Assembly: GCA_964342815.1 (NCBI GenBank)
Contig: CAYFHS010000009.1
Location: 1 to 64,000 of the forward strand
DNA from: an uncultured archaeon
Lineage (GTDB): Archaea; Thermoplasmatota; Penumbrarchaeia; JASLWR01
Direction: 5' to 3'
DNA: 64,000 nt
The notes under the pieces are model-generated. The model searched no databases. It was not told the DNA's origin and saw nothing but the letters and a program-made list of their open reading frames with translations. Positions 1 through 64,000 of the stretch are shown piece after piece. The translations under genes and the position numbers were made by a program. Each line of letters begins with the position of its first letter. The stretch's first letter is position 1.

Positions 1-144
1 AGGGAACATTCCCGTCCTGGCCAACACGTAAGTTGACCAATGGTGCAGCAACACTGAGTGTTGCGGAGCAAAGCGGGCACGTCTTTACCAAGAAGACAGT
101 CAATTTGTTCCCGTCTTTACGTGACAGGTCCTTCAGGTATATCC

Positions 145-3100
145 TTACTTGATCTGTTCTTCGAATAGAAGCCTCTTTCCGGCTCTCAGCTCGAAGAAGA
201 AACCCGGTTCGGCAAATCCCGGTGAATCAGTGCTCCCGTCGTCGTCGACATGCTCGAAGCTCTTTATCACGAAGCGATCACCTATGGACAGTTTACCATC
301 ATGGTCGCCGTCTCGGAAACTGATGAAGGTCTGGTCGTCAATGGGCTTCCCGTAGACGTTCGAAACTCTGTGCTGACCGTTGCTCATGTCACGTCGATCG
401 GAGCTGAATAACGTAAAACGAAGGTCCTCAACCGAAAGATCGTTCTCTGCGGTAAGGGTCTCCACCTTCAGCACGTAGTCCTTGTTCACGGTCCGAGTAT
501 CCGGCTCAACGTTGACGATTCCACCGACACCATCTTCTTTACCGGTATCGACGAGACCCGAGACCCATAACCAGAGCACTCCAGCGAGTACTATGGTGAT
601 GGCCACCATGAGGATGATGGCGATCACTGGAGACACTGCTTCGCGGTCCCGCCGATATCCTTTCTTCCGTTTTTTGCCAGAGTAGAAAGTGCTTCCCACG
701 GCAAGACCCAGTAGAGCGATGCCCATGGCCGCAACTGACGGCGCAAAGGATGGTGTGACACCTGCAGGTCGAGCTCTTACCGCGTACAGCTCCACAGTCA
801 CCCGATTGTTGTCGTTGGTCTTCTCGAAGAGCTTCATGTCAGTACCACCGATCACCTCATCAACCTCTATCAAAATATAGTTCTTGCTGTCGTCATTGCC
901 GGGACGCCATATTTTTATATGCTCGTTGAAACTTTCCCATGGAATCTTGATATTGACGTCCTCTATACCTTTCGGATGAGTGTTCAGGTCATCGAATCGC
1001 ACTGGTTTTCGAGCCAACTCAGTAAGCTCTTTGCCGTCCTTATCCACCAGGCTGACTTTTACCGATACCTCGAATAGATCACCCAGAGCGGAGTATTGGC
1101 TGTCTTTCCCCTGGTTTGTAACAGGCATGTCGTAAAAAATATTTGCCTTGAAGTTCATTTCATGGCCCGCAAGAATGTGATTAGGTTCGATCCTGTTAGA
1201 TTCCAGCCATACATCCTTGTCGTTCAAAACTCGTACCGCGATATCCCGTTTGACCTCGCGCAGGTCACGGGGGCATACAGCTGTGACGGCAATTTTCCCG
1301 ATTCTCATGGAATAACCGGAAATCGAATCATAAACTACACCTTCGTCCTCCGGACCGAAGTAAGCAATGGCTTTGAATTCTCCATCGTTCAGTATGTTGG
1401 GTGATTCATTTGCCTTAATATTCGTGTCCGCACGCCAAGAGGTGCTTTCTATAACCACATCATTGCCAAATTCATCGAAACCTTTTACGGAAAAGTGTTG
1501 AGTGGCTCCAACTTTCACGTCCACCGTCACGGGATCTGCATCTGGACCGCCCGGAAGCGCCTCCAAGTGATCGAGGAAAGTTGGATGTACAGTTACAGTC
1601 TTGGTGAATCCCTTTATTCCCTGAAGATCAATCTTGGATCTGAAAGTGATGTTCACTTCCCCGGCTATAAAAAACTTTAACGGTTGACCAGGGTAATTGG
1701 TTGCCACGCCGTCCACCATATTCAGTATTACCGAACCACCACTGCTCTGCCAGGGTTCTGGGACTTCCTCCGCATTCTCGGTCACGAAGTCATGAGTAAC
1801 TATTATAGGTGCATCGTACGTCGAGGATGGATTGCCCATTTTATCTGTACCGTAGACGATTAAATACAATTCATCACCGGCGTGATAGCTGCCTTCCCAT
1901 CCAGGCATTTTAGGTGGATCATATTCAACATGCAGGGAATTTACCGGACCTGCCACGACATTGATGTTAGCGGGTTCGCCGATAGGGACAGCCACGGTCT
2001 CGAACACTATTGTTGTGGGGCCAATACCATGGTAAGTTAAAGGCGTTATGATGAAATCATGGCTCCCCTTGTCCTTGTCGGTATAGGTGTAATATTTACC
2101 TCTTCCATCCTCTTCCAGTTTGTCCTCAAAATCTACCTTACCAGCGGTTACCTTAACGTACATTCGATCTCTCCAATCGAAACAAGCATTGCCGTATGCA
2201 TCTTCAAGGGATACCGTTATTATACCTGGCTCACCAACAACATAAGAATCTTCTTTGTATATCGTGCCCTGGGAAACCGGACCTGAAGATAAAGTGACGG
2301 AATACCCGTCTTCTTCACCGGATGCCACGTGAGTTACGAAAACTGTCCCCTTATCACCGGGTTTTCCCCCAGTAACCCTGATCATCTTCTTGTGGGGGTA
2401 CGGCTGACCTGTTCTATTGTCTATTACGTTAACGAACTCAACACTATCGCCGAGATTGACTGCGCGCCAGTTGTTAAACTCCTGAGCAGGCATGACGCCC
2501 GGTGGATCCTGGTCGTCATAGGATTCCATTGTAAGAAGCGAACCGGGATCATTCTGTTTTGCCCCATTATTGGCTATCACATCCCCTTCCAATTTTGCAA
2601 ACGAGAATGCCTGGATCCTGAGGTTGGGTATATCCACCACATGGTCGATCTCATCTTCATCCCAGGAATAATAGGTTACCGTAACAGGGCCAATACTGCC
2701 GTAAAAACCATCCGGGGACGAAAGATCGAATTCTATCTCAAACTCGTCTCCATCGGCCACGAAATCATCTTCGTTTTCATCTGCAGAGGACCAAGTTACC
2801 TTGTCAATATTTTCATCACCGTCAATGATCAGCCCATCCGCCTTTTCGTAAGTGAATCGAACCTCTTGAGCAACTGGATCGCCACCGCCAATAAATGTGA
2901 TCTGGGCCTTTCCATGATCGGAATTAATACCATTGGAGTTATTGGGATTTTCTCCATCGTTATATGACCCACCACCACCGCCATTTCCCCGGTGATGGTC
3001 ATGGTAACCACCAGCACCGCCGGAGTAACCGCCACCACCGCCGCCGCCACCGGTGTTCCCGTGTGTAGAACCTCCACCTCCGAAACCTCCGAAAGCCTGG

Positions 3101-6100
3101 CTGTATGAACTTCCCCTCTGTCCTTCACCCCCGTTTGTAAAACTTCTCCCACCGTAACCGTATGAGCCCCGACTTCCGTCGCCAGAGAGTCCGCCGCCTC
3201 CAGAGGCACCTGAACGGGATTCTCCACTGCCGCCGCCTCCGTTTCGCCCGCCGGCACGCCCCCAATTATTGTTCTGGCCGTTCTTTGAAGTTGTGCCGTG
3301 AATATTGGCGGGGTGATTTGAATTGTAATAATATTGGCCACCACCGCCTCCGGCAATTATAAGAGGTGTGTTATCGTTCTTTGTTATGAAGGTTCCTCCG
3401 CCGCCGCCACCAGAACGATAAGCTCCACCCTTCTGTCCTATGAGTATTTTTATGGTCTCTCCTTCGGTCAGCTCGAAATCACCTTTCATCCGGGCTCCTT
3501 TTCCACCCTTTTGGTCTCCCCCCTTAGCTCCCCACGTCTCCATTGTATAGGTCCCGGATTTCGGCACCTTCCATTCCTGTATCCCACGCCTATTGATGGT
3601 GATCTGTCCCGCCAGATTGGTATTTGAGTATGCTGAATTGACCTGGGCTTGTGTCGGCCCACGGTACTGGGTGGCCCCGCAGTTGGAGAAATTATACACT
3701 ATCGGTTCCGCCCGCGAACCACCACCGCCTTTGTTCCAGTCGAAACCGGTAGAGCCTGATATCGTAACTTTCACGGCAGCTGAATCCGGATCACCCTGAG
3801 TTTCGGCAAAGATGGTGAAGGGATCGGGCTCGTATTCGAAATCAATATTTAATTGAGGTACAGTGAAGATGTACTGCACTTTAGAGCTGGATTCAAGATA
3901 GATCTCGTCCCACAGTATTCCCTCATTTTTTATTTTTCCACTGCCATATTGCTGGAATCGGATATACAGGTCTTCTTTAGCATCAACGGATCCATTTGGA
4001 AGAATATTCAACAGGTCCAGGTTCTCTACTAAAGACCATTTCGCGGCAGCATTGGGCTGCCATACCCGGTACCAGTTTTCATTGTCAATGCTCACTGCAA
4101 TACCGTCATAATTATGCGGCAGCATATTCTTTCCGAAATTAGCTGGCATGACCTCGGTATTCCCGTAAATCTCCGCTGCAAAGGAGAGCTTCAGGCTCGT
4201 TACTGAATCTTCTCCAGCATCCAAACCGATGTGAAGCAGCAGCTGGTTCAGGTTCGGCCCTCTACCGGCTCCAGTATCCATGACCCAGCATGTAGTACCT
4301 CGCTCTTCGGGATCATAGGCATCGAAACCCGGGTCCGGGATTTCCTCGTAAAGAATGATTTCAACCTTCCCATGATCATTATTCACTCCCGAGGAATCGC
4401 TCTTGTTTGAGCCGTTGTTGTAGGAACCTCCTCCTCCGCCGTTGCCCCATGTCGCATTATGATATCCACCAGCCCCACCCGAATAACCCCCACCACCGCC
4501 GCCGCCACCTGAATTGCCGTGAGTTCCGCCACCGCCGCCAAAACCGGAAAATCCATAGTAGTTATGTCTTCCACCTTCACCTCCGTTCACGAATGCCCGT
4601 CCCGGATTCCCGTAACTGCCACGGCCCCCGTCTCCAAGGAGACCACCCCCACCACCGGCTCCGCCTCCCCTATCACCCTGACCTCCGTACCCGTTGCTGC
4701 CGCCTGACCTACGGTTCGTGCTCTGCCCATTTTTTGACGTTGTGCCATGTTGGTAATTCTGAACACTTGAACCATACTGCCCTCCGCCTCCACCACCGGC
4801 GATCACCAGAGGAGAATTATTCGACATCACTACGTATGATCCTCCGCCTCCACCGCCTGCACCATATCCATTACCACCTTTCTGGCCGACCAGTATTTTC
4901 AATCGGTCTCCCTTGTTCAGTTTGAAATCACCCTTCATACTGGCCCCGCGTCCGCCATTGTCATTGTAACGTGTACCGTAACCGGCCCGGGCTCCCAGGG
5001 TTTGGATGGTATAAGTTCCCGTTTCCGGAATAACCCATTCCTGGATCCCACGTCTTTTGATGGTGACTTTGCCAGCCAGATTGGTATTCGCATACGAGGA
5101 ATTGATCTGACCCTGCGTTGGACCGTAATATTGGGTAGCGTTGCAGTTGGTGAAGGTATATTTTGCCTTCTCATTCATTCCAGGTTCGGTGTTTATTCTC
5201 TCATTACGAGCGTTTTCCCCATCGCTGCTGTATATACTCCACGCCGGACCGAATTCAGACTCTTTGAATTCCTCGGAAAATGGCTCTTTGTAATAAACAC
5301 CAAGAATTTCCGGTGGAGTTGTGATCTTTAGTTTTCCGTGACCATTTTGCACCCCTTGGGTATGTTTAACATCCTGGCTGCCGGATTTGACATAGCTGCT
5401 TCCACCACCACCCCCGCCACCATTAATATAATTGGCATTACATCCTCCTCCCCTTGATCCACCCCTTCCGCCACCATTTTGAGTTCCACCGCTACCACCG
5501 TAGCCTCCATTGCTTCTGCCACCTGTACCGCCAGTGGTACCTCCTCCGACTCCTCCGTTGCCGCTGCTGCTATTGTAGGAGGAACGACATCTATCTTGAG
5601 CATCACCACCTCTCCCTCCCGAACCCTGCGTGCCGTTGTAACCGTTCCGGGAACCATAATCACCGCAGCATTGGGATATACCAGATCCTCCTCCGCCACC
5701 TCCATAATATCCCCCGCCTCCACCGCCCCCGCCACCGGGATAATTACCACCACCTTTACCGCCACCGCCACCAGCCACCAGTATCCTGTTGCCCCATCCT
5801 GTGCCGTTTCTCCGAATATCCGTCCCTCCACCGCCACCGCCTCCGTGTCGGCTGTAATTCGAATAACCTCCCTGGCCTCCACCGTTCCATCCTGGAGAAC
5901 GATTTCCGTGTTGATCGGCTCCCTTTCCCCCTACATATATATATAGTGTTTCTCCAGGGGTCACCGCAAGTCGGGCATGGACTTGCCCACCCTTCCCTCC
6001 GGAACCGCCCTGAGCTCCGTAGGCGTCCACTTCGATGAAATTTGTACCATTGGGGACAACCCATGATTGCCGCCCTCCAGTATAGGAAAATTCTTTTGAT

Positions 6101-7227
6101 ATCCCAGTACCGTCCTTGTATTTGAAACCGTATTCCGCGGAAGCTCCTTTTTTCTCAATCAGGGTTATCTTGGCCTTTCCATGACCTGATTGAACCCCGC
6201 TTGAGGTCGTACCCTCGCTTACTCCACCGACGTAACCGGAACCCCCGCCGCCGGCTGCTCCACCGCAACCGTCAGAGCCTCCGCCACCGCCATAGAATCC
6301 TCCGCCACCGCCACCGCCGCCCTGATACCAGCAGGCATTTGCTCCGTTACCACCTTGGCCCAGTGATGCATTACCGCCATTACGACAGGCATTAACTCTT
6401 CTTTGGCCACCTCTTCCACCGGCGTTCTGAGTACCACCATCGCCAGGATTTCCACAGCACCAAAGACCACCTCTAGCACCGCTTGCTCCACCACCATTTC
6501 CTCCACTTGCACCATACCTTCCACTAGCTGCCTGACCACCACCGCCGCCTGCCACTATTACCCTATCCTTTAACGCCTTACCTCCAATCCGCATGTCCGT
6601 TCCACCTCCGCCGCCGTATGATGATCCGTAAGCCGTCCCTGTTCCCGCCGTCCCTCCGCCGTTCCATCCACCTCCTCTATTCTGACCCTTACCACCCACA
6701 TAAACACCAATTGTATCATTGGCATTAACTTCCAGCTTACCTTTGGAATATCCCCCTTTTCCCTGCGTTGGACCACCTTGTGCCCCCCAAACTTCAAACT
6801 GATAAACACCGCCAACTGGGACTTTAAAATCTTCCGGAGAACCTTTATAACTGAGATCCCAGGTATCTCCTTCTTCCGCATTTCCTCTAGATTGTGTTTT
6901 ACTTTTCATTTCAAGATCAACAGGATCGCCTGAAAAGATCAGTTCCCCGTTATTTGATATGCTATCGATCTCTGGTAAATTTCCGATACTCCCATCCGAA
7001 TATCTTGCGGCCATGGAGTAGCTTAACGTCGATGTTCCTCTGGAGTTATCGTGCTGCTGCGGGAGAAAGACCACTTCGTTGATGACTGCCTCCTCACCAC
7101 CTATCTTCTCGAATGCAACACCAACGAGTACGACCAACCCGGCTAATATAAGCGCTGACAGGACGATCCAAATGCCAATCTTAATATAAAGACTACGTTG
7201 TAGTTCAATTTTTTTCTGTTCGTTCAT
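145..7227 (-). CDS. Giant surface adhesin (N-terminal TM, four Gly-rich ALK/LTK-like domains, jelly-roll/Ig-like stalk, TM) fused to a C-terminal archaeal type IV pilin
   Basis: 2360-aa ORF. N-terminal hydrophobic anchor IGIWIVLSALILAGLVVLVGVAF. Four domains of the type (FxYTG or YxFxNCxAT)...GAxGG...GGGGGGT/S...VIAGGGGG...GGGGGGYxGG...GGGGGS...GHGKxxIT. TM APSVAAMGIALLGLAVGSTFYSG, then KKRKKGYRRDREA-VSPVIAIILMVAITIVLAGVLWLWVSGL (DUF1628-type pilin N-terminus). Confidence 0.9.
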   Translation of the reverse strand: MNEQKKIELQRSLYIKIGIWIVLSALILAGLVVLVGVAFEKIGGEEAVINEVVFLPQQHDNSRGTSTLSYSMAARYSDGSIGNLPEIDSISNNGELIFSGDPVDLEMKSKTQSRGNAEEGDTWDLSYKGSPEDFKVPVGGVYQFEVWGAQGGPTQGKGGYSKGKLEVNANDTIGVYVGGKGQNRGGGWNGGGTAGTGTAYGSSYGGGGGTDMRIGGKALKDRVIVAGGGGGQAASGRYGASGGNGGGASGARGGLWCCGNPGDGGTQNAGGRGGQRRVNACRNGGNASLGQGGNGANACWYQGGGGGGGGFYGGGGGSDGCGGAAGGGGSGYVGGVSEGTTSSGVQSGHGKAKITLIEKKGASAEYGFKYKDGTGISKEFSYTGGRQSWVVPNGTNFIEVDAYGAQGGSGGKGGQVHARLAVTPGETLYIYVGGKGADQHGNRSPGWNGGGQGGYSNYSRHGGGGGGGTDIRRNGTGWGNRILVAGGGGGKGGGNYPGGGGGGGGGYYGGGGGGSGISQCCGDYGSRNGYNGTQGSGGRGGDAQDRCRSSYNSSSGNGGVGGGTTGGTGGRSNGGYGGSGGTQNGGGRGGSRGGGCNANYINGGGGGGGSSYVKSGSQDVKHTQGVQNGHGKLKITTPPEILGVYYKEPFSEEFKESEFGPAWSIYSSDGENARNERINTEPGMNEKAKYTFTNCNATQYYGPTQGQINSSYANTNLAGKVTIKRRGIQEWVIPETGTYTIQTLGARAGYGTRYNDNGGRGASMKGDFKLNKGDRLKILVGQKGGNGYGAGGGGGGSYVVMSNNSPLVIAGGGGGGQYGSSVQNYQHGTTSKNGQSTNRRSGGSNGYGGQGDRGGGAGGGGGLLGDGGRGSYGNPGRAFVNGGEGGRHNYYGFSGFGGGGGTHGNSGGGGGGGGYSGGAGGYHNATWGNGGGGGSYNNGSNKSDSSGVNNDHGKVEIILYEEIPDPGFDAYDPEERGTTCWVMDTGAGRGPNLNQLLLHIGLDAGEDSVTSLKLSFAAEIYGNTEVMPANFGKNMLPHNYDGIAVSIDNENWYRVWQPNAAAKWSLVENLDLLNILPNGSVDAKEDLYIRFQQYGSGKIKNEGILWDEIYLESSSKVQYIFTVPQLNIDFEYEPDPFTIFAETQGDPDSAAVKVTISGSTGFDWNKGGGGSRAEPIVYNFSNCGATQYRGPTQAQVNSAYSNTNLAGQITINRRGIQEWKVPKSGTYTMETWGAKGGDQKGGKGARMKGDFELTEGETIKILIGQKGGAYRSGGGGGGTFITKNDNTPLIIAGGGGGQYYYNSNHPANIHGTTSKNGQNNNWGRAGGRNGGGGSGESRSGASGGGGLSGDGSRGSYGYGGRSFTNGGEGQRGSSYSQAFGGFGGGGSTHGNTGGGGGGGGYSGGAGGYHDHHRGNGGGGGSYNDGENPNNSNGINSDHGKAQITFIGGGDPVAQEVRFTYEKADGLIIDGDENIDKVTWSSADENEDDFVADGDEFEIEFDLSSPDGFYGSIGPVTVTYYSWDEDEIDHVVDIPNLRIQAFSFAKLEGDVIANNGAKQNDPGSLLTMESYDDQDPPGVMPAQEFNNWRAVNLGDSVEFVNVIDNRTGQPYPHKKMIRVTGGKPGDKGTVFVTHVASGEEDGYSVTLSSGPVSQGTIYKEDSYVVGEPGIITVSLEDAYGNACFDWRDRMYVKVTAGKVDFEDKLEEDGRGKYYTYTDKDKGSHDFIITPLTYHGIGPTTIVFETVAVPIGEPANINVVAGPVNSLHVEYDPPKMPGWEGSYHAGDELYLIVYGTDKMGNPSSTYDAPIIVTHDFVTENAEEVPEPWQSSGGSVILNMVDGVATNYPGQPLKFFIAGEVNITFRSKIDLQGIKGFTKTVTVHPTFLDHLEALPGGPDADPVTVDVKVGATQHFSVKGFDEFGNDVVIESTSWRADTNIKANESPNILNDGEFKAIAYFGPEDEGVVYDSISGYSMRIGKIAVTAVCPRDLREVKRDIAVRVLNDKDVWLESNRIEPNHILAGHEMNFKANIFYDMPVTNQGKDSQYSALGDLFEVSVKVSLVDKDGKELTELARKPVRFDDLNTHPKGIEDVNIKIPWESFNEHIKIWRPGNDDSKNYILIEVDEVIGGTDMKLFEKTNDNNRVTVELYAVRARPAGVTPSFAPSVAAMGIALLGLAVGSTFYSGKKRKKGYRRDREAVSPVIAIILMVAITIVLAGVLWLWVSGLVDTGKEDGVGGIVNVEPDTRTVNKDYVLKVETLTAENDLSVEDLRFTLFSSDRRDMSNGQHRVSNVYGKPIDDQTFISFRDGDHDGKLSIGDRFVIKSFEHVDDDGSTDSPGFAEPGFFFELRAGKRLLFEEQIK

Positions 7228-7606
7228 AATTATACCTCAATTTTCAACTCCCATACGTTTTGGAATTGGGAAAAAAACATCGTGCTATGATTATATATAG
7301 ATAACGGATGTTGTTGGAAAGTTAAAGAATCAAAAGAAGGTTATACAATACATGTAATTTCCTTATAATCCCCCCCCAACGGTTCATCAAATTAATTTTC
7401 GAGAGACGTAAAGTTCATATTTTGAACTGAATAGGCCCTGGAATTTAATTTACGGAACATCAGACCTAATTGAATAATAAATCGATATTATATAACCAAT
7501 TTATCTTTATCAATAATATAGAAAACAGGTTTTTCGTGATGGCGCTATTCGGCAAAATACAAATTCCACCGTTAGGGTAAAATAGCAACATGCCAATCAT
7601 CAGCCG

Positions 7607-8260
7607 ATGCTCTCCAAGCCTGTGCAGGATATGATTAATTGGACTAGAGCCAAAGCTAAGGAGAGGTTTCCCCATGCTACAATTTATTTAAAATATAAAA
7701 TATACAAATATTTCACCATTGGCCGTTACAGTACAGCCATAGTTGGAAGGAAAAAAGTAAAAAAATATGTGAGGAAGACCTCGGAACTAGATTTTATAGA
7801 GCAGTACGGCTACAAACCAACCCGAACAAACCTGCTGCGGGATCATGAATTCTATAAGCTTCGCGGTGTACCTGTACCAAAGATTATAAAAATTAAGGGA
7901 ACCGAGAAGAGGCCGATATTCTATTTTCAGAGAACAGTCGATCTCGATCAGGGAGATACGGAAAATATGTTCTGCGGCATGGTTGACATATCCCACTCGG
8001 TTTTAAAGAAAGGGTACCACTTCGACATAATGCCAAAAAACTTCGGTTTGATAGACAGCAGGCTGACCTTTCGCGATACTTTTGGAATAAGAAAACGGAA
8101 GGGCTTAAGAGAAGAATTGGATATTATGATAAAAAAGATTGTAAAGTTCGACCGACTTGTTTTCAACATATCAAGCGAAAAGAAGAGAAGGTTCGAAAGA
8201 ATCGTGAAGAGTTATGTCAATAAAAAATATAAAAAAATGCTTGAGGATGAGCCTGTGTGA
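7607..8260 (+). CDS. Minimal protein-kinase-like fold protein (RIO/Bud32/Kdo-kinase-like), very basic
   Basis: Motifs in kinase order: IGRYSTAIV (Gly-loop-like), VKKY (Lys), GVPVPKII, YHFDIMPKNFG (HxDxxxxN), RDTFG (DFG-like). Confidence 0.65.
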   Translation: MLSKPVQDMINWTRAKAKERFPHATIYLKYKIYKYFTIGRYSTAIVGRKKVKKYVRKTSELDFIEQYGYKPTRTNLLRDHEFYKLRGVPVPKIIKIKGTEKRPIFYFQRTVDLDQGDTENMFCGMVDISHSVLKKGYHFDIMPKNFGLIDSRLTFRDTFGIRKRKGLREELDIMIKKIVKFDRLVFNISSEKKRRFERIVKSYVNKKYKKMLEDEPV

Positions 8261-8317
8261 ATACAGCTTTGTGTGGGATACCTCCTACTGAACTTAGCGA
8301 ATAATTCGGGTGAATAT

Positions 8318-9577
8318 ATGTACCTTACTAAAGAAGAGGAGAAAAACCTTTCCGGTGATAAGGGCGAAACCGTTGCGGAAGCCATTGATTACATGGTAAA
8401 GTTCGGGGAAGCCTTCGATGCAGAACGGCTTCTGGATATAGTATACGTCCATTATCCCGCCGAAATGGCCATATATGAAGGGAGTGTAGAAGACCTTTTA
8501 GAATACGCAGAAAAAAGACCCAGGGTATCGGTTCCAACGACTTCGTCAACATTATGCATGGACCTGGACCAGTGGAAGGAAATGGGAGTACCGGAGGAAC
8601 TCGCAATTAAACAGTATGAGGTGGTAGAGCCCCACAAAGAAATGGGTGTCTTGGGTACCTATACCTGCACACCGTATCTTTTGGGTTTCTTACCACCCAA
8701 AAACTCATACATTGCATCGGTTGAATCGTCGGCGGTTATCTATTACAATTCAATGCTCGGTGCCTGGACGAATCGGGGAGGTATATTTACAAAATTCTCC
8801 GCGGTTTGCGGTAAATACCCCGAGATGGGTTACATGCTCCGGGAGAATAGAAAGGGCACGCATTTGTTTAAAATGAATATTGAGAAAGAAAAACTTCGGA
8901 CATTCCTCGACTACAATCTCCTAGGTATACATATTGGCTCCATTGTGGGCAGCGAAATTCCCGTTCTGGATCGGATTCTTACAAAAGAACAGGAACATAT
9001 CATAGGTATGGGTGCAACTCTCGCCACTTCCGGGTCCGTTTCCCTTTATCATATCCCGGGAGTAACAGCCGAGGCAAAGAGCTTGGAGGACGCTTTTCAC
9101 GGCGATTATCCCGGGGAAACCTTTACGGTTGACATCTCCGACCTTGAAGATGCAAGAGAACAGGTGAGTACCATTGACGGCGGAGTGGTTGATTTTGTTC
9201 TACTTGGATGCCCTCATTATAACCTCGAGCAATTGAGAGAAGTGGCATTAATGCTCAAGGGAAAAAAGATCGCAAAGGGGGTGAAGTTATGGGTATGCAC
9301 GAACCGTATGACAAAGCATGCTGCCCAATGGCAGGGTTATGCACAGTTGATTGAGGCTGCTGGAGGCAAGGTTGTTTGTGATTCATGCCCCGTGGAATCC
9401 CACATGAGAACGAGCACCTGTAAGAGCTACGGACTGGCGACACCCTATATCGAGGTAATGGCTACAGAGTCGGGAAAGATGGCGAGGTACGTAAAAGACC
9501 TAATTGGCTGCGAAACTTTATTAATCGATCGAAAGAACTGTATCAAGGCCGCTCTGAACGGCAGATGGGGTGATTGA
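8318..9577 (+). CDS. Aconitase X catalytic (large) subunit, DUF521 family
   Basis: MYLTKEEE N-terminus, TCTPY, ESSAVIYYNSMLGAWTNR, LGCPH, CDSCPV (three cluster cysteines). Start moved from ORF-track 8273 to ATG 8318, which follows a GGGTGA RBS. Confidence 0.9.
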   Translation: MYLTKEEEKNLSGDKGETVAEAIDYMVKFGEAFDAERLLDIVYVHYPAEMAIYEGSVEDLLEYAEKRPRVSVPTTSSTLCMDLDQWKEMGVPEELAIKQYEVVEPHKEMGVLGTYTCTPYLLGFLPPKNSYIASVESSAVIYYNSMLGAWTNRGGIFTKFSAVCGKYPEMGYMLRENRKGTHLFKMNIEKEKLRTFLDYNLLGIHIGSIVGSEIPVLDRILTKEQEHIIGMGATLATSGSVSLYHIPGVTAEAKSLEDAFHGDYPGETFTVDISDLEDAREQVSTIDGGVVDFVLLGCPHYNLEQLREVALMLKGKKIAKGVKLWVCTNRMTKHAAQWQGYAQLIEAAGGKVVCDSCPVESHMRTSTCKSYGLATPYIEVMATESGKMARYVKDLIGCETLLIDRKNCIKAALNGRWGD

Positions 9578-10007
9578 AATTACCGATGAGGATTTTACGG
9601 AACGGATAAGATGCAAGGGAGTGGTCAAGGGTGTTGCCGAGGGTAAAGCCCTGGTAATGAAGAAGTCGTTTGCCTTCATGGGGGACGTTGACATGGCCAC
9701 CTCGGAGATAATAGCAAAAGAGCACGAGCATTATGGTAGAAAAATCGCCGGAAAGATTATGATCTATCCCGAGACGAAAGGTTCTTCCGGTGGTTGTGTA
9801 GTCCTGATCTCACTGGCCAAACTTGGCTTGCAACCCGCAGCCATAATAAACTTAAAGATGGCTGATTACAACCTTGTGGAAGGTGCAATACTTGCTGGAA
9901 TACCACTTGGATGTCTACCTGAGGATGACCTCACTAAGATGATACAGACCGGGGATATGGTAATGCTCGATACAGAAAACGGTTGGATCCAGCGTATGGC
10001 GAAATAA
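9570..10007 (+). CDS. Aconitase X swivel (small) subunit, DUF126 family
   Basis: GVAEGKALV, FMGDVD, IAGKIMIYPETKGSSGG, PAAII, GAILAGIP. Overlaps the large-subunit stop by 8 nt. Confidence 0.9.
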   Translation: MIEITDEDFTERIRCKGVVKGVAEGKALVMKKSFAFMGDVDMATSEIIAKEHEHYGRKIAGKIMIYPETKGSSGGCVVLISLAKLGLQPAAIINLKMADYNLVEGAILAGIPLGCLPEDDLTKMIQTGDMVMLDTENGWIQRMAK

Positions 10008-10032
10008 TAAACAATTTAACCTCGGTGAGGCT

Positions 10033-13000
10033 ATGAAAGACCGTTATTATCTGGGCGTCGACCTCGGTTCGGTCAGTCTTGACGCGGTCATTCTGGACAG
10101 GCAAGGTGAGATCAAATGGTGGAAGTACCATAGAATACACGGCTGGCCGAAGAGAGCTATTTATATTCTGTCGAGAGAGATACGAGACGAGTTTATTATA
10201 CCAAATAATATTGAAAAATTCCATGGATCTCTGGCAACAGGTAGCGGAAAGGAGATAGTTAAAAAGGTTCTGGGTTTGGAAGTTATAAATGAAATAATTG
10301 CTCACGGGGTTGCTGCTGCCAGGACGGCGGGAAGCAGAACGTCAGTTATAGAGATAGGGGGTCAGGATTCCAAGTTCATCAATGCCGACAAGAACGGGCC
10401 TTATGATTATTCAATGAATGAACTGTGCGCAGCTGGAACGGGAGCCTTCTTGGATGTACAGGCTGAACGCTTGGGTCTGAGTATCGAGGTATTTTCCGAA
10501 CTGGCTTCGAGCGCAAAAAATGTCCCTTCGGTGGCAGGACGCTGCAGTGTGTTTGCGAAATCAGATCTAATTCACCTTCAACAGAGAGGAATACCCAATG
10601 GAGAGATCGTTGCCGGTCTCTGCTATGCATTAGCCCGAAACTATCTCGCAACCATGATCAAGGGTAGAGAAGTGATCAAACCCGTTGTGTTTCAGGGCGG
10701 GGTGGCACTGAACGATGGGGTTATCCGCGCTTTCAAGGACTTGCTGAAACTCGAAGACAAGGAGATCATCCGTCCTAAGCTGCCGCATATGATGGGAGCA
10801 GTTGGTGCGGCACTCATCTCAATGAACGAACCGCAAAAAGACAATACGGCAAAACAGATTTCCAACCTTGCAAAGAAAGCACAGGATAAAGCAGCAAAAG
10901 GGATTTCTCTCGGCGGCTGGGAGATGCAAACCGCCAAACCAGATCAGCCCGCAGGTCTTGAGTCGTTCGAGCTTAACAGGGACAATAAAGGTTCCCAAGA
11001 ATCCCTGTTTCTTGGTATTGACATCGGTTCAGTGAGTACAGGGGCCATGCTGATAAATCCTCAAGGTGGAATTGAAGCTCGTGCATATACATTTACGGCT
11101 GGGAGACCCCTCAGCGCTGTGAAAAAAGTTTTTGAATTTCTAAAAGGTAATTTCAAACGGCAGCAGATCAAGGCAGTGGGAACTACCGGTTCCGGAAGAA
11201 AACTCGTGGGATACTTAATCGGGGCGGACGTCATCGTGGATGAGATAACATCCCAGGCTGTTGGTGCATATGATATCATGAAAAACCTCGATACTGTGAT
11301 AGAGATAGGGGGGCAGGATGCAAAATTCATTACCCTTGACAGCGACGGTCTCGTCAAGGATTTCGAAATGAATAAGATATGTTCAGCGGGGACCGGTTCT
11401 TTCATCCAGGAACAGGCGGTGCGTTTGAGCGTGGACCTGAAAAATGAATTTGCGGACCTCGCCCTTTCGGCGGAATCACCCCTCCCACTTACAAGCCGGT
11501 GTACCGTATTCATGGAATCCGATCTCGTTCACCACATTCAGCAGAACACACGACTCCCGGACCTTCTGATGGGCGTCGCGAACGCGGTAGTGGAGAATTA
11601 TCTCGACAGGGTGGCACTTGGACGAAAACCCGGTAAAAATGTACTTATTCAAGGAGGAGTGGCAAAGAATGCTGCTGTGGTGAAAGCTTTCAAAGCTCGT
11701 TTGTCGGATTCCAAAATAGAAGTTCATCCGGTTCCTGAGCTTTCCGGTGCCCTGGGAATCGCGAAACTTGCTGCTGAGGAAGCCGAAAGAAAAAAAATGA
11801 AAAGCTCCTTTACTGGATTTTCGTTAGAAAGCGACTACAGTTCAAGCACTTTCAACTGCCTAAATTGCGAGAACCAGTGCGAGGTTAACACCTTCGATAC
11901 ACTTTCGGGAAGGTTTTATTTTGGCGATCTCTGCGGAAGGTATGGCGAATCGAGCTTTTCTACTGATTCCGGCAAAGACCATACGCAGCAGAGGGAAATG
12001 CTGCTACGGGAAATGGTGGAAAGTGCAACAGGTAGAAGACGCATGGGTATACCGGAAGCCCTTTTGTTTCGCGAATATTTTCCGTTTTGGTTTTCTTTCT
12101 TCAGTAAACTTGGGATAAAGATTGTTACATCCGGTCGATCCACATCCGTCAAGCTCAACGCCGGATTGGCAAGACTGCCTGCGGAGACCTGTTTGCCCAT
12201 CAAACTGCTGTTCGGCCATGTCACCGAACTCTGTAATAAAAAAATTAAAACGATTTTTTTACCATCCTTTAGACGCATAGAAAATAATTTCCCCTGCCCA
12301 TATGTCCAGCACGCAGCAGCCATGATATCATCTGTATTCAGGGATTGTGAGATATTATCGTTTTCGCTTTTACCCGATATAAAGGGACGGAACCTAAAGC
12401 TGCTGCTGGATGAAATTGCGGGAGAGTTTGCGGTCCGGAGAGATCAGGTTGAAGCAGCATATAAACAAGCGCAAAAAGTATATTCCAGATACAGAAAAGT
12501 TACTGAGATCAAACCGGGTAAAAGCCGGTCGGTTGCAGTAATAATTGGTAAACCGTACAACGCCGCAGATCGATTCGTAAATCTCGCACTGTCATCCAAA
12601 CTGGCGCGAGCGGGATTCGAGGTGGTTCTGGCAGACCAGCTCTCCCGGGTTGATGAAGTCCCCCTTCCCGAGAGGTACGCAAAAATTGATTGGTTTTTCA
12701 ACCGGAAAATGCTGGCAAGCGCCATGGCAGTAAAAAAACACGAAAATTATTTTCCCGTTGTAGTGACAAATTTTGGCTGCGGCCCCGACGCATTTACTCT
12801 CCCGCTTCTGGACGAGATCGCGGATGGTAAACCATCGCTGTTTCTTGAGGTGGATGAGCATCGTGCGGATGCGGGTCTCGACACGCGAATAGAAGCTTTT
12901 TCGGAATGCGTTAAGCGCTGGAGGGAGCTGAATACCCGCAGGGATCTCTCGTGGCAGGGGAGAAAACGGCACGTACCAATATCGAAGGGGGACCCCGTGA

Positions 13001-14283
13001 AAGGCAAAAAAACATATATCATACCACAATTTTCCGATCATGCCTTCGCCTTTGCCGGTGCGTTCCGAGGAGCAGGAGGGGAGGCAAGGGTTCTTCCTTT
13101 ACCAGACCGCGAAGTGCTGGAGTTGGGGGTCGAGCTTTCCGGCGGCCGGGAATGTCATCCGTTCAAGCTCATAGCAGGAGACATCATGCGCCTGGCAAGA
13201 ACGGGCGGGCTGCCCTGGGGGGCGGTCTATTTATTCCCGGTGCTGAGCGGTTCTTCATGTCTGATATCACAATACGTGCCCACCATCGAGCGATATCTAT
13301 CGGATATCGGCCGTTCAGACGTTACCGTGATCGGGACCAGCACCCCGGCTCTCGTGGAACATTTCGGGAGATGGTTCATTCTGAATCTGGGCAGAGGTAT
13401 CGCCGGCATCGAATACATGCTCAGGTTGAGGTACGAACTGCGGCCATATGAGGTGATAAAGGGTGAAGTTGACGCTGCGTACCACAGGGCATTGGATATC
13501 ATCGTGGAGAATTTGGCTCAGGGTCGGGCCCACGACGGTATAATCGATGCCGTTTTCGAAATGGAGAAGGTGAAGACCCGTAACAAGGGAACCAAACCGG
13601 CCATCGGTGTGGCGGGTGACGTTTATACCAGAGTAAATCCTGCTGCCAATGGGGGTCTGTTTGAAATACTGGAGGAACTGGGATGCGAAGTTTGGCTCGC
13701 CCCTACCATTCTTGACGTAGCCCTGTCCGGGACGGAGTTATCGGTTAAAAGACACTGGCGTCAGAGAGAACTGCTGGAAATGACATCTTCCTGGGCCAAG
13801 GGCGTTGTTGGGAAAATGGAATTGTGGCGGGTCGAAAAGCATTTCAAAGGTCTTCTCCGCAACTTCGGCGAGCCGGATATGGAGACCATCGAGAAATATG
13901 TGGAGGACCTGCTTCCCGGGGAGCCGGAACTGCTTGTAATGCTGAACGTTGCAAAACATGTTGATTTTGCTGAGAAGGGGGTTGACGGTATTCTAAATGT
14001 TTTCTGTCTAAACTGCATGGTTGGCACTTCAACGGCTGCTGTATTTCCCAGTATCAGGGAAAAGACAGGTGAGATCCCCATGATGTCCCTGGTGTTCGAC
14101 GGGCTTGGAACCACCCATGCACGAAATCGAACCGAAGCCTTCGCTCACAGGGTAAAACGCTATCACAAGGAGCGTATCGAGAAAAAAAACAGGAAAACCG
14201 GCGCAGCAGAAAAAGGACTGGTGGACCGATTCATGGAAACATTGGAGGGCTTGAGAAGTAAATATGCTCTGGGAGATGAGTGA
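10033..14283 (+). CDS. Double HgdC/BadF-type ATPase activator + DUF2229 + HgdAB-like reductase fusion (plasmalogen synthase PlsA-PlsR / glycerol ester reductase Ger architecture)
   Basis: Two ASKHA modules: LGVDLGSVS...TGSG...EIGGQDSK...MNELCAAGTG...GRCSVFA...FQGGVA, and LGIDIGSVS...TGSG...EIGGQDAK...MNKICSAGTG...SRCTVFM...IQGGVA. Then CLNCENQC/GDLC, ETCLPIK, CPYVQ, GCGPDAF, EVDEH, RECHPF, AGDVYTRVNP, FCLNCM. Confidence 0.9.
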   Translation: MKDRYYLGVDLGSVSLDAVILDRQGEIKWWKYHRIHGWPKRAIYILSREIRDEFIIPNNIEKFHGSLATGSGKEIVKKVLGLEVINEIIAHGVAAARTAGSRTSVIEIGGQDSKFINADKNGPYDYSMNELCAAGTGAFLDVQAERLGLSIEVFSELASSAKNVPSVAGRCSVFAKSDLIHLQQRGIPNGEIVAGLCYALARNYLATMIKGREVIKPVVFQGGVALNDGVIRAFKDLLKLEDKEIIRPKLPHMMGAVGAALISMNEPQKDNTAKQISNLAKKAQDKAAKGISLGGWEMQTAKPDQPAGLESFELNRDNKGSQESLFLGIDIGSVSTGAMLINPQGGIEARAYTFTAGRPLSAVKKVFEFLKGNFKRQQIKAVGTTGSGRKLVGYLIGADVIVDEITSQAVGAYDIMKNLDTVIEIGGQDAKFITLDSDGLVKDFEMNKICSAGTGSFIQEQAVRLSVDLKNEFADLALSAESPLPLTSRCTVFMESDLVHHIQQNTRLPDLLMGVANAVVENYLDRVALGRKPGKNVLIQGGVAKNAAVVKAFKARLSDSKIEVHPVPELSGALGIAKLAAEEAERKKMKSSFTGFSLESDYSSSTFNCLNCENQCEVNTFDTLSGRFYFGDLCGRYGESSFSTDSGKDHTQQREMLLREMVESATGRRRMGIPEALLFREYFPFWFSFFSKLGIKIVTSGRSTSVKLNAGLARLPAETCLPIKLLFGHVTELCNKKIKTIFLPSFRRIENNFPCPYVQHAAAMISSVFRDCEILSFSLLPDIKGRNLKLLLDEIAGEFAVRRDQVEAAYKQAQKVYSRYRKVTEIKPGKSRSVAVIIGKPYNAADRFVNLALSSKLARAGFEVVLADQLSRVDEVPLPERYAKIDWFFNRKMLASAMAVKKHENYFPVVVTNFGCGPDAFTLPLLDEIADGKPSLFLEVDEHRADAGLDTRIEAFSECVKRWRELNTRRDLSWQGRKRHVPISKGDPVKGKKTYIIPQFSDHAFAFAGAFRGAGGEARVLPLPDREVLELGVELSGGRECHPFKLIAGDIMRLARTGGLPWGAVYLFPVLSGSSCLISQYVPTIERYLSDIGRSDVTVIGTSTPALVEHFGRWFILNLGRGIAGIEYMLRLRYELRPYEVIKGEVDAAYHRALDIIVENLAQGRAHDGIIDAVFEMEKVKTRNKGTKPAIGVAGDVYTRVNPAANGGLFEILEELGCEVWLAPTILDVALSGTELSVKRHWRQRELLEMTSSWAKGVVGKMELWRVEKHFKGLLRNFGEPDMETIEKYVEDLLPGEPELLVMLNVAKHVDFAEKGVDGILNVFCLNCMVGTSTAAVFPSIREKTGEIPMMSLVFDGLGTTHARNRTEAFAHRVKRYHKERIEKKNRKTGAAEKGLVDRFMETLEGLRSKYALGDE

Positions 14284-15043
14284 AAAGCGGGGTGGACAAT
14301 TGGATAACGAAAAAAAACGATTCTGGGAAGTGGATGCAGCGCGAGGCGTGGCCATAATAATGATGATCATCTTTCATCTCATTTATGATCTTGATTTCTT
14401 TAATACTATCGATTTTACTCTCAATAAAGGTTTCTGGTTTGTTTTCCGTAGGTCCATTGCAATTTCATTCCTTTTACTGGTAGGCATCTCCATGAATTTG
14501 AGCTATTATCAGAAGGAAAACATTTTTTTCAAATATCTTCTGAGGGGATTGAAGATTTTCGGTTTTGGTCTCTGCATAACCCTGGTGACCTATATCTTTC
14601 TTTCAAATGCCTACGTCAGATTCGGAATACTGCATCTAATTGGCCTCTCTATAATTATTACATATTTTTTACTGGATTTCTACGTATTAAACCTTTTCCT
14701 GGGTCTATTTGCAATTACTATTGGATGTATAATTGGGAATATCCACGTTAACATTCCTTGGCTTTTCTGGATGGGGCTTCGTGATGGCCACTATCCTGAT
14801 ATCGATTATTTCCCATTATTTCCATGGATCGGAGTAATATTCATAGGTTTATTCCTTGGAAAATTCCTTTACCGACAGAAAAAACGGAAATTCGTTATGA
14901 TTCGAAATTGTCCCAAGTTTCTCGATCCGCTGAGTTTTCTTGGAAAACATTCACTGTTCATCTATCTGATCCATCAGCCTATTTTGATCATTATATTAGC
15001 TCTTCTTGGAATTGTTAATCCGGATATTCTATGGCTATTCTAA
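14264..15043 (+). CDS. DUF1624 / heparan-alpha-glucosaminide N-acetyltransferase-like membrane protein
   Basis: RFWEVDAARGVAIIMMIIFHLIYDL, FGILHLIG, DYFPLFPW, LGKHSLFIYLIHQP; multiple TM segments. True start may be ATG 14276. Confidence 0.85.
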   Translation: MLWEMSEKRGGQLDNEKKRFWEVDAARGVAIIMMIIFHLIYDLDFFNTIDFTLNKGFWFVFRRSIAISFLLLVGISMNLSYYQKENIFFKYLLRGLKIFGFGLCITLVTYIFLSNAYVRFGILHLIGLSIIITYFLLDFYVLNLFLGLFAITIGCIIGNIHVNIPWLFWMGLRDGHYPDIDYFPLFPWIGVIFIGLFLGKFLYRQKKRKFVMIRNCPKFLDPLSFLGKHSLFIYLIHQPILIIILALLGIVNPDILWLF

Positions 15044-15143
15044 ATCCGCTGGAATATTGTATTATGATAACACTGTTATGTGTCCCCTATGTCCATTCCG
15101 CAAAAAACTATAATAAAGTTTAAATTAGATAATGTCGATGTAC

Positions 15144-15160
15144 TTTACATCAGGTGTAAA
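15144..15160. promoter_or_regulatory. Palindromic operator TTTACA-N5-TGTAAA upstream of the ABC/DUF2318 operon
   Basis: tttaca tcagg tgtaaa followed by CA-ATG (15163). TATA-like tttaaatt at about 15118. The same motif occurs at the blaI-like gene. Confidence 0.75.
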
Positions 15161-15162
15161 CA

Positions 15163-16419
15163 ATGTTCATAACCATACTGGGAAAATCCTTCTCGAGGAG
15201 AAAGGGGAAAATGGCAATCGCTATTATTGCGGTTATCATGGGTGCTGCTATCCCTTCGGCAATGTTCACTGTTTCCCTGGACATTTCCGAAAAAGTCAGC
15301 CATGAATTCCGAAAGTACGGAGCAAACCTTATATTGGTCCCAAAATCGGATACTATAGAAGTCGGTTTTCCCGGAGTGGAATTCGGAGCTGTGACCGAGC
15401 AGAATATGATTAATGAAAGTGACCTATGGAAGATCAAGAGCATTTCCTGGAGAAATAACATACTTGGTTTTGCACCCTCCTTGTATCAGGTAGTGAAATC
15501 TGGAGAAGGGGCCAATGAACAGCGAATGGTTCTCGTTGGAACCTATTTTAATAAAGAGGTCGATATCCTCAAACCATACTCCTCCGATGATAAAAAAACA
15601 TTCAAAACAGGGATTAAATCCATCAGCCCCTGGTGGGAAATTAAAGGGGATTGGATAGAAGATCCCAACGATAATATCGGAAGCATGGTAGGTGTCAATG
15701 TCGCTGAAAAATTGGGTCTTGCTCTGGGCGACGCCTTCACTATCAGATACAGTCAGTTACCCGACGATACCCAAAACGAAACAGAATACGAACTGAAGGT
15801 ATTGGGGATCATAAATACCGATGGGTATGAAGATAACCAGATCATAGTAAATTTACAGGTTGCTCAAAATTTGACCAATCGCCCCAACGAAGTACATACT
15901 GTTCAGGTATCTGCTCTCTGTAATGCCTGTCCCGTTGATGTTTTTGCCGGGGAAATAGAGGAAAAGATCCCATATATTGATGGAAAAACCGTAAAACAGC
16001 TCGTCAGTGCAGAGATGAGCGTGTTGGGCAAGGTCGAGGATATGATGTTACTTGTCACCATCGTTGCCCTTCTCGCTTCGGCCCTTGGTGTTAGTACCAC
16101 AATGACCACATCGGTGATAGAAAGACAGAAAGAGATCGGATTGATGAAAAGTATAGGAGCGGAGAACAAAAGAATTGCATCGTTGTTCCTGACCGAAGCA
16201 GGTTTGGTAGGGCTCGTAGGTGGAATACTTGGTTATTTGATCGGACTCGTGCTTGCTCAGATCATCGGCATGAGTGTGTTCGATTCCTCTGTTTCGCCCC
16301 GCCTGATTGTTCTTCCCATAGTGTTGGGAATATCCATTGGAATGACCCTTTTAGCATCTTCCCTCCCGGTTAGAAGAGCAATTAAGATAGAGCCTGTGAT
16401 AGTATTGAGGGGTGAATAA
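15163..16419 (+). CDS. ABC transporter permease, FtsX/MacB family
   Basis: N-terminal TM, large extracytoplasmic domain (YGANLILVP), C-terminal FtsX region VIERQKEIGLMKSIGA plus three TMs. Confidence 0.9.
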   Translation: MFITILGKSFSRRKGKMAIAIIAVIMGAAIPSAMFTVSLDISEKVSHEFRKYGANLILVPKSDTIEVGFPGVEFGAVTEQNMINESDLWKIKSISWRNNILGFAPSLYQVVKSGEGANEQRMVLVGTYFNKEVDILKPYSSDDKKTFKTGIKSISPWWEIKGDWIEDPNDNIGSMVGVNVAEKLGLALGDAFTIRYSQLPDDTQNETEYELKVLGIINTDGYEDNQIIVNLQVAQNLTNRPNEVHTVQVSALCNACPVDVFAGEIEEKIPYIDGKTVKQLVSAEMSVLGKVEDMMLLVTIVALLASALGVSTTMTTSVIERQKEIGLMKSIGAENKRIASLFLTEAGLVGLVGGILGYLIGLVLAQIIGMSVFDSSVSPRLIVLPIVLGISIGMTLLASSLPVRRAIKIEPVIVLRGE

Positions 16420-17091
16420 ATGGAGAGCGGGATCATAGTCACAAAAAATCTCAGTAAAATATACGGAAGCACGAAAGCTCTTCAGAAGGCAAGCATAACT
16501 ATAAAACAAGGTGATTGGACGAGCATAATCGGGCCCTCGGGATCGGGGAAGACCACACTATTGAACATGATCAGCTGCCTTGATACTGCAACTTCGGGAG
16601 AGGTATTCGTGAATGGAACCAATATTTCGAAATTGAATCAGGTAAAACTCACACGATTCAGAAGAGATAATATCGGTCTCATTTTTCAACAATATCATTT
16701 GATACCCTATTTAACAGCTCTTGAAAACGTAATGATGGCACAGTACTACCACAGCATCGTGGTTGAAAAAGAAGCCCGTGAAGCCCTGGAAAATGTTGGA
16801 ATGGGTCACAGGTTGCACCACGTACCATCCCATCTGTCCGGCGGCGAGCAACAGAGGGTATGCATAGCAAGAGCCTTGATCAACGATCCAAAGATACTTC
16901 TGGCGGATGAACCCACGGGAAACCTTGACCAGAAGAACGGAAAAATCGTACTTGATCTCATCAAGAGATTGAATGACGAGGGACATACGGTGGTCCTCGT
17001 TACTCATAATCCGGATATCGCAAAGAAAGGGAATCGGATCATCGAATTGATTGACGGAAAGGTTTCGCGAGTTAATGTTATAAATTCATAG
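16420..17091 (+). CDS. ABC transporter ATP-binding protein, LolD/MacB type
   Basis: [31 protein letters not shown]. Confidence 0.95.
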
Positions 17092-17108
17092 TCAGAGTGT
17101 GATAATAT

Positions 17109-17768
17109 ATGCCACAGAAAAAGCAACAAAAGTTGGATAGATGCCCGGAATGCGGTTGCGCGATCAAATCGAAAAACCTAGAGAAGCACATCCTAATAGT
17201 ACATAAAATCGGATCACAGGGTCAAGGTGGCGAGGTTAGACCGAGTAAAGCTGAAGAGCGAAAAAAACTGGAAATGGAACAAAAAAAGATGAAAATGAAC
17301 ATCGTTTTCTCGGTAATACTGATCAGCCTTGTAGTGGTCGTATTATATTATTGGTGGGGACCGGGAAGCGACGATAATAATCCCTATACCTATGAGGATT
17401 CAGAAGAATCACCAACGGATCCTGATTCCGGAGATGTAAGGATCCCAATAGCAGATATAACAACTAATGCAAAGTTCTACACTTATAATTCCAATGGTGT
17501 AACTATACGATATTTTGTATTGAAAAGCTCGGATGGCGTGGTACGAGCCGCATTTGATACGTGTGACGTATGTTATGAGGCAAAAAAAGGTTACCGTCAA
17601 GAGGGGGATGATATGGTGTGTAATAACTGCGACCAGAGGTTTCCCTCGGAAAAGATCAACGTTGAGAAGGGCGGGTGTAATCCTGCGCCATTAACAAGGA
17701 CGGTTGAGGGCGACGAACTTGTCATCAAAACCAGCGATATAGAAGCGGGGAGTTGGTATTTCGAATAA
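17109..17768 (+). CDS. DUF2318 (FtrD-like Fe-S) membrane protein with N-terminal C2H2-like Zn finger
   Basis: CPECG...LEKHILIVH, one TM, then RAAFDTCDVC...CNNC...GGCNPAPL. Confidence 0.85.
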   Translation: MPQKKQQKLDRCPECGCAIKSKNLEKHILIVHKIGSQGQGGEVRPSKAEERKKLEMEQKKMKMNIVFSVILISLVVVVLYYWWGPGSDDNNPYTYEDSEESPTDPDSGDVRIPIADITTNAKFYTYNSNGVTIRYFVLKSSDGVVRAAFDTCDVCYEAKKGYRQEGDDMVCNNCDQRFPSEKINVEKGGCNPAPLTRTVEGDELVIKTSDIEAGSWYFE

Positions 17769-17790
17769 TGAATCACTATATAATGTAATA

Positions 17791-17982
17791 TTATTTTCTT
17801 AAATAATGGAGATGCTTGATTAGTTCGGAAATAACTGAAATCATTGTCCGGGGAGAAGAATATGACCCCGGACATAATTTTTTTATAATAGAGCATATGG
17901 CGCAGAATTTCGAGAGGTTCTCGTTTCTGACCCGAGGTTTCCGTTTGCACTGAAGACATGATTGGCTAAGTGACGATGACAA
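17791..17982 (-). CDS. Possible small CxxC...CxxC Zn-finger protein
   Basis: 63 aa with CLQC-x14-CAIC. TTG start preceded by GAGGT. Could be spurious. Confidence 0.3.
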   Translation of the reverse strand: MSSSLSQSCLQCKRKPRVRNENLSKFCAICSIIKKLCPGSYSSPRTMISVISELIKHLHYLRK

Positions 17983-18151
17983 CTTCTACCTCGTCAAAAA
18001 TGTAAATATGGGCGCCATGACTCATTTTGACAAGAAAATAACCAATTATAAACTAATAAACATTATTACTTTACGAAATCTGCCTTTGGATAAAGTACAT
18101 GATTCCAAGGAGAGGTTGGACCCGGAATCGGAAAATTACTTCTATAGTCGT

Positions 18152-18814
18152 TCAGGATAACTGTTTTATCCGTTTGGAATAATCCTTAACGTCCAGCTTC
18201 CTGAGGGCATTCTTCAGGTTATTAACCCCGGAGATATCCGCCGCAAATCGATCCGCATGATACTCGTCGGAATGTCGGAGAAAGGTGAATGAGATCAATG
18301 CCAGAACCGACAAGACGAATTTGCTCGGACTTTTCCTCAGATGATATACTTCATGTGCCACAACCGCCATTATCTCATCAGGTTCCAGCCTTTCCATCAA
18401 TCCAATTGAAAGATAGATTTCACCTCTGTGGGTATATGCCTTTATCTTTTGAGAATCCAGAACATTTATTACTACGCTGAAATGTTCTTCCAGGGTCGAT
18501 ATGATCCCGATGGGAAAGCGGACCAGATTCGAATGACGCAGATTTATACTGAGTTTTACAATTCCAAGCAATAATGTGCAGATAATTACAATTCCGAGAT
18601 ATGCCCAGATGAGGTTAAACATGGTGCATTCCATGGTAAGAATGCTTGAAGCGATCATCCAGATCATGAATGTCTGATTGGCAAGTAGAAATTCGTGTCT
18701 ACGCTTCCGAAAATAAGCGAAAAGACATAAAATCGCAAGGAATAGAGTAAGCAAAAGGGGATAGATCATTCCCGATTCCTGAATACAGAAAAGATAGCAG
18801 CTGAGATTATTCAT
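18152..18814 (-). CDS. Membrane Zn metalloprotease, M48/M56 (BlaR1/HtpX-like)
   Basis: Three N-terminal TMs, IYLSIGLMERL, VVAHEVYH (HExxH), EYHADRFA, LKNALRKL. Confidence 0.85.
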   Translation of the reverse strand: MNNLSCYLFCIQESGMIYPLLLTLFLAILCLFAYFRKRRHEFLLANQTFMIWMIASSILTMECTMFNLIWAYLGIVIICTLLLGIVKLSINLRHSNLVRFPIGIISTLEEHFSVVINVLDSQKIKAYTHRGEIYLSIGLMERLEPDEIMAVVAHEVYHLRKSPSKFVLSVLALISFTFLRHSDEYHADRFAADISGVNNLKNALRKLDVKDYSKRIKQLS

Positions 18815-19182
18815 CTTTTCTTTCTCCTTCCGTTGATCTTTCCCAGGGTATCGATGGTGGCATCCCCGAAAGTGTCTATAAGACTCTCGATTATACGCTC
18901 AGAGATTTTAACTCCTATCTCGTTTCGATCTCCGGTAGGATAATATATGTACCTCACTCTATTTTCGCTTTGATCGATCTCCCTTCGAGCGAAACCGGAT
19001 TTAACCAATCTATCCAGGGTCCCGGCAACGCAAGCCAGTGAAAGGTCCTGGCACTCCCGGGTTATCTCGGCTGAAGTTGTATGGTTCAACTCCCAAAGAA
19101 TTTTCATAATTCGAGCTTCGTTTGGGCTGAAAAATTTCGTTAATCCCTGTTTGTTAAGGCTAATTCTCTCTATCTTCACCAT
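18811..19182 (-). CDS. BlaI/MecI/CopY-family transcriptional repressor
   Basis: FSPNEARIMKILWE, TLDRLVKSGF, RYIYYP, IIESLIDTFG. 4-nt overlap with the protease gene. Confidence 0.9.
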   Translation of the reverse strand: MVKIERISLNKQGLTKFFSPNEARIMKILWELNHTTSAEITRECQDLSLACVAGTLDRLVKSGFARREIDQSENRVRYIYYPTGDRNEIGVKISERIIESLIDTFGDATIDTLGKINGRRKKR

Positions 19183-19184
19183 TG

Positions 19185-19201
19185 TTTACATATAGTGTAA
19201 A
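19185..19201. promoter_or_regulatory. Palindromic operator TTTACA-N5-TGTAAA upstream of the blaI-like gene
   Basis: Minus strand reads tttaca ctata tgtaaa ca ATG (start 19182). AT-rich TATA-like box at about 19209-19216. Confidence 0.75.
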
Positions 19202-19385
19202 ACGAATATATTAAAATTGTCGCTTTTTAATTCTGGAATTGTTTTTTATCCTTTAAAACGAGGAATCCTGTCGGGGGTGGGAGAGAAATCGAGATTAACT
19301 TTTCAAGTAATATAAAACTACAAATACAATAATACTGTTCCATTCACAGAAGGAAATTTCCTTTAAACGATGAACAGGTGATAAA

Positions 19386-19808
19386 ATGAAAAAAGTAATA
19401 ATCGCGATGATTATCGTGTTGGCTTTGGGCCTTAGTACCACGACCATGGGCTGCCTTGATGAGGTCTCAATAACAGGGCATTCTGAATCCTTTAAGGACG
19501 ATACAACCGGCGTGTTTACGTACAATTACGTTGTGGCCGTTGTTATCGGAGATGCGAAGGTAGACAAGGTGAAATTAAAATTGGAAGATAAAGATGATGA
19601 TGATATAATAGACAAAGAAAAAGACGGTTGGATTGGCACGGGAAAGGAATTGGGATCAAGCATCATATTTATTAATAATCGAGGCGCCACCGACATGGTC
19701 AATACCGGGGATATTTTCTCTCTCATAACTCTTACCAATTGCAGTGGTGGGACTTTAAACGTTTATTACGATGGCGAGAAGGTGGATAAAGTCAAGGATT
19801 TGGATTGA
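19386..19808 (+). CDS. Putative lipoprotein with a pilin-like globular domain
   Basis: MKK + hydrophobic stretch + TTTMGC lipobox-like motif. AGGTGA RBS. Confidence 0.75.
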   Translation: MKKVIIAMIIVLALGLSTTTMGCLDEVSITGHSESFKDDTTGVFTYNYVVAVVIGDAKVDKVKLKLEDKDDDDIIDKEKDGWIGTGKELGSSIIFINNRGATDMVNTGDIFSLITLTNCSGGTLNVYYDGEKVDKVKDLD

Positions 19809-20022
19809 ATTATCCCTCGCAATTTGAATTCACCCCGTGGGGATACGATTTCGAGAATTAATACGGAAATCTCCCATAATAAGCGATCTCCGCAAAAGTT
19901 CAAGACCCGTCCGGATCCAATAACTTACTGTTATCTTACTTAAAGAGTCATATCTGGGCTTAGATAATTCACGGAAAATATTATTAAGTCAATAAGACAT
20001 ATTCAGTATAAGGCGATGTCCT

Positions 20023-21159
20023 ATGAGAGATATGAAAGCTAAGTTGATATTTAGGTTGCCAGGAAAGGCTCCGGTCGTGGTAAAGATAGACGATGAGATC
20101 GTATTGAAACGTTCCTCAGAAACATTCTCAATAGTATGTGAACAGGATATCGAGAAATATGACCTCGGAATTTTCGACAGCAGCGTTTCGGGAGGAAAAG
20201 GGCATGCCAGAATATTCTGGGAAGGAAATCAACTCTATATTCAGGATATGGGAAGCAAGAACGGGACCTATATACTGGCAGGTGGTCAACGATTGCCGCT
20301 GAAGGGTTGGCAGCCTAAAAAGAAGAGAGACATTTTTCCCAGCGATAAAATACCACTGAGAAAGACCCATGACATTATGCTCGGTTCGTTGGAATTCAGG
20401 GTGGAAATCAAAGAAAAGTCACAATCAATAGTGCAGCAGCACATTCATGGCGATCTCATAGACAAAGGCGCTTCGAAGGTTGCAATTCACGATAGTGTAG
20501 TTCAGAGGTCCAACATAGGAGCCGACATCCATGTTAACGACGATCTGGACGGATTGGGGGAAAAGATAGGGGATTCCATCAGCGAAAAAGTCGGTGCCCA
20601 GGTACAGGAAACCGTCCATAAGGAAGCCGAATGGCTGGACAAGCGAAGTACTCACCGAGCAAAGGTCCTGAGAAAGGGTCAGCTCGAGTTAAAGGGTCTC
20701 ACCGAAGAGATGTCAAAGAGCATGGAAAGGCATTTCAACGAATTGTCTAAAGACCTTCCATATCCCATAAATATGGAGAAGAAAAAATTGGCAATTCTCA
20801 TGCATTACGGATGTTACATGTGCGGTAAGCAAACTGGTTTCATAAAGGACCGAAAATGGACAAAATGGCTTAATTTTGCCATTGGAGGTGTCATGGCAGG
20901 AGCCGGTATAGCAACAATGAACAGTGAGATCGGGATAAAAGGTGTCAAGAAACTTTATGCTGATTTCACCGAAACACCGCTGAACAAGATACCACAAGAT
21001 GGTTTCGTTTTAACGAGTGAGGAAAAGGACCGGATGATCTCACGATTACGCGACAATGATATCTTTAAAAAATTGCATTACTGTCCTGGATGTAATAAAT
21101 GGGTATGTGGAAAATGTTTCGACGGCGATGCGATGTTATGTGAGGAATGTTCGTATTGA
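20023..21159 (+). CDS. FHA-domain protein with C-terminal 8-Cys Zn-binding region
   Basis: SVSGGKGHARIF...IQDMGSKNGTYI (FHA), DSVVQRSNIG, helical region, CYMC...CPGC-x4-CGKC-x7-CEEC. Confidence 0.8.
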   Translation: MRDMKAKLIFRLPGKAPVVVKIDDEIVLKRSSETFSIVCEQDIEKYDLGIFDSSVSGGKGHARIFWEGNQLYIQDMGSKNGTYILAGGQRLPLKGWQPKKKRDIFPSDKIPLRKTHDIMLGSLEFRVEIKEKSQSIVQQHIHGDLIDKGASKVAIHDSVVQRSNIGADIHVNDDLDGLGEKIGDSISEKVGAQVQETVHKEAEWLDKRSTHRAKVLRKGQLELKGLTEEMSKSMERHFNELSKDLPYPINMEKKKLAILMHYGCYMCGKQTGFIKDRKWTKWLNFAIGGVMAGAGIATMNSEIGIKGVKKLYADFTETPLNKIPQDGFVLTSEEKDRMISRLRDNDIFKKLHYCPGCNKWVCGKCFDGDAMLCEECSY

Positions 21160-21240
21160 TCGCTCCAACATCAGATCTATGAGAATCTCACTTCGAGAAG
21201 AGTATATGATTTTTTTATACAATTTAGGTTCATTCAGGAA

Positions 21241-23853
21241 GTGACAATGATGGGACCGAAAATAAGAGGAGCAATTACGGTTTCGATAGTTGCGTTATTA
21301 GTGATTGCAGGTGTAATGCTATTTTATCCAAAAAACGACGACAGCAGTGTTAGCAAGGCTACCATCGATGATTTACTTTCAATACGATCATCAAGAAAGA
21401 GCGTTGATTACGACATGGTAATAACATCCTACACGTCCCCATATGTTGTCCTGGCAGCCACACCACTGGCCGTGTATTTTGACGGAAACCAATCAAAGAC
21501 CGCTAAACCTCTTCTTCTCGCCGGTACTAATGATGAAACCCCTGAGGAAGGGATAAGCAAAACGATTTCCAGCTTCTTTATGGATTACCAAGGACGGAAA
21601 ACCGTTGTTCTGGGAAATATCGAAAAATCAGTGGAAGATGACCTGAAATTGGGTAATCTCGCTATAAGGATCAACGGGGGCTCCGTGGAAAGAACAACTC
21701 TGGAAGCTGCAAAAAGCTTCTGGGAATCGTCCGACGGGGCTATACTCATAGAGAAAACCCAGGGAGGATACAATATTGGTGTTAACGCGGTTCCCATTGC
21801 CAGTTATCTGAATATCCCAGTGATCATCACCAGCGATACGGAAAATGTAAAGGACACCCTTAGTGAACTAGGTGTGAAGAAGACAATTGTTTGCGGTAAT
21901 CTCAAAGGATACAAGAAAACATTTTTTATCTCCAACGTCAGCCAGGTGCATCAATTGCTTGCAACCGGGATGGAGGGTAAGGACGGAATAAAAAGCATTC
22001 TCAAGGACCGAATTGGATCGGAATCGGTGAAATATATTGCCCTTGCGAATCCACTCGACATAGACGTTCCCTTGGTACTGGAAGAGATAAGTGAAACCTT
22101 TACAGGTACCATCGTATCCCAGGGAACGGGTTCAACCTCGAATCCCTCATCAAATTCCAATGCACCCACCCATTATTTCAATATTCCCGAGGATTACACA
22201 TGGTCGAACATCATTCTGGATACAAGGGTCAAATATTCAAACAGTCCGATTCCCGGAAGAACCCCTGCAATGGACGGACAAAGAAGTTACACTTATTTTG
22301 GCATAGACGAGGACAAGGACGGGGAGATGGTGGAAGACCCGGACAGCGAGGGGGATCATCTACAATTTTTTTCACCTTCACTAGGCTACGAAGCTCTGTC
22401 CACAAGTACACATGGATATACGGAAAAACCGATATTCAAGAGCACTGGCGAACATGCGATACAGCTGCTGGCGACGCTGCATTATCAACCCAATCCTTAC
22501 GCGCCACCCCCGGAAACCTCGTATACCATAACCATAAGAGCCCAGAAATTATCCTCACCCAATTACCCCCTGGTGGATAGAATATCCTGTCTTGCACCGT
22601 ACCTCGCCGCATTCCGTAACGGTATTGTGTATGCCTGCCCCGATTTCAGTATCTATTCCGAGGACATGCTTGGCAATCCCGACTGCGGCGATCCATCGCT
22701 TAATCCCGATCTTCTTGAAACTGCCAATAACGAATCTCTCGAGGTCAAAAGCAAATTGAACGGACTGTTAGCCAGATTACGAGGGACCACCGTTGCTGAA
22801 CAAGCCGACTGGCCGGGATTGGCCGATATCTACAGGGAAGAATCCCAAGAACCTTTATTAGTGGGTATAATCGCCGATACCAACATGGTTCCACAGTATT
22901 ATTACGAGTCAGATCCGCAGCAGGCACATTACGGATCCCGTGAAGGATACGGTTTGCCAAGCGATAACTTTTATTCCGATATCGACGCCAGTTTCGAGGA
23001 CTGTTTTTCAGATATTGACGGCGGACCGGTATCTATGGAACTGGGGATCGGCCGCATCCTGGGCTGGGATTCCCAAGACGTGTCGGCCCTGCTTGCCAGA
23101 ACCTTCTTCTACGAGGATATTTTAGCGTCTGCAATGGGTCATACGGGGAGTGATTTCAAGGATTCCGCCATGAACACCTTCGGCAGCCAGGTACCTGTGG
23201 GCACTTCAATCACCGTTACATCAAAGCTGGATACCATATTCCAGCACGGAGGATTTACAGTAGACACGATCCATGACGGTCCAGCCTCCGATTCCAAGGT
23301 TGCGCATCCCACATACGAGTCATCCAACCTGATCTTTTTCTGCGCGCACGGTTTCTACTACTGGTTCGTGCCACCCGGATACAAGGATACCGGTGTAGGG
23401 GGTGGTTTCTACCCCTCAAACGTGAATGAGATGGAGTTTGGTCCTTCAACAATATTCGGCTCCTCGTGCGTCACGGGAAAAGTGGACGGATTGGATCCCA
23501 CCAATTCAGTCTCACTATCCTTTCTGCACTCCGGGATGAATGCATATATAGGTGCAACGCGCCTGTCATGGGGTGGTTTTTCACCCCTCTCGACCGAATC
23601 GGGCGAGATATTGGGCGCATATATCGGGCTCTACCTGTACGGATACCTGGTAGGTGAAATATACCAAAGGGGTGCGGATGCGTTCAAGGAAGTGAATCCT
23701 GTGGATTCAATTGGCGCGGCATTGATGCACTCAAAGAACCATTACGTCCAGGATATTGGCACCGGCAGCAGCGGCAATCCTCACAGCGATACAGTGGAAG
23801 AGTTTAATATAATTGGAGATCCTGCATTCATGCCTTACATCCCCAATCGATAA
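21241..23853 (+). CDS. Membrane-anchored peptidase C25 (gingipain-like) with N-terminal cell-wall-binding-2-like region
   Basis: N-terminal TM. SDNFYSDID, ELGIGRI, FFCAHG (His), SSCVTG (Cys), AYIGATR, FNIIGDPA. Confidence 0.8.
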   Translation: MTMMGPKIRGAITVSIVALLVIAGVMLFYPKNDDSSVSKATIDDLLSIRSSRKSVDYDMVITSYTSPYVVLAATPLAVYFDGNQSKTAKPLLLAGTNDETPEEGISKTISSFFMDYQGRKTVVLGNIEKSVEDDLKLGNLAIRINGGSVERTTLEAAKSFWESSDGAILIEKTQGGYNIGVNAVPIASYLNIPVIITSDTENVKDTLSELGVKKTIVCGNLKGYKKTFFISNVSQVHQLLATGMEGKDGIKSILKDRIGSESVKYIALANPLDIDVPLVLEEISETFTGTIVSQGTGSTSNPSSNSNAPTHYFNIPEDYTWSNIILDTRVKYSNSPIPGRTPAMDGQRSYTYFGIDEDKDGEMVEDPDSEGDHLQFFSPSLGYEALSTSTHGYTEKPIFKSTGEHAIQLLATLHYQPNPYAPPPETSYTITIRAQKLSSPNYPLVDRISCLAPYLAAFRNGIVYACPDFSIYSEDMLGNPDCGDPSLNPDLLETANNESLEVKSKLNGLLARLRGTTVAEQADWPGLADIYREESQEPLLVGIIADTNMVPQYYYESDPQQAHYGSREGYGLPSDNFYSDIDASFEDCFSDIDGGPVSMELGIGRILGWDSQDVSALLARTFFYEDILASAMGHTGSDFKDSAMNTFGSQVPVGTSITVTSKLDTIFQHGGFTVDTIHDGPASDSKVAHPTYESSNLIFFCAHGFYYWFVPPGYKDTGVGGGFYPSNVNEMEFGPSTIFGSSCVTGKVDGLDPTNSVSLSFLHSGMNAYIGATRLSWGGFSPLSTESGEILGAYIGLYLYGYLVGEIYQRGADAFKEVNPVDSIGAALMHSKNHYVQDIGTGSSGNPHSDTVEEFNIIGDPAFMPYIPNR

Positions 23854-23879
23854 TAAGAAAATACCTTAGGGTCGTTAAA

Positions 23880-24869
23880 ATGACCGGTACAGTGCCTTTG
23901 AGGGATAAATTCGTCGGCGTCCTGGTGGGTATTCATACCGGAGATGCTCTGGGAATGCCGGTAGAAGGTTTTTCCATCGACAAGATAAGAGGGAGTTTTA
24001 GCAAGATCGAGGGATTCATAAACTCGCGGCTGGGTATCGGAACTTACACCGATGACACTCAGATGACCATAGGGGTGGCGGAATCGCTCATCGACAACCG
24101 TGATTTCGATGGGGACGACATGAGTTGGCGTTTTATTAGAAATTTCGAGATAACAAGAGGGTATGGTCCGGGGACTATCCAGACGCTGATCCGAATTAGG
24201 AAGGGATCTGAATGGGATAAGGCCAGCAAAGCGGTGTTCCTAGAAGGTTCCTTCGGGAACGGTTCATCAAAGAGAATCGCTCCTATCGCTCTCCTGTACG
24301 GGGAAGACACCGCCGTTCTCTTAGAGCAGGCTAGAAAAACATCTATCATCACCCACTCGCATCCTCTGGGAATCAACGGAGCACAGCTCCAGGCCTTTGC
24401 CGTAGCAAAAGCACTTCATCTCGATCCAGGGGTGGATGTCGAGTCAAATCGGCAGACTTTCATGAATGCTGTATTAGAATTCTCAAATTTGCTGGCTGAC
24501 CCTTATCCGGAAAGAATGGATATAATTCGTGATTTCATGAATAGAAACCCCAGCGAGGAAGAGATAATTGCCAAGCTCGGGAATAACGAGGTATCGGTGA
24601 ATTCAGTTCCCACGGCATTATATTGTTCGCTGAGACATCTGGATGATTTCAGGGCAGGGGTTCTGATGGCAGTGAACCTTGGCGGAGACACGGATACCAT
24701 CGGGGCTATGACAGGGGCGATTCTGGGAGCATATAATGGAATTAATTCCATACCCGCTGATTGGATGGAAAAACTGGAGAACGGCGACAAGGGAAGAGAT
24801 TATATTATTACCCTGGGTGAAATGTTATTCGAGCTGTACATTAAAAAATTTGCAAACGAAAGTATATAA
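23880..24869 (+). CDS. ADP-ribosylglycohydrolase (DraG/ARH family)
   Basis: GDALG, YTDDTQM, FGNGS, ITHSHP, GGDTDTIGAMTGAILGA. Confidence 0.92.
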   Translation: MTGTVPLRDKFVGVLVGIHTGDALGMPVEGFSIDKIRGSFSKIEGFINSRLGIGTYTDDTQMTIGVAESLIDNRDFDGDDMSWRFIRNFEITRGYGPGTIQTLIRIRKGSEWDKASKAVFLEGSFGNGSSKRIAPIALLYGEDTAVLLEQARKTSIITHSHPLGINGAQLQAFAVAKALHLDPGVDVESNRQTFMNAVLEFSNLLADPYPERMDIIRDFMNRNPSEEEIIAKLGNNEVSVNSVPTALYCSLRHLDDFRAGVLMAVNLGGDTDTIGAMTGAILGAYNGINSIPADWMEKLENGDKGRDYIITLGEMLFELYIKKFANESI

Positions 24870-24894
24870 AGAAAAAAGCTGGTTACGGGTGGCT

Positions 24895-26316
24895 ATGCTG
24901 AAGATACTGTCCAGTGACGCTACTATACCATACGGACCCACTCCCTACACCCTTGTTAGCTATACAGGTCCCGTGGGTACTCCGAAATACAGGGAGGCCA
25001 GCGTCGAGATAGGAAAATGGGAGCGGGAGCTGGGATTTTCAACCAGGATTTTTCACCCGTTGGTAGATGTGGATTACAGGTTCGATGCAAAAGGCATGGT
25101 GGTTCCGCCCGAGTCGGAAGCCGAGACATTTGGCAGGGTGAGATCAACGCCAGTGGATCCAAACAATGCTCTTGAAATACTTGAAGAAGCCGAAGCGGCG
25201 GGCGGTCTGGACGTAATAGGCATCTATGGTGTGCAGTTCTTCGAGGACAGGCGAATAATCGACGTTATCGACCGATTGGTACGGGCGGGATCGTACGTTA
25301 TTACCGTCTTTCCGAACCTGGACACACAGGGTGATTCCATTTACCCGGAGATACTCTGCCGTTCGGATCGGATCATAAAGAACCCCAGGCCGTGCTACGT
25401 CTGCGGCAGACCGGCCCTGAATCTCCAGCGTCTTATAGAGGGAGTGCCCGCGGAATATTCCGTGGATCCGTTCGAAATAGTAGGAGGGTCTGAATTCCAC
25501 CCGGTATGCGACGTCCACGTGGAAAGGCCCGGAGCACCATGGGAAGATTTTCTCAGGCCTATCAGGCAGCGAGCCATAAGTGAAAAGATCAGACCGGGTA
25601 AATTGATCGTACATTCGGGAACGATGCGAACCGGAAAGACCAGGAGAACCATCAGGGATGCCGAGAGAAGGGCGCCGCCGGAGCGTGTTTTATATTTCAA
25701 ACCAACGGGGGATACCCGTGACGAGGGGAATTTCGATTCGCGTACCATTTCAGATCGTGCAATGGAGAAATTCCTATGGATAAAACGGAAAGCAAGCTAT
25801 TTCAATAATGCCGATCCATGGAAATTCTACGAAAGGGATGACGTTATGAAATCACGCGCATTCATGGTGGACGAGTGCCAGATATTGTCAATGGATTTCC
25901 CGGTGATGTTCACCGCTCTGCGCATGGGCGGTACGAACGGAATTCCAAAGGATATCGTGTGTGCGGGTATACCATTATCATACCGGGGCGAGGTGGTGGT
26001 GATACCACCCAACCATCCCGGAGAGGTTCCGAAAGGCTCAATGCCCTTCCTTTTGTCGGATGCCACGAGAGTTGACGTGGGTTCCATAAAATGCCAGATG
26101 GACGACGACAGATGCAGGAACCGGGGGAACAGACAGCTTTTGATCAACGGGGGCGAGATAGTCACGGACTTTACCAAAAGGTTCGAGGCGGATGATCTGG
26201 TGGGGGACGATAAATACAGGATATCCTGCATGGCCCATTATCCGGAGTTCTCCGGAAAACCGGAGTTCCTGGACCGGCCGGTGCTGAAGAGGTTTTTCAC
26301 GGTAAAGGGTGAATGA
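24895..26316 (+). CDS. Tandem thymidine-kinase (TK1) fold protein: degenerate N-terminal copy plus intact C-terminal copy
   Basis: Copy 1: GPVGTPKY, IGIYGVQFF, CYVCGRPALNLQRLIEG...VGGSEFHPVCDVH. Copy 2: SGTMRTGKT, FKP, VDECQ, YRGE, C-x6-C...CMAH. Start set at ATG 24895, because the ORF-track start 24736 lies inside the ARH gene. Confidence 0.8.
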   Translation: MLKILSSDATIPYGPTPYTLVSYTGPVGTPKYREASVEIGKWERELGFSTRIFHPLVDVDYRFDAKGMVVPPESEAETFGRVRSTPVDPNNALEILEEAEAAGGLDVIGIYGVQFFEDRRIIDVIDRLVRAGSYVITVFPNLDTQGDSIYPEILCRSDRIIKNPRPCYVCGRPALNLQRLIEGVPAEYSVDPFEIVGGSEFHPVCDVHVERPGAPWEDFLRPIRQRAISEKIRPGKLIVHSGTMRTGKTRRTIRDAERRAPPERVLYFKPTGDTRDEGNFDSRTISDRAMEKFLWIKRKASYFNNADPWKFYERDDVMKSRAFMVDECQILSMDFPVMFTALRMGGTNGIPKDIVCAGIPLSYRGEVVVIPPNHPGEVPKGSMPFLLSDATRVDVGSIKCQMDDDRCRNRGNRQLLINGGEIVTDFTKRFEADDLVGDDKYRISCMAHYPEFSGKPEFLDRPVLKRFFTVKGE

Positions 26317-26516
26317 GTTATTCATTTCAGATAAGATCATTCTATTCCGTTAGAAGAAATATATCCGGCCCAGTCTTCTTCAAATTTGTCAATTTTTATT
26401 TCTTTTGAATATTTACGAGATTCATTATTAAGGTCGTCAAAGAATCTAAAAACATATAAGCCAATGTGACACTATCCGAGGGAAAGGTGTAATCGAGATA
26501 ATCTCTGTGTTGAAAG

Positions 26517-27149
26517 GTGATCATATTGGTGAAAACGGAAATATGGGAGAAAGGATATGTAACACATACTTCACCAGAATGCCCGGAGAAAAATAAAGTC
26601 TTGGCTTTAATATTGTGGTTGTTTCTAAATTTGCTATTTTTTATAATGGCTTTCTTTTTTTTCCATTATGGTATAACCGCAAGAAAAGTATCGTTTATTG
26701 CATTGGGCCTATTCTTTATTGGCTTTGGAATTTTTGCGGGTTCCTCTTCTTGCCAGAAAAGTATGCATTTTCATTACAGAATTTTCAGTAAGGGGATTGA
26801 ATATCGGACTTACCATTGGCAACCATTTTCAAAATGTAATAAATTTAGGGATGGGCTTGACTTTGTGAAGTGGAAAGATATCGCCGGTTTTAATGCTGTT
26901 AAACTAAATAATAACTATACTATCCTTGTACACTTTAATATCCTTGATAACCGTGGTGGTCGAAAGTGGCCATGGGCTTATGTGCAATCTGGAGATGCAG
27001 GTAGGGAAGAAATTAAGAAGCTAATTAAAGAATTAAAAAAATATAAAGTAAAAGAAATATCCCAAGTATGTCCAACTTGTAAGAAAAGAACTGCATTGGT
27101 ACCTAAGATTTGCCCGTATTGTAGAACGACAAGGTCCGATATTTTTTAG
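26517..27149 (+). CDS. AT-rich membrane protein with C-terminal Zn ribbon
   Basis: Two TM helices, CPTC-x7-CPYC. Visibly lower GC than its neighbours. Confidence 0.7.
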   Translation: MIILVKTEIWEKGYVTHTSPECPEKNKVLALILWLFLNLLFFIMAFFFFHYGITARKVSFIALGLFFIGFGIFAGSSSCQKSMHFHYRIFSKGIEYRTYHWQPFSKCNKFRDGLDFVKWKDIAGFNAVKLNNNYTILVHFNILDNRGGRKWPWAYVQSGDAGREEIKKLIKELKKYKVKEISQVCPTCKKRTALVPKICPYCRTTRSDIF

Positions 27150-27291
27150 AATGGGAGATATGCTACCAAAAAACAAAACCATGTCAGCCATAAAGAAATC
27201 GTATTCGATTGAAGGGAATGAAAGGTTGTGGCTGACGTAAAAGATAAACAAATTTTAAAAAGAATGAGTTTTATTTTAATAACCCTCGAAA

Positions 27292-30200
27292 ATGTATAAT
27301 TTGGATTTATCGGAGCTGATGATAATGTGCCCCCTATACCGTGTCCTATCGGTGTTGTTACTGACATTTGCAGTGGTCGTTTCAACGCAATCTACGACGA
27401 TCTGTGATGACTCCTCTGTAGAATTTCTCAATTCGGACACGAGCGCTGTAACCTCCAAGAGAAATTCTCCTGATTATTTCGTACTGGAAGAAACCTTAAG
27501 TGAGCACACGCAGCAGATTGGGGGACTGGCATGGTCGCCAGACGGAAGTAAACTGGCTTCGGCAGCCAATGATGACAAAGTTAAGATATGGGATGCAAAA
27601 AATTGGGATTGTCAAGTGACACTCACATATCACTCGGCATCGGTTTTTGATGTATCCTGGTCGCCAGACGGTAGCAAATTGGCTACTTGTTCATCTGACG
27701 AAACGATAAGGATATGGGACACTGATACATGGAATTGTTTCCAAACGCTTACTGACCATACAGATATGGTAATGGGTGTAGCTTGGTCACCGGACGGTAG
27801 TTTGATTGCTTCAGGTTCTTACGATAGCACGATAAAGATATGGAATACCAGTAGCTGGAATTGTATCCAGACACTCACTGATCATTCCGATGAGGTATTC
27901 AGTGTTGCATGGTCGCCCGATAATAATCAATTAGCCTCCGGTTCATATGATAAAACCGCAAAAATATGGAATACAAACGATTGGACCTGTATCCAGACAC
28001 TCACAGGATATTCTGATAATGTGTTTAGTGTTTCCTGGTCCCCAAATAGTAATTCATTAGCAACGAGTTCACGGGATGAGACTATAAAGATATGGGACTC
28101 AGGCAATTGGAATTGTATCCAGACACTTACAGATCATTCAGATAAAGTATATGGCGTTGCATGGTCGCCAGATAGTGACAAATTAGCTTCAGTCTCGTTA
28201 GATAATACAGTGAAAGTATGGAATGCTCTTGGCTGGAACTGCATCCAGACGCTCACAAATCATTCGGCCGATATTTTCAGTGTTGCATGGTCGCCGACAG
28301 GATTCAGATTTGCTACAGGGTCACAGGACAAGACAATAATGATTTGGGTGGGGGATTCCGATAGAGATGGAGTTTACGAGGATGCCGATGCTTTCCCCCA
28401 TGATCCCGCGGCTTCTATAGATTCCGATGAGGATGGCTCCCCCGACGAATGGAATCTGGGCAAATCGGTATTGGATTCGACTTCGGTTCCCCCTTTGAGA
28501 TTGGATGATTTTCCAACTGATCCCGCTGCCAGCCTTGATACTGATCATGATGGATATCCCGATGATTGGAATGAAAATATGGGGCCCGGAAACTCTACAA
28601 CAGGTTTGACAAGAATAGATGACTTGCGGTCTGATCCTGCAGCATCCTTGGATACCGACAAAGACGGCTGGCCGGATGAATGGAACGAAGGTTGCGATGA
28701 AACTGACTCAACGACCAATCTTCAGATTGATTCTTTCCCATACGATTCAACACAATGGTCCGACGCTGATGGTGATGGTTTCGGTGACAATATTTCTGGC
28801 AATGATCCGGACTTCTTACCATTTGATCCTGCTGCAAGTATGGATATTGACGATGACGGTTTCCCGGACGATTGGAATCCAGGAAAAAATGCGGGTGATT
28901 CTACAACGGGGCTCCACCTGGATGCGTTCCCCATAGATCCTGCCGCGTCCCTGGACACCGATGGAGATGGCTGGCCGGATGAGTGGAATCCCGGGAAATT
29001 TGCCTTGGATTCCACTACAGGGTTAACAAGATTGGATGCTTTCCCGAATGACCTCTCAGCTTCGATGGACACCGACGATGACGGTCAGCCGGACGAATGG
29101 AACATAGGAATGAAAGAATCCGACTCCTCAACAGGTCTGCATCTGGATGCCTTCCCGAATGATCCTGCAGCTTCTCTTGATGACGATAAGGACGGTTTTC
29201 CTGACGAATGGAATCCCGGCAAATCCGCATTAGATTCGACGACCCCTCTGGGCTGGGTGGATGCTTTCCCCGTTGATTCCGCTGCTAGTCTTGATAGCGA
29301 TGGAGACCGTTTTCCGGATGATTGGAATGACGGACAGGACAAATCCGACAGTACGACCGGCCTCTACCTTGATATGTTTTCTCTGGACCCTGCCGCGTCC
29401 ATGGATAGTGACCTCGACGGCTTCCCGGATGAATGGAATGCCAATAGAACAGCATCGGATTCCACTTCGATCCCACCCCTGCACCTGGATGTTTTTCTAG
29501 CCGATCCCGCCGCAAGCTTAGATGCCGATTATGATGGTTATCCCGATGAATGGAATCCTGGTAAAACCCACATCCATTCGACTTCTGTACCTCCTCTACA
29601 ACTTGATTCGTTCCCGAACGATGCAGCGGCGAGCATCGATACCGACGGCGACGGATTTCCCGATGAATGGAATCCTAACGAGAACGAATCAAGCTCGACG
29701 ACTGGGCTACGCCTGGATGCTTTTCCCTCGGACTCCGCAGCATCCCTTGACAGCGATGAAGATAACTATCCTGATGAGTGGAATCCCGAGAAGTCCAAGG
29801 ACGATTCGACCACGGATCTGGACTTGGATATTTTTCCCACTGAATCCACTCAATGGAGCGACAGTGACGGTGACGGGTGGGGTGATAATTATGCGAATGT
29901 GTCCTGGGGCAATGGAAGAGAGGTAGGTGCGTATATACCTGAAGCTAATAAACCGGACGCTTATCCTCTGGACGGAACAAAATGGTTATATGACGAGAGC
30001 AGTCCTATTGACGATGATGTGTCAGATGATGATACCACTCTCGGGAACGGTGTACCTGACCAGAGTTCCGATAGTGGATTGATATGGATCATACTTATAT
30101 CATTGTTTGTGGTATTTTTCATAATTGGAATAGTGCTTTTTCTTATTATTCGCAAGAAAGGTGAAAAGGATTCGGATAAGAATTTTTCAGGAATGGGACA

Positions 30201-30516
30201 CGGTGTGGGAGGCTCTTTGGATTCCTCGATTACTCCCACAGGTTCTTATTATCCTTATCAACCTAATTCCATTCAACCAACACCTCAAATTCAGCCGCAG
30301 TTCGGAATCCCGAACCAAATGCCTGGTCCTTTTCAACAGCCGCACCAGGGAGCTTTTGCTGGACCAAATGTGCCCCCCCCTCAATTTTCGCATACACCGG
30401 CCCCACAGCAGCCCCCGTCATCCCGATCATACCCGAATGCAAACCAACCTGTCACTCCGCCTTCCTTACCTCCACAAGGTCCCGGCAGGGGTATGCAGCC
30501 CCCTCCATATCCATAA
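27292..30516 (+). CDS. Surface protein: 7-blade WD40 propeller + Asp-rich DxDxDG repeat stalk + TM + Pro/Gln-rich tail (paralog 1)
   Basis: Signal-like N-terminus, seven xH...WSPDG...S.D.TIKIW repeats, 12 long and 2 short acidic repeats, TM, RKK, PQ-rich tail. Confidence 0.9.
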   Translation: MYNLDLSELMIMCPLYRVLSVLLLTFAVVVSTQSTTICDDSSVEFLNSDTSAVTSKRNSPDYFVLEETLSEHTQQIGGLAWSPDGSKLASAANDDKVKIWDAKNWDCQVTLTYHSASVFDVSWSPDGSKLATCSSDETIRIWDTDTWNCFQTLTDHTDMVMGVAWSPDGSLIASGSYDSTIKIWNTSSWNCIQTLTDHSDEVFSVAWSPDNNQLASGSYDKTAKIWNTNDWTCIQTLTGYSDNVFSVSWSPNSNSLATSSRDETIKIWDSGNWNCIQTLTDHSDKVYGVAWSPDSDKLASVSLDNTVKVWNALGWNCIQTLTNHSADIFSVAWSPTGFRFATGSQDKTIMIWVGDSDRDGVYEDADAFPHDPAASIDSDEDGSPDEWNLGKSVLDSTSVPPLRLDDFPTDPAASLDTDHDGYPDDWNENMGPGNSTTGLTRIDDLRSDPAASLDTDKDGWPDEWNEGCDETDSTTNLQIDSFPYDSTQWSDADGDGFGDNISGNDPDFLPFDPAASMDIDDDGFPDDWNPGKNAGDSTTGLHLDAFPIDPAASLDTDGDGWPDEWNPGKFALDSTTGLTRLDAFPNDLSASMDTDDDGQPDEWNIGMKESDSSTGLHLDAFPNDPAASLDDDKDGFPDEWNPGKSALDSTTPLGWVDAFPVDSAASLDSDGDRFPDDWNDGQDKSDSTTGLYLDMFSLDPAASMDSDLDGFPDEWNANRTASDSTSIPPLHLDVFLADPAASLDADYDGYPDEWNPGKTHIHSTSVPPLQLDSFPNDAAASIDTDGDGFPDEWNPNENESSSTTGLRLDAFPSDSAASLDSDEDNYPDEWNPEKSKDDSTTDLDLDIFPTESTQWSDSDGDGWGDNYANVSWGNGREVGAYIPEANKPDAYPLDGTKWLYDESSPIDDDVSDDDTTLGNGVPDQSSDSGLIWIILISLFVVFFIIGIVLFLIIRKKGEKDSDKNFSGMGHGVGGSLDSSITPTGSYYPYQPNSIQPTPQIQPQFGIPNQMPGPFQQPHQGAFAGPNVPPPQFSHTPAPQQPPSSRSYPNANQPVTPPSLPPQGPGRGMQPPPYP
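28387..29892 (+). repeat. Coding array of 37-39-aa Ca-binding-type repeats (DAFPxDPAASLDTDGDGxPDEWNPGKxxxDSTTGLxL)
   Basis: Read directly from the translation: 12 long units and 2 short DxFPxDxTQWSDxDGDGxGDN units. Confidence 0.85.
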
Positions 30517-30573
30517 ATGTCAGGTAATAATTAAATAGGACTAAAATTATACGAAATTAAAACCAACAACGAA

Positions 30574-33500
30574 GTGGAATTTATGAAACGGTTGCGTATA
30601 CTTGTCCTTGCCCTCATAATTTTAATGTCACCGTCTATTTCACTTGTGATGGAAATAATTAATACGCCTACCCTTCACAATTATTCATCCGAAGAGAAAT
30701 CCTTTGAAGAAACTCGGAGCGGGCCTGATTACTTTTTACTGGAAAAAACCATCTCGGAACATACTGACTTTACATATGATGTTGCCTGGGCACCGGATGG
30801 GTCAAAACTTGCCTCGGGTTCACGGGATGGGACTTTAAGAATATGGAATTCAAGCAGTTGGATCTCAATGAACACTGTTGTATTGACAAACACCGATTTT
30901 CGGTGTGTTGAATGGTCCCCGGATGGTAGCATGATTGCATCCGGTTCGGTGGGTGATGCCAATTGGTTATTAATTCGAGAAACTGAGAGATGGGCCCCAT
31001 TAGATACTATTCGTGATCATCCATCGGGCGTTTATAGTGTCTCTTGGCGACCGGACGGAAAGCGTCTGGCTTCTTCGAGTACATCGGGAGTAAAGATTTG
31101 GGATACTGGCAATTGGAATAATCTTAATACTATTTACGACAGCTCCGGTTTAACACAACAGATCGAGTGGTCACCTAATGGTACCCGATTAGCATGTTCC
31201 TGTGGGGATGCAAAAATAAAGATAACGAAGGGCACACTTGATTATTTTGACTGGTCTTTTAATGATTCAAGTGGTTTCACCGGGATTTCGTGGTCGCCTG
31301 ATGGTAATTGGTTGGCAACTGGCTCATACGATCCCTTGATAAAAATATGGAATATGAATACTTTTGAGAATGTTCGAACCCTGACTGACCATTCAGATGA
31401 TGTAATTTGCGTAGACTGGTCAAGCGACGGAACACGTCTGGCGACCGGTTCGAAGGATTCTACAATAAAGATATGGGATACAAATACCTGGAATTGCATT
31501 CAAACGCTTACAGGGCATTCGAATGACGTTTTATCTGTTTCGTGGTCACTAGACGGAACTCGACTGGCTTCTTCTTCGAAGGATAGTACAGTACTAATCT
31601 GGGCTGGTGATTCGGATCAAGATGGAGTATACGAGTACATTGATGCTTTTCCACGAGATTCCGCAGCTTCCTTAGATACCGATGGCGACGGTTACCCCGA
31701 CGAATGGAATCCCGGGAAATCCGCCGATAATTCAACTTCGGATCCCAAGTTAAGACTGGACGATTATCCGGCCGATCCTGCAGCAAGCCTTGATTCCGAT
31801 GGTGACGGATATCCCGATGAATGGAACCAAGGGATGAACCGCGAAAATTCGACGACCGGTCTTACCCGTTTGGATGATTTTCCCCACGATATCGCTGGTT
31901 CTCTTGACTCCGATGATGACGGTTTTCCAGATGAATGGAACGACGGAAAGAACCAACTGGACTCAACTGCAGGATTGGTTCTCGATATCTTTCCGTTTGA
32001 CCCAACCCAATGGTCCGACACAGATGAAGACGGTTTTGGGGACAACATTTCTGGAAACAACTCCGACCAATTTGTAACCGATCCAGCAGCATCCCAAGAT
32101 ACCGATGGTGATGGATATCCGGATGGATGGAATACCGGAAAAGACGCTCTCGATTCTACAACCGGTCTATATCTCGATGCCTATCCAACCGATCCCGCCG
32201 CATCCAGAGACAGCGATAACGACAGTTTTCCGGATGAATGGAATGCTGGAAAATCGATCTGGGATTCAACAACTGGAATTGAAAGACTTGACGCGTTTCC
32301 ATTCGATCCCGCAGTCAGTCTCGATAGCGACGGCGATGGTTACCCGGATGGCTGGAACCAGGGGAAAAGCGGTTTTGATTCGACAACGGGAATCCGTCTG
32401 GATGCTTTCCCCGATGATCCTGCGGCCTCGGCAGACAGCGACGATGATAATTATCCGGATGAATGGAATCGGAATAAAAGTGGTGACGACTCGACAAAAG
32501 GTCTCACTCTGGACGCCTATCCCATAGACCCCGCAGCCAGCCTTGATACCGATAATGATGGGTATCCCGATGAATGGAATGCCGGGAAATCTGCAGAGGA
32601 TTCCACATCTGATCCGCCTTTGAGGTTGGACGATTTCCCCAACGATCCTGCCGCCAGTCTCGATACGGACGGTGATGGTTATCCCGATGAATGGAATGTC
32701 GGAAGAAGTGGAAATGATTCTATCTCGGACCCGCCCCTTCGGCTTGATGATTTCCCCAACGATCCGGCTGCTAGTATTGATAGGGATGGGGATGGGTATC
32801 CGGATGAATGGAATACTGGAAAAAAGGAGAAAGATTCAACATCCGATCCGGCGCTACGTCTGGACGCTTTTCACGATGATCCCGCAGCCAGCTTCGATTT
32901 CGACGGGGACGGTTATCCCGATAGATGGAACAATGGAACTGACAAAGATGATTCCACTACGGGATTGGTCTTAGATGAATTTCCCACGGAACCGACTCAA
33001 TGGAGGGATTCGGATAGAGACGGGTGGGGCGACAATTATGCTATTGAATCATGGGGAGATGGAAGAAAAGTCGGCATCTATATATCAGGCGCATACAAAC
33101 CCGATGCCTATCCTAATGATGAAACAAAGTGGCTTTATGAGAACGATAACGGCATAGTTGATGATGATAATAACGATGAAAATGATGACGGTTCGATTGA
33201 TGATGACGATACACCAGAAGAGAATGAGATAAATCCTGAATCCGGTAATTCATGGATATGGATCCTTTTGATCGCATTATTACTAATCTTTATAATTATC
33301 CTCAGTTTGATTCTTGTGGTTCGAAAAGGGAAAAAGCCAAAAGAGACAGCTGTATCAAACGAAGTAGTGAATTCGTATCTCCCCGCATCTCCGCCCACGC
33401 AACAGATGGATTATTATCCACAATATGAGCAAGCTCAACAAATCCAGCAATCAGCATATAAAAATATAGAACCTGACACATCCCCCCAAATTTCCGAGTA

Positions 33501-33582
33501 TATTCCTCCAGAAACCAATCCCCTGCCGCAATCCAGTATTTTACCTCAAACCCAATTAAATGAGCAAGTTTACAAGAGATAA
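30574..33582 (+). CDS. Surface protein: WD40 propeller + Asp-rich repeat stalk + TM + Q/P-rich tail (paralog 2)
   Basis: Same architecture as 27292..30516. Seven WD40 blades (2-5 degenerate), 11 long and 2 short acidic repeats. Confidence 0.9.
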   Translation: MEFMKRLRILVLALIILMSPSISLVMEIINTPTLHNYSSEEKSFEETRSGPDYFLLEKTISEHTDFTYDVAWAPDGSKLASGSRDGTLRIWNSSSWISMNTVVLTNTDFRCVEWSPDGSMIASGSVGDANWLLIRETERWAPLDTIRDHPSGVYSVSWRPDGKRLASSSTSGVKIWDTGNWNNLNTIYDSSGLTQQIEWSPNGTRLACSCGDAKIKITKGTLDYFDWSFNDSSGFTGISWSPDGNWLATGSYDPLIKIWNMNTFENVRTLTDHSDDVICVDWSSDGTRLATGSKDSTIKIWDTNTWNCIQTLTGHSNDVLSVSWSLDGTRLASSSKDSTVLIWAGDSDQDGVYEYIDAFPRDSAASLDTDGDGYPDEWNPGKSADNSTSDPKLRLDDYPADPAASLDSDGDGYPDEWNQGMNRENSTTGLTRLDDFPHDIAGSLDSDDDGFPDEWNDGKNQLDSTAGLVLDIFPFDPTQWSDTDEDGFGDNISGNNSDQFVTDPAASQDTDGDGYPDGWNTGKDALDSTTGLYLDAYPTDPAASRDSDNDSFPDEWNAGKSIWDSTTGIERLDAFPFDPAVSLDSDGDGYPDGWNQGKSGFDSTTGIRLDAFPDDPAASADSDDDNYPDEWNRNKSGDDSTKGLTLDAYPIDPAASLDTDNDGYPDEWNAGKSAEDSTSDPPLRLDDFPNDPAASLDTDGDGYPDEWNVGRSGNDSISDPPLRLDDFPNDPAASIDRDGDGYPDEWNTGKKEKDSTSDPALRLDAFHDDPAASFDFDGDGYPDRWNNGTDKDDSTTGLVLDEFPTEPTQWRDSDRDGWGDNYAIESWGDGRKVGIYISGAYKPDAYPNDETKWLYENDNGIVDDDNNDENDDGSIDDDDTPEENEINPESGNSWIWILLIALLLIFIIILSLILVVRKGKKPKETAVSNEVVNSYLPASPPTQQMDYYPQYEQAQQIQQSAYKNIEPDTSPQISEYIPPETNPLPQSSILPQTQLNEQVYKR
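31642..33039 (+). repeat. Coding array of Asp-rich Ca-binding-type repeats (paralog 2)
   Basis: 11 long and 2 short units, with the short units placed as in paralog 1. Confidence 0.85.
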
Positions 33583-33628
33583 AGAATAATAGGAAGATCG
33601 AATTGAATATCAGCAACCGTAATGAAAA

Positions 33629-34825
33629 TTATTTTCTTTTTCTCAGGACAATCATTACAATAATAAATATGATGATCACGGTAATAATCCCAACTATCAA
33701 ATACAAGGGAAGTCCCCAATATCTATCATATATTAAAATCGAAACTGAATTATTTTCATCATCATCTTTATCCGGATCAACATCTATTTGAATTAACGTT
33801 TCATTTTCCAAAAGTAAGGTATTATGATATATAGTAATGTTTTCTATTATTAGGGTATTAAATCCCTCCTTTTCAGCTACGATGGTGATTTTGCCGTACA
33901 AATCGTACTCATTAACCTTAAAATCAACAAGTCCCTGCTCATCAGTGTGCACAACATTTGCTATTGAGTTGTTGTTTAGATACATAGAAATATTTTCAGA
34001 AGGATTTTTAAGAGAAATTGTAACATTCTTTATAGGTAATCCCATCTCATCGATTATAGGGCCCAATTCTATCGAATAATATGGATCGTAATAATATCTA
34101 TTGAAAAGACCCGCACTTGTATTCCACGTTATTGATATATCTTCTCTTGGGGTCCAATCGAATTTCTCGATATGTCCGATGGTCTCGTTCTCTTCGATGT
34201 AGTAATCGTCCAATCCCTGCGGATGATCATCTATATAGTTATTATCAAACAAGAAATTGAATTTTGCTCTAGATATAGATCCATTCCATGCCTTCCCCGT
34301 TGTAGTGATATAGATCAATTCACATTTTGTTTCAAAGCTAATTCCATAATATGTCTCGTAACTTATGGTTATGTTGTCCGTTGAATTTGGTAACACCGCC
34401 ACATTAAAATGTATTGCCGGTGGATCGTTGTAGGATGAGTTGACATATGGGACATTTGTATTGTTGAACCGCAACGAAGAGATAGAATACGGGCATTCTT
34501 CACCATAAATGAACTCCCCGAAGTTATAGTAGTATTGTTTATTAAAGGGGAAATATACCGTCTGATTGATAGTGTAATTCGTAGGGTTATGGATCGTGTA
34601 CCTTCCTGTTACATAGACATGGTCCGAGATGTAAAAATCAACTTCTTCAGACACCAATATCAATGGAGTATCGTTGTCCGGTACCGGATTCGAACCCTCT
34701 TCAACAGACAGCGCAAATAATGGCAAAGGATTGGATGAAACCGGTATAGCAGAAGAAATGAAGAAACAGATTACAATGAACGAAATTTTCAACTTATTCA
34801 TTTTAAATAACATTATTATCAACAT
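33629..34825 (-). CDS. Secreted, C-terminally anchored protein (DUF4424-like N-terminal domain)
   Basis: Signal peptide, LVSEEVDF...YITTTGKAWNGSISRAKF, acidic linker, TM + RKRK. AT-rich. Confidence 0.7.
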   Translation of the reverse strand: MLIIMLFKMNKLKISFIVICFFISSAIPVSSNPLPLFALSVEEGSNPVPDNDTPLILVSEEVDFYISDHVYVTGRYTIHNPTNYTINQTVYFPFNKQYYYNFGEFIYGEECPYSISSLRFNNTNVPYVNSSYNDPPAIHFNVAVLPNSTDNITISYETYYGISFETKCELIYITTTGKAWNGSISRAKFNFLFDNNYIDDHPQGLDDYYIEENETIGHIEKFDWTPREDISITWNTSAGLFNRYYYDPYYSIELGPIIDEMGLPIKNVTISLKNPSENISMYLNNNSIANVVHTDEQGLVDFKVNEYDLYGKITIVAEKEGFNTLIIENITIYHNTLLLENETLIQIDVDPDKDDDENNSVSILIYDRYWGLPLYLIVGIITVIIIFIIVMIVLRKRK

Positions 34826-35030
34826 TGAAGTGATATATGATATTATTCATTTTCTGATATAAATCATTATCGTATTGTGATAACAAAACCCAATGATATG
34901 CAGCATGTTTTCCAGAATTTTTTTTTATCCTCCTTCTGCACGGATGGAGTTTAGCACCGAGACCCAAACTAATAAATAGTAAAAAACTGTTTGAATTATA
35001 CATTTCTTTTATTCCCGGGAATGATGACCT

Positions 35031-38000
35031 ATGAAAAAATATCACATCATTACGATAACATTATTTGCCCTATTATTGGTTTCAAACTTCACGATCACTT
35101 GGAACTCGTTACAGGGAACGCAAAATACGGTAATTACCACCGGAAGTACAATGGAGACCTCTGCAGAAACAGATCAAGCCTTTTCCTCTTTGACAAGAGC
35201 AGGGGATGTGGTAATAAATGAATTTCTTCCGGATCCCAATACGGACTGGGACGATTCAGGTGACCTTGATTACTATGATGATGAATGGATCGAATTATAT
35301 AACAAGGGGAATTCCAGACAAGATATTTCTGGATGGAGATTGGATGACATTACTACCGGGGGCGCGGCCTACTATACAATACCGGGGGGTACTTATATCG
35401 ATCCCGGTCAGTTTATGGTATTCTATGGAAGCGAAACGGGGGTGGTTTTGAACAATGCTGGGGATACGGTGAACCTCCTGAATGATTTCGGTACTCTCAT
35501 CGATTCTTACCAGTATGATAATTCATCAAATGATGTCTCATACGCGAGGATCCCCGACGGAGCCGATAACTGGGAAAACGTTGGAGCACCCACACCTGGA
35601 GAAAGGAATTCAGTAATTGAGCTGGATAATTCTCAATCGCTAGTGGTTGACGATGATTATTCTACCAATGCCAAAGACATGATCGATAATGCCATCGATT
35701 ATATTTTTGTTCTACAGTATCTGACAATCTACTATCCAACTCACCCCGAATATCCCGTTTCTCAGCTTTATCAAGCTCTAATAAATGCCCATAACAGAGG
35801 AGTCGAAGTAAAAATATTACTGGATAATACTCCCTCGGAGAACGCAGATACGAAGATATATCTGGAGAATAGCGGCTTGAACGTGAAGATCGATGACGAC
35901 ACGCTGAAACTGCATTCCAAACTTGTTATCGCAGATGACATGGTATTGCTGGGAAGTACGAACTGGGGGCATAAATCAACTACTGGTAATCACGAGGCAA
36001 ACCTGAGGATCAATTCCACTCCGTTGGGAAAATATTTCAAAGCGTATTTCGAGGAACTCTGGTCGAACCCCACTATCTATCCTTCACCGAGTCCGCCGGA
36101 TACCGGCGAGATCTCCACGGTAATATGTGATGAATACTATGCAAAAGCGGATAATCTTATCAGCTCGGCCCAGAATAAAATTTGTCTCGTAATGTATCAT
36201 ATCACTGAAGCGGCCCAACCAAGGGCTCTTCTACAGAAACTTATCGACGCCCATCTACGGGGTGTTTCGGTTCGTGTGATCCTTGAGCATACGACCTTTA
36301 TCGATTACGTGGACATCGATAACATGGCCGCTCTGGAAATTCTTCTGGCCCAGGGGGTTCCGTCGGTGCTTGACGATGATTCCATGAATACCCATGCAAA
36401 GGTTCTGGTGGTAGATGATGAGGTACTCTTGGGAAGCACCAACTGGGCCTTTGAGGCGTTCAACAGCCAGCTAAATACGAATCTTCTCATAAATAATATC
36501 ACTCTTACCGGAACCGTTACTGATTATTTCGATGGTCTTTGGGGGAAATACGGATCCACTACCGGCAGTATGGAGCTATCCGGGAGTGCAGGAAATTTCT
36601 ATCTGGGAGATACCATTACCGTAACAGTGATCGACGAAGACACGAACATCAACGAATCGCTCAAAGAGGACCTAGAAATAACCGTTTCCTCGGATAGCGA
36701 TCCCGTGGGAATTTCCGTAACACTTCCTGAAACGGGAGTTGACACGGGTACATATAGAGATTTTTTTCACCTTTCATCAACGAGTGATCAAGCACAAAAT
36801 GAGATAGAATGCAAAGAAGGAGATACAGTAACCGTTGTTTATCATGACCTGATGGATGTGAATGCAACAGCCGGAAATATAGAAATTTCATTTGCCGTAG
36901 AGGAGACCATTGGTAGCATTAATCTTATCACCCCGTTAAACAATTCGCTTGTGAGGGGAAGCTCCACACAGCTCAACTGGAGCCTTGAATACAGTGGTTC
37001 AGGTATTGTCAGTTATAATGTAATAGCTGATGGGAATCCAGATCCCTCGGAGGTTGTAGCGACATCGATTACGGAGAATGGTTTTTTGCTGGATGGCCTC
37101 GCGGACAGTGAAAAATATTACTGGAAAGTAATACCGCTGGTGGACGGTTACCCCCGTTTCTGGGAATCAGACATCCGCACTTTCACAGTTGAGATTCAGG
37201 GAGTAATTACTCGGCTCACTCCTACAGACGGAAGTACACTGGAGGACAACTCAACCAAGCTCGAATGGGATCTCAGCTACAATGGGAAATCAGAAATATC
37301 GTTTGAGATACATTTCGGAAGCTCCGAGCTTTCTCTTCAGGTTCTGGAATCGGGTATTTCGGGCAAATATTATCAGCTAAATGATCTCGAGGACGGGGTC
37401 ACATACTACTGGGAAGTTGTGCCTCTCGTTGACGGGATCCCGGGAAATTGGGCGTCGGAAGTAAGAAGTTTCACTATCGAGTTCACCGGTGAAATTCACC
37501 CTGTATCGCCTCTGAACCGAGATATTGTAGTGGGCTCAACAACAGAGTTGCGCTGGGACTACAGTTACCATGGTAAGGGTATGTTAAAGTTTAACGTATA
37601 TATGGGTACCGAGACGGATACTATGGAGAAGATCGCATCAAGCATTCTATCCAACAAGACCATGACCTCTCTGCTGGAAGACGGAGAGACCTATTTCTGG
37701 AATATAACGCCAGTGGTGAACGGTATCGAGAAGGAATGGGCTTCGATGACCTGGAGTTTCTTTGTCAAGTTATCGGGAGAAATTGAGCTTATATCACCCG
37801 AGAGCGGGCAGGTCATCACCAAAAGCGAGGTTCTTCTTGAATGGGATCTGGATTATCAGGGAACGGGCGAAGTTGTATATTCGGTCTATCTGAGCGAGTT
37901 TAAAAATCCAACAAAGGAGATCCTGACTAAAGCTGCGGATACGAGTTTTACCGCGGACGAGCTTAATGATGAAACGAAATATTACTGGTTCGTGCAGCCG

Positions 38001-38453
38001 TATATCAACGACGAAAAGGTTTCTTGGAGCTCCCCGGTATGGAATTTCACAGTGAATCTGGAAAAAACCATTACCGGAGACGATGATACCGACGGAGGTG
38101 GTGATGGAAATGAAGTTAGTTCCGGCTCTAATACAATGATAATAATTTTGATAGCAGTGATTTTAGTTGTTTTAACTATAATTATCGTCATCCTGGTGCT
38201 AATGAGAAAGAAGAAAAAAGGTGGAGATGATGAAGGAGAACTAAAGCAATCTGACGTTCCCCGACCGCCCCGCGGAATGACCGGATATAATACGGATTCC
38301 GGCCAGACATACCCGCAGGCTCAGAATGTGCCACTTCAAACTGGGTTTACTGACGAATATTATCCTCAGAACGAGGGGGGGGCTGGTACAGGATTCTCCC
38401 ACGAAGAACAGCAAACTTACCCTTACCAGGAACAGGGACCACCCCGTGTTTGA
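35031..38453 (+). CDS. Surface phospholipase D/nuclease: lamin-tail domain + two HKD domains + Ig/Fn3-like repeats + TM
   Basis: VVINEFLPDP...EWIELYN (LTD). LHSKLVIAD...GSTNW and THAKVLVVD...GSTNW. Repeated L.SP.....L.W...YYW.V.P modules. TM + RKKKK. Confidence 0.88.
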   Translation: MKKYHIITITLFALLLVSNFTITWNSLQGTQNTVITTGSTMETSAETDQAFSSLTRAGDVVINEFLPDPNTDWDDSGDLDYYDDEWIELYNKGNSRQDISGWRLDDITTGGAAYYTIPGGTYIDPGQFMVFYGSETGVVLNNAGDTVNLLNDFGTLIDSYQYDNSSNDVSYARIPDGADNWENVGAPTPGERNSVIELDNSQSLVVDDDYSTNAKDMIDNAIDYIFVLQYLTIYYPTHPEYPVSQLYQALINAHNRGVEVKILLDNTPSENADTKIYLENSGLNVKIDDDTLKLHSKLVIADDMVLLGSTNWGHKSTTGNHEANLRINSTPLGKYFKAYFEELWSNPTIYPSPSPPDTGEISTVICDEYYAKADNLISSAQNKICLVMYHITEAAQPRALLQKLIDAHLRGVSVRVILEHTTFIDYVDIDNMAALEILLAQGVPSVLDDDSMNTHAKVLVVDDEVLLGSTNWAFEAFNSQLNTNLLINNITLTGTVTDYFDGLWGKYGSTTGSMELSGSAGNFYLGDTITVTVIDEDTNINESLKEDLEITVSSDSDPVGISVTLPETGVDTGTYRDFFHLSSTSDQAQNEIECKEGDTVTVVYHDLMDVNATAGNIEISFAVEETIGSINLITPLNNSLVRGSSTQLNWSLEYSGSGIVSYNVIADGNPDPSEVVATSITENGFLLDGLADSEKYYWKVIPLVDGYPRFWESDIRTFTVEIQGVITRLTPTDGSTLEDNSTKLEWDLSYNGKSEISFEIHFGSSELSLQVLESGISGKYYQLNDLEDGVTYYWEVVPLVDGIPGNWASEVRSFTIEFTGEIHPVSPLNRDIVVGSTTELRWDYSYHGKGMLKFNVYMGTETDTMEKIASSILSNKTMTSLLEDGETYFWNITPVVNGIEKEWASMTWSFFVKLSGEIELISPESGQVITKSEVLLEWDLDYQGTGEVVYSVYLSEFKNPTKEILTKAADTSFTADELNDETKYYWFVQPYINDEKVSWSSPVWNFTVNLEKTITGDDDTDGGGDGNEVSSGSNTMIIILIAVILVVLTIIIVILVLMRKKKKGGDDEGELKQSDVPRPPRGMTGYNTDSGQTYPQAQNVPLQTGFTDEYYPQNEGGAGTGFSHEEQQTYPYQEQGPPRV

Positions 38454-38908
38454 ACTCGAACATTATTTATATGACGGACACCGAATGGGATAACATGAAG
38501 AGAGAGGTCCCATCAAGCGTGAAAATAATTGCGCTAATTCATTTATTACTCGGAATCGGATCGATACTATTTGCCATATGGATCATAGTAGATATGTCGG
38601 GTGCATCGCAGGATATGGATTTCGGAAAACTCCTGAAGTTAATATCGATTATTGTTGCCATATTGTTCGTTCTCATGGGATCTTTCCTTCTCGTTATTGC
38701 GAAGGGTCTATGGCGGGCAAGACCGTGGGCGAGGATCCTGAACGCAATAACCACCGGATTAATCTTTATTATCACTCTTGCGTCGGCAATTAATGGAAGT
38801 TTCAGTGTTTACGGATTGATGATACTGGCGATATTTATGGTCATGTCGGGATATTTATTGATGAACCGGACGGTAAAAAATTACTTTAGGAAAGCCCAAG
38901 AAAAGTAA
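38450..38908 (+). CDS. Small 4-TM membrane protein
   Basis: Four hydrophobic helices, GLWRARPWAR. 4-nt overlap with the upstream gene. Confidence 0.75.
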   Translation: MNSNIIYMTDTEWDNMKREVPSSVKIIALIHLLLGIGSILFAIWIIVDMSGASQDMDFGKLLKLISIIVAILFVLMGSFLLVIAKGLWRARPWARILNAITTGLIFIITLASAINGSFSVYGLMILAIFMVMSGYLLMNRTVKNYFRKAQEK

Positions 38909-38972
38909 GTAAAACGCTTTTATTAATGGATTAACTTTTTAAGTAAAATTATTCATCTCCAAAGGTAATCCG

Positions 38973-39410
38973 ATGATACGGAATTTCACTCCCTCTGATA
39001 TGGATTCGATACTTGCCATCGAGCAAGAGGCTTTTCCGAAAGCGCCTTTTTCAAGATCAATTTTCCAGGACTTTTACATAAATGAAAATGTAACTTTCCT
39101 GGTATTTGAAAAAGATTCGGGGATATTGGGAGACATGGTCTTCGAGAAGAATGGGCACGCAGTCACCCTTGCAGTGGCCGGGAAACACCGTAGATCCGGA
39201 ATCGCGGCTGCACTGATGAAGAGAGCCCTGGAACTGATATCGGGTCCATTTCTCTTCTTTGAGGTTAGAAAATCCAATCTAACTGCAAAAGAACTCTACC
39301 GGCATCTCGGTGCTTATAAGGCAATGGAAAAGAAAGGATATTACAGTTCACCCTCAGAGGACGCTGAAATATGGGTTCTTTCGAAATCTGGAAAAGAGGC
39401 ACTCATATAA
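38973..39410 (+). CDS. RimI-like GNAT N-acetyltransferase
   Basis: ILAIEQEAFP, LAVAGKHRRSGIAAALM, FEVRKSNLTAKELY, GYYSSPSEDA. Confidence 0.85.
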   Translation: MIRNFTPSDMDSILAIEQEAFPKAPFSRSIFQDFYINENVTFLVFEKDSGILGDMVFEKNGHAVTLAVAGKHRRSGIAAALMKRALELISGPFLFFEVRKSNLTAKELYRHLGAYKAMEKKGYYSSPSEDAEIWVLSKSGKEALI

Positions 39411-39431
39411 GTTCCGACAAGTTTCCAGTCG

Positions 39432-40121
39432 TCAATCTACCTTCGGGATATATGCAAACTTGGCCGGTTTAACATCGATTGTAATAATTAACTTGTCCTC
39501 GAATATTTGAACGTCGTCTATTTCCAAGTTCTTTATGTTTTTAAGGGCGAACGAGAACTTGTTGAACTCTGTTGATGAGCTGAATTCGAGCATTATGGAC
39601 TGTTTTGAGATGTGTTCCGCGGGGATCGCAGTAAGTTTTTCCTGGTATTCGGCCAAGAGGTTAAACGCATCCTTTACCTTGTTTACCTCCTGTATCTTTG
39701 CCGTTTCCCTTCCGAATTTTCTTTTCAACGCCTCATGCACAGTCAATCGAAGGTCGTCATTTTCCCATGGTTTTTCAATGTAAGTATGAACCTTGGCCCT
39801 GTTGATGGCTTCCTTTGCAATATGAATATCCGAGTAACCGGTAATAAGAATCCGGACTGTGTTGGGGTGTTTCCTCTGTACCATGGTCAGAAGATCGATT
39901 CCGTTCATTATCGGCATCTTGTAATCCGCAAGAACAAGATCGAATTCTTTCTTTTCCAGCATAGCAAGAGCTGCCATACCGTCTGTCTCTGTAATTATAT
40001 TGCTTATAAAAAGCCCCGCGGACCTCAGTACCAATTCCAGCGATTCCAGTACATCGGGTTCATCGTCAACGATCAATATGTCATGGACCATTTCATCAGT
40101 GGTCACGTCCTTCTCATCCAT
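39432..40121 (-). CDS. Response regulator (REC + C-terminal extension)
   Basis: ILIVDDE, VLADYKMPIMNG, LITG, YIEKPW. Confidence 0.92.
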   Translation of the reverse strand: MDEKDVTTDEMVHDILIVDDEPDVLESLELVLRSAGLFISNIITETDGMAALAMLEKKEFDLVLADYKMPIMNGIDLLTMVQRKHPNTVRILITGYSDIHIAKEAINRAKVHTYIEKPWENDDLRLTVHEALKRKFGRETAKIQEVNKVKDAFNLLAEYQEKLTAIPAEHISKQSIMLEFSSSTEFNKFSFALKNIKNLEIDDVQIFEDKLIITIDVKPAKFAYIPKVD

Positions 40122-40122
40122 T

Positions 40123-41730
40123 TCAACACTCCTTTTGTGGTATTATTATCGTGATAGTCGTCCCCTTCCCCTCTTGGCTTTCCGCATTAATCTCCCCATT
40201 ATGATCTTTTATGATCCTGTAACATATACTCAATCCCAGACCGGTCCTATTGTCCTTTGTCGTATAGAACGGATTAAATATATTGCTGATCTGGTCCTCG
40301 GGTATCCCTCTTCCATTATCCTTTACCTCAACAAATATATCGGTATCAGAACACCAAGTCCTTATCCATATATCCCCATCCTCCATGGCCTCTGACGCAT
40401 TCAGTATAACGTTCATGAACACTTGATTCAGATGACCCATATTACATATTAAATTCGGTATCTTTCCGTAATCCTCGTGAACCTTTATCCGATATTTCAA
40501 CTGGTTGGATACCATGTAAAGTGTATCCCGGAGACCATCATTGATGTCTGCACCGGCCTTTCCTTTAACGTCCGGTTTAGCGAAAAGTTTCAAGGTTCGA
40601 GTTAGATTTGCGATCCGGTCGATACCCACCATGTTCGTCTCCACCATCCTTTCCAGCATTCCGAATATAATTTTTTCTTCTTCGTTACCCCTATGAACAT
40701 CCTTCAATTTTTCCAAATGTTCCTGGATCAACTCCGAATTCGATCTCAGATATGAAAGTGGATTGTTGATCTCATGGGCGACTCCCGCTACCAACTGCCC
40801 TATGGAAGCCATCTTCTCCGATTGGATCAATTCATTAGACCGCTGGTAAACCTCTTCCTCCAGGTGATCGGAATATTCCTTTAATTTTGCCTCGCTTTCT
40901 CGAAGAGCCTCCACGGCGAGTTTGCGCTCAGTGAAATCCTCCATACTCCCTTCATAATATAGAACCCGGCCATCGGAATCCCTGACAATCTTTGCGCTGT
41001 CTTTTATCCATATGGGAGTTCCGTCCCGTTTTTTGAGCTGACTTTCAAAATTGAAAATAATATCATTCTTCTCGAGCATCCCTTTCCATCGCTCGCGATC
41101 CTCTGGATTGAGAAAAGTAATGGAAGCGTTCTGGGCCAGCAGTGAAGCCTTGTCAGGATATCCCAGCATCTGGACCGATGCGGGATTGACATCGAGAATA
41201 CTTCCATCGGGAGTGGTTCTGTACAATCCAACAGGAACACCTTCGAAGAGGCTTCTGTATCGCGCCTCGCTCTTCCAAAGCTTCTCTTCCGCTTTCTTCC
41301 GCTCGGTGACGTCAAGACCCATTAATAAGATACCCGAGGGTTTTTCACCTACATATAAAACCGCTTCTCCAGGGGAGAACATTATGGTGTGAATCGAACC
41401 GTCCTTGTCATAAACGTCCACATCCGCGCCGGGTGTATAATCCCCATGAAAATCCCTTTCCCAAAGCTTTTTTACCCGTTCTCTCTGTTCAGGTATGACA
41501 AAATCAAGGACGTTCTTTCCAATGACATCGCCAACGTCATACCCCAGCTGACTCGCAGAGAGCTTACTAACGTTAATAACTATTCCGTCCATCCCGATCA
41601 ACAGGTTCACACTGGGACTGTACAGAAGTCGATATTTCTCCGAAGAATCCATCGGTATTTCTTCCTTTACCTGAACCTTTTCTCCGTAGTCTCCCAAATT
41701 ATTTTCCCCCGATTGAATTTTCCTAGACAT
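40123..41730 (-). CDS. Cytoplasmic PAS-PAS histidine kinase
   Basis: Two PAS/PAC domains, AHEINNPL, QVFMNVILNA, DNGRGI, FNPFYTTK, GLGLSI. No TM. Confidence 0.93.
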   Translation of the reverse strand: MSRKIQSGENNLGDYGEKVQVKEEIPMDSSEKYRLLYSPSVNLLIGMDGIVINVSKLSASQLGYDVGDVIGKNVLDFVIPEQRERVKKLWERDFHGDYTPGADVDVYDKDGSIHTIMFSPGEAVLYVGEKPSGILLMGLDVTERKKAEEKLWKSEARYRSLFEGVPVGLYRTTPDGSILDVNPASVQMLGYPDKASLLAQNASITFLNPEDRERWKGMLEKNDIIFNFESQLKKRDGTPIWIKDSAKIVRDSDGRVLYYEGSMEDFTERKLAVEALRESEAKLKEYSDHLEEEVYQRSNELIQSEKMASIGQLVAGVAHEINNPLSYLRSNSELIQEHLEKLKDVHRGNEEEKIIFGMLERMVETNMVGIDRIANLTRTLKLFAKPDVKGKAGADINDGLRDTLYMVSNQLKYRIKVHEDYGKIPNLICNMGHLNQVFMNVILNASEAMEDGDIWIRTWCSDTDIFVEVKDNGRGIPEDQISNIFNPFYTTKDNRTGLGLSICYRIIKDHNGEINAESQEGKGTTITIIIPQKEC

Positions 41731-42052
41731 ATTTCCAATGAATACGATTAGTAAAAAAATCCTTCCTCAAACTGGGAAGAATTGCATTATATTACGCATA
41801 CATACTATTTCTTTTAAACTACTATTTTGAATTTTATCGATACTAAAAAATCTATTTCCAATATAAATAGGAATTTACATGAGAAAACTATTATTCTTAC
41901 GGTAAAACCTATGAAAAGCTCTCACCCATGTGTAGCTATGTTTTAGACAAGATAGTTTGGATAATTTAGATATTTTGACACATGACGGTGAGGAACAAAG
42001 ATTTATTATAGAAATACCATCTTTCCACTTCTCAATGAACGGCGGTTCGGCT

Positions 42053-43054
42053 ATGAAAAGTCTTAAATTGAACAAAGCTTTGAACGATGTAATCTCGGAT
42101 ATTAGATCGATAATTCCAGACGATAAAGATTCTCGATTTCATGCTGACATGTTCACTGCCTTCAAGGAAAACTCGGGGATTTGTAAAATCGGCGCTGTGG
42201 ACGGATCCTCAACAATAGTATTAAGGGGACCTTCGTTCATCGTTGGAACATATAAAAGTGCCTCAATGGTTTTTAGAGGCCACGAACTGGCAGCCACGTC
42301 AATTACACAGCCCATTCCAATCCTCATAAGCAAGCATAATTTAAATGATCTGTACAGCAGTATATTTTCAGATTTTGTTGGAGAACGGCCCGAAAAGAAA
42401 GTAAGAGACCTGGAATTGGCTCTCCAAAGGATCCGTGTTATTGAGGAAATGAAGATGGTCTCGAAGCTCGTGGATGATATGGATAAAGGCAGTATCATAC
42501 TCGTTGATGGATCCCTGCGGTCCACCATTACGCGGTTGGATGCCTTCATGGAAGCAACATTCAAAGGGGCACTTGAGAAGGATTTATCTATTGTGGGAAT
42601 ATCAAAATCAAGTTCACTTTCCCTGGGTAATACAGCCATCGTCCCCCTGGTTCAATACGAAGCAAAAAGGTCAATGGGAAACCGTATGTGGTGCTTTGAC
42701 GTGGGAAAGAGATTCCATGGTGCACTGCACGGGCACCAGAGCCATCTTTTCGGCAGCGTCAATATTGTTAAATTCAATCCATACTCAAATTTCGTGTTTA
42801 GAGCCGACGTCCTTACAAATGAAAAAGATAAAACAAATATATTGAGGAAAATCGCAGCATACTGCCGCGATCCATCCTATCTGGGATATCCATATCCGCT
42901 AGCACTCGTGCATAATAAGGTTACCATTACCAGAGGATGGGCCGAGGATCTGCACAACCGTATGAAAAAAATTGCCCTGGAGAGTGGAATAAAGAGCGAT
43001 CAATGGAGATTTCTATGCCAGGATTTCCATAATGTCCTTGATCAGGGAGTATGA
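42053..43054 (+). CDS. nurA: DNA double-strand-break repair nuclease NurA
   Basis: GAVDGS, LVDGSL, GISKSS, LGYPYPLALVH. Start taken at ATG 42053 (ORF track 41957). Confidence 0.88.
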   Translation: MKSLKLNKALNDVISDIRSIIPDDKDSRFHADMFTAFKENSGICKIGAVDGSSTIVLRGPSFIVGTYKSASMVFRGHELAATSITQPIPILISKHNLNDLYSSIFSDFVGERPEKKVRDLELALQRIRVIEEMKMVSKLVDDMDKGSIILVDGSLRSTITRLDAFMEATFKGALEKDLSIVGISKSSSLSLGNTAIVPLVQYEAKRSMGNRMWCFDVGKRFHGALHGHQSHLFGSVNIVKFNPYSNFVFRADVLTNEKDKTNILRKIAAYCRDPSYLGYPYPLALVHNKVTITRGWAEDLHNRMKKIALESGIKSDQWRFLCQDFHNVLDQGV

Positions 43055-43183
43055 TGAATGATCCCTTATTACAATTTCAGGAATTAAAAAATATTAAAGC
43101 ATTCAAACAAATATACACCAAGATAGGAATGCAATTATCGAAGGACGCACAATAGAATTACAAATTTAAGAGGTGATAACACC

Positions 43184-44758
43184 ATGACTCAAAATATTGG
43201 GAGGATTATCGGGAATAATGTCCGGGAGATAACTTTCAGGGCCACCTTCGGAACGGAGGTCTTCCTGGGTGAGATACTGGTGGCAAGAGATCCTTCCACA
43301 GGCCGAGAATTCCTTCTCAGGATATTCGATATCAAAATGGGATTCGAAGCGTCGGACATGGATTGGGCTGCAAGAACCGCTGGCAATATGCTGACCCTTG
43401 AGGCAGGTAACATCGATTTCGATCTAAGCGATCAGCAGAGAAGACTCTTTAAACTCGGAATATGCAAGTCCTTGGGTTATGTAGAGGGTGGAATATTCAA
43501 GAAACCCAAGACAATGCCGGCTCATTTCGGGGGAGTTCGAAAAGCTCAGGCGGACGACCTGAAGTTACTTGAGACTTTCATGGGTGACGTTTACGTGGGC
43601 AAACTGAGAAGCGGAGAAAAGCTCGTTGACATACCGGTCGGGGTTCATTCTAGAGATTTTCCCTCACATGTGGGTATATTTGCCACTACGGGTATGGGAA
43701 AATCCAACCTTATGAAGCGCTTGGCAGCGTCAGGTATGGTAAAAGGAACAACAGGATTGCTGATTTTCGATCCACATGGAGAATATTACGACGGGGGCGG
43801 AGAGGGGAGATTGGGATTGAACCAACATCCTGAAGCGCGAGACAGGTTTAAGGTATACTCTACCAGAAAATTGACGGGAGACTACAATCCCATAAAAGTA
43901 AGCTCAAAAGAGATTGAGGTGGATGATCTCCTCCATCTATACGATTTCTCCGGTGCCCAAAAAGACGCACTGGCCTCGGCGAAGAGGGTCTATGGGGACA
44001 ACTGGGTTACCTCCCTTCACGACCTTGAGGTTCAGGAACTGGCCAGAGATCTCGAGAACACCTTTGAGAGCACTCTATGGGTGATCCGAAGAAAATTAAA
44101 GAATTTATTCTCGTATGACCTGCTTCACCGGGACAACAGCATAAGTATAACCGGAGATATTATTTCCTCATTGAAGGAAGGAAAGACCGTGCTGGTTGAT
44201 ACTTCGTGCATGGGTGAATCGGAGGAGCTTCTAATAAGTATTGTGATAGCAAGATCGGTCTTCAAAAGATACAAGGATACTTATGCCAAGACCGAGGACT
44301 TTAAAAATCTCATACCGGTGCTCATTACCATGGAGGAGGCACAGAGGGTACTGGGAGGTATTGCTCATGGGGATAGCAAACGTAGGAATATCTTTTCCAC
44401 AATCGCTCGGGAAGGAAGAAAATTCAAGGTGGGCCTTTGTGCGATCTCCCAGCAACCAAAGCTCATTGACGAGGAAATACTTTCCCAGTTCAACACTCTC
44501 TTTATCCTGGGTCTAGCCGATAGAAAAGACCGGGATATGCTGACATATTCGGCGAAACAGGATATATCTGGTCTCGGGACCGAGATACAGATGCTGATGC
44601 CAGGAGAGGCATTGATCACCTCACCATCCGCTCCCTTCGCTTTGCCCGTCAATATAGATCTCTACGAGGATTACATGAAAAAAATCAGAGGGCGCGGTGA
44701 AAATCTACTGGACCGTGAAGTAGAGCGCGGCAGCGCAATGCTCGACAGTTTCTTCTGA
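43184..44758 (+). CDS. herA: HerA/FtsK-family helicase-ATPase
   Basis: HVGIFATTGMGKS, IFDPHGEY, MEEAQR, AREGRKF, SQQP. Directly downstream of nurA. Confidence 0.9.
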   Translation: MTQNIGRIIGNNVREITFRATFGTEVFLGEILVARDPSTGREFLLRIFDIKMGFEASDMDWAARTAGNMLTLEAGNIDFDLSDQQRRLFKLGICKSLGYVEGGIFKKPKTMPAHFGGVRKAQADDLKLLETFMGDVYVGKLRSGEKLVDIPVGVHSRDFPSHVGIFATTGMGKSNLMKRLAASGMVKGTTGLLIFDPHGEYYDGGGEGRLGLNQHPEARDRFKVYSTRKLTGDYNPIKVSSKEIEVDDLLHLYDFSGAQKDALASAKRVYGDNWVTSLHDLEVQELARDLENTFESTLWVIRRKLKNLFSYDLLHRDNSISITGDIISSLKEGKTVLVDTSCMGESEELLISIVIARSVFKRYKDTYAKTEDFKNLIPVLITMEEAQRVLGGIAHGDSKRRNIFSTIAREGRKFKVGLCAISQQPKLIDEEILSQFNTLFILGLADRKDRDMLTYSAKQDISGLGTEIQMLMPGEALITSPSAPFALPVNIDLYEDYMKKIRGRGENLLDREVERGSAMLDSFF

Positions 44759-44848
44759 ATACGGATTGACTATATGCCGTAAAGACTAAGGTTTAATTTT
44801 ATTTATCAGGAAAGTATTTCAGTATATTGATCTCTGGAGTGCTTCGAG

Positions 44849-47800
44849 ATGCAACGACGATACAAGATATGTTTTGCTGTAGCCGTAATACTATTTTTCA
44901 TTGTCGGACCAGCCAACAACACCCTTTCCTCACTGACACAGCCGCAAGGACACATATCAAATGATCACAACCCAGATGATGGGAGAACCGCACCCATTCA
45001 ATTATTCTCTGGCAGTATCCATAAGGACAATACCCAAAAAAATAAACATGATACCCGGAGCGTAGTAAAGGAAAATACTAGAGAAGAACTTCCGAAAATT
45101 GGTAGCATAAATCGAACACTGGAAATTGCACCCGGCCAGAGATACTACGCATACCTTGACTTTGATGTGGGTGCCCTTGTGGAGAAACACATTCCCGATA
45201 ATACGATTTCGCTCCCCGAGTCTGTTAAAATTGCTTTGGCTGCGGTACCCGAATGGCTCCGTGAGGATCTGGAATATACTTTCACCACCCTTTCCTCATC
45301 TGATTCCACTACTTATGCCCAGGAAATAATAAATGCCGCAGATCCCCGCTATGTCGACGAGATCGCCTTTTGCATAGCTCATTCACACAGAGGGCTACTC
45401 GAAAGGCTGATCGAGACAAACGAAACGGAACTATTTGCGAAAAATGCAGAGGATATATACACAATGAGCGGAAGGGGTCTCAACTATTCAGAACTTGTTG
45501 AAAAGACCGATCATACTACCATTATCTACAAGAGTGGTTTTGGCGGCAGCCAGGAACTAGAAAAGGACATGTATTATTGGTACGTGGTTTATCCCCGAAC
45601 CCATATTGAATTACCCCATTTTGTGGATGTCGAAGGTACACCGCGTTTCTGGCGTTCATATTTTCCAGATAATACCGATCATGGAACTTCCCTTTTTGAT
45701 ACGGTAAAGAATGCTGCTTCCATATATAATGCAGTACAGCTGCTCGGGAACTGGTCAATTAACTTTATGGAGTTCGCTAACGGCTGGAACTGGATACAAC
45801 CCATGGAAATATGGCGCAATCCCACACAATGCTCTAGTGGCCAATATACAATTCTCACGGGAGCTCTTGCGAAAACAATGTTGATTCCCACTACTGGTCT
45901 GGGCACCTTTTCCGAAGATCACACATGGAATGAATTCTATGACACGAAATGGATAAACTGGGATACCGGTTTCGGCGACATGGATGCCAATGAGATAAAT
46001 ATTATTGACAGCCCGGGGACCTACGATCCGGATCCACCCAACGGGCATGGCGGCCCTGGCGGGTCTCTCGGAAAGCAGGTGTCCACCGTTAACGTGATCC
46101 GTGGGGATGATGGTATTTATCAGAGCCTTCAGTATACTCCCTACGGGACGCTCAACGTACTGGTTACTGATAAAAATGATGAAGCTGTGGACGGTGCAAA
46201 AATTCTAATATCTCCTTCAAGTCAGGGGACAGATAATCCGGATAGAGGGACGTGCATTTGGGGATATACCGATTCACTGGGTACGGCAGTGTTCAAGGTT
46301 GGCAACAAACTGGATTACTTTATAAAATCGATTCATCCTGTTCTTGGGACCTTTCCGGAGGAGGAAGATCAGCTTGCCAAAGCCGCAATCAACGTACGGA
46401 GTGGTAATACCTATGAATACTCAATCAAGTATTCAGACAGCGGTGAGTCAGGCCTAAACGTCACGGAAAAGAACTCACATGGATCCGGGACAGTAAAAAT
46501 AGCTTCTTCATTCATGGTAGAAAGTGAGCGGCAGTGGGGAGTGAATGAAGAGACGAAGACATATGGCCTTGGAATCCAGTATCCATTCGATACTGAAGGA
46601 AAATCCATCACATCTTTCATCTGTGATTCAGAAAACTTCGACAGTTATCTATCGGGGGATCATTTCGAAGCTTATGAGCTTATTTCGCGCAAAGATCAAA
46701 AAGATATTATATTCGAATCGGACCAGCAGAGTGATTGGTATCTGGTCCTCTCCAATGAATATTCCTATGTCACCACAAAAACAGTAAACGTATCAATTGA
46801 TATTTATTTCAAGGCCAGGCCTGTGGTGGATATATTAAGCCCGCAAAGCGGCAGCCTTCTTGCAGCCGAAAACTCCTTTCCAGTGAGCGGGACCGTGTTC
46901 ACTCCGAATTCATTAACCTCAATTAGCTATCGCATAGATCATGGAGAATGGCAGGATATCATGGAAATGTACAATGAAGCTTTGGGTGTATTCTCATTTT
47001 ACTGGTCACCTTCCTCATTAGATGCCGGGGAGCATACATTAGAAGTGAAGATCGAGGACTCCGTCTCCGATGTGGATACCGACATTTGTTCGTTTTTTAT
47101 CGACGCAGCTCCACCTTTGGTTGAAATATCCAAACCTAAGAACGGTTCTTTTCTTCGGGAAGGTGAGAAAATTGAACTATCGGGAAATCTAACCGACGAC
47201 ATTGGTCCTGTGTCGTTGTTTCTTGACATAGGTTCCACGGTAGCGGGTGGGCAAGTTATTATTACTGGGGAAGATATAACCAATACAGTTTCGGACGACT
47301 TATTTACTTATTATTTTTTTACAGATGAACTGCAAATGGGGGAATATCTCATTGAGTTGAGAGCGGTGGACAAGGTAGGGCATGAAAGCTTCGAGAAGTA
47401 TTTTTTCTACATTGATGTTGAAGAACCAGTAATCACAATAATCGAACCCGGAGTAAGAGAGATAGTTGGGGGACCGACTCCATTGCAGATATCGGGTACT
47501 GCCTCGGATGACATAGGATTTGCTTCCCTTGAACTGGAGACCAGTTCAGGATTTAGAGCAGACCTGCTCCCAACCCTAAATGGAACAAACTGGAAATATG
47601 ACTGGAATACAAGCGGACTTGAATCGGAAAAATATTCAATCAGTGTTTCAGGAATCGACGGGATTGGAAGATGGGTGAAGGTCTCTGTAATAGTTGAGGT
47701 TGACAACGATTTACCTGAAATAAAGATCGACTCCGATTACGAACAGATCATCATGGGAGGGAATAAAATCGATTTTACAGGTTCCACAGTAGATGAAAAC

Positions 47801-49387
47801 GAATTGGAGAAAATTGAGGCAGTCATTATCATCTCAACCGAGTCCCAGAGCATCGATGATCTTAACCTTGGAAGCAATGATACAGAATGGATAGATATTT
47901 CCGATAGCGGCTCAGGGAGCGATTGGCTGTTTCATTGGGATACTGCCGACACGGCCACGGGTAATTATATTGTAGCATTCAGAGCGTTTGACGAAGTTGG
48001 AAATTCAGCCGTTGTCACCATAGAGGTTTTCGTTGATGCCACGGATCCCATATTGGATTGCAATATGATATCGGTGGGTGAACTACCAGTTGTAACCGGA
48101 GCGGTGATCATCAACGGCACGGCTTTGGATAACCACAAGATCACCTCTCTTGATCTGTCTTGGAAAAGTAACGACTGGAATTCACTTCTCGCAAAATATG
48201 ATGGATTTAACTGGACGTATATCTGGGAAACCGCGTCACTGGATTCCGGTGGTTACGAGATTGTGATAAGGGCGGAAGACTATGCTGGAAGAACGAGCTT
48301 CTTATATATTGGAATTATCGTGGATAACGATCCACCTGAGATAACGATCAATTCGAATTCTAAAAATACCGCACTTAAGAAAGGAGAAGCTCTGATACTC
48401 ACAGGTAAAGCGCTGGATGATAACGGACTATCATTGGTCACTATTAGGATCGACAATGGTGGGTGGTCCACGGCGTACTTAAACAACGGCACGGGCGAAT
48501 GGGAGTTCAGGTATAGTACGGGAGAGATGATTGGAGGACCGCACACTGCCACGATTAAGGTGGAGGACATAGTGGGTCTGGAAAGCACCAAAACCATCCG
48601 ATTCACAATCGACGAGCAGGAAAACGTGGGAAATATTATGCGGATCGGAGGAATTAAATGGTATTTCGCGGTAGCGGCCATGGCGATCATATTATTTACG
48701 TTACTTTTCATACTGTTCTTCTTCGTGGTAAAAAGACGTAGAAAAAATACTGGGAAGAGCGAGGTAGATTATTTCTGCGCCCTTCCCAAGGAACCCGAGA
48801 AAACTGAAAATTCTGGAATGGACCTTTTTCTGCCACCACTGGATGATTCGCTTGAGGATTTACCACCCGTGGCCATCGGATCAATCGAGGAACAACCGAC
48901 CCTGAGTCTCAAAGGACTCAAAGAGCCATCGGTGGACGCGGGTCCAGTTTGTACCAAATGCGGAGAAACCGCTGAATACCTACTTGAATATGACTGTTTT
49001 TGGTGCAGGGGATGCAATGATTATGTCACGGAGGATGGTTCTGACGGTCCCGATGAGAAACCAAAAATCGATCTGCAGGTCAAGTTACCCGTACATTACA
49101 GGAAGAAAGGAACGGTGGGCGAGAAGAGTAGCAATATCGAACTCCGAAAAGATGACGATAATGGGATCGAGCCCGAACCTTCACCTACCAATAAAAAATC
49201 ATCTGACGGGAATGTAATACAAAAGTCTCTACCATTGCCGGATCAACCAATCCCTGTTACCCTGATGCTTCCAAAACTGCCTTCGATCGGAGAAATGATG
49301 GTGCAAGCAAAAGCCGATACCGATGATCTTAAAGTAACAGAAAGTCCCCGCAGGATCTCCCGAAAAAAGCTAATTAAAAAACTATAA
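44849..49387 (+). CDS. Large surface protein: transglutaminase/PNGase-like catalytic domain + multiple Ig-like domains + TM + cytoplasmic Zn finger
   Basis: QCSSGQY...EDHTWNEFY...WINWD (Cys-His-Asp). Repeated P.I.I..P...G...D beta-sandwich units. TM + KRRRK. CTKC...CFWCRGC. Confidence 0.8.
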   Translation: MQRRYKICFAVAVILFFIVGPANNTLSSLTQPQGHISNDHNPDDGRTAPIQLFSGSIHKDNTQKNKHDTRSVVKENTREELPKIGSINRTLEIAPGQRYYAYLDFDVGALVEKHIPDNTISLPESVKIALAAVPEWLREDLEYTFTTLSSSDSTTYAQEIINAADPRYVDEIAFCIAHSHRGLLERLIETNETELFAKNAEDIYTMSGRGLNYSELVEKTDHTTIIYKSGFGGSQELEKDMYYWYVVYPRTHIELPHFVDVEGTPRFWRSYFPDNTDHGTSLFDTVKNAASIYNAVQLLGNWSINFMEFANGWNWIQPMEIWRNPTQCSSGQYTILTGALAKTMLIPTTGLGTFSEDHTWNEFYDTKWINWDTGFGDMDANEINIIDSPGTYDPDPPNGHGGPGGSLGKQVSTVNVIRGDDGIYQSLQYTPYGTLNVLVTDKNDEAVDGAKILISPSSQGTDNPDRGTCIWGYTDSLGTAVFKVGNKLDYFIKSIHPVLGTFPEEEDQLAKAAINVRSGNTYEYSIKYSDSGESGLNVTEKNSHGSGTVKIASSFMVESERQWGVNEETKTYGLGIQYPFDTEGKSITSFICDSENFDSYLSGDHFEAYELISRKDQKDIIFESDQQSDWYLVLSNEYSYVTTKTVNVSIDIYFKARPVVDILSPQSGSLLAAENSFPVSGTVFTPNSLTSISYRIDHGEWQDIMEMYNEALGVFSFYWSPSSLDAGEHTLEVKIEDSVSDVDTDICSFFIDAAPPLVEISKPKNGSFLREGEKIELSGNLTDDIGPVSLFLDIGSTVAGGQVIITGEDITNTVSDDLFTYYFFTDELQMGEYLIELRAVDKVGHESFEKYFFYIDVEEPVITIIEPGVREIVGGPTPLQISGTASDDIGFASLELETSSGFRADLLPTLNGTNWKYDWNTSGLESEKYSISVSGIDGIGRWVKVSVIVEVDNDLPEIKIDSDYEQIIMGGNKIDFTGSTVDENELEKIEAVIIISTESQSIDDLNLGSNDTEWIDISDSGSGSDWLFHWDTADTATGNYIVAFRAFDEVGNSAVVTIEVFVDATDPILDCNMISVGELPVVTGAVIINGTALDNHKITSLDLSWKSNDWNSLLAKYDGFNWTYIWETASLDSGGYEIVIRAEDYAGRTSFLYIGIIVDNDPPEITINSNSKNTALKKGEALILTGKALDDNGLSLVTIRIDNGGWSTAYLNNGTGEWEFRYSTGEMIGGPHTATIKVEDIVGLESTKTIRFTIDEQENVGNIMRIGGIKWYFAVAAMAIILFTLLFILFFFVVKRRRKNTGKSEVDYFCALPKEPEKTENSGMDLFLPPLDDSLEDLPPVAIGSIEEQPTLSLKGLKEPSVDAGPVCTKCGETAEYLLEYDCFWCRGCNDYVTEDGSDGPDEKPKIDLQVKLPVHYRKKGTVGEKSSNIELRKDDDNGIEPEPSPTNKKSSDGNVIQKSLPLPDQPIPVTLMLPKLPSIGEMMVQAKADTDDLKVTESPRRISRKKLIKKL

Positions 49388-49427
49388 AATAATAATAATA
49401 ATATATGACCAGCCCGGAGGTATCAAC

Positions 49428-52400
49428 GTGAGACGAGAATTCAGCCGCGACCGAAACGGAAGGATACCCTTCGCCTACGTTGCCATTGTGATCATGCTCC
49501 TGTCGGTAGGGGTAAGCTCCTTCATGCTGGGTCAGGATGAGGAATACAGTAAAGAGAAAACCAAAGAGTCTTCAAAGGTCACTTTCGGTTATCAGGATCT
49601 TTCTTCGCTAGATCTGGAAACGAAGGTATACTACATAATGCATGAAGTTCTGGGCGAAAGAATGACCGTCCCACTCGACAACGACACGAAAGAACTGGAT
49701 CTCATTGACGAGATGGTTAGAGATAGACTGAGCGATCTGATCTCGGAGGAATATCCCCGAACCGAAGGAATTTTCAATATTCATATTTTAGAATGGGATA
49801 TAAACGTCCTTCTCGATGAGATGAACACCTCCGCTCTCTTGAAGGAGACGAAATCGATAAAATGCGGAAGAACATACGTAATGGACAACAGTACTATCTC
49901 GGAATTGGAGACCGCTGCCCCGCCATTCGTTCAAGCCACATCGAAAGCAGTCTATTTCCGTCTGGTAGGCCACGCAAAATACAGAATACATAACATGGAT
50001 GAGGATATAACAATAGAGAAGTATTCCACCTTTAACAAGAACGTTTACTCACCCTTGCCTCTTATGAAGAACCTTGCTTTGAGATTCCAGAGCGATAGTT
50101 CTGGAGAATTCAGCTCCGTGGGCAGGATGATACGGTACATGATAACGACCCTGGCCCAGTACCGAGTATTATGCGGATATGCCGGGGGCGGATACGGTGG
50201 GCCTAATAATGGAAAAGAAATAACAGATGTGATCACGAAAAAGGACGTTGAGATCGCTGTAAACCTGGCACTATTGCTTACACAGGCGCGCTATTATAGA
50301 GATTTCGATAGGGAAACCGCAAGAGGACAGACTGCCAGTAATGATCCGGGCCGAGATATAGAAAAATTAATGGACAATTATGTTAACAACGGCTCAGTCG
50401 ATCCAGCGGATCTCATCGCTTTGTACACCGATCTCGAAAACCTAACGTTGGATCCGGGAAGAATATTTGCCCAATCCATATTTTCCTTTGCTGACCGGTT
50501 CGTGTGGGAACTGCTCGAGCTTTTCTGGGGTGAGGAATGGGATCCTGAAGGGGATGAGAATTGGGACAACGAGAAGTATTTCGACCCCACTCTCGACGAG
50601 CCAATAGTAGACTGGGAGGAAATCGAGGGGAAAAGCGATACGGAAAATTGGTGCAAGGATCGTTTGATGAAGTGGCTTGAGGTGTTCGGGAAATGGCTCG
50701 GTATCACGGAAACGGGGGATGAGAACGGGGAAATAGTGAAGATCGAGACACAACAGGAGGAGAGCGTCGTCATCAAGGACATATACGCGAGATATCGGCA
50801 TCCGCCCAATGCAGGAGACGTGGCAGGTACTCCCTCAGGGGCAGATCTCTGCAATGTTGCTATACCGCCCCCCGGTTATGGAGTACCGGATTATTATGTA
50901 ATGGGAACCGATGCCTATCATGTGGACGGTAGGTATTATCTTTTCGGTGACGCTACGGATAGCACATCGTCGAATAAGAGATGGTACGTCCGCTCTTACG
51001 TGAGACCAGAAGAATCGAGCCCAGGAGATACTACCGATGCAAGGCATCTCATTCTCGGCGAATCCCCAGGAGTTGGTGGGGATGAAGGACGGCCATATAC
51101 CTACAAGATGATATGCAGGGATGATTGGGGGAGCGGAGTTCCGGAGAAGACATATGAATACTATCTTGTGAAAGAGAGCCTCTTGGAGAAACACAAGGAC
51201 TACACCGAAGCGGGTCTATCCTATTACAACACTCTGAGATTTATCGTGGACGCATTGACCCGGAGCATGAAACAACAACCTTCAAACATAAATAACTTCA
51301 ATTCAAAGGGAATGACAGACTATGCTGCATACGTTACGGAAGTCCATTTTGAAGAAAGAGAAACCGATCTCTCGATAGATCCTAAGGATAGGAGATCGAT
51401 CCTCAGCGATGATCTCACCGACATCGTGCGCAAAGACGGAGGAGCTATCAGTGATGCCCTGGTGGATTTTGAAGATTTTGCGTCCCAAGAGAAAGAAAAT
51501 TGGTTCCGACAGGGGGCTTACCTGAATGATTCGGAGAATCCGGATGATTCGGGGGAATATTTCCTTTACGAATTGATCAGTGAGACCGTGGATCTCTGGT
51601 ATGAGATGCTGGTCAATCTCTATGACGGAGGATACCGTGAATTTGACGAGAACGGAGATTCCTCCTATGGCCCACAGGACGGACCTAATCATTGGAACAA
51701 CTACGAGCAAAATCCAAATTCCCAGTTGCCCGAGGAGCGGTTTCAAACGTCCTCTCATGAAACCGAATCCGGAAGTGACAAGCCCGCCGGAAGTTTCAAG
51801 TTTCGTAATGACGCTCTGAGGGACTGTTATTACAGGGTAATGGAGATAGTGAGGACAAGGGACGATGCCGTGGAGTTCTCCTTTTCGAACTGGGAGGATC
51901 TCGGGAGCAGTCATTGGATATGGACGGTAAAAGGGTCATGCGGTCAGGCAGGCATTCTATACGGTTGGATGCCTTCTGGCACTGGAATCGTGGCAGTACC
52001 TATACAGGACCAGCAGATGATTCCCAGGGAATCCTACGACGGAAGCGGCTCTGTGGAAGATCTCACACCGTCTGACGAACCCTGGAAAAATTCCTTACAA
52101 ACCTACGCCGAACCGATATGGGATATACTCAAAAACGGTAATAGCGGTCAAACGAATCTGGCCAATAATGACTTTGGTGAAGGTATCGCAGTTGCAGTCG
52201 GAAACATCGTAGGATGGAGCAGTTGGCCCGAAACGACCAACGAAGGACTTCTTGATGACGTTAAAGCGGAATTAATCGAGGGAAGCGGCGGTCAGGGGGG
52301 TCTTGACCAGTTGACAGATGAGGGAACATACGGTTCATCGGGAAACTCGTATGACTTCAACAGTGACTTCTACGATTTCGTAAAGAGAAATGTCGGTAGA

Positions 52401-54257
52401 GAATTCCTCCCTGAGAATGCACTTTGGGACCAGCTATCACAAGAGAACGGATGGCTGGCGCAGATCATCAAAACGGAAACCTTTGATCGTCTCCAAGACA
52501 ATCTCGACGTTTTCAATATTCCATTTACAAGTGCATCACGACTAAACGTCCCATGGGAGTTCTGGCACGGCGACCGCAATACCGCCATTCGGAACGGTTC
52601 GCTGTTTTCTGAAGAACTCGTAGTGGATCAAATCCCAGACAAACTAGCGGTGGATAGCGATCACCTGGATATTGAGATTAAAGTTCCCATTAACGGCACC
52701 CATTTCGTGGACGTTCAGGATCTTGAATTTCCAATGTCGAAGGACTGTTTTACGTCGGTATGGTTGGTCAATATTTCTGCTGACGTGAAATATAAAATTA
52801 GAAATTCCAGGTTATCCTCCATAGGTTTAAGTGACCACGATTATTTCTGGTACAACCATTCTGTGCAGCTTGACATCGATTTCCCGGTCCCCATCTATTC
52901 GGGATGGGACCTGGAATCGGGCTGGCAGACCGAGGATATCGATTACCGGATGACCAGGCGCTATTTCCAGAAAAGCAAAGAAGACACGCCAACCGATCCA
53001 TTCTTCGCTTCTAAGGCCCTCGTTGAAACCGTCGATGCATCCAGGGATGCTGCAGATTGGATGATGGATACGAAAACCGCTGCACAACATTTCATTGTGC
53101 ATTCACCAATGATGGGAACCAAAGAAAAAAGCAGTTTTTTGTCGTATATGACTAGGGCGATGACCAGGGCTGCGGACCCTCGAAGCGATGAAGAGGGATT
53201 GCTGGAAGCAGCAGCAGCCAACAATGATTATATCACTAATATATCCCAGAGCGCCACAAAACTCAATGATCTTGGACTCTCGGAAATGAAGATTAATTAT
53301 TTTGGTTACGACGCGGTGTATTATACTGCCACGAATACACTTGAGATCACCAGGGGGGTTGTGGATAGCGAAACGAATGATACGGGGTTAAAGTACTTAT
53401 TCAGATTCGACGGTGATATGACTTTTACAGGTAAATATAGGATAAGGAATCAGGCATTCTTTGATTACAGAATGGCAGGTTCACCGGCGGATTTTTCCAT
53501 TACAGGACAACTCTCACCTTACAACATGAGGGAAAATGGATTGGTCCATAATTTCAGCGTGGGCACTGGTGCTGATTTTCCGCTTAGATACAGTGCCGCA
53601 GCGCCTGTGGAAAATCTATTTTTACCCCTGCTTGGGACAAATGCTACAGTCCGGATCGGAATTATTTCGTCAATTCCCATACCTGAGGAACTTAAAAGTT
53701 CCATTGAGAACATAAAAAGATTCGAGCTGGAAGAACACAGGGGAGCAGCATTGATGGGGCAGTGTGAAAATTACATAAAATATTTTCTCGGAGTCCTGTA
53801 TAATAAACAAATCGACACTCTGAAAACAGGAAACCTATTTGGGATCACTTTCAATGTTACCCCAACAGCAGGCATCCAGGCCGGATATATAAATAAAACA
53901 TATGGTATCGATCTTACCGGTTTATCTACCAGTGAAAGCGAAAAGGTACTTCGGCTCTTCGTGAAACACCTGATTAATAACACTTTCTACTGCTTGAATT
54001 CGCTCATGGAGCCGGCCGTTTCACCCTCATTCTTCCTCAAGATGCCCTCAGAGGTAATGCCATACCTCGTTCATGAAATATATCATTGGGAAGACGGAGG
54101 AGATATCTGCTGGCAGGGCACCATAGCGCATACCATGACCACTACACCTTACGTTGGTTCGCCCGGGGATGCCGGGGATAGAACGTTTAGCGGTGGAAAA
54201 TTATACCCGAGCGGAGCGAGATATCTATTGAGGTATGAAATAAATGCTGGGAAATGA
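49428..54257 (+). CDS. Giant exported protein with a class III (pilin-like) signal-type N-terminus
   Basis: GGAGGT RBS, GTG start, DRNG-RIPFAYVAIVIMLLSVGVSSFML. 1609 aa, acidic, no C-terminal TM. Confidence 0.75.
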   Translation: MRREFSRDRNGRIPFAYVAIVIMLLSVGVSSFMLGQDEEYSKEKTKESSKVTFGYQDLSSLDLETKVYYIMHEVLGERMTVPLDNDTKELDLIDEMVRDRLSDLISEEYPRTEGIFNIHILEWDINVLLDEMNTSALLKETKSIKCGRTYVMDNSTISELETAAPPFVQATSKAVYFRLVGHAKYRIHNMDEDITIEKYSTFNKNVYSPLPLMKNLALRFQSDSSGEFSSVGRMIRYMITTLAQYRVLCGYAGGGYGGPNNGKEITDVITKKDVEIAVNLALLLTQARYYRDFDRETARGQTASNDPGRDIEKLMDNYVNNGSVDPADLIALYTDLENLTLDPGRIFAQSIFSFADRFVWELLELFWGEEWDPEGDENWDNEKYFDPTLDEPIVDWEEIEGKSDTENWCKDRLMKWLEVFGKWLGITETGDENGEIVKIETQQEESVVIKDIYARYRHPPNAGDVAGTPSGADLCNVAIPPPGYGVPDYYVMGTDAYHVDGRYYLFGDATDSTSSNKRWYVRSYVRPEESSPGDTTDARHLILGESPGVGGDEGRPYTYKMICRDDWGSGVPEKTYEYYLVKESLLEKHKDYTEAGLSYYNTLRFIVDALTRSMKQQPSNINNFNSKGMTDYAAYVTEVHFEERETDLSIDPKDRRSILSDDLTDIVRKDGGAISDALVDFEDFASQEKENWFRQGAYLNDSENPDDSGEYFLYELISETVDLWYEMLVNLYDGGYREFDENGDSSYGPQDGPNHWNNYEQNPNSQLPEERFQTSSHETESGSDKPAGSFKFRNDALRDCYYRVMEIVRTRDDAVEFSFSNWEDLGSSHWIWTVKGSCGQAGILYGWMPSGTGIVAVPIQDQQMIPRESYDGSGSVEDLTPSDEPWKNSLQTYAEPIWDILKNGNSGQTNLANNDFGEGIAVAVGNIVGWSSWPETTNEGLLDDVKAELIEGSGGQGGLDQLTDEGTYGSSGNSYDFNSDFYDFVKRNVGREFLPENALWDQLSQENGWLAQIIKTETFDRLQDNLDVFNIPFTSASRLNVPWEFWHGDRNTAIRNGSLFSEELVVDQIPDKLAVDSDHLDIEIKVPINGTHFVDVQDLEFPMSKDCFTSVWLVNISADVKYKIRNSRLSSIGLSDHDYFWYNHSVQLDIDFPVPIYSGWDLESGWQTEDIDYRMTRRYFQKSKEDTPTDPFFASKALVETVDASRDAADWMMDTKTAAQHFIVHSPMMGTKEKSSFLSYMTRAMTRAADPRSDEEGLLEAAAANNDYITNISQSATKLNDLGLSEMKINYFGYDAVYYTATNTLEITRGVVDSETNDTGLKYLFRFDGDMTFTGKYRIRNQAFFDYRMAGSPADFSITGQLSPYNMRENGLVHNFSVGTGADFPLRYSAAAPVENLFLPLLGTNATVRIGIISSIPIPEELKSSIENIKRFELEEHRGAALMGQCENYIKYFLGVLYNKQIDTLKTGNLFGITFNVTPTAGIQAGYINKTYGIDLTGLSTSESEKVLRLFVKHLINNTFYCLNSLMEPAVSPSFFLKMPSEVMPYLVHEIYHWEDGGDICWQGTIAHTMTTTPYVGSPGDAGDRTFSGGKLYPSGARYLLRYEINAGK

Positions 54258-54538
54258 ATTGATTTCTGTAATTCCATTATCGTGGAATAGACCTCATCCT
54301 TTGGTATTATCCATAATAATTTGGGTGTTTGTAAAATACGCGAAATAAAATTGAATTATTCGTTCCCTGATGGCCATTTTCGAGCGTATTATTCTCTCTT
54401 TGCACTCATTATAAAATCCTTTAACAAGAGAAAATAATGTCCATTTGTCTTCATTTGCACGCCAGTATTTTATAACTCCAATTGCTGCTAAAGATTTCAG
54501 CACCCTTGCAGTGCGCCGATTGCCTCAATGGAAACTTG

Positions 54539-54661
54539 AGGACATATTGTCAATGGTACGAAACTTGATTTAATCGAGTTTCGTAGCTTGACAATGTTTG
54601 CGGTATCGCCCGAAGGTGCTGATACCGCTGAATATGTTCTATAACAAGTTGCTGCTTGTTA
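54539..54661. other. Multi-hairpin structured element (candidate ncRNA, REP-like or attC-like site)
   Basis: Four sets of inverted repeats: 54539-48/54631-40, 54546-69/54573-95, 54600-07/54621-28, 54642-48/54655-61. Confidence 0.55.
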
Positions 54662-55188
54662 GCAAAACCGTCGAAATGAAAAACCAATCTATGAAGCAAT
54701 AATTTTGATTCGTCCTTTCGTATTTTTTCCGGATATTTTCTTTCGATGACTCGATATAGTTTTCGATACTCTTATCTTTTCTGTATAACCTTTCGTTTTT
54801 TCATTAGATCAATCCCGTTTTTTGTTTCAGGTCAAGGGTAATGGAAATCCCTCAACAAATGGACAAATGTTCACAGAGTATATAATGGTAAACAGGGGGG
54901 AGGGGGGTGAGTGAAAGTAAAATTATTTCGGTACTGGCCATGAAAAAAATTAGTGAAAGTAAAATAGAATTTGGAGAAATCTGGTACTAGAAATTTGGAT
55001 AATTTGTTAATTTGTCCCTATAACATATAACAGATCGAATAGAGGACATTTGTTCATACCAATAATCAACATTTGTTGGTAAAAATAGTTAACATACATC
55101 GGCAAAAGAAATAACATTTGTCGTTAGAAATCGATACCCTTTTTGCGAAATAGGCAGGTTGATGAAGAAATATCCCTAATAAGCACAC

Positions 55189-55205
55189 AAAAAAACAAAA
55201 AAAAA
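55189..55205 (-). terminator. Archaeal oligo-U terminator
   Basis: T9-G-T7 on the minus strand immediately after the stop at 55206. Confidence 0.6.
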
Positions 55206-56030
55206 TTATCCAAGTTCAAGAATTAGTTCAATTTCGCTATCGAGCGAGATATTAAGTTTTTTTGCGGCGTTTCCGTTCCTTACGGCGATCTCCACCTCAC
55301 CCGAAGATGAATCCGTTATCAATAAATCACCATCTGCTACCTCGAAATATGCTTCCTTCCTGGATATCTGGACATTGCACCCGAAAGTATGAAGGGATAA
55401 GTTATTTGGGTGGTTTTTGTCTATGATCTCATGGAGAATTTCGCATTTCAATGAACTTATTATATTACCGAACCTGTCAATATGAAGCGGCTTGAATTTT
55501 AATCGGACAAGTCGCTCATCGGTTGTAATATCAACACCATACAGCTCCAGTTTCTCGATTCCATCCAATACCGGACCAATCTCGGCTATTGGTAAACCGT
55601 TCAATATCATTGCTGCGGCCCTTGCGAAAACATCCCTACCGTGAAATACTTTCGAAATTCCTTCATGGATTACGGATTCGTGAGCTATCTCGTATATAAC
55701 GTCAATGCCCGACATTTCGGCTGCTGGATAGAGGACGCCGTTATCAGGCCCAATGAATATTCCGGCGTCAGTAAGGATGCAAAGCGGTTTCCTCGACGAT
55801 CCAACGGTTGGGTCAACAATGCATAAATGAACCGGTTTTTGTTTTGTCGGGAACCATTGAACACTAGATCTTAAAATATAAGCACCTTCGTAAATGTTCT
55901 GTGGAGATACATTATGAGAAATATCTATAAGCGTGAGGTCTGGGATCTCAGTTAGAAGTACTCCCTTCATTTGTGCTACGTAATGGCTTTCTCCAAAATC
56001 CGTTGTCAATGTCAAAATCTTTCCTGACAT
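55206..56030 (-). CDS. SAM hydroxide adenosyltransferase (chlorinase/fluorinase DUF62 family)
   Basis: LTLTTDFG, LIDISH, IVDPTVGSSR, GPDNGVL, FHGRDVFA, HIDRFGNII, EIAVRNGNAA. Confidence 0.92.
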   Translation of the reverse strand: MSGKILTLTTDFGESHYVAQMKGVLLTEIPDLTLIDISHNVSPQNIYEGAYILRSSVQWFPTKQKPVHLCIVDPTVGSSRKPLCILTDAGIFIGPDNGVLYPAAEMSGIDVIYEIAHESVIHEGISKVFHGRDVFARAAAMILNGLPIAEIGPVLDGIEKLELYGVDITTDERLVRLKFKPLHIDRFGNIISSLKCEILHEIIDKNHPNNLSLHTFGCNVQISRKEAYFEVADGDLLITDSSSGEVEIAVRNGNAAKKLNISLDSEIELILELG

Positions 56031-56036
56031 GCAAAT

Positions 56037-56435
56037 TCACACATTTTCTCTAAAACATATTAAACCGTTGCTTTCCATGTTTGTAAGAAATGCAGCGATC
56101 CTAGGAATTAACTGATTGTGGGGTTTTTCGGATTCTTCTCTGATAATATCCCCTATGGTCCTGACATTCTTTTTCCCGTCAATAAGTCGAAAAATATTTG
56201 TCCCTTGTTGATCGAGATATATCCTGAAATAATTATCTTTTCCAAGCATACGCATGAAAAATTTCTGATATCGATTTGGATCCCCTGCGAACCTCTTCTT
56301 TCTTATGACACACCGTCCGGTGGATTTTGAAACGTACCATCGACAGGTCCTGAACGGTATCATATTCAATAAGTTATTGTCGAGCTGACTTTCGCAGGCG
56401 GTCATTATACCATTTCCGAGAAATAAAAAGATCAA
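56037..56435 (-). CDS. PqqD-family (RRE-like winged-helix) protein
   Basis: IYLDQQGTNIFRLIDGKKNVRTIG...IAAFLTNMESNGLI. True start is probably the internal Met near 56405. Confidence 0.75.
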   Translation of the reverse strand: MIFLFLGNGIMTACESQLDNNLLNMIPFRTCRWYVSKSTGRCVIRKKRFAGDPNRYQKFFMRMLGKDNYFRIYLDQQGTNIFRLIDGKKNVRTIGDIIREESEKPHNQLIPRIAAFLTNMESNGLICFRENV

Positions 56436-58438
56436 TCAGTCTCTTCCTTTGAGTATTCTACAATATCCTTCGATTGAAGAGGTTTTCTCACAACGAAATA
56501 CCATATTAGAAAACCCAAGTAGACGAAAACTAGAAATCCGGGCCACGATACGGGGTCCGAAAATATAGCGGGTTTGACATTCAATATATAAAGAAGCGCA
56601 ATAATGACACCAGCAATGGCCTCGCCTGCTATGAGACCCGAACTGACCAATATACCATGATTCTCGGTCTTTTCCAGAATCCTCTCGACAATACCTTTTT
56701 TCTTCTCATTGTCCAATCCTTGAACTCGTTCAACTCTTTTTGTAATGGTTATCCCCGTCAGATGTTTTATTATCCCTCCAAGCATTATGGGTAGTGTCAA
56801 TGTAAACGGTAGATAAATACCTATTGCAACCGCCATTACACTGAGATCTAGAGCGATAAGGATTATGGCGATGACAACACCAATAAAGAACATTAAATAG
56901 TTCAGATCCCACTGAAACACCCCTTTGGCTATGGTGGCCATAACAGTTGCCTGGGGCGCAAGAAGGTTTGCGCTCCCGATGCTGTAAACATCATCCAGCA
57001 TGAATACTACGAACGGTACAACAAAGGCTGCAACGGCAACACCCAGGAAACGTGCAATTTGAAGATTGTACGGAGTGGCTCCAAGCAGTTGACCGGTCTT
57101 CAATTCCTGCATGGAATCTCCAGCAATCGCAGCGCTGACACATACCACTGCACCCACAATTATTGTGGCTGTCATACCCACGTATTTATCGACCGGGAGT
57201 AACATAAGCACAATTGCCGTAAAGAGTAGCGTGGCAACTGTAACCCCCGAAATGGGATTATTTGAGGAACCCACCACTCCTGCCAAGTATCCGGCTATGG
57301 CAGTAAAAACAAAGGTGGCACCGAACATCATGATGGTTGCAACAACCGTTGCAAGTATATTTTCGGTTGCAATGAAATATACGATTCCAACGATTATCGA
57401 AATGACCCCAAAATACCATAGTTTCATCCTAAAATCCCTTTCCGTCCGAATAATATCCTCGTCCCCTCCCTTGGATGTGGTACTCCTTATGGCTTCCCCA
57501 ACACCTTTTGCTATAGCTTTCCGCATCTTGATCAGGGTCCAAATGCCTCCTGTTACTATTGCCCCGACACCCACGTACAGCGTGTTCTCGAACCACACCT
57601 GCCAGACCGATCCCAGTGATCCACCTCCGTTTAGCTCGTAATATAGCCCTTCCACGGGCCATCCTGAAACGGCTCCTACAAGTGGGAGCATTAATATCCA
57701 ACCGATAACACCGCCCAGGAAAACGAGGCTTGAAATCTTTAGACCCAGGATATATCCCACACCCAGCAGGGCCGGTGAAAGGTTCAAACCCCCATACATC
57801 CGCACCTTACCGCCGCCAAGTACACCTTCCATTTTCTCCTTCCAGAGACTGAAACCGAATGGCGAGCCAATATATTTGAAAAGGGCGCCCATTCCAAGAG
57901 CCCCAAATACTATCTTCATTCCTGATCCGCCCTTCTCACAGCTTTTCAGAACTTCGGCGGACGCCACTCCTTCAGGGAAGGGAAGGGCAAGATCCTTTAT
58001 TAAAACGTTTCTCAGAGGTATTGTGAACAGTACCCCGAGAAGTCCACCCATCAATGCAATTACTATTGTAAGAAGAATATAATAACCACCGCTCCCCCAC
58101 AGGTCAGCCCATCCAGCCAATCCACCAGTCATTCGGTGTAATACAACGAGACCGGGAATCGTGAATATCACACCTGCTGCGAGAGATTCACCGGCAACGG
58201 CCACGCATTTAGATAGATTAATTTCGAGTATATTTGCCTTCATGGGTTTGAGTACGGCCAATCCCATTACAACAGCTGGGATGGTGGCTGAAACTGTCAT
58301 TCCGGCGTAAAGACCCAGATAAGCATTTGCCGCAGCCATGAGTATGGTCAACAACACACCCACCAATAAAGCCCTGAATGTCAATTCAGGCAGCACCGTA
58401 TTGTGCTTGATATATGGAATAAAATCATCTTTTGACAT
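56432..58438 (-). CDS. OPT-family oligopeptide transporter
   Basis: ELTFRALL, YLGLYAGMTVSATIP, LPFPEG, GSSNNPISG, MQELKTGQLLGATP, APQA, SGLIAGE. Confidence 0.93.
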   Translation of the reverse strand: MSKDDFIPYIKHNTVLPELTFRALLVGVLLTILMAAANAYLGLYAGMTVSATIPAVVMGLAVLKPMKANILEINLSKCVAVAGESLAAGVIFTIPGLVVLHRMTGGLAGWADLWGSGGYYILLTIVIALMGGLLGVLFTIPLRNVLIKDLALPFPEGVASAEVLKSCEKGGSGMKIVFGALGMGALFKYIGSPFGFSLWKEKMEGVLGGGKVRMYGGLNLSPALLGVGYILGLKISSLVFLGGVIGWILMLPLVGAVSGWPVEGLYYELNGGGSLGSVWQVWFENTLYVGVGAIVTGGIWTLIKMRKAIAKGVGEAIRSTTSKGGDEDIIRTERDFRMKLWYFGVISIIVGIVYFIATENILATVVATIMMFGATFVFTAIAGYLAGVVGSSNNPISGVTVATLLFTAIVLMLLPVDKYVGMTATIIVGAVVCVSAAIAGDSMQELKTGQLLGATPYNLQIARFLGVAVAAFVVPFVVFMLDDVYSIGSANLLAPQATVMATIAKGVFQWDLNYLMFFIGVVIAIILIALDLSVMAVAIGIYLPFTLTLPIMLGGIIKHLTGITITKRVERVQGLDNEKKKGIVERILEKTENHGILVSSGLIAGEAIAGVIIALLYILNVKPAIFSDPVSWPGFLVFVYLGFLIWYFVVRKPLQSKDIVEYSKEETD

Positions 58439-58450
58439 TCGTACCCCTTC

Positions 58451-59044
58451 TTAGGCCGTGTAATATTCATAGGATATCTCAAGAGTAAATTCATTCCCCG
58501 TGTCTTCGAAAGTACGAATCCCAAATAGGCTTGGTATTATAGGTTCATGATCTCCGGCGTCTACCGAAATAATGATATTCCATTCACCCGTACCGTTTAA
58601 AAATGGAAACTCCGTGGGAGGATTGGCCATATCGAAAAGAGTAATTAGACATTGGGCAATACCAACTCCTCCGTAAGCATTCTTCTCTTTTGATTCATCC
58701 GTATACGAACCATCCGGGCTCTCAACCATAATTGAGAAAGTATCAGGTTCATTGGTGTGCCTTATGTCCGCATCGGCTTCGTCCGACCATGTTAATATGA
58801 AAGAAATGGCCATAACATTCGCTTCGTCCACAATCGATTGATATGTGGATTCACGTCCTTCGTCCACCCGCTCATTAATCACCATGGGCTCACTTTCTCT
58901 TCGGTCCAAATTCGAAAAGTCAAAAGGTTGTTCCTCAAGTACCGAATAACGTTCAATGTTCTCCCCGAAAATAAGAGAGCCGACGATAGCAATCAGGAAA
59001 ATGATTATTCCAAGAAGGAGTACTTTTTTATCATCCGAAGCCAT
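58451..59044 (-). CDS. Hypothetical membrane-anchored exported protein
   Basis: N-terminal TM followed by an acidic beta-rich domain. In an operon-like arrangement with the OPT gene. Confidence 0.75.
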   Translation of the reverse strand: MASDDKKVLLLGIIIFLIAIVGSLIFGENIERYSVLEEQPFDFSNLDRRESEPMVINERVDEGRESTYQSIVDEANVMAISFILTWSDEADADIRHTNEPDTFSIMVESPDGSYTDESKEKNAYGGVGIAQCLITLFDMANPPTEFPFLNGTGEWNIIISVDAGDHEPIIPSLFGIRTFEDTGNEFTLEISYEYYTA

Positions 59045-59262
59045 GTGAGTAACCCTCGCCCAATAATATTTTTATTCTTTTATAATTTTTCCATCTCGTC
59101 TCTCTCGAAAAAAATTTTATATAATGTCTTTTAATTTCATCATTGTAACATTTGAGGGTATACTATTTAATAAATTATACCAGAGTCCCCGGATTTATTG
59201 GTATATTGCCCTACACAAGCTCGTTCCTTTAGCCTAGAATATCGAAAATATATGGTTTTTTC

Positions 59263-61428
59263 ATGATAAAATGTCCGGTATGCAAGACCCCGAACGAGGA
59301 TAATTATATCCAATGTAGAGGATGCCGCAGAAATACTAATCCTAGCCGCCTAAACGGTCCCGGATCCTCATCCACTTCAACTGAGGATACCTCTAGGAAC
59401 AAAGCTGAAATTTTCAAGAATAAAGGTAATGAGGTGTTCACGAAGAATGATTTTCAAGGTGCGATCCAGCTCTACATGAAGGCGATTCAGTACGATCCTG
59501 CTCACGAGGGAGCCTGGAACAACATGGGTCTAGCTTATCGTAGTACAAAGGATTTCAGATCTGCCATCAAGTGCTTTGAAAAAGCGATTAGCATCAATCC
59601 GAATAACGAACGGGCGCTTGCAAATAAAGAAGCATGCGAGTATGAGGTGAATCGGGCCATACTGGGACTGACATCAAAGGAAAAGGAAAAACCTAAATTC
59701 GATCCTCCCCGGCATACGGTCTCCAGTGAGACATTAGCGCGCGAAAGTCGAGATGACGTCCGGCCATTTGATCAAGGAAGAAGAGAATCATATGGGACCG
59801 CGGAGCCCTCCAATATTCAAGCTCAAAGGTCTGAAATTACCACTGTCGAGAGAGAAACACCAGTTACTACTACTTCGGCCCAAGCCGTTGATTCGAGGAC
59901 AGGATACCAATATGAGGAAACTGAAAGATCATCAAATATCAAGTCGGTGCAAAATGAATTGGATCAAAGCAGGGAAAACGCCTCAGGCGTAAGAGTGAAT
60001 AAACGTGTCGAGTTTGAGAATAAGGAACGAGTGCCAGGAGCCCAGAGTAAAGTCTATGTAAAAGATACTATGATGCAGGAAGATTCAAGGATTCAGGAAC
60101 GGGATAACAGTCAAATTGAAAACTCTGCCTCATATAAATCACCCCGTGATGAAACAGTTCAAAGAAACCTTCCTCCGCCACCGGAAGTTCAACGAGAGAG
60201 TAGGCTTGAATCCAGGGCGACGAGAAAAGAGCCCTCCGAGAATAAGTTTATCATAGAGCAGAAGATGGGACCGCTTGGACTTCGTCCCACAACTGTAATC
60301 CGAACAGCTAGCGAGAACGAATTTATCAACGAATATCGAAAACAGAGAAAAGGACGATTAGGTTACTCTGCAGATAGACGAAATAACATTTCCAATAATA
60401 TTGAAGATAATGGTGAAGATGAATTACCAGCTCCTCCGCCGGATTATGAAGGACCGGTTGGAGAGGCTACTATGAAAGATTTATACGATCAGGGCAGAAA
60501 GGTAAGAAGAAAGGAGGAATCACTATGCCCTTACTGCAGGAATCCCATCAATTCCAGCAACAGGAATATCCGTTGTTTCGACTGCGGTAGTTTTTTCTGC
60601 GCAACATGCGAACATGATTTCAGAGGTACCAGGGAAAAAGGTCAGAAAGCCGTATGTGCAAAATGTTACATCAAAGAGATAAAAGAGAAAGAAAGGGAGA
60701 GAAAGGAGATCGAAAGGGAAAAAAATAACATAAAAAAGCTGGAGGAACAAAAAAGGCTTCGCGAAAAATTGGAAGAAGAGAGAAGATTGAGAGACAAACT
60801 GGAGGAGGAGAAGAGAAAGATTATGGATGAGATGGAAGTGGAAAAAAGAAGAATAAGGGATAAACTGGAGGAGGAGAGAAGACAGAAAGAGAAGCTTGAA
60901 GAAGAATCTCGGTTCAGGGAACAGCTTGAGAGAGAGAGAGAAAAAATGAGAGAAAAACTAGACAAGGCGAAAAGGGATATGGAAAGAGAATATCTTCTTC
61001 AGCATCAATTGGATGAGAAAAAACGTAAAGATAATTGGCTTTACCGTGGTTTGAAGGATTCCAATGAAGGTGACGACCTTAATAAAGATATTGGACGATT
61101 GGAGATAAGTGGTAAGCTCGGATCATTGAATGAGGCTAAATCCAAAAGTCTCTTTGAAGAACCGACTATGGAGATGAGGGGTAAGCTCGGATCATTGAAT
61201 GAGGCTAAATCCAAAAGTCTCTATGAAGAACCGACCATGGAGATGAGCGGTAAGCTCGGCTCATTGAATGAGGGTGAATCTAAAAGTCTCAATGAAGAAC
61301 CTACTGTGGAAACCAGCTTTGGTGAGGATGAGAGTGTCTTCGATGTTCTTGCTAGAAGATTCGAGATAGGTGAGATAACGTCTGAAGAATACGAACGATT
61401 GATCGAGGAAGCCCTGGAGGATGAGTAA
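59263..61428 (+). CDS. Zn-ribbon + TPR + FYVE-spaced Zn finger + coiled coil + tandem repeats + SHOCT-like tail
   Basis: CPVC...CRGC, TPRs (KNKGNEVF, AWNNMGLAY, ALANK), 8-Cys finger, E/K/R-rich coil, GEITSEEYERL. Confidence 0.85.
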   Translation: MIKCPVCKTPNEDNYIQCRGCRRNTNPSRLNGPGSSSTSTEDTSRNKAEIFKNKGNEVFTKNDFQGAIQLYMKAIQYDPAHEGAWNNMGLAYRSTKDFRSAIKCFEKAISINPNNERALANKEACEYEVNRAILGLTSKEKEKPKFDPPRHTVSSETLARESRDDVRPFDQGRRESYGTAEPSNIQAQRSEITTVERETPVTTTSAQAVDSRTGYQYEETERSSNIKSVQNELDQSRENASGVRVNKRVEFENKERVPGAQSKVYVKDTMMQEDSRIQERDNSQIENSASYKSPRDETVQRNLPPPPEVQRESRLESRATRKEPSENKFIIEQKMGPLGLRPTTVIRTASENEFINEYRKQRKGRLGYSADRRNNISNNIEDNGEDELPAPPPDYEGPVGEATMKDLYDQGRKVRRKEESLCPYCRNPINSSNRNIRCFDCGSFFCATCEHDFRGTREKGQKAVCAKCYIKEIKEKERERKEIEREKNNIKKLEEQKRLREKLEEERRLRDKLEEEKRKIMDEMEVEKRRIRDKLEEERRQKEKLEEESRFREQLEREREKMREKLDKAKRDMEREYLLQHQLDEKKRKDNWLYRGLKDSNEGDDLNKDIGRLEISGKLGSLNEAKSKSLFEEPTMEMRGKLGSLNEAKSKSLYEEPTMEMSGKLGSLNEGESKSLNEEPTVETSFGEDESVFDVLARRFEIGEITSEEYERLIEEALEDE
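61101..61307 (+). repeat. Three in-frame 69-bp (23-aa) tandem repeats
   Basis: Units start at 61101, 61170 and 61239, encoding ExxGKLGSLNExxSKSLxEEPTM/V. Confidence 0.9.
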
Positions 61429-61565
61429 GGGACCAGATGATTTGCCCAAGAAAGCTAATGTCGAAAGTTATAAAAACACCTTGAAGTATTCGGGTGTGCA
61501 AATTTCGTTGGATATTACCCTCCGAATAGAATTTATTTTAAAAAAATATAGACCGGTAAGATATA

Positions 61566-62429
61566 ATGAACCAGATGATAGAAGAATTAAAGGAAAAGCG
61601 AAAAGATCTTTCTGCCAAGGGAGAAATTCGGCGTCGAAGTAGAGATAAGCTCAACAAGAAGACACGGGAGGCAGCGGACGCCCGGGACCATTTTAACAGA
61701 CTGGTCAGAACGAACCTAAACCGGACCAGGGAGTTAAGGGAGAAGAGAAACCGGACCAACGAAATGGTGAGAGAAGCCAAACAAGCGCGGGATATGTACA
61801 ATAAGGAATATCTTAAACTACAAAAGTTAATCACAATAACCCAAAAAGAGATGATGCCTCAAAAAGGTAATTCATTCCGTAATCTCAGAAGAGATCTCAA
61901 CAAACTTGAACATCGCCAGCAGACCCAGGTTCTCAAACCTGGAGAGGAAAAAGATATCATAGAAAATATAAAGAAAATCGCCGACGAGATACGTGAACGG
62001 GAGGAAGAATTCGAAAAGAACGAAAAAACCCGTGAGCTGGTGGCAAAATGCCGTGAAGCGAGAAAAAGAGCGGAGGAAGAGCACAATAACGTGGAGAAGT
62101 ATGCAAATGAAGCGCAGAAAAACCACGAAGAGATGATCCAGCTCTACGAAGAAACTAAAAAATACCAGAAAGAGGCGGACAAGAAACAAAAAGAATTCGT
62201 TAAGTCCAAAGTAGCGGCTGATGAGGAACATAAGTTTCATTCTCTCTATATGGAGCCTATTCGCGATCTCGATAAAATTATCGGCAAGCTCCTCCGGAGA
62301 AAGAAAAAAATAACCAAGAAGGTCCAGGAAGACAAGGTCAAGAAGGATGCGGAGGCACTCTTCGATCAATTCAAAAAGGGTGGGAAGATCTCAACAGAAG
62401 ACCTGCTCCAGTTTCAAAAGGTATCATGA
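61566..62429 (+). CDS. Conserved archaeal coiled-coil protein (COG1340-type)
   Basis: Almost entirely heptad coiled coil, LEHRQQTQVLKPGEEKDII, FKKGGKISTEDLLQFQ. Confidence 0.8.
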   Translation: MNQMIEELKEKRKDLSAKGEIRRRSRDKLNKKTREAADARDHFNRLVRTNLNRTRELREKRNRTNEMVREAKQARDMYNKEYLKLQKLITITQKEMMPQKGNSFRNLRRDLNKLEHRQQTQVLKPGEEKDIIENIKKIADEIREREEEFEKNEKTRELVAKCREARKRAEEEHNNVEKYANEAQKNHEEMIQLYEETKKYQKEADKKQKEFVKSKVAADEEHKFHSLYMEPIRDLDKIIGKLLRRKKKITKKVQEDKVKKDAEALFDQFKKGGKISTEDLLQFQKVS

Positions 62430-62577
62430 AGAATAATAATGCAATTATCAGCCTTTACTCAGTGAATTAATGCTAAAAACCATATCCTACCGTTCTTTTT
62501 CTCACCGGGAATAAATTAATATAAAGCCTAAGGTATAAACCACTTTTATAAGCCTTTCAACCAGGAGGAATGATCTC

Positions 62578-63633
62578 GTGCATGATTCAAAGGACGTAAA
62601 AAAGGCAAGCGAGAGCCCTACAATCACAATATCGGATGGGCACAACAAGATAGAAATGACCGACCTTGAGGTCAAAAAATATATTAATACCGTCACAAAC
62701 GAACTGGATGAGCTCACCGATGTTTCATTCACAAGCACGGGACATCAAGCCAAATATGAGTTTGCTGCAATATGCTGGTGGCTTGGAAACTGTAAATATC
62801 TGCAGTTTGTGGATACTACACCGGAGCTGCCGGTGCTCTGCAAGGATAAAAGGATGGCATATCCTGATATATATGCGGTCTTTACAAGCGAGGAAAGAAA
62901 CTTTCCTTGTTTCATCGTAATAGCTGAATTCGATAGTACCGGGCAACTGAATATGTATAGCAAATACATCCAGAGATTGAAGGACTATCCTCTCATCGGG
63001 GATGCTGACATACTTATTGCGGGTAAATATAAAGACGAATGGGCTCTATTCAATATCGAGAATATTATCCAAGAGGACGGGAAGATCAGCCTGAGATTCG
63101 AAGAAGCGAAGAGAGCGAATATTATGGGTATCCTGTGCGGAGATGCCCATTTCCAAGGATTAAATCCCGGAACCCGGTGGTATTACGTTATAGAAACGGG
63201 GGAAGATATTGAGCTCGTGAGACAGGAGATCATTCCTCTAAGCGAAGCCGTCTCCGAGCTGGCATTCGAGAGATCGGATGGGAAAAAATTACCGTTCTCA
63301 CCCGCTCTTTTACACATGATCCCTTTCTTTGGAAAGTGGAGTCTATTCGAACAATACCAGGATGAGATAGTGCTTTCCGGCGCTAAACTAGAGCGGGACA
63401 GACCGCTTAATCTCTATCAGGTTCTGATCTTTTCTACACGGCTTTTGGAACACTTGAATGGAAGAAACCAGATCGATTGGAAGCGAATACTCCTCGAGGA
63501 TGATTTCAGGTACAGCGTGGACGATATAAGGAGAATGGTGAAATCAGGCCAAGACGAAGAGATCGGCTTTTTGGGTTTCGAGCAGTATCTCCCTGATATC
63601 CAGATCTCTTCATGGAATGCGGATGATGAGTGA
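62578..63633 (+). CDS. PD-(D/E)xK restriction-endonuclease-like fold protein, apparently missing the ExK motif
   Basis: GHQAKYEFAAICWWLGNC...YPDIYAVF...PCFIVIAE. Confidence 0.55.
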   Translation: MHDSKDVKKASESPTITISDGHNKIEMTDLEVKKYINTVTNELDELTDVSFTSTGHQAKYEFAAICWWLGNCKYLQFVDTTPELPVLCKDKRMAYPDIYAVFTSEERNFPCFIVIAEFDSTGQLNMYSKYIQRLKDYPLIGDADILIAGKYKDEWALFNIENIIQEDGKISLRFEEAKRANIMGILCGDAHFQGLNPGTRWYYVIETGEDIELVRQEIIPLSEAVSELAFERSDGKKLPFSPALLHMIPFFGKWSLFEQYQDEIVLSGAKLERDRPLNLYQVLIFSTRLLEHLNGRNQIDWKRILLEDDFRYSVDDIRRMVKSGQDEEIGFLGFEQYLPDIQISSWNADDE

Positions 63634-63639
63634 CGGGGA

Positions 63640-63972
63640 TCAGCGGACTATCTTCTTTCTTACGACCCGACGCCTTACTACGGCTCCGCTTTTCGATCCT
63701 TTGCTTTCGGCCGGTTTCAAATCCGATGAACCAGTGGATTTTACTACAACACTCTTGTCGGATTCACCTTCATCGGACCCCGAAACATAATCCAGACAGC
63801 TTTCACACCAGTAACAATCGTGATCAGAATAATACTTGGAGGAGGTTCCGCATCTGGAACAGACGGGAGGTTTTCCACTTGTGCTACCGCTTTTCAGATG
63901 TGCAGGCAGCACTTCAACTGAAGATAAGGCGTTCTTGGTGGGTCCGCGATCCCTGGCTGGCATTCTCGCCAT
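63640..63972 (-). CDS. Zn-finger protein or C-terminal part of a longer protein (frame open to the window edge)
   Basis: CSRCG...DCYWCESCLDYV and a basic C-terminus. No in-frame stop between 63972 and 64000, although GGAGG precedes the ATG. Confidence 0.7.
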   Translation of the reverse strand: MARMPARDRGPTKNALSSVEVLPAHLKSGSTSGKPPVCSRCGTSSKYYSDHDCYWCESCLDYVSGSDEGESDKSVVVKSTGSSDLKPAESKGSKSGAVVRRRVVRKKIVR

Positions 63973-64000
63973 GCGACCTCCAAAATGACCTCCGTCAGGT

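Follow-up and report, generated by a model that had tools for sequence, protein, structure and literature searches.

Our study identified, in an uncultured marine archaeon (contig CAYFHS010000009.1 of assembly GCA_964342815.1), a relative of plasmalogen synthase (PlsA) and glycerol ester reductase (Ger). On balance, this protein is best read as a member of a further clade of the PlsA/Ger superfamily, here termed clade III, that was apparently acquired from bacteria and whose gene stands third in a tight operon, after the two genes of a bacterial-type aconitase X (AcnX) pair, the flanking genes lying outside this unit. The window, meaning the whole stretch of 64 000 nucleotides that was analysed, contains five + strand ORFs at 7607–15043, which were found exactly where the original prediction had placed them, co-oriented and tightly packed.

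7607..8260, + strand: P0002, a 217-aa near-orphan ORF without a Pfam or NCBIfam match
8273..9577, probable start 8318, + strand: P0003, aconitase X large subunit (PF04412, E 3e-112)
9570..10007, + strand: P0004, aconitase X small (swivel) subunit (PF01989, E 2e-22)
10033..14283, + strand: P0001, 1416-aa clade III PlsA/Ger superfamily protein, assigned from domains, fold, cysteines and phylogeny
10051..10830, + strand: first HgdC/BcrAD-type ATPase domain of P0001, residues 7–266 (TIGR02261/TIGR03192 stretches; invariant DxGS, GGQD and Cys)
11011..11763, + strand: second HgdC/BcrAD-type ATPase domain, residues 327–577 (PF01869, TIGR00241; invariant motifs)
11857..11934, + strand: CxxCxxxC...C motif, Cys609/612/616/634, invariant in the Ger, PlsA, Ger2 and clade III rows
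11845..12921, + strand: first catalytic module, residues 605–963, DCCP/HadC/BzdO-like (fold match; PF09989)
12997..14229, + strand: second, C-terminal catalytic module, approximately residues 989–1399, corresponding to the PlsR part (confident model; PF06050 in relatives)
14264..15043, + strand: P0005, a DUF1624/HGSNAT-type membrane acyltransferase-like protein (PF07786, E 3e-71; PF01757)

For the AcnX large subunit, the ATG at 8318 is the probable true start, since alignments with homologues and with the T. kodakarensis enzyme (TkAcnX) begin at residue 16. This start leaves a 57-bp gap between P0002 and the AcnX large subunit, as given in the original prediction; at the remaining junctions of the five-gene row, the genes overlap by 8 bp, lie 25 bp apart and overlap by 20 bp, in that order. 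The genome is 89 % complete, and its other contigs carry S8e, RIO1 and TBP, which, with the archaeal genes beside the syntenic loci of relatives, upheld the predicted archaeal host. A bacterial fragment placed in this bin by error, with no bearing on archaea, is a very improbable origin for the contig. The fusion enzyme and AcnX are both bacterial-type, and an archaea-only marker was absent from the ten further window ORFs scanned; however, three further assemblies from the archaeon's family have the locus too, with neighbours that include an archaeosine TGT-PUA and a family B DNA polymerase (PolB), and synteny extends to a congener (G001) at 80 % DNA identity.

On its domains and motifs, P0001 belongs to the PlsA/Ger superfamily and is intact. 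As had been predicted, it combines two HgdC-type ATPase domains with an HgdAB/BCR/DCCP-like catalytic half that contains DUF2229, and a cysteine motif completes the layout: Pfam and NCBIfam returned two BcrAD_BadFG domains and DUF2229 (12040–12639; PF09989, E 4.5e-50), and the C-terminal HgdAB-like region was recognized by the fold of residues 600–1416. Fourteen cysteines were invariant across the Ger, PlsA, Ger2 and clade III alignment rows and all 14 are present in P0001. Cluster cysteines Cys132 and Cys171 lie in the first ATPase domain, Cys450 and Cys490 in the second and the invariant Cys1041, Cys1076 and Cys1328 in the C-terminal catalytic module, while the CxxCxxxC...C motif is a probable extra Fe–S site. 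The predicted fold of residues 600–1416 was confident (pLDDT 87) and resembled the catalytic subunits of HadBC, BzdNO/MbdON and DCCP. The first catalytic module matched 7yzm, 8s02_B and 3o3n_B (VIA-align Z 13.6–14.2; Foldseek probability 1.0), and Foldseek with the catalytic-half model matched the HadBC and Bzd/Mbd enzymes in both their alpha and their beta chains, the model residues covered being uncertain. The model-based assignment of the C-terminal module is weaker, because VIA alignment gave no separate match for that half alone.

The ATPase and first-catalytic-module folds are those of the HgdC/HadI activators with the HgdAB/HadBC 2-hydroxyacyl-CoA dehydratases, of class I benzoyl-CoA reductase (BzdNOPQ/MbdONPQ) and of DCCP with DCCP-R. 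In contrast to these systems, P0001 is fused in one chain and the substrates differ, and no sequence-level similarity to them was detectable in its catalytic half. Ger (T. maritima Tmari_0479 and D. alkenivorans SHJ90043; PMC13159169) shares with P0001 a BB + DUF2229 + HgdB-like single chain of ~1400 aa with the 14 invariant cysteines, and ATP-driven injection of a low-potential electron is presumably common to both; Ger genes are not linked to AcnX, whereas P0001 is. PlsA/PlsR (encoded by CPE1194-1195 in C. perfringens, and one chain in E. faecalis, L. cremoris and B. longum; PMC12838417, PMC9702350) shares its domain order and cysteines with P0001, the length of which spans both the two-gene and fused forms. 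D. alkenivorans Ger2 (SHK01260; PMC11150832), the activity of which is only partly defined, has the same layout and, at 30 %, the highest identity to P0001 among the anchors.

Phylogenetic inference, however, separated P0001 from all of these enzymes. Its identity to the tested or proxy enzymes (the Gers of T. maritima and D. alkenivorans, D. alkenivorans Ger2 and the PlsA of Listeria) was only 26–30 %, with 26–28 % to the two validated Gers (T. maritima; D. alkenivorans SHJ90043) and 25–27 % to the Listeria, Collinsella and Fusobacterium PlsA orthologues, the PlsA anchors in the tree being proxies, that is, orthologues of tested enzymes and not the tested proteins themselves. The D. alkenivorans Ger anchor was confirmed by exact look-up as SHJ90043, and one Ger anchor we take to be T. 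maritima Ger, the organism being our own assignment. FastTree and IQ-TREE both recovered four superfamily clades, with clade III supported at 96–99, the window's archaeal group (97) nested within a bacterial clade (100) inside it and Ger2 on a separate long branch. AU tests rejected the union of P0001 with the Ger clade (dlnL 327, p 3.4e-5) and with the PlsA clade (dlnL 263, p 4e-53). With the separate clade and the low identities, these tests ruled out P0001 as a member of the Ger clade and, as far as the proxy anchors define it, of the PlsA clade. The original prediction had named beforehand a position outside the PlsA and Ger clades as evidence against itself, and P0001 did branch away from the validated Ger clade as well as from the PlsA clade defined by proxy anchors.

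In these trees, clade III emerges as a third clade, large and made up mainly of bacterial sequences, and no characterised member was identified in it. The four deep clades are only 25–30 % identical to one another, and tested or candidate enzymes were placed in three of them. The genome also holds two paralogues, one on C22 belonging to the Ger clade (53 % identical to D. alkenivorans SHJ90043 and 45 % to the other validated Ger) and one on C19 belonging to the PlsA clade (37–38 % identical to the PlsA anchors). Among 401 sampled genomes of the phylum, the clade of P0001 was found only in one family, in three of its four genomes, and the nearest relatives beyond these were in bacterial contexts. 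The clade III enzyme appears to have been acquired by this one Thermoplasmatota family from anaerobic bacteria.

P0003 and P0004 resemble type IIb AcnX, the phosphomevalonate dehydratase (A. pernix; T. kodakarensis 7CNR/7CNS; PMC8184944, PMC10040528), in their two subunits, three cluster cysteines, Glu-Ser-Ser, Lys, Tyr and small-subunit catalytic Ser. By HMMER alignment to 7cnr_A, P0003 keeps the three cluster cysteines, Glu129-Ser130-Ser131, Lys361 and Tyr365 (TkAcnX numbering), and P0004 aligns with AF0055 and TK1248 and retains the KGS(S/T) motif. The phosphate site of TkAcnX (Gly48-Val49-Ser50, Asn53 and Asn79, taken from PMC8184944) is, however, altered in P0003 by deletion of A47-G48 and by V49P, S50A, N53A and N79S, leaving it without the phosphate-binding loop and Asn53/Asn79. 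The proposed link to isoprenoid synthesis through phosphomevalonate dehydratase is therefore inapplicable to P0003, as the residues that bind the phosphate of mevalonate 5-phosphate are missing. Of the pyrrolidine-binding residues of AtAcnX (Asp203, Ile206, Thr72 and Trp35), Asp203 equates to Tk Ala47, which in the alignment to TkAcnX falls inside the stretch deleted in P0003, and the NF051439 score of P0003, 212, was far below the cut-off of 700. Judged by these residues, P0003 is a type II AcnX that is not of the phosphomevalonate dehydratase kind and probably not a hydroxyproline dehydratase either, and it resembles the uncharacterised bacterial subclasses IIc–IIf. A second AcnX, on C16, which shares 29 % identity with P0003, retains all phosphate-binding residues but one, including G-V-S and N79, and is the phosphomevalonate dehydratase candidate of this genome. 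P0003 is 76–80 % identical to the linked AcnX of relatives and 55–60 % identical to many bacterial AcnX, and P0004 is 62–71 % identical to its counterparts in relatives.

Conservation as a unit is limited to the AcnX large subunit, the AcnX small subunit and the fusion enzyme. The AcnX pair was directly upstream of the fusion enzyme in all four archaeal members, with junctions ranging between an overlap of 4 bp and a gap of 40 bp in loci whose enzymes are only 52–58 % identical. This pair was found beside the clade III enzyme in none of 85 bacterial loci. In the congener G001, a single deletion had taken out exactly this core, and homologues of P0002 (82 % identity) and P0005 (77 % identity) were retained despite its loss. 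P0002 lies outside the unit, and no homologue of it was found beside the loci of other relatives. Its kinase-like label was left unconfirmed, as profile searches of Pfam and NCBIfam were empty even at E 10; only two related clusters were found among 1.84 billion representatives, and the nearest named Atlas clusters, T7 kinase and YrbL, scored only 0.93 and offer a lead only. The DUF1624 identity of P0005 was confirmed by a full-length match to PF07786 (profile positions 1–222 of 222), and P0005 is a genus-specific neighbour outside the unit, its position in relatives being taken by HlyIII (twice) or Na_Ca_ex. The gene-order conservation to be checked thus held for the AcnX–enzyme linkage and not for the kinase-like gene or DUF1624.

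The AcnX–enzyme adjacency could be functionally meaningless, two lateral bacterial genes having landed together once and been kept by descent in one family, although we consider this rather unlikely. The four archaeal loci represent one family-level lineage, amounting to one evolutionary event. Bacterial clade III genes share no neighbour, the commonest occurring in 10 of 83 loci, and P0003-type AcnX was absent from 301 Desulfobacterales genomes, at least 17 of which have the clade III enzyme. The same AcnX type is also present in another archaeon and in bacteria that do not have the fusion enzyme. Against this, gene order and tight junctions have persisted despite the divergence of the enzymes and three replacements of the downstream gene, and AcnX and enzyme were lost together in G001. 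The closest bacterial relatives of AcnX are in Planctomycetota, Ignavibacteria and Bacteroidota and those of the enzyme in Desulfobacterota, which makes a single transferred fragment improbable and, because the two differ, suggests that the operon was assembled within the archaeal line.

The original prediction proposed P0001 as an enzyme of the plasmalogen synthase or glycerol ester reductase type, which would turn archaeal fatty-acyl ester lipids into vinyl or alkyl ethers, with AcnX, the kinase-like gene and DUF1624 in the same lipid pathway; we now regard this as doubtful. P0001 does share the four-part architecture and all Fe–S cysteines of PlsA, Ger and Ger2, and the tested members of the superfamily all use glycerolipid esters, as shown by expression for PlsA and Ger, with Ger2 only designated a potential reductase (PMC13159169, PMC11150832, PMC12838417). 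Five Planctomycetota genomes, one of them a Ca. Scalindua MAG, have clade III as their sole superfamily member, and ether lipids are reported for this phylum (PMC11868695). In addition, a membrane protein is encoded downstream in all four archaeal loci (HlyIII in two, DUF1624 in one and Na_Ca_ex in one), and two acyltransferases of the PlsC type are encoded in the genome, as is a ketosynthase megasynthase of 3220 aa. However, the acyltransferase PlsY and the glycerol-3-phosphate dehydrogenase GpsA were not found above the cut-off in this 89 % complete genome. P0001 lies outside the Ger and PlsA clades, paralogues of both are already present, AcnX is a soluble small-acid dehydratase without a mevalonate-phosphate site, and neither the kinase-like gene nor DUF1624 is conserved alongside the enzyme, both outlasting its deletion. 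A crossing of the lipid divide by P0001 is thereby weakened. Archaeal Ger homologues have already been published (PMC13159169), and in this genome the genes relevant to that question are the Ger-clade and PlsA-clade paralogues on C22 and C19.

For the clade III enzyme with its AcnX pair, homology suggests a mechanism. The two tandem HgdC-like ATPase domains would hold a bridging [4Fe-4S] cluster and use ATP to drive a low-potential electron into the catalytic half, which resembles HgdAB, BCR and DCCP and in which a carbonyl, probably of an ester, would undergo ketyl-type reduction or dehydration. P0001 is thus predicted to be a self-activating, ATP-dependent Fe–S radical enzyme. The AcnX pair, in the same pathway, would take water off a 3-hydroxy-carboxylate or add it to a 2-enoate. 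Aconitase-type enzymes bind free carboxylates and ketyl chemistry needs an ester or thioester; therefore, an esterifying step would be needed between AcnX and the enzyme. The substrate of P0001 may be a glycerolipid-type ester (Ger/PlsA-like chemistry at a different position or on a different lipid), which is the leading candidate without being probable, or, slightly less plausibly, a soluble hydroxy-acid derivative, with something else accounting for the remainder.

Tentatively, clade III may not be a membrane-lipid ester reductase and, with AcnX here, may form a new two-enzyme route in which Fe–S dehydration precedes a radical step, driven by ATP, that reduces or dehydrates a soluble substrate derived from a hydroxy acid. 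In this form, a new radical pathway coupled to AcnX is possible: from the phosphorylate–dehydrate–reduce–acylate scheme offered earlier as an alternative, dehydration and radical reduction survive, and phosphorylation and acylation are without support. By parsimony with the other three deep clades, clade III may instead also act on glycerolipid esters, and the AcnX link could then be regulatory only. Bacterial clade III works without P0003-type AcnX, as seen in the Desulfobacterales; this and the need for an esterifying step count against an AcnX–enzyme pathway.

These findings bear on the counting of Ger homologues, which is now used to trace ether bonds in bacterial lipids and brGDGT palaeoclimate proxies. 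Metagenome counts have been made at E 1e-50 and 30 % coverage (PMC13159169) and at E 1e-30 and 30 % identity (PMC13274423); P0001 passes the former threshold, yet equals PlsA in its distance from Ger. If clade III is not a lipid reductase, many 'Ger homologues' of Planctomycetota, Desulfobacterota, Acidobacteriota, Nitrospirota and Bacteroidota metagenomes would largely be another enzyme, and the predicted bacterial producers of ether lipids and brGDGTs would need revising. By joining clade III to an uncharacterised AcnX subclass, one archaeal family provides a concrete gene pair from which the function of either may be learned.

The original prediction had read the enzyme at 10033–14283 as a PlsA- or Ger-type protein, and phylogeny placed it outside both clades. 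Its best database matches formed a small group at 44–58 % identity, below which thousands of bacterial proteins made up a plateau at 33–39 % or less, and the matches listed by a genome-contig scan with alignment comprised only MAGs at 31–37 % identity and no named reference. Reference anchors were drawn from several sources. For the Ger of T. maritima we took the only DUF2229 protein in the genome recognised as MSB8 to be the enzyme. The Ger and Ger2 anchors of D. alkenivorans were identified by exact-sequence look-up as SHJ90043.1 and SHK01260.1, the proteins tested in PMC13159169 and PMC11150832. The PlsA-type anchors, found by tblastn of the plasmid collection, are orthologues rather than assayed proteins; they come from Collinsella aerofaciens, with a TetR gene upstream as described for facultative anaerobes, Fusobacterium animalis, in the two-gene form, and Listeria monocytogenes, where the plsA/R orthologue seems to be active under anaerobic conditions (PMC9702350).

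BLASTP identities among the window protein, its paralogues on contigs C22 and C19 of the same genome, and the anchors
Window protein and Ger (T. maritima): 26 %
Window protein and Ger (D. alkenivorans): 28 %
Window protein and Ger2: 30 %
Window protein and Listeria PlsA: 27 %
Ger (T. maritima) and Ger (D. alkenivorans): 48 %
C22 paralogue and Ger (D. alkenivorans): 53 %
C22 paralogue and Ger (T. maritima): 45 %
C19 paralogue and PlsA anchors: 37–38 %

Two unrooted trees, from FastTree on 68 rows and from IQ-TREE on 40 rows under LG+G4, agreed on four clades (all support values given here are SH-like or SH-aLRT, not bootstrap). These were PlsA (100), which contains the C19 paralogue, Ger (100), in which the C22 paralogue is sister to the D. 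alkenivorans enzyme, Ger2, and a third deep clade, clade III (96–99), consisting of the window's group and every bacterial MAG protein fetched. AU tests rejected the union of the window's group with Ger (ΔlnL 327, p 3.4e-5) and with PlsA (ΔlnL 263, p 4e-53).

The proposed gene models and enzyme architecture were otherwise largely borne out. The ORF listing gave five forward-strand genes at 7607–15043 with exactly the predicted coordinates, and Pfam/NCBIfam searches identified an aconitase X (AcnX) large subunit (PF04412, E 3e-112), the AcnX swivel subunit (PF01989, E 2e-22), two BcrAD_BadFG/HgdC-type ATPase domains and DUF2229 in the 1416-aa enzyme, and a DUF1624/HGSNAT_cat membrane protein as the last gene. 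The first ORF (217 aa) had no family match even at E 10, and in a set of 1.84 billion representatives just two clusters were related to it; its 'kinase-like' label, which goes back to an HxDxxPxN-like motif and weak Atlas neighbours (T7 kinase and YrbL, score 0.93), is tentative. Directly 3′ of the cluster, 15163–17768 encodes on the same strand a MacB/FtsX-type ABC permease, its ATPase and an FtrD-like membrane iron–sulfur protein.

The C-terminal 550 residues of the enzyme had no Pfam match, and comparison of residues 600–1416 with the PDB by sequence found nothing meaningful, so a fold search was used. A confident model of residues 600–1416 (pLDDT 87.4, pTM 0.86), built on 42 homologues, was matched by Foldseek with probability 1.0 to HadBC (2-hydroxyisocaproyl-CoA dehydratase), the class I benzoyl-CoA reductase BzdNO/MbdON and the double-cubane cluster protein, and VIA-align gave Z values of 13.6–14.2 for residues 605–963. 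Together with the domain matches, these comparisons confirm the layout of two activators, DUF2229 and reductase. As all 14 cysteines invariant across the four clades are present, the enzyme machinery looks intact, and homology with HgdC/HgdAB, BCR, DCCP and PlsA/Ger suggests ATP-driven electron injection and ketyl-type chemistry.

The AcnX large and small subunit genes lie directly upstream of the enzyme in all four archaeal members, which represent one evolutionary event, with junctions that vary between 4 bp of overlap and a gap of 40 bp. The gene 3′ of the enzyme varies (HlyIII twice, Na_Ca_ex once, DUF1624 in the window), and in the other loci searchable by tblastn neither the orphan ORF nor DUF1624 had a homologue beside the enzyme. 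A locus of a congener (L113, G001:C76:38368–41886) is syntenic with window 7555–15557 and retains, in order, the orphan ORF (82 %), residues 13–189 of the AcnX large subunit, the last 107 residues of the enzyme and DUF1624 (77 %); a single deletion of some 5.3 kb removed the AcnX–enzyme core and left the flanking genes intact. The operon-like link between AcnX and the enzyme has been maintained across one archaeal family, and a congener lost it as a single block. The variable downstream gene, the lack of flank homologues and this deletion reduce the five-gene operon originally proposed to a conserved unit of three genes, the orphan ORF and DUF1624 having been kept after the deletion.

We infer that AcnX and the enzyme are functionally coupled, because their junctions are tight although the enzymes are only 52–58 % identical, because the two were lost together, and because their different bacterial affinities suggest that the operon was probably assembled within the archaeal line. 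No AcnX was found within about 8 kb of the enzyme in 85 bacterial loci. In Planctomycetota, including Ca. Scalindua, clade III is again linked to an aconitase-superfamily heterodimer: its gene lies between leuC and leuD (gaps of 65–75 bp and 3–38 bp) in the following loci:

L025:6658–12763, leuC–enzyme–leuD
L027:1474–7620, leuC–enzyme–leuD
L035:6650–12789, leuC–enzyme–leuD
L065, leuC–enzyme–leuD
L070, leuC–enzyme–leuD

The arrangement is kept down to 52 % enzyme identity, and the genes on either side pass the equivalog cut-offs for isopropylmalate dehydratase. As by score they are the only housekeeping LeuC/LeuD genes of those genomes, we rejected this arrangement as independent proof of coupling to aconitase-type enzymes. 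Other neighbours of clade III genes were a co-oriented 4Fe-4S ferredoxin-domain gene about 100 bp upstream (five loci) and a convergent, downstream PdxB-like 2-hydroxyacid dehydrogenase (six loci) in Bacteroidales (L045, L050, L060, L079, L087 and others), oxaloacetate decarboxylase beta downstream in Syntrophaceae (four loci) and a radical SAM gene upstream in some Desulfobacterota (four loci).

The genome (4.35 Mb, 116 contigs, 89 % complete) carries two AcnX pairs, one in the window and one on contig C16, which are only 29 % identical. The C16 copy fits the phosphomevalonate dehydratase of T. kodakarensis (TkAcnX) better (E 6e-71 vs 1e-59) and retains the phosphate-binding Gly-Val-Ser and Asn79; a UbiD-family gene is present too, in keeping with the archaeal mevalonate pathway. 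The window copy shares with TkAcnX the three cluster cysteines, Glu-Ser-Ser, Lys and Tyr, and KGSS in the small subunit, but has lost the phosphate site (site residues from PMC8184944), so it is not of the phosphomevalonate dehydratase kind raised for it. It is a bacterial-type AcnX, with many bacterial two-subunit relatives at 55–60 % identity (Planctomycetota, Ignavibacteria, Bacteroidota), which match the uncharacterised IIc–IIf types of PMC8184944. Both these bacteria and another archaeon (64 % identity) have the pair unaccompanied by the enzyme, and an X-Pro dipeptidyl peptidase adjoins it in two of three bacterial loci. Among 301 Desulfobacterales genomes, at least 17 have clade III and none has an AcnX like that of the window.

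That the host is archaeal was upheld by ribosomal protein S8e, RIO1, KH/Krr1, MptE and TBP encoded on other contigs of the genome and by archaeosine TGT-PUA and family B DNA polymerase genes adjoining the syntenic loci of relatives. In a sample of 401 genomes from the phylum, the window's clade occurred only in its own family (three genomes), and one further metagenomic contig bears it. The four archaeal members form a clade (97) nested among proteins on bacterial contigs with GGDEF, TonB receptor, two-component system and PilZ genes; the named ones among these proteins are from Desulfobacterota. The simplest reading is that the enzyme passed from bacteria into the ancestor of this archaeal family, a direction read from nesting in an unrooted tree.

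The genome's further superfamily and acyl-lipid genes are:

Contig C22, L098:6616–10998, −, Ger-clade paralogue, 1460 aa, 53 % identity to SHJ90043 over its full length
Contig C19, L097:7904–12190, +, PlsA-clade paralogue, 1428 aa, inside the PlsA clade (95–99)
G000:C4:123597–123968, G000:C29:48571–48942 and G000:C41:23357–27520, PlsC-type genes and ketosynthase frame

In this genome it is the C22 paralogue that is the real candidate for converting ester into ether lipids. Convergent with it lie a glycerate-kinase-like gene (DUF4147/MOFRL) and a 2-hydroxyacid dehydrogenase gene. Of 31 genomes of the class, about 7 have similar open frames (1462–1509 aa). In about 19 of the 31 the best DUF2229 match is a C19-type frame, so a PlsA-like gene seems common in this Thermoplasmatota class. 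The Thermotogae, with members at L160 (genome G504) and L162 (G488), are mixed: some have a PlsA-clade protein instead of a Ger-clade one, others either a protein of about 1500 aa on a long branch (G450) or split versions of some 340 aa, and the class is therefore not uniform for the superfamily.

The clade III enzyme may likewise act on a lipid ester, given that the other clades all hold enzymes for glycerolipid esters (Ger2 as a candidate only) and that five Planctomycetota genomes, one of them a Scalindua MAG, have no superfamily member other than clade III. However, this archaeon already has Ger-clade and PlsA-clade genes, and AcnX enzymes work on small free acids. The proposed search for acyltransferases and glycerol-3-phosphate dehydrogenase was answered in part: favouring a lipid ester are two PlsC-type acyltransferases, of a family that among the control genomes was matched only in the bacterial ones, and a megasynthase (a 3220-aa open frame with a ketosynthase domain), but neither PlsY nor, above cut-off, NAD-dependent GpsA was found in the 89 % complete genome. 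On gene content, this appears to be an archaeon with a partial bacterial-style acyl-lipid toolkit.

Archaeal Ger homologues have already been reported from Methanosarcinales, Methanomicrobiales, DPANN and Asgard (PMC13159169), and PlsA and Ger are stated to be not yet distinguishable by sequence (PMC11868695, PMC13274423). Literature searches, which were not designed for the AcnX–clade III operon, found no published description of it, and the operon seems new. Two further findings also seem new: a large third clade stands cleanly apart from the validated Ger pair and the PlsA orthologues, and one Thermoplasmatota genome holds three of the four clades, with only Ger2 missing.
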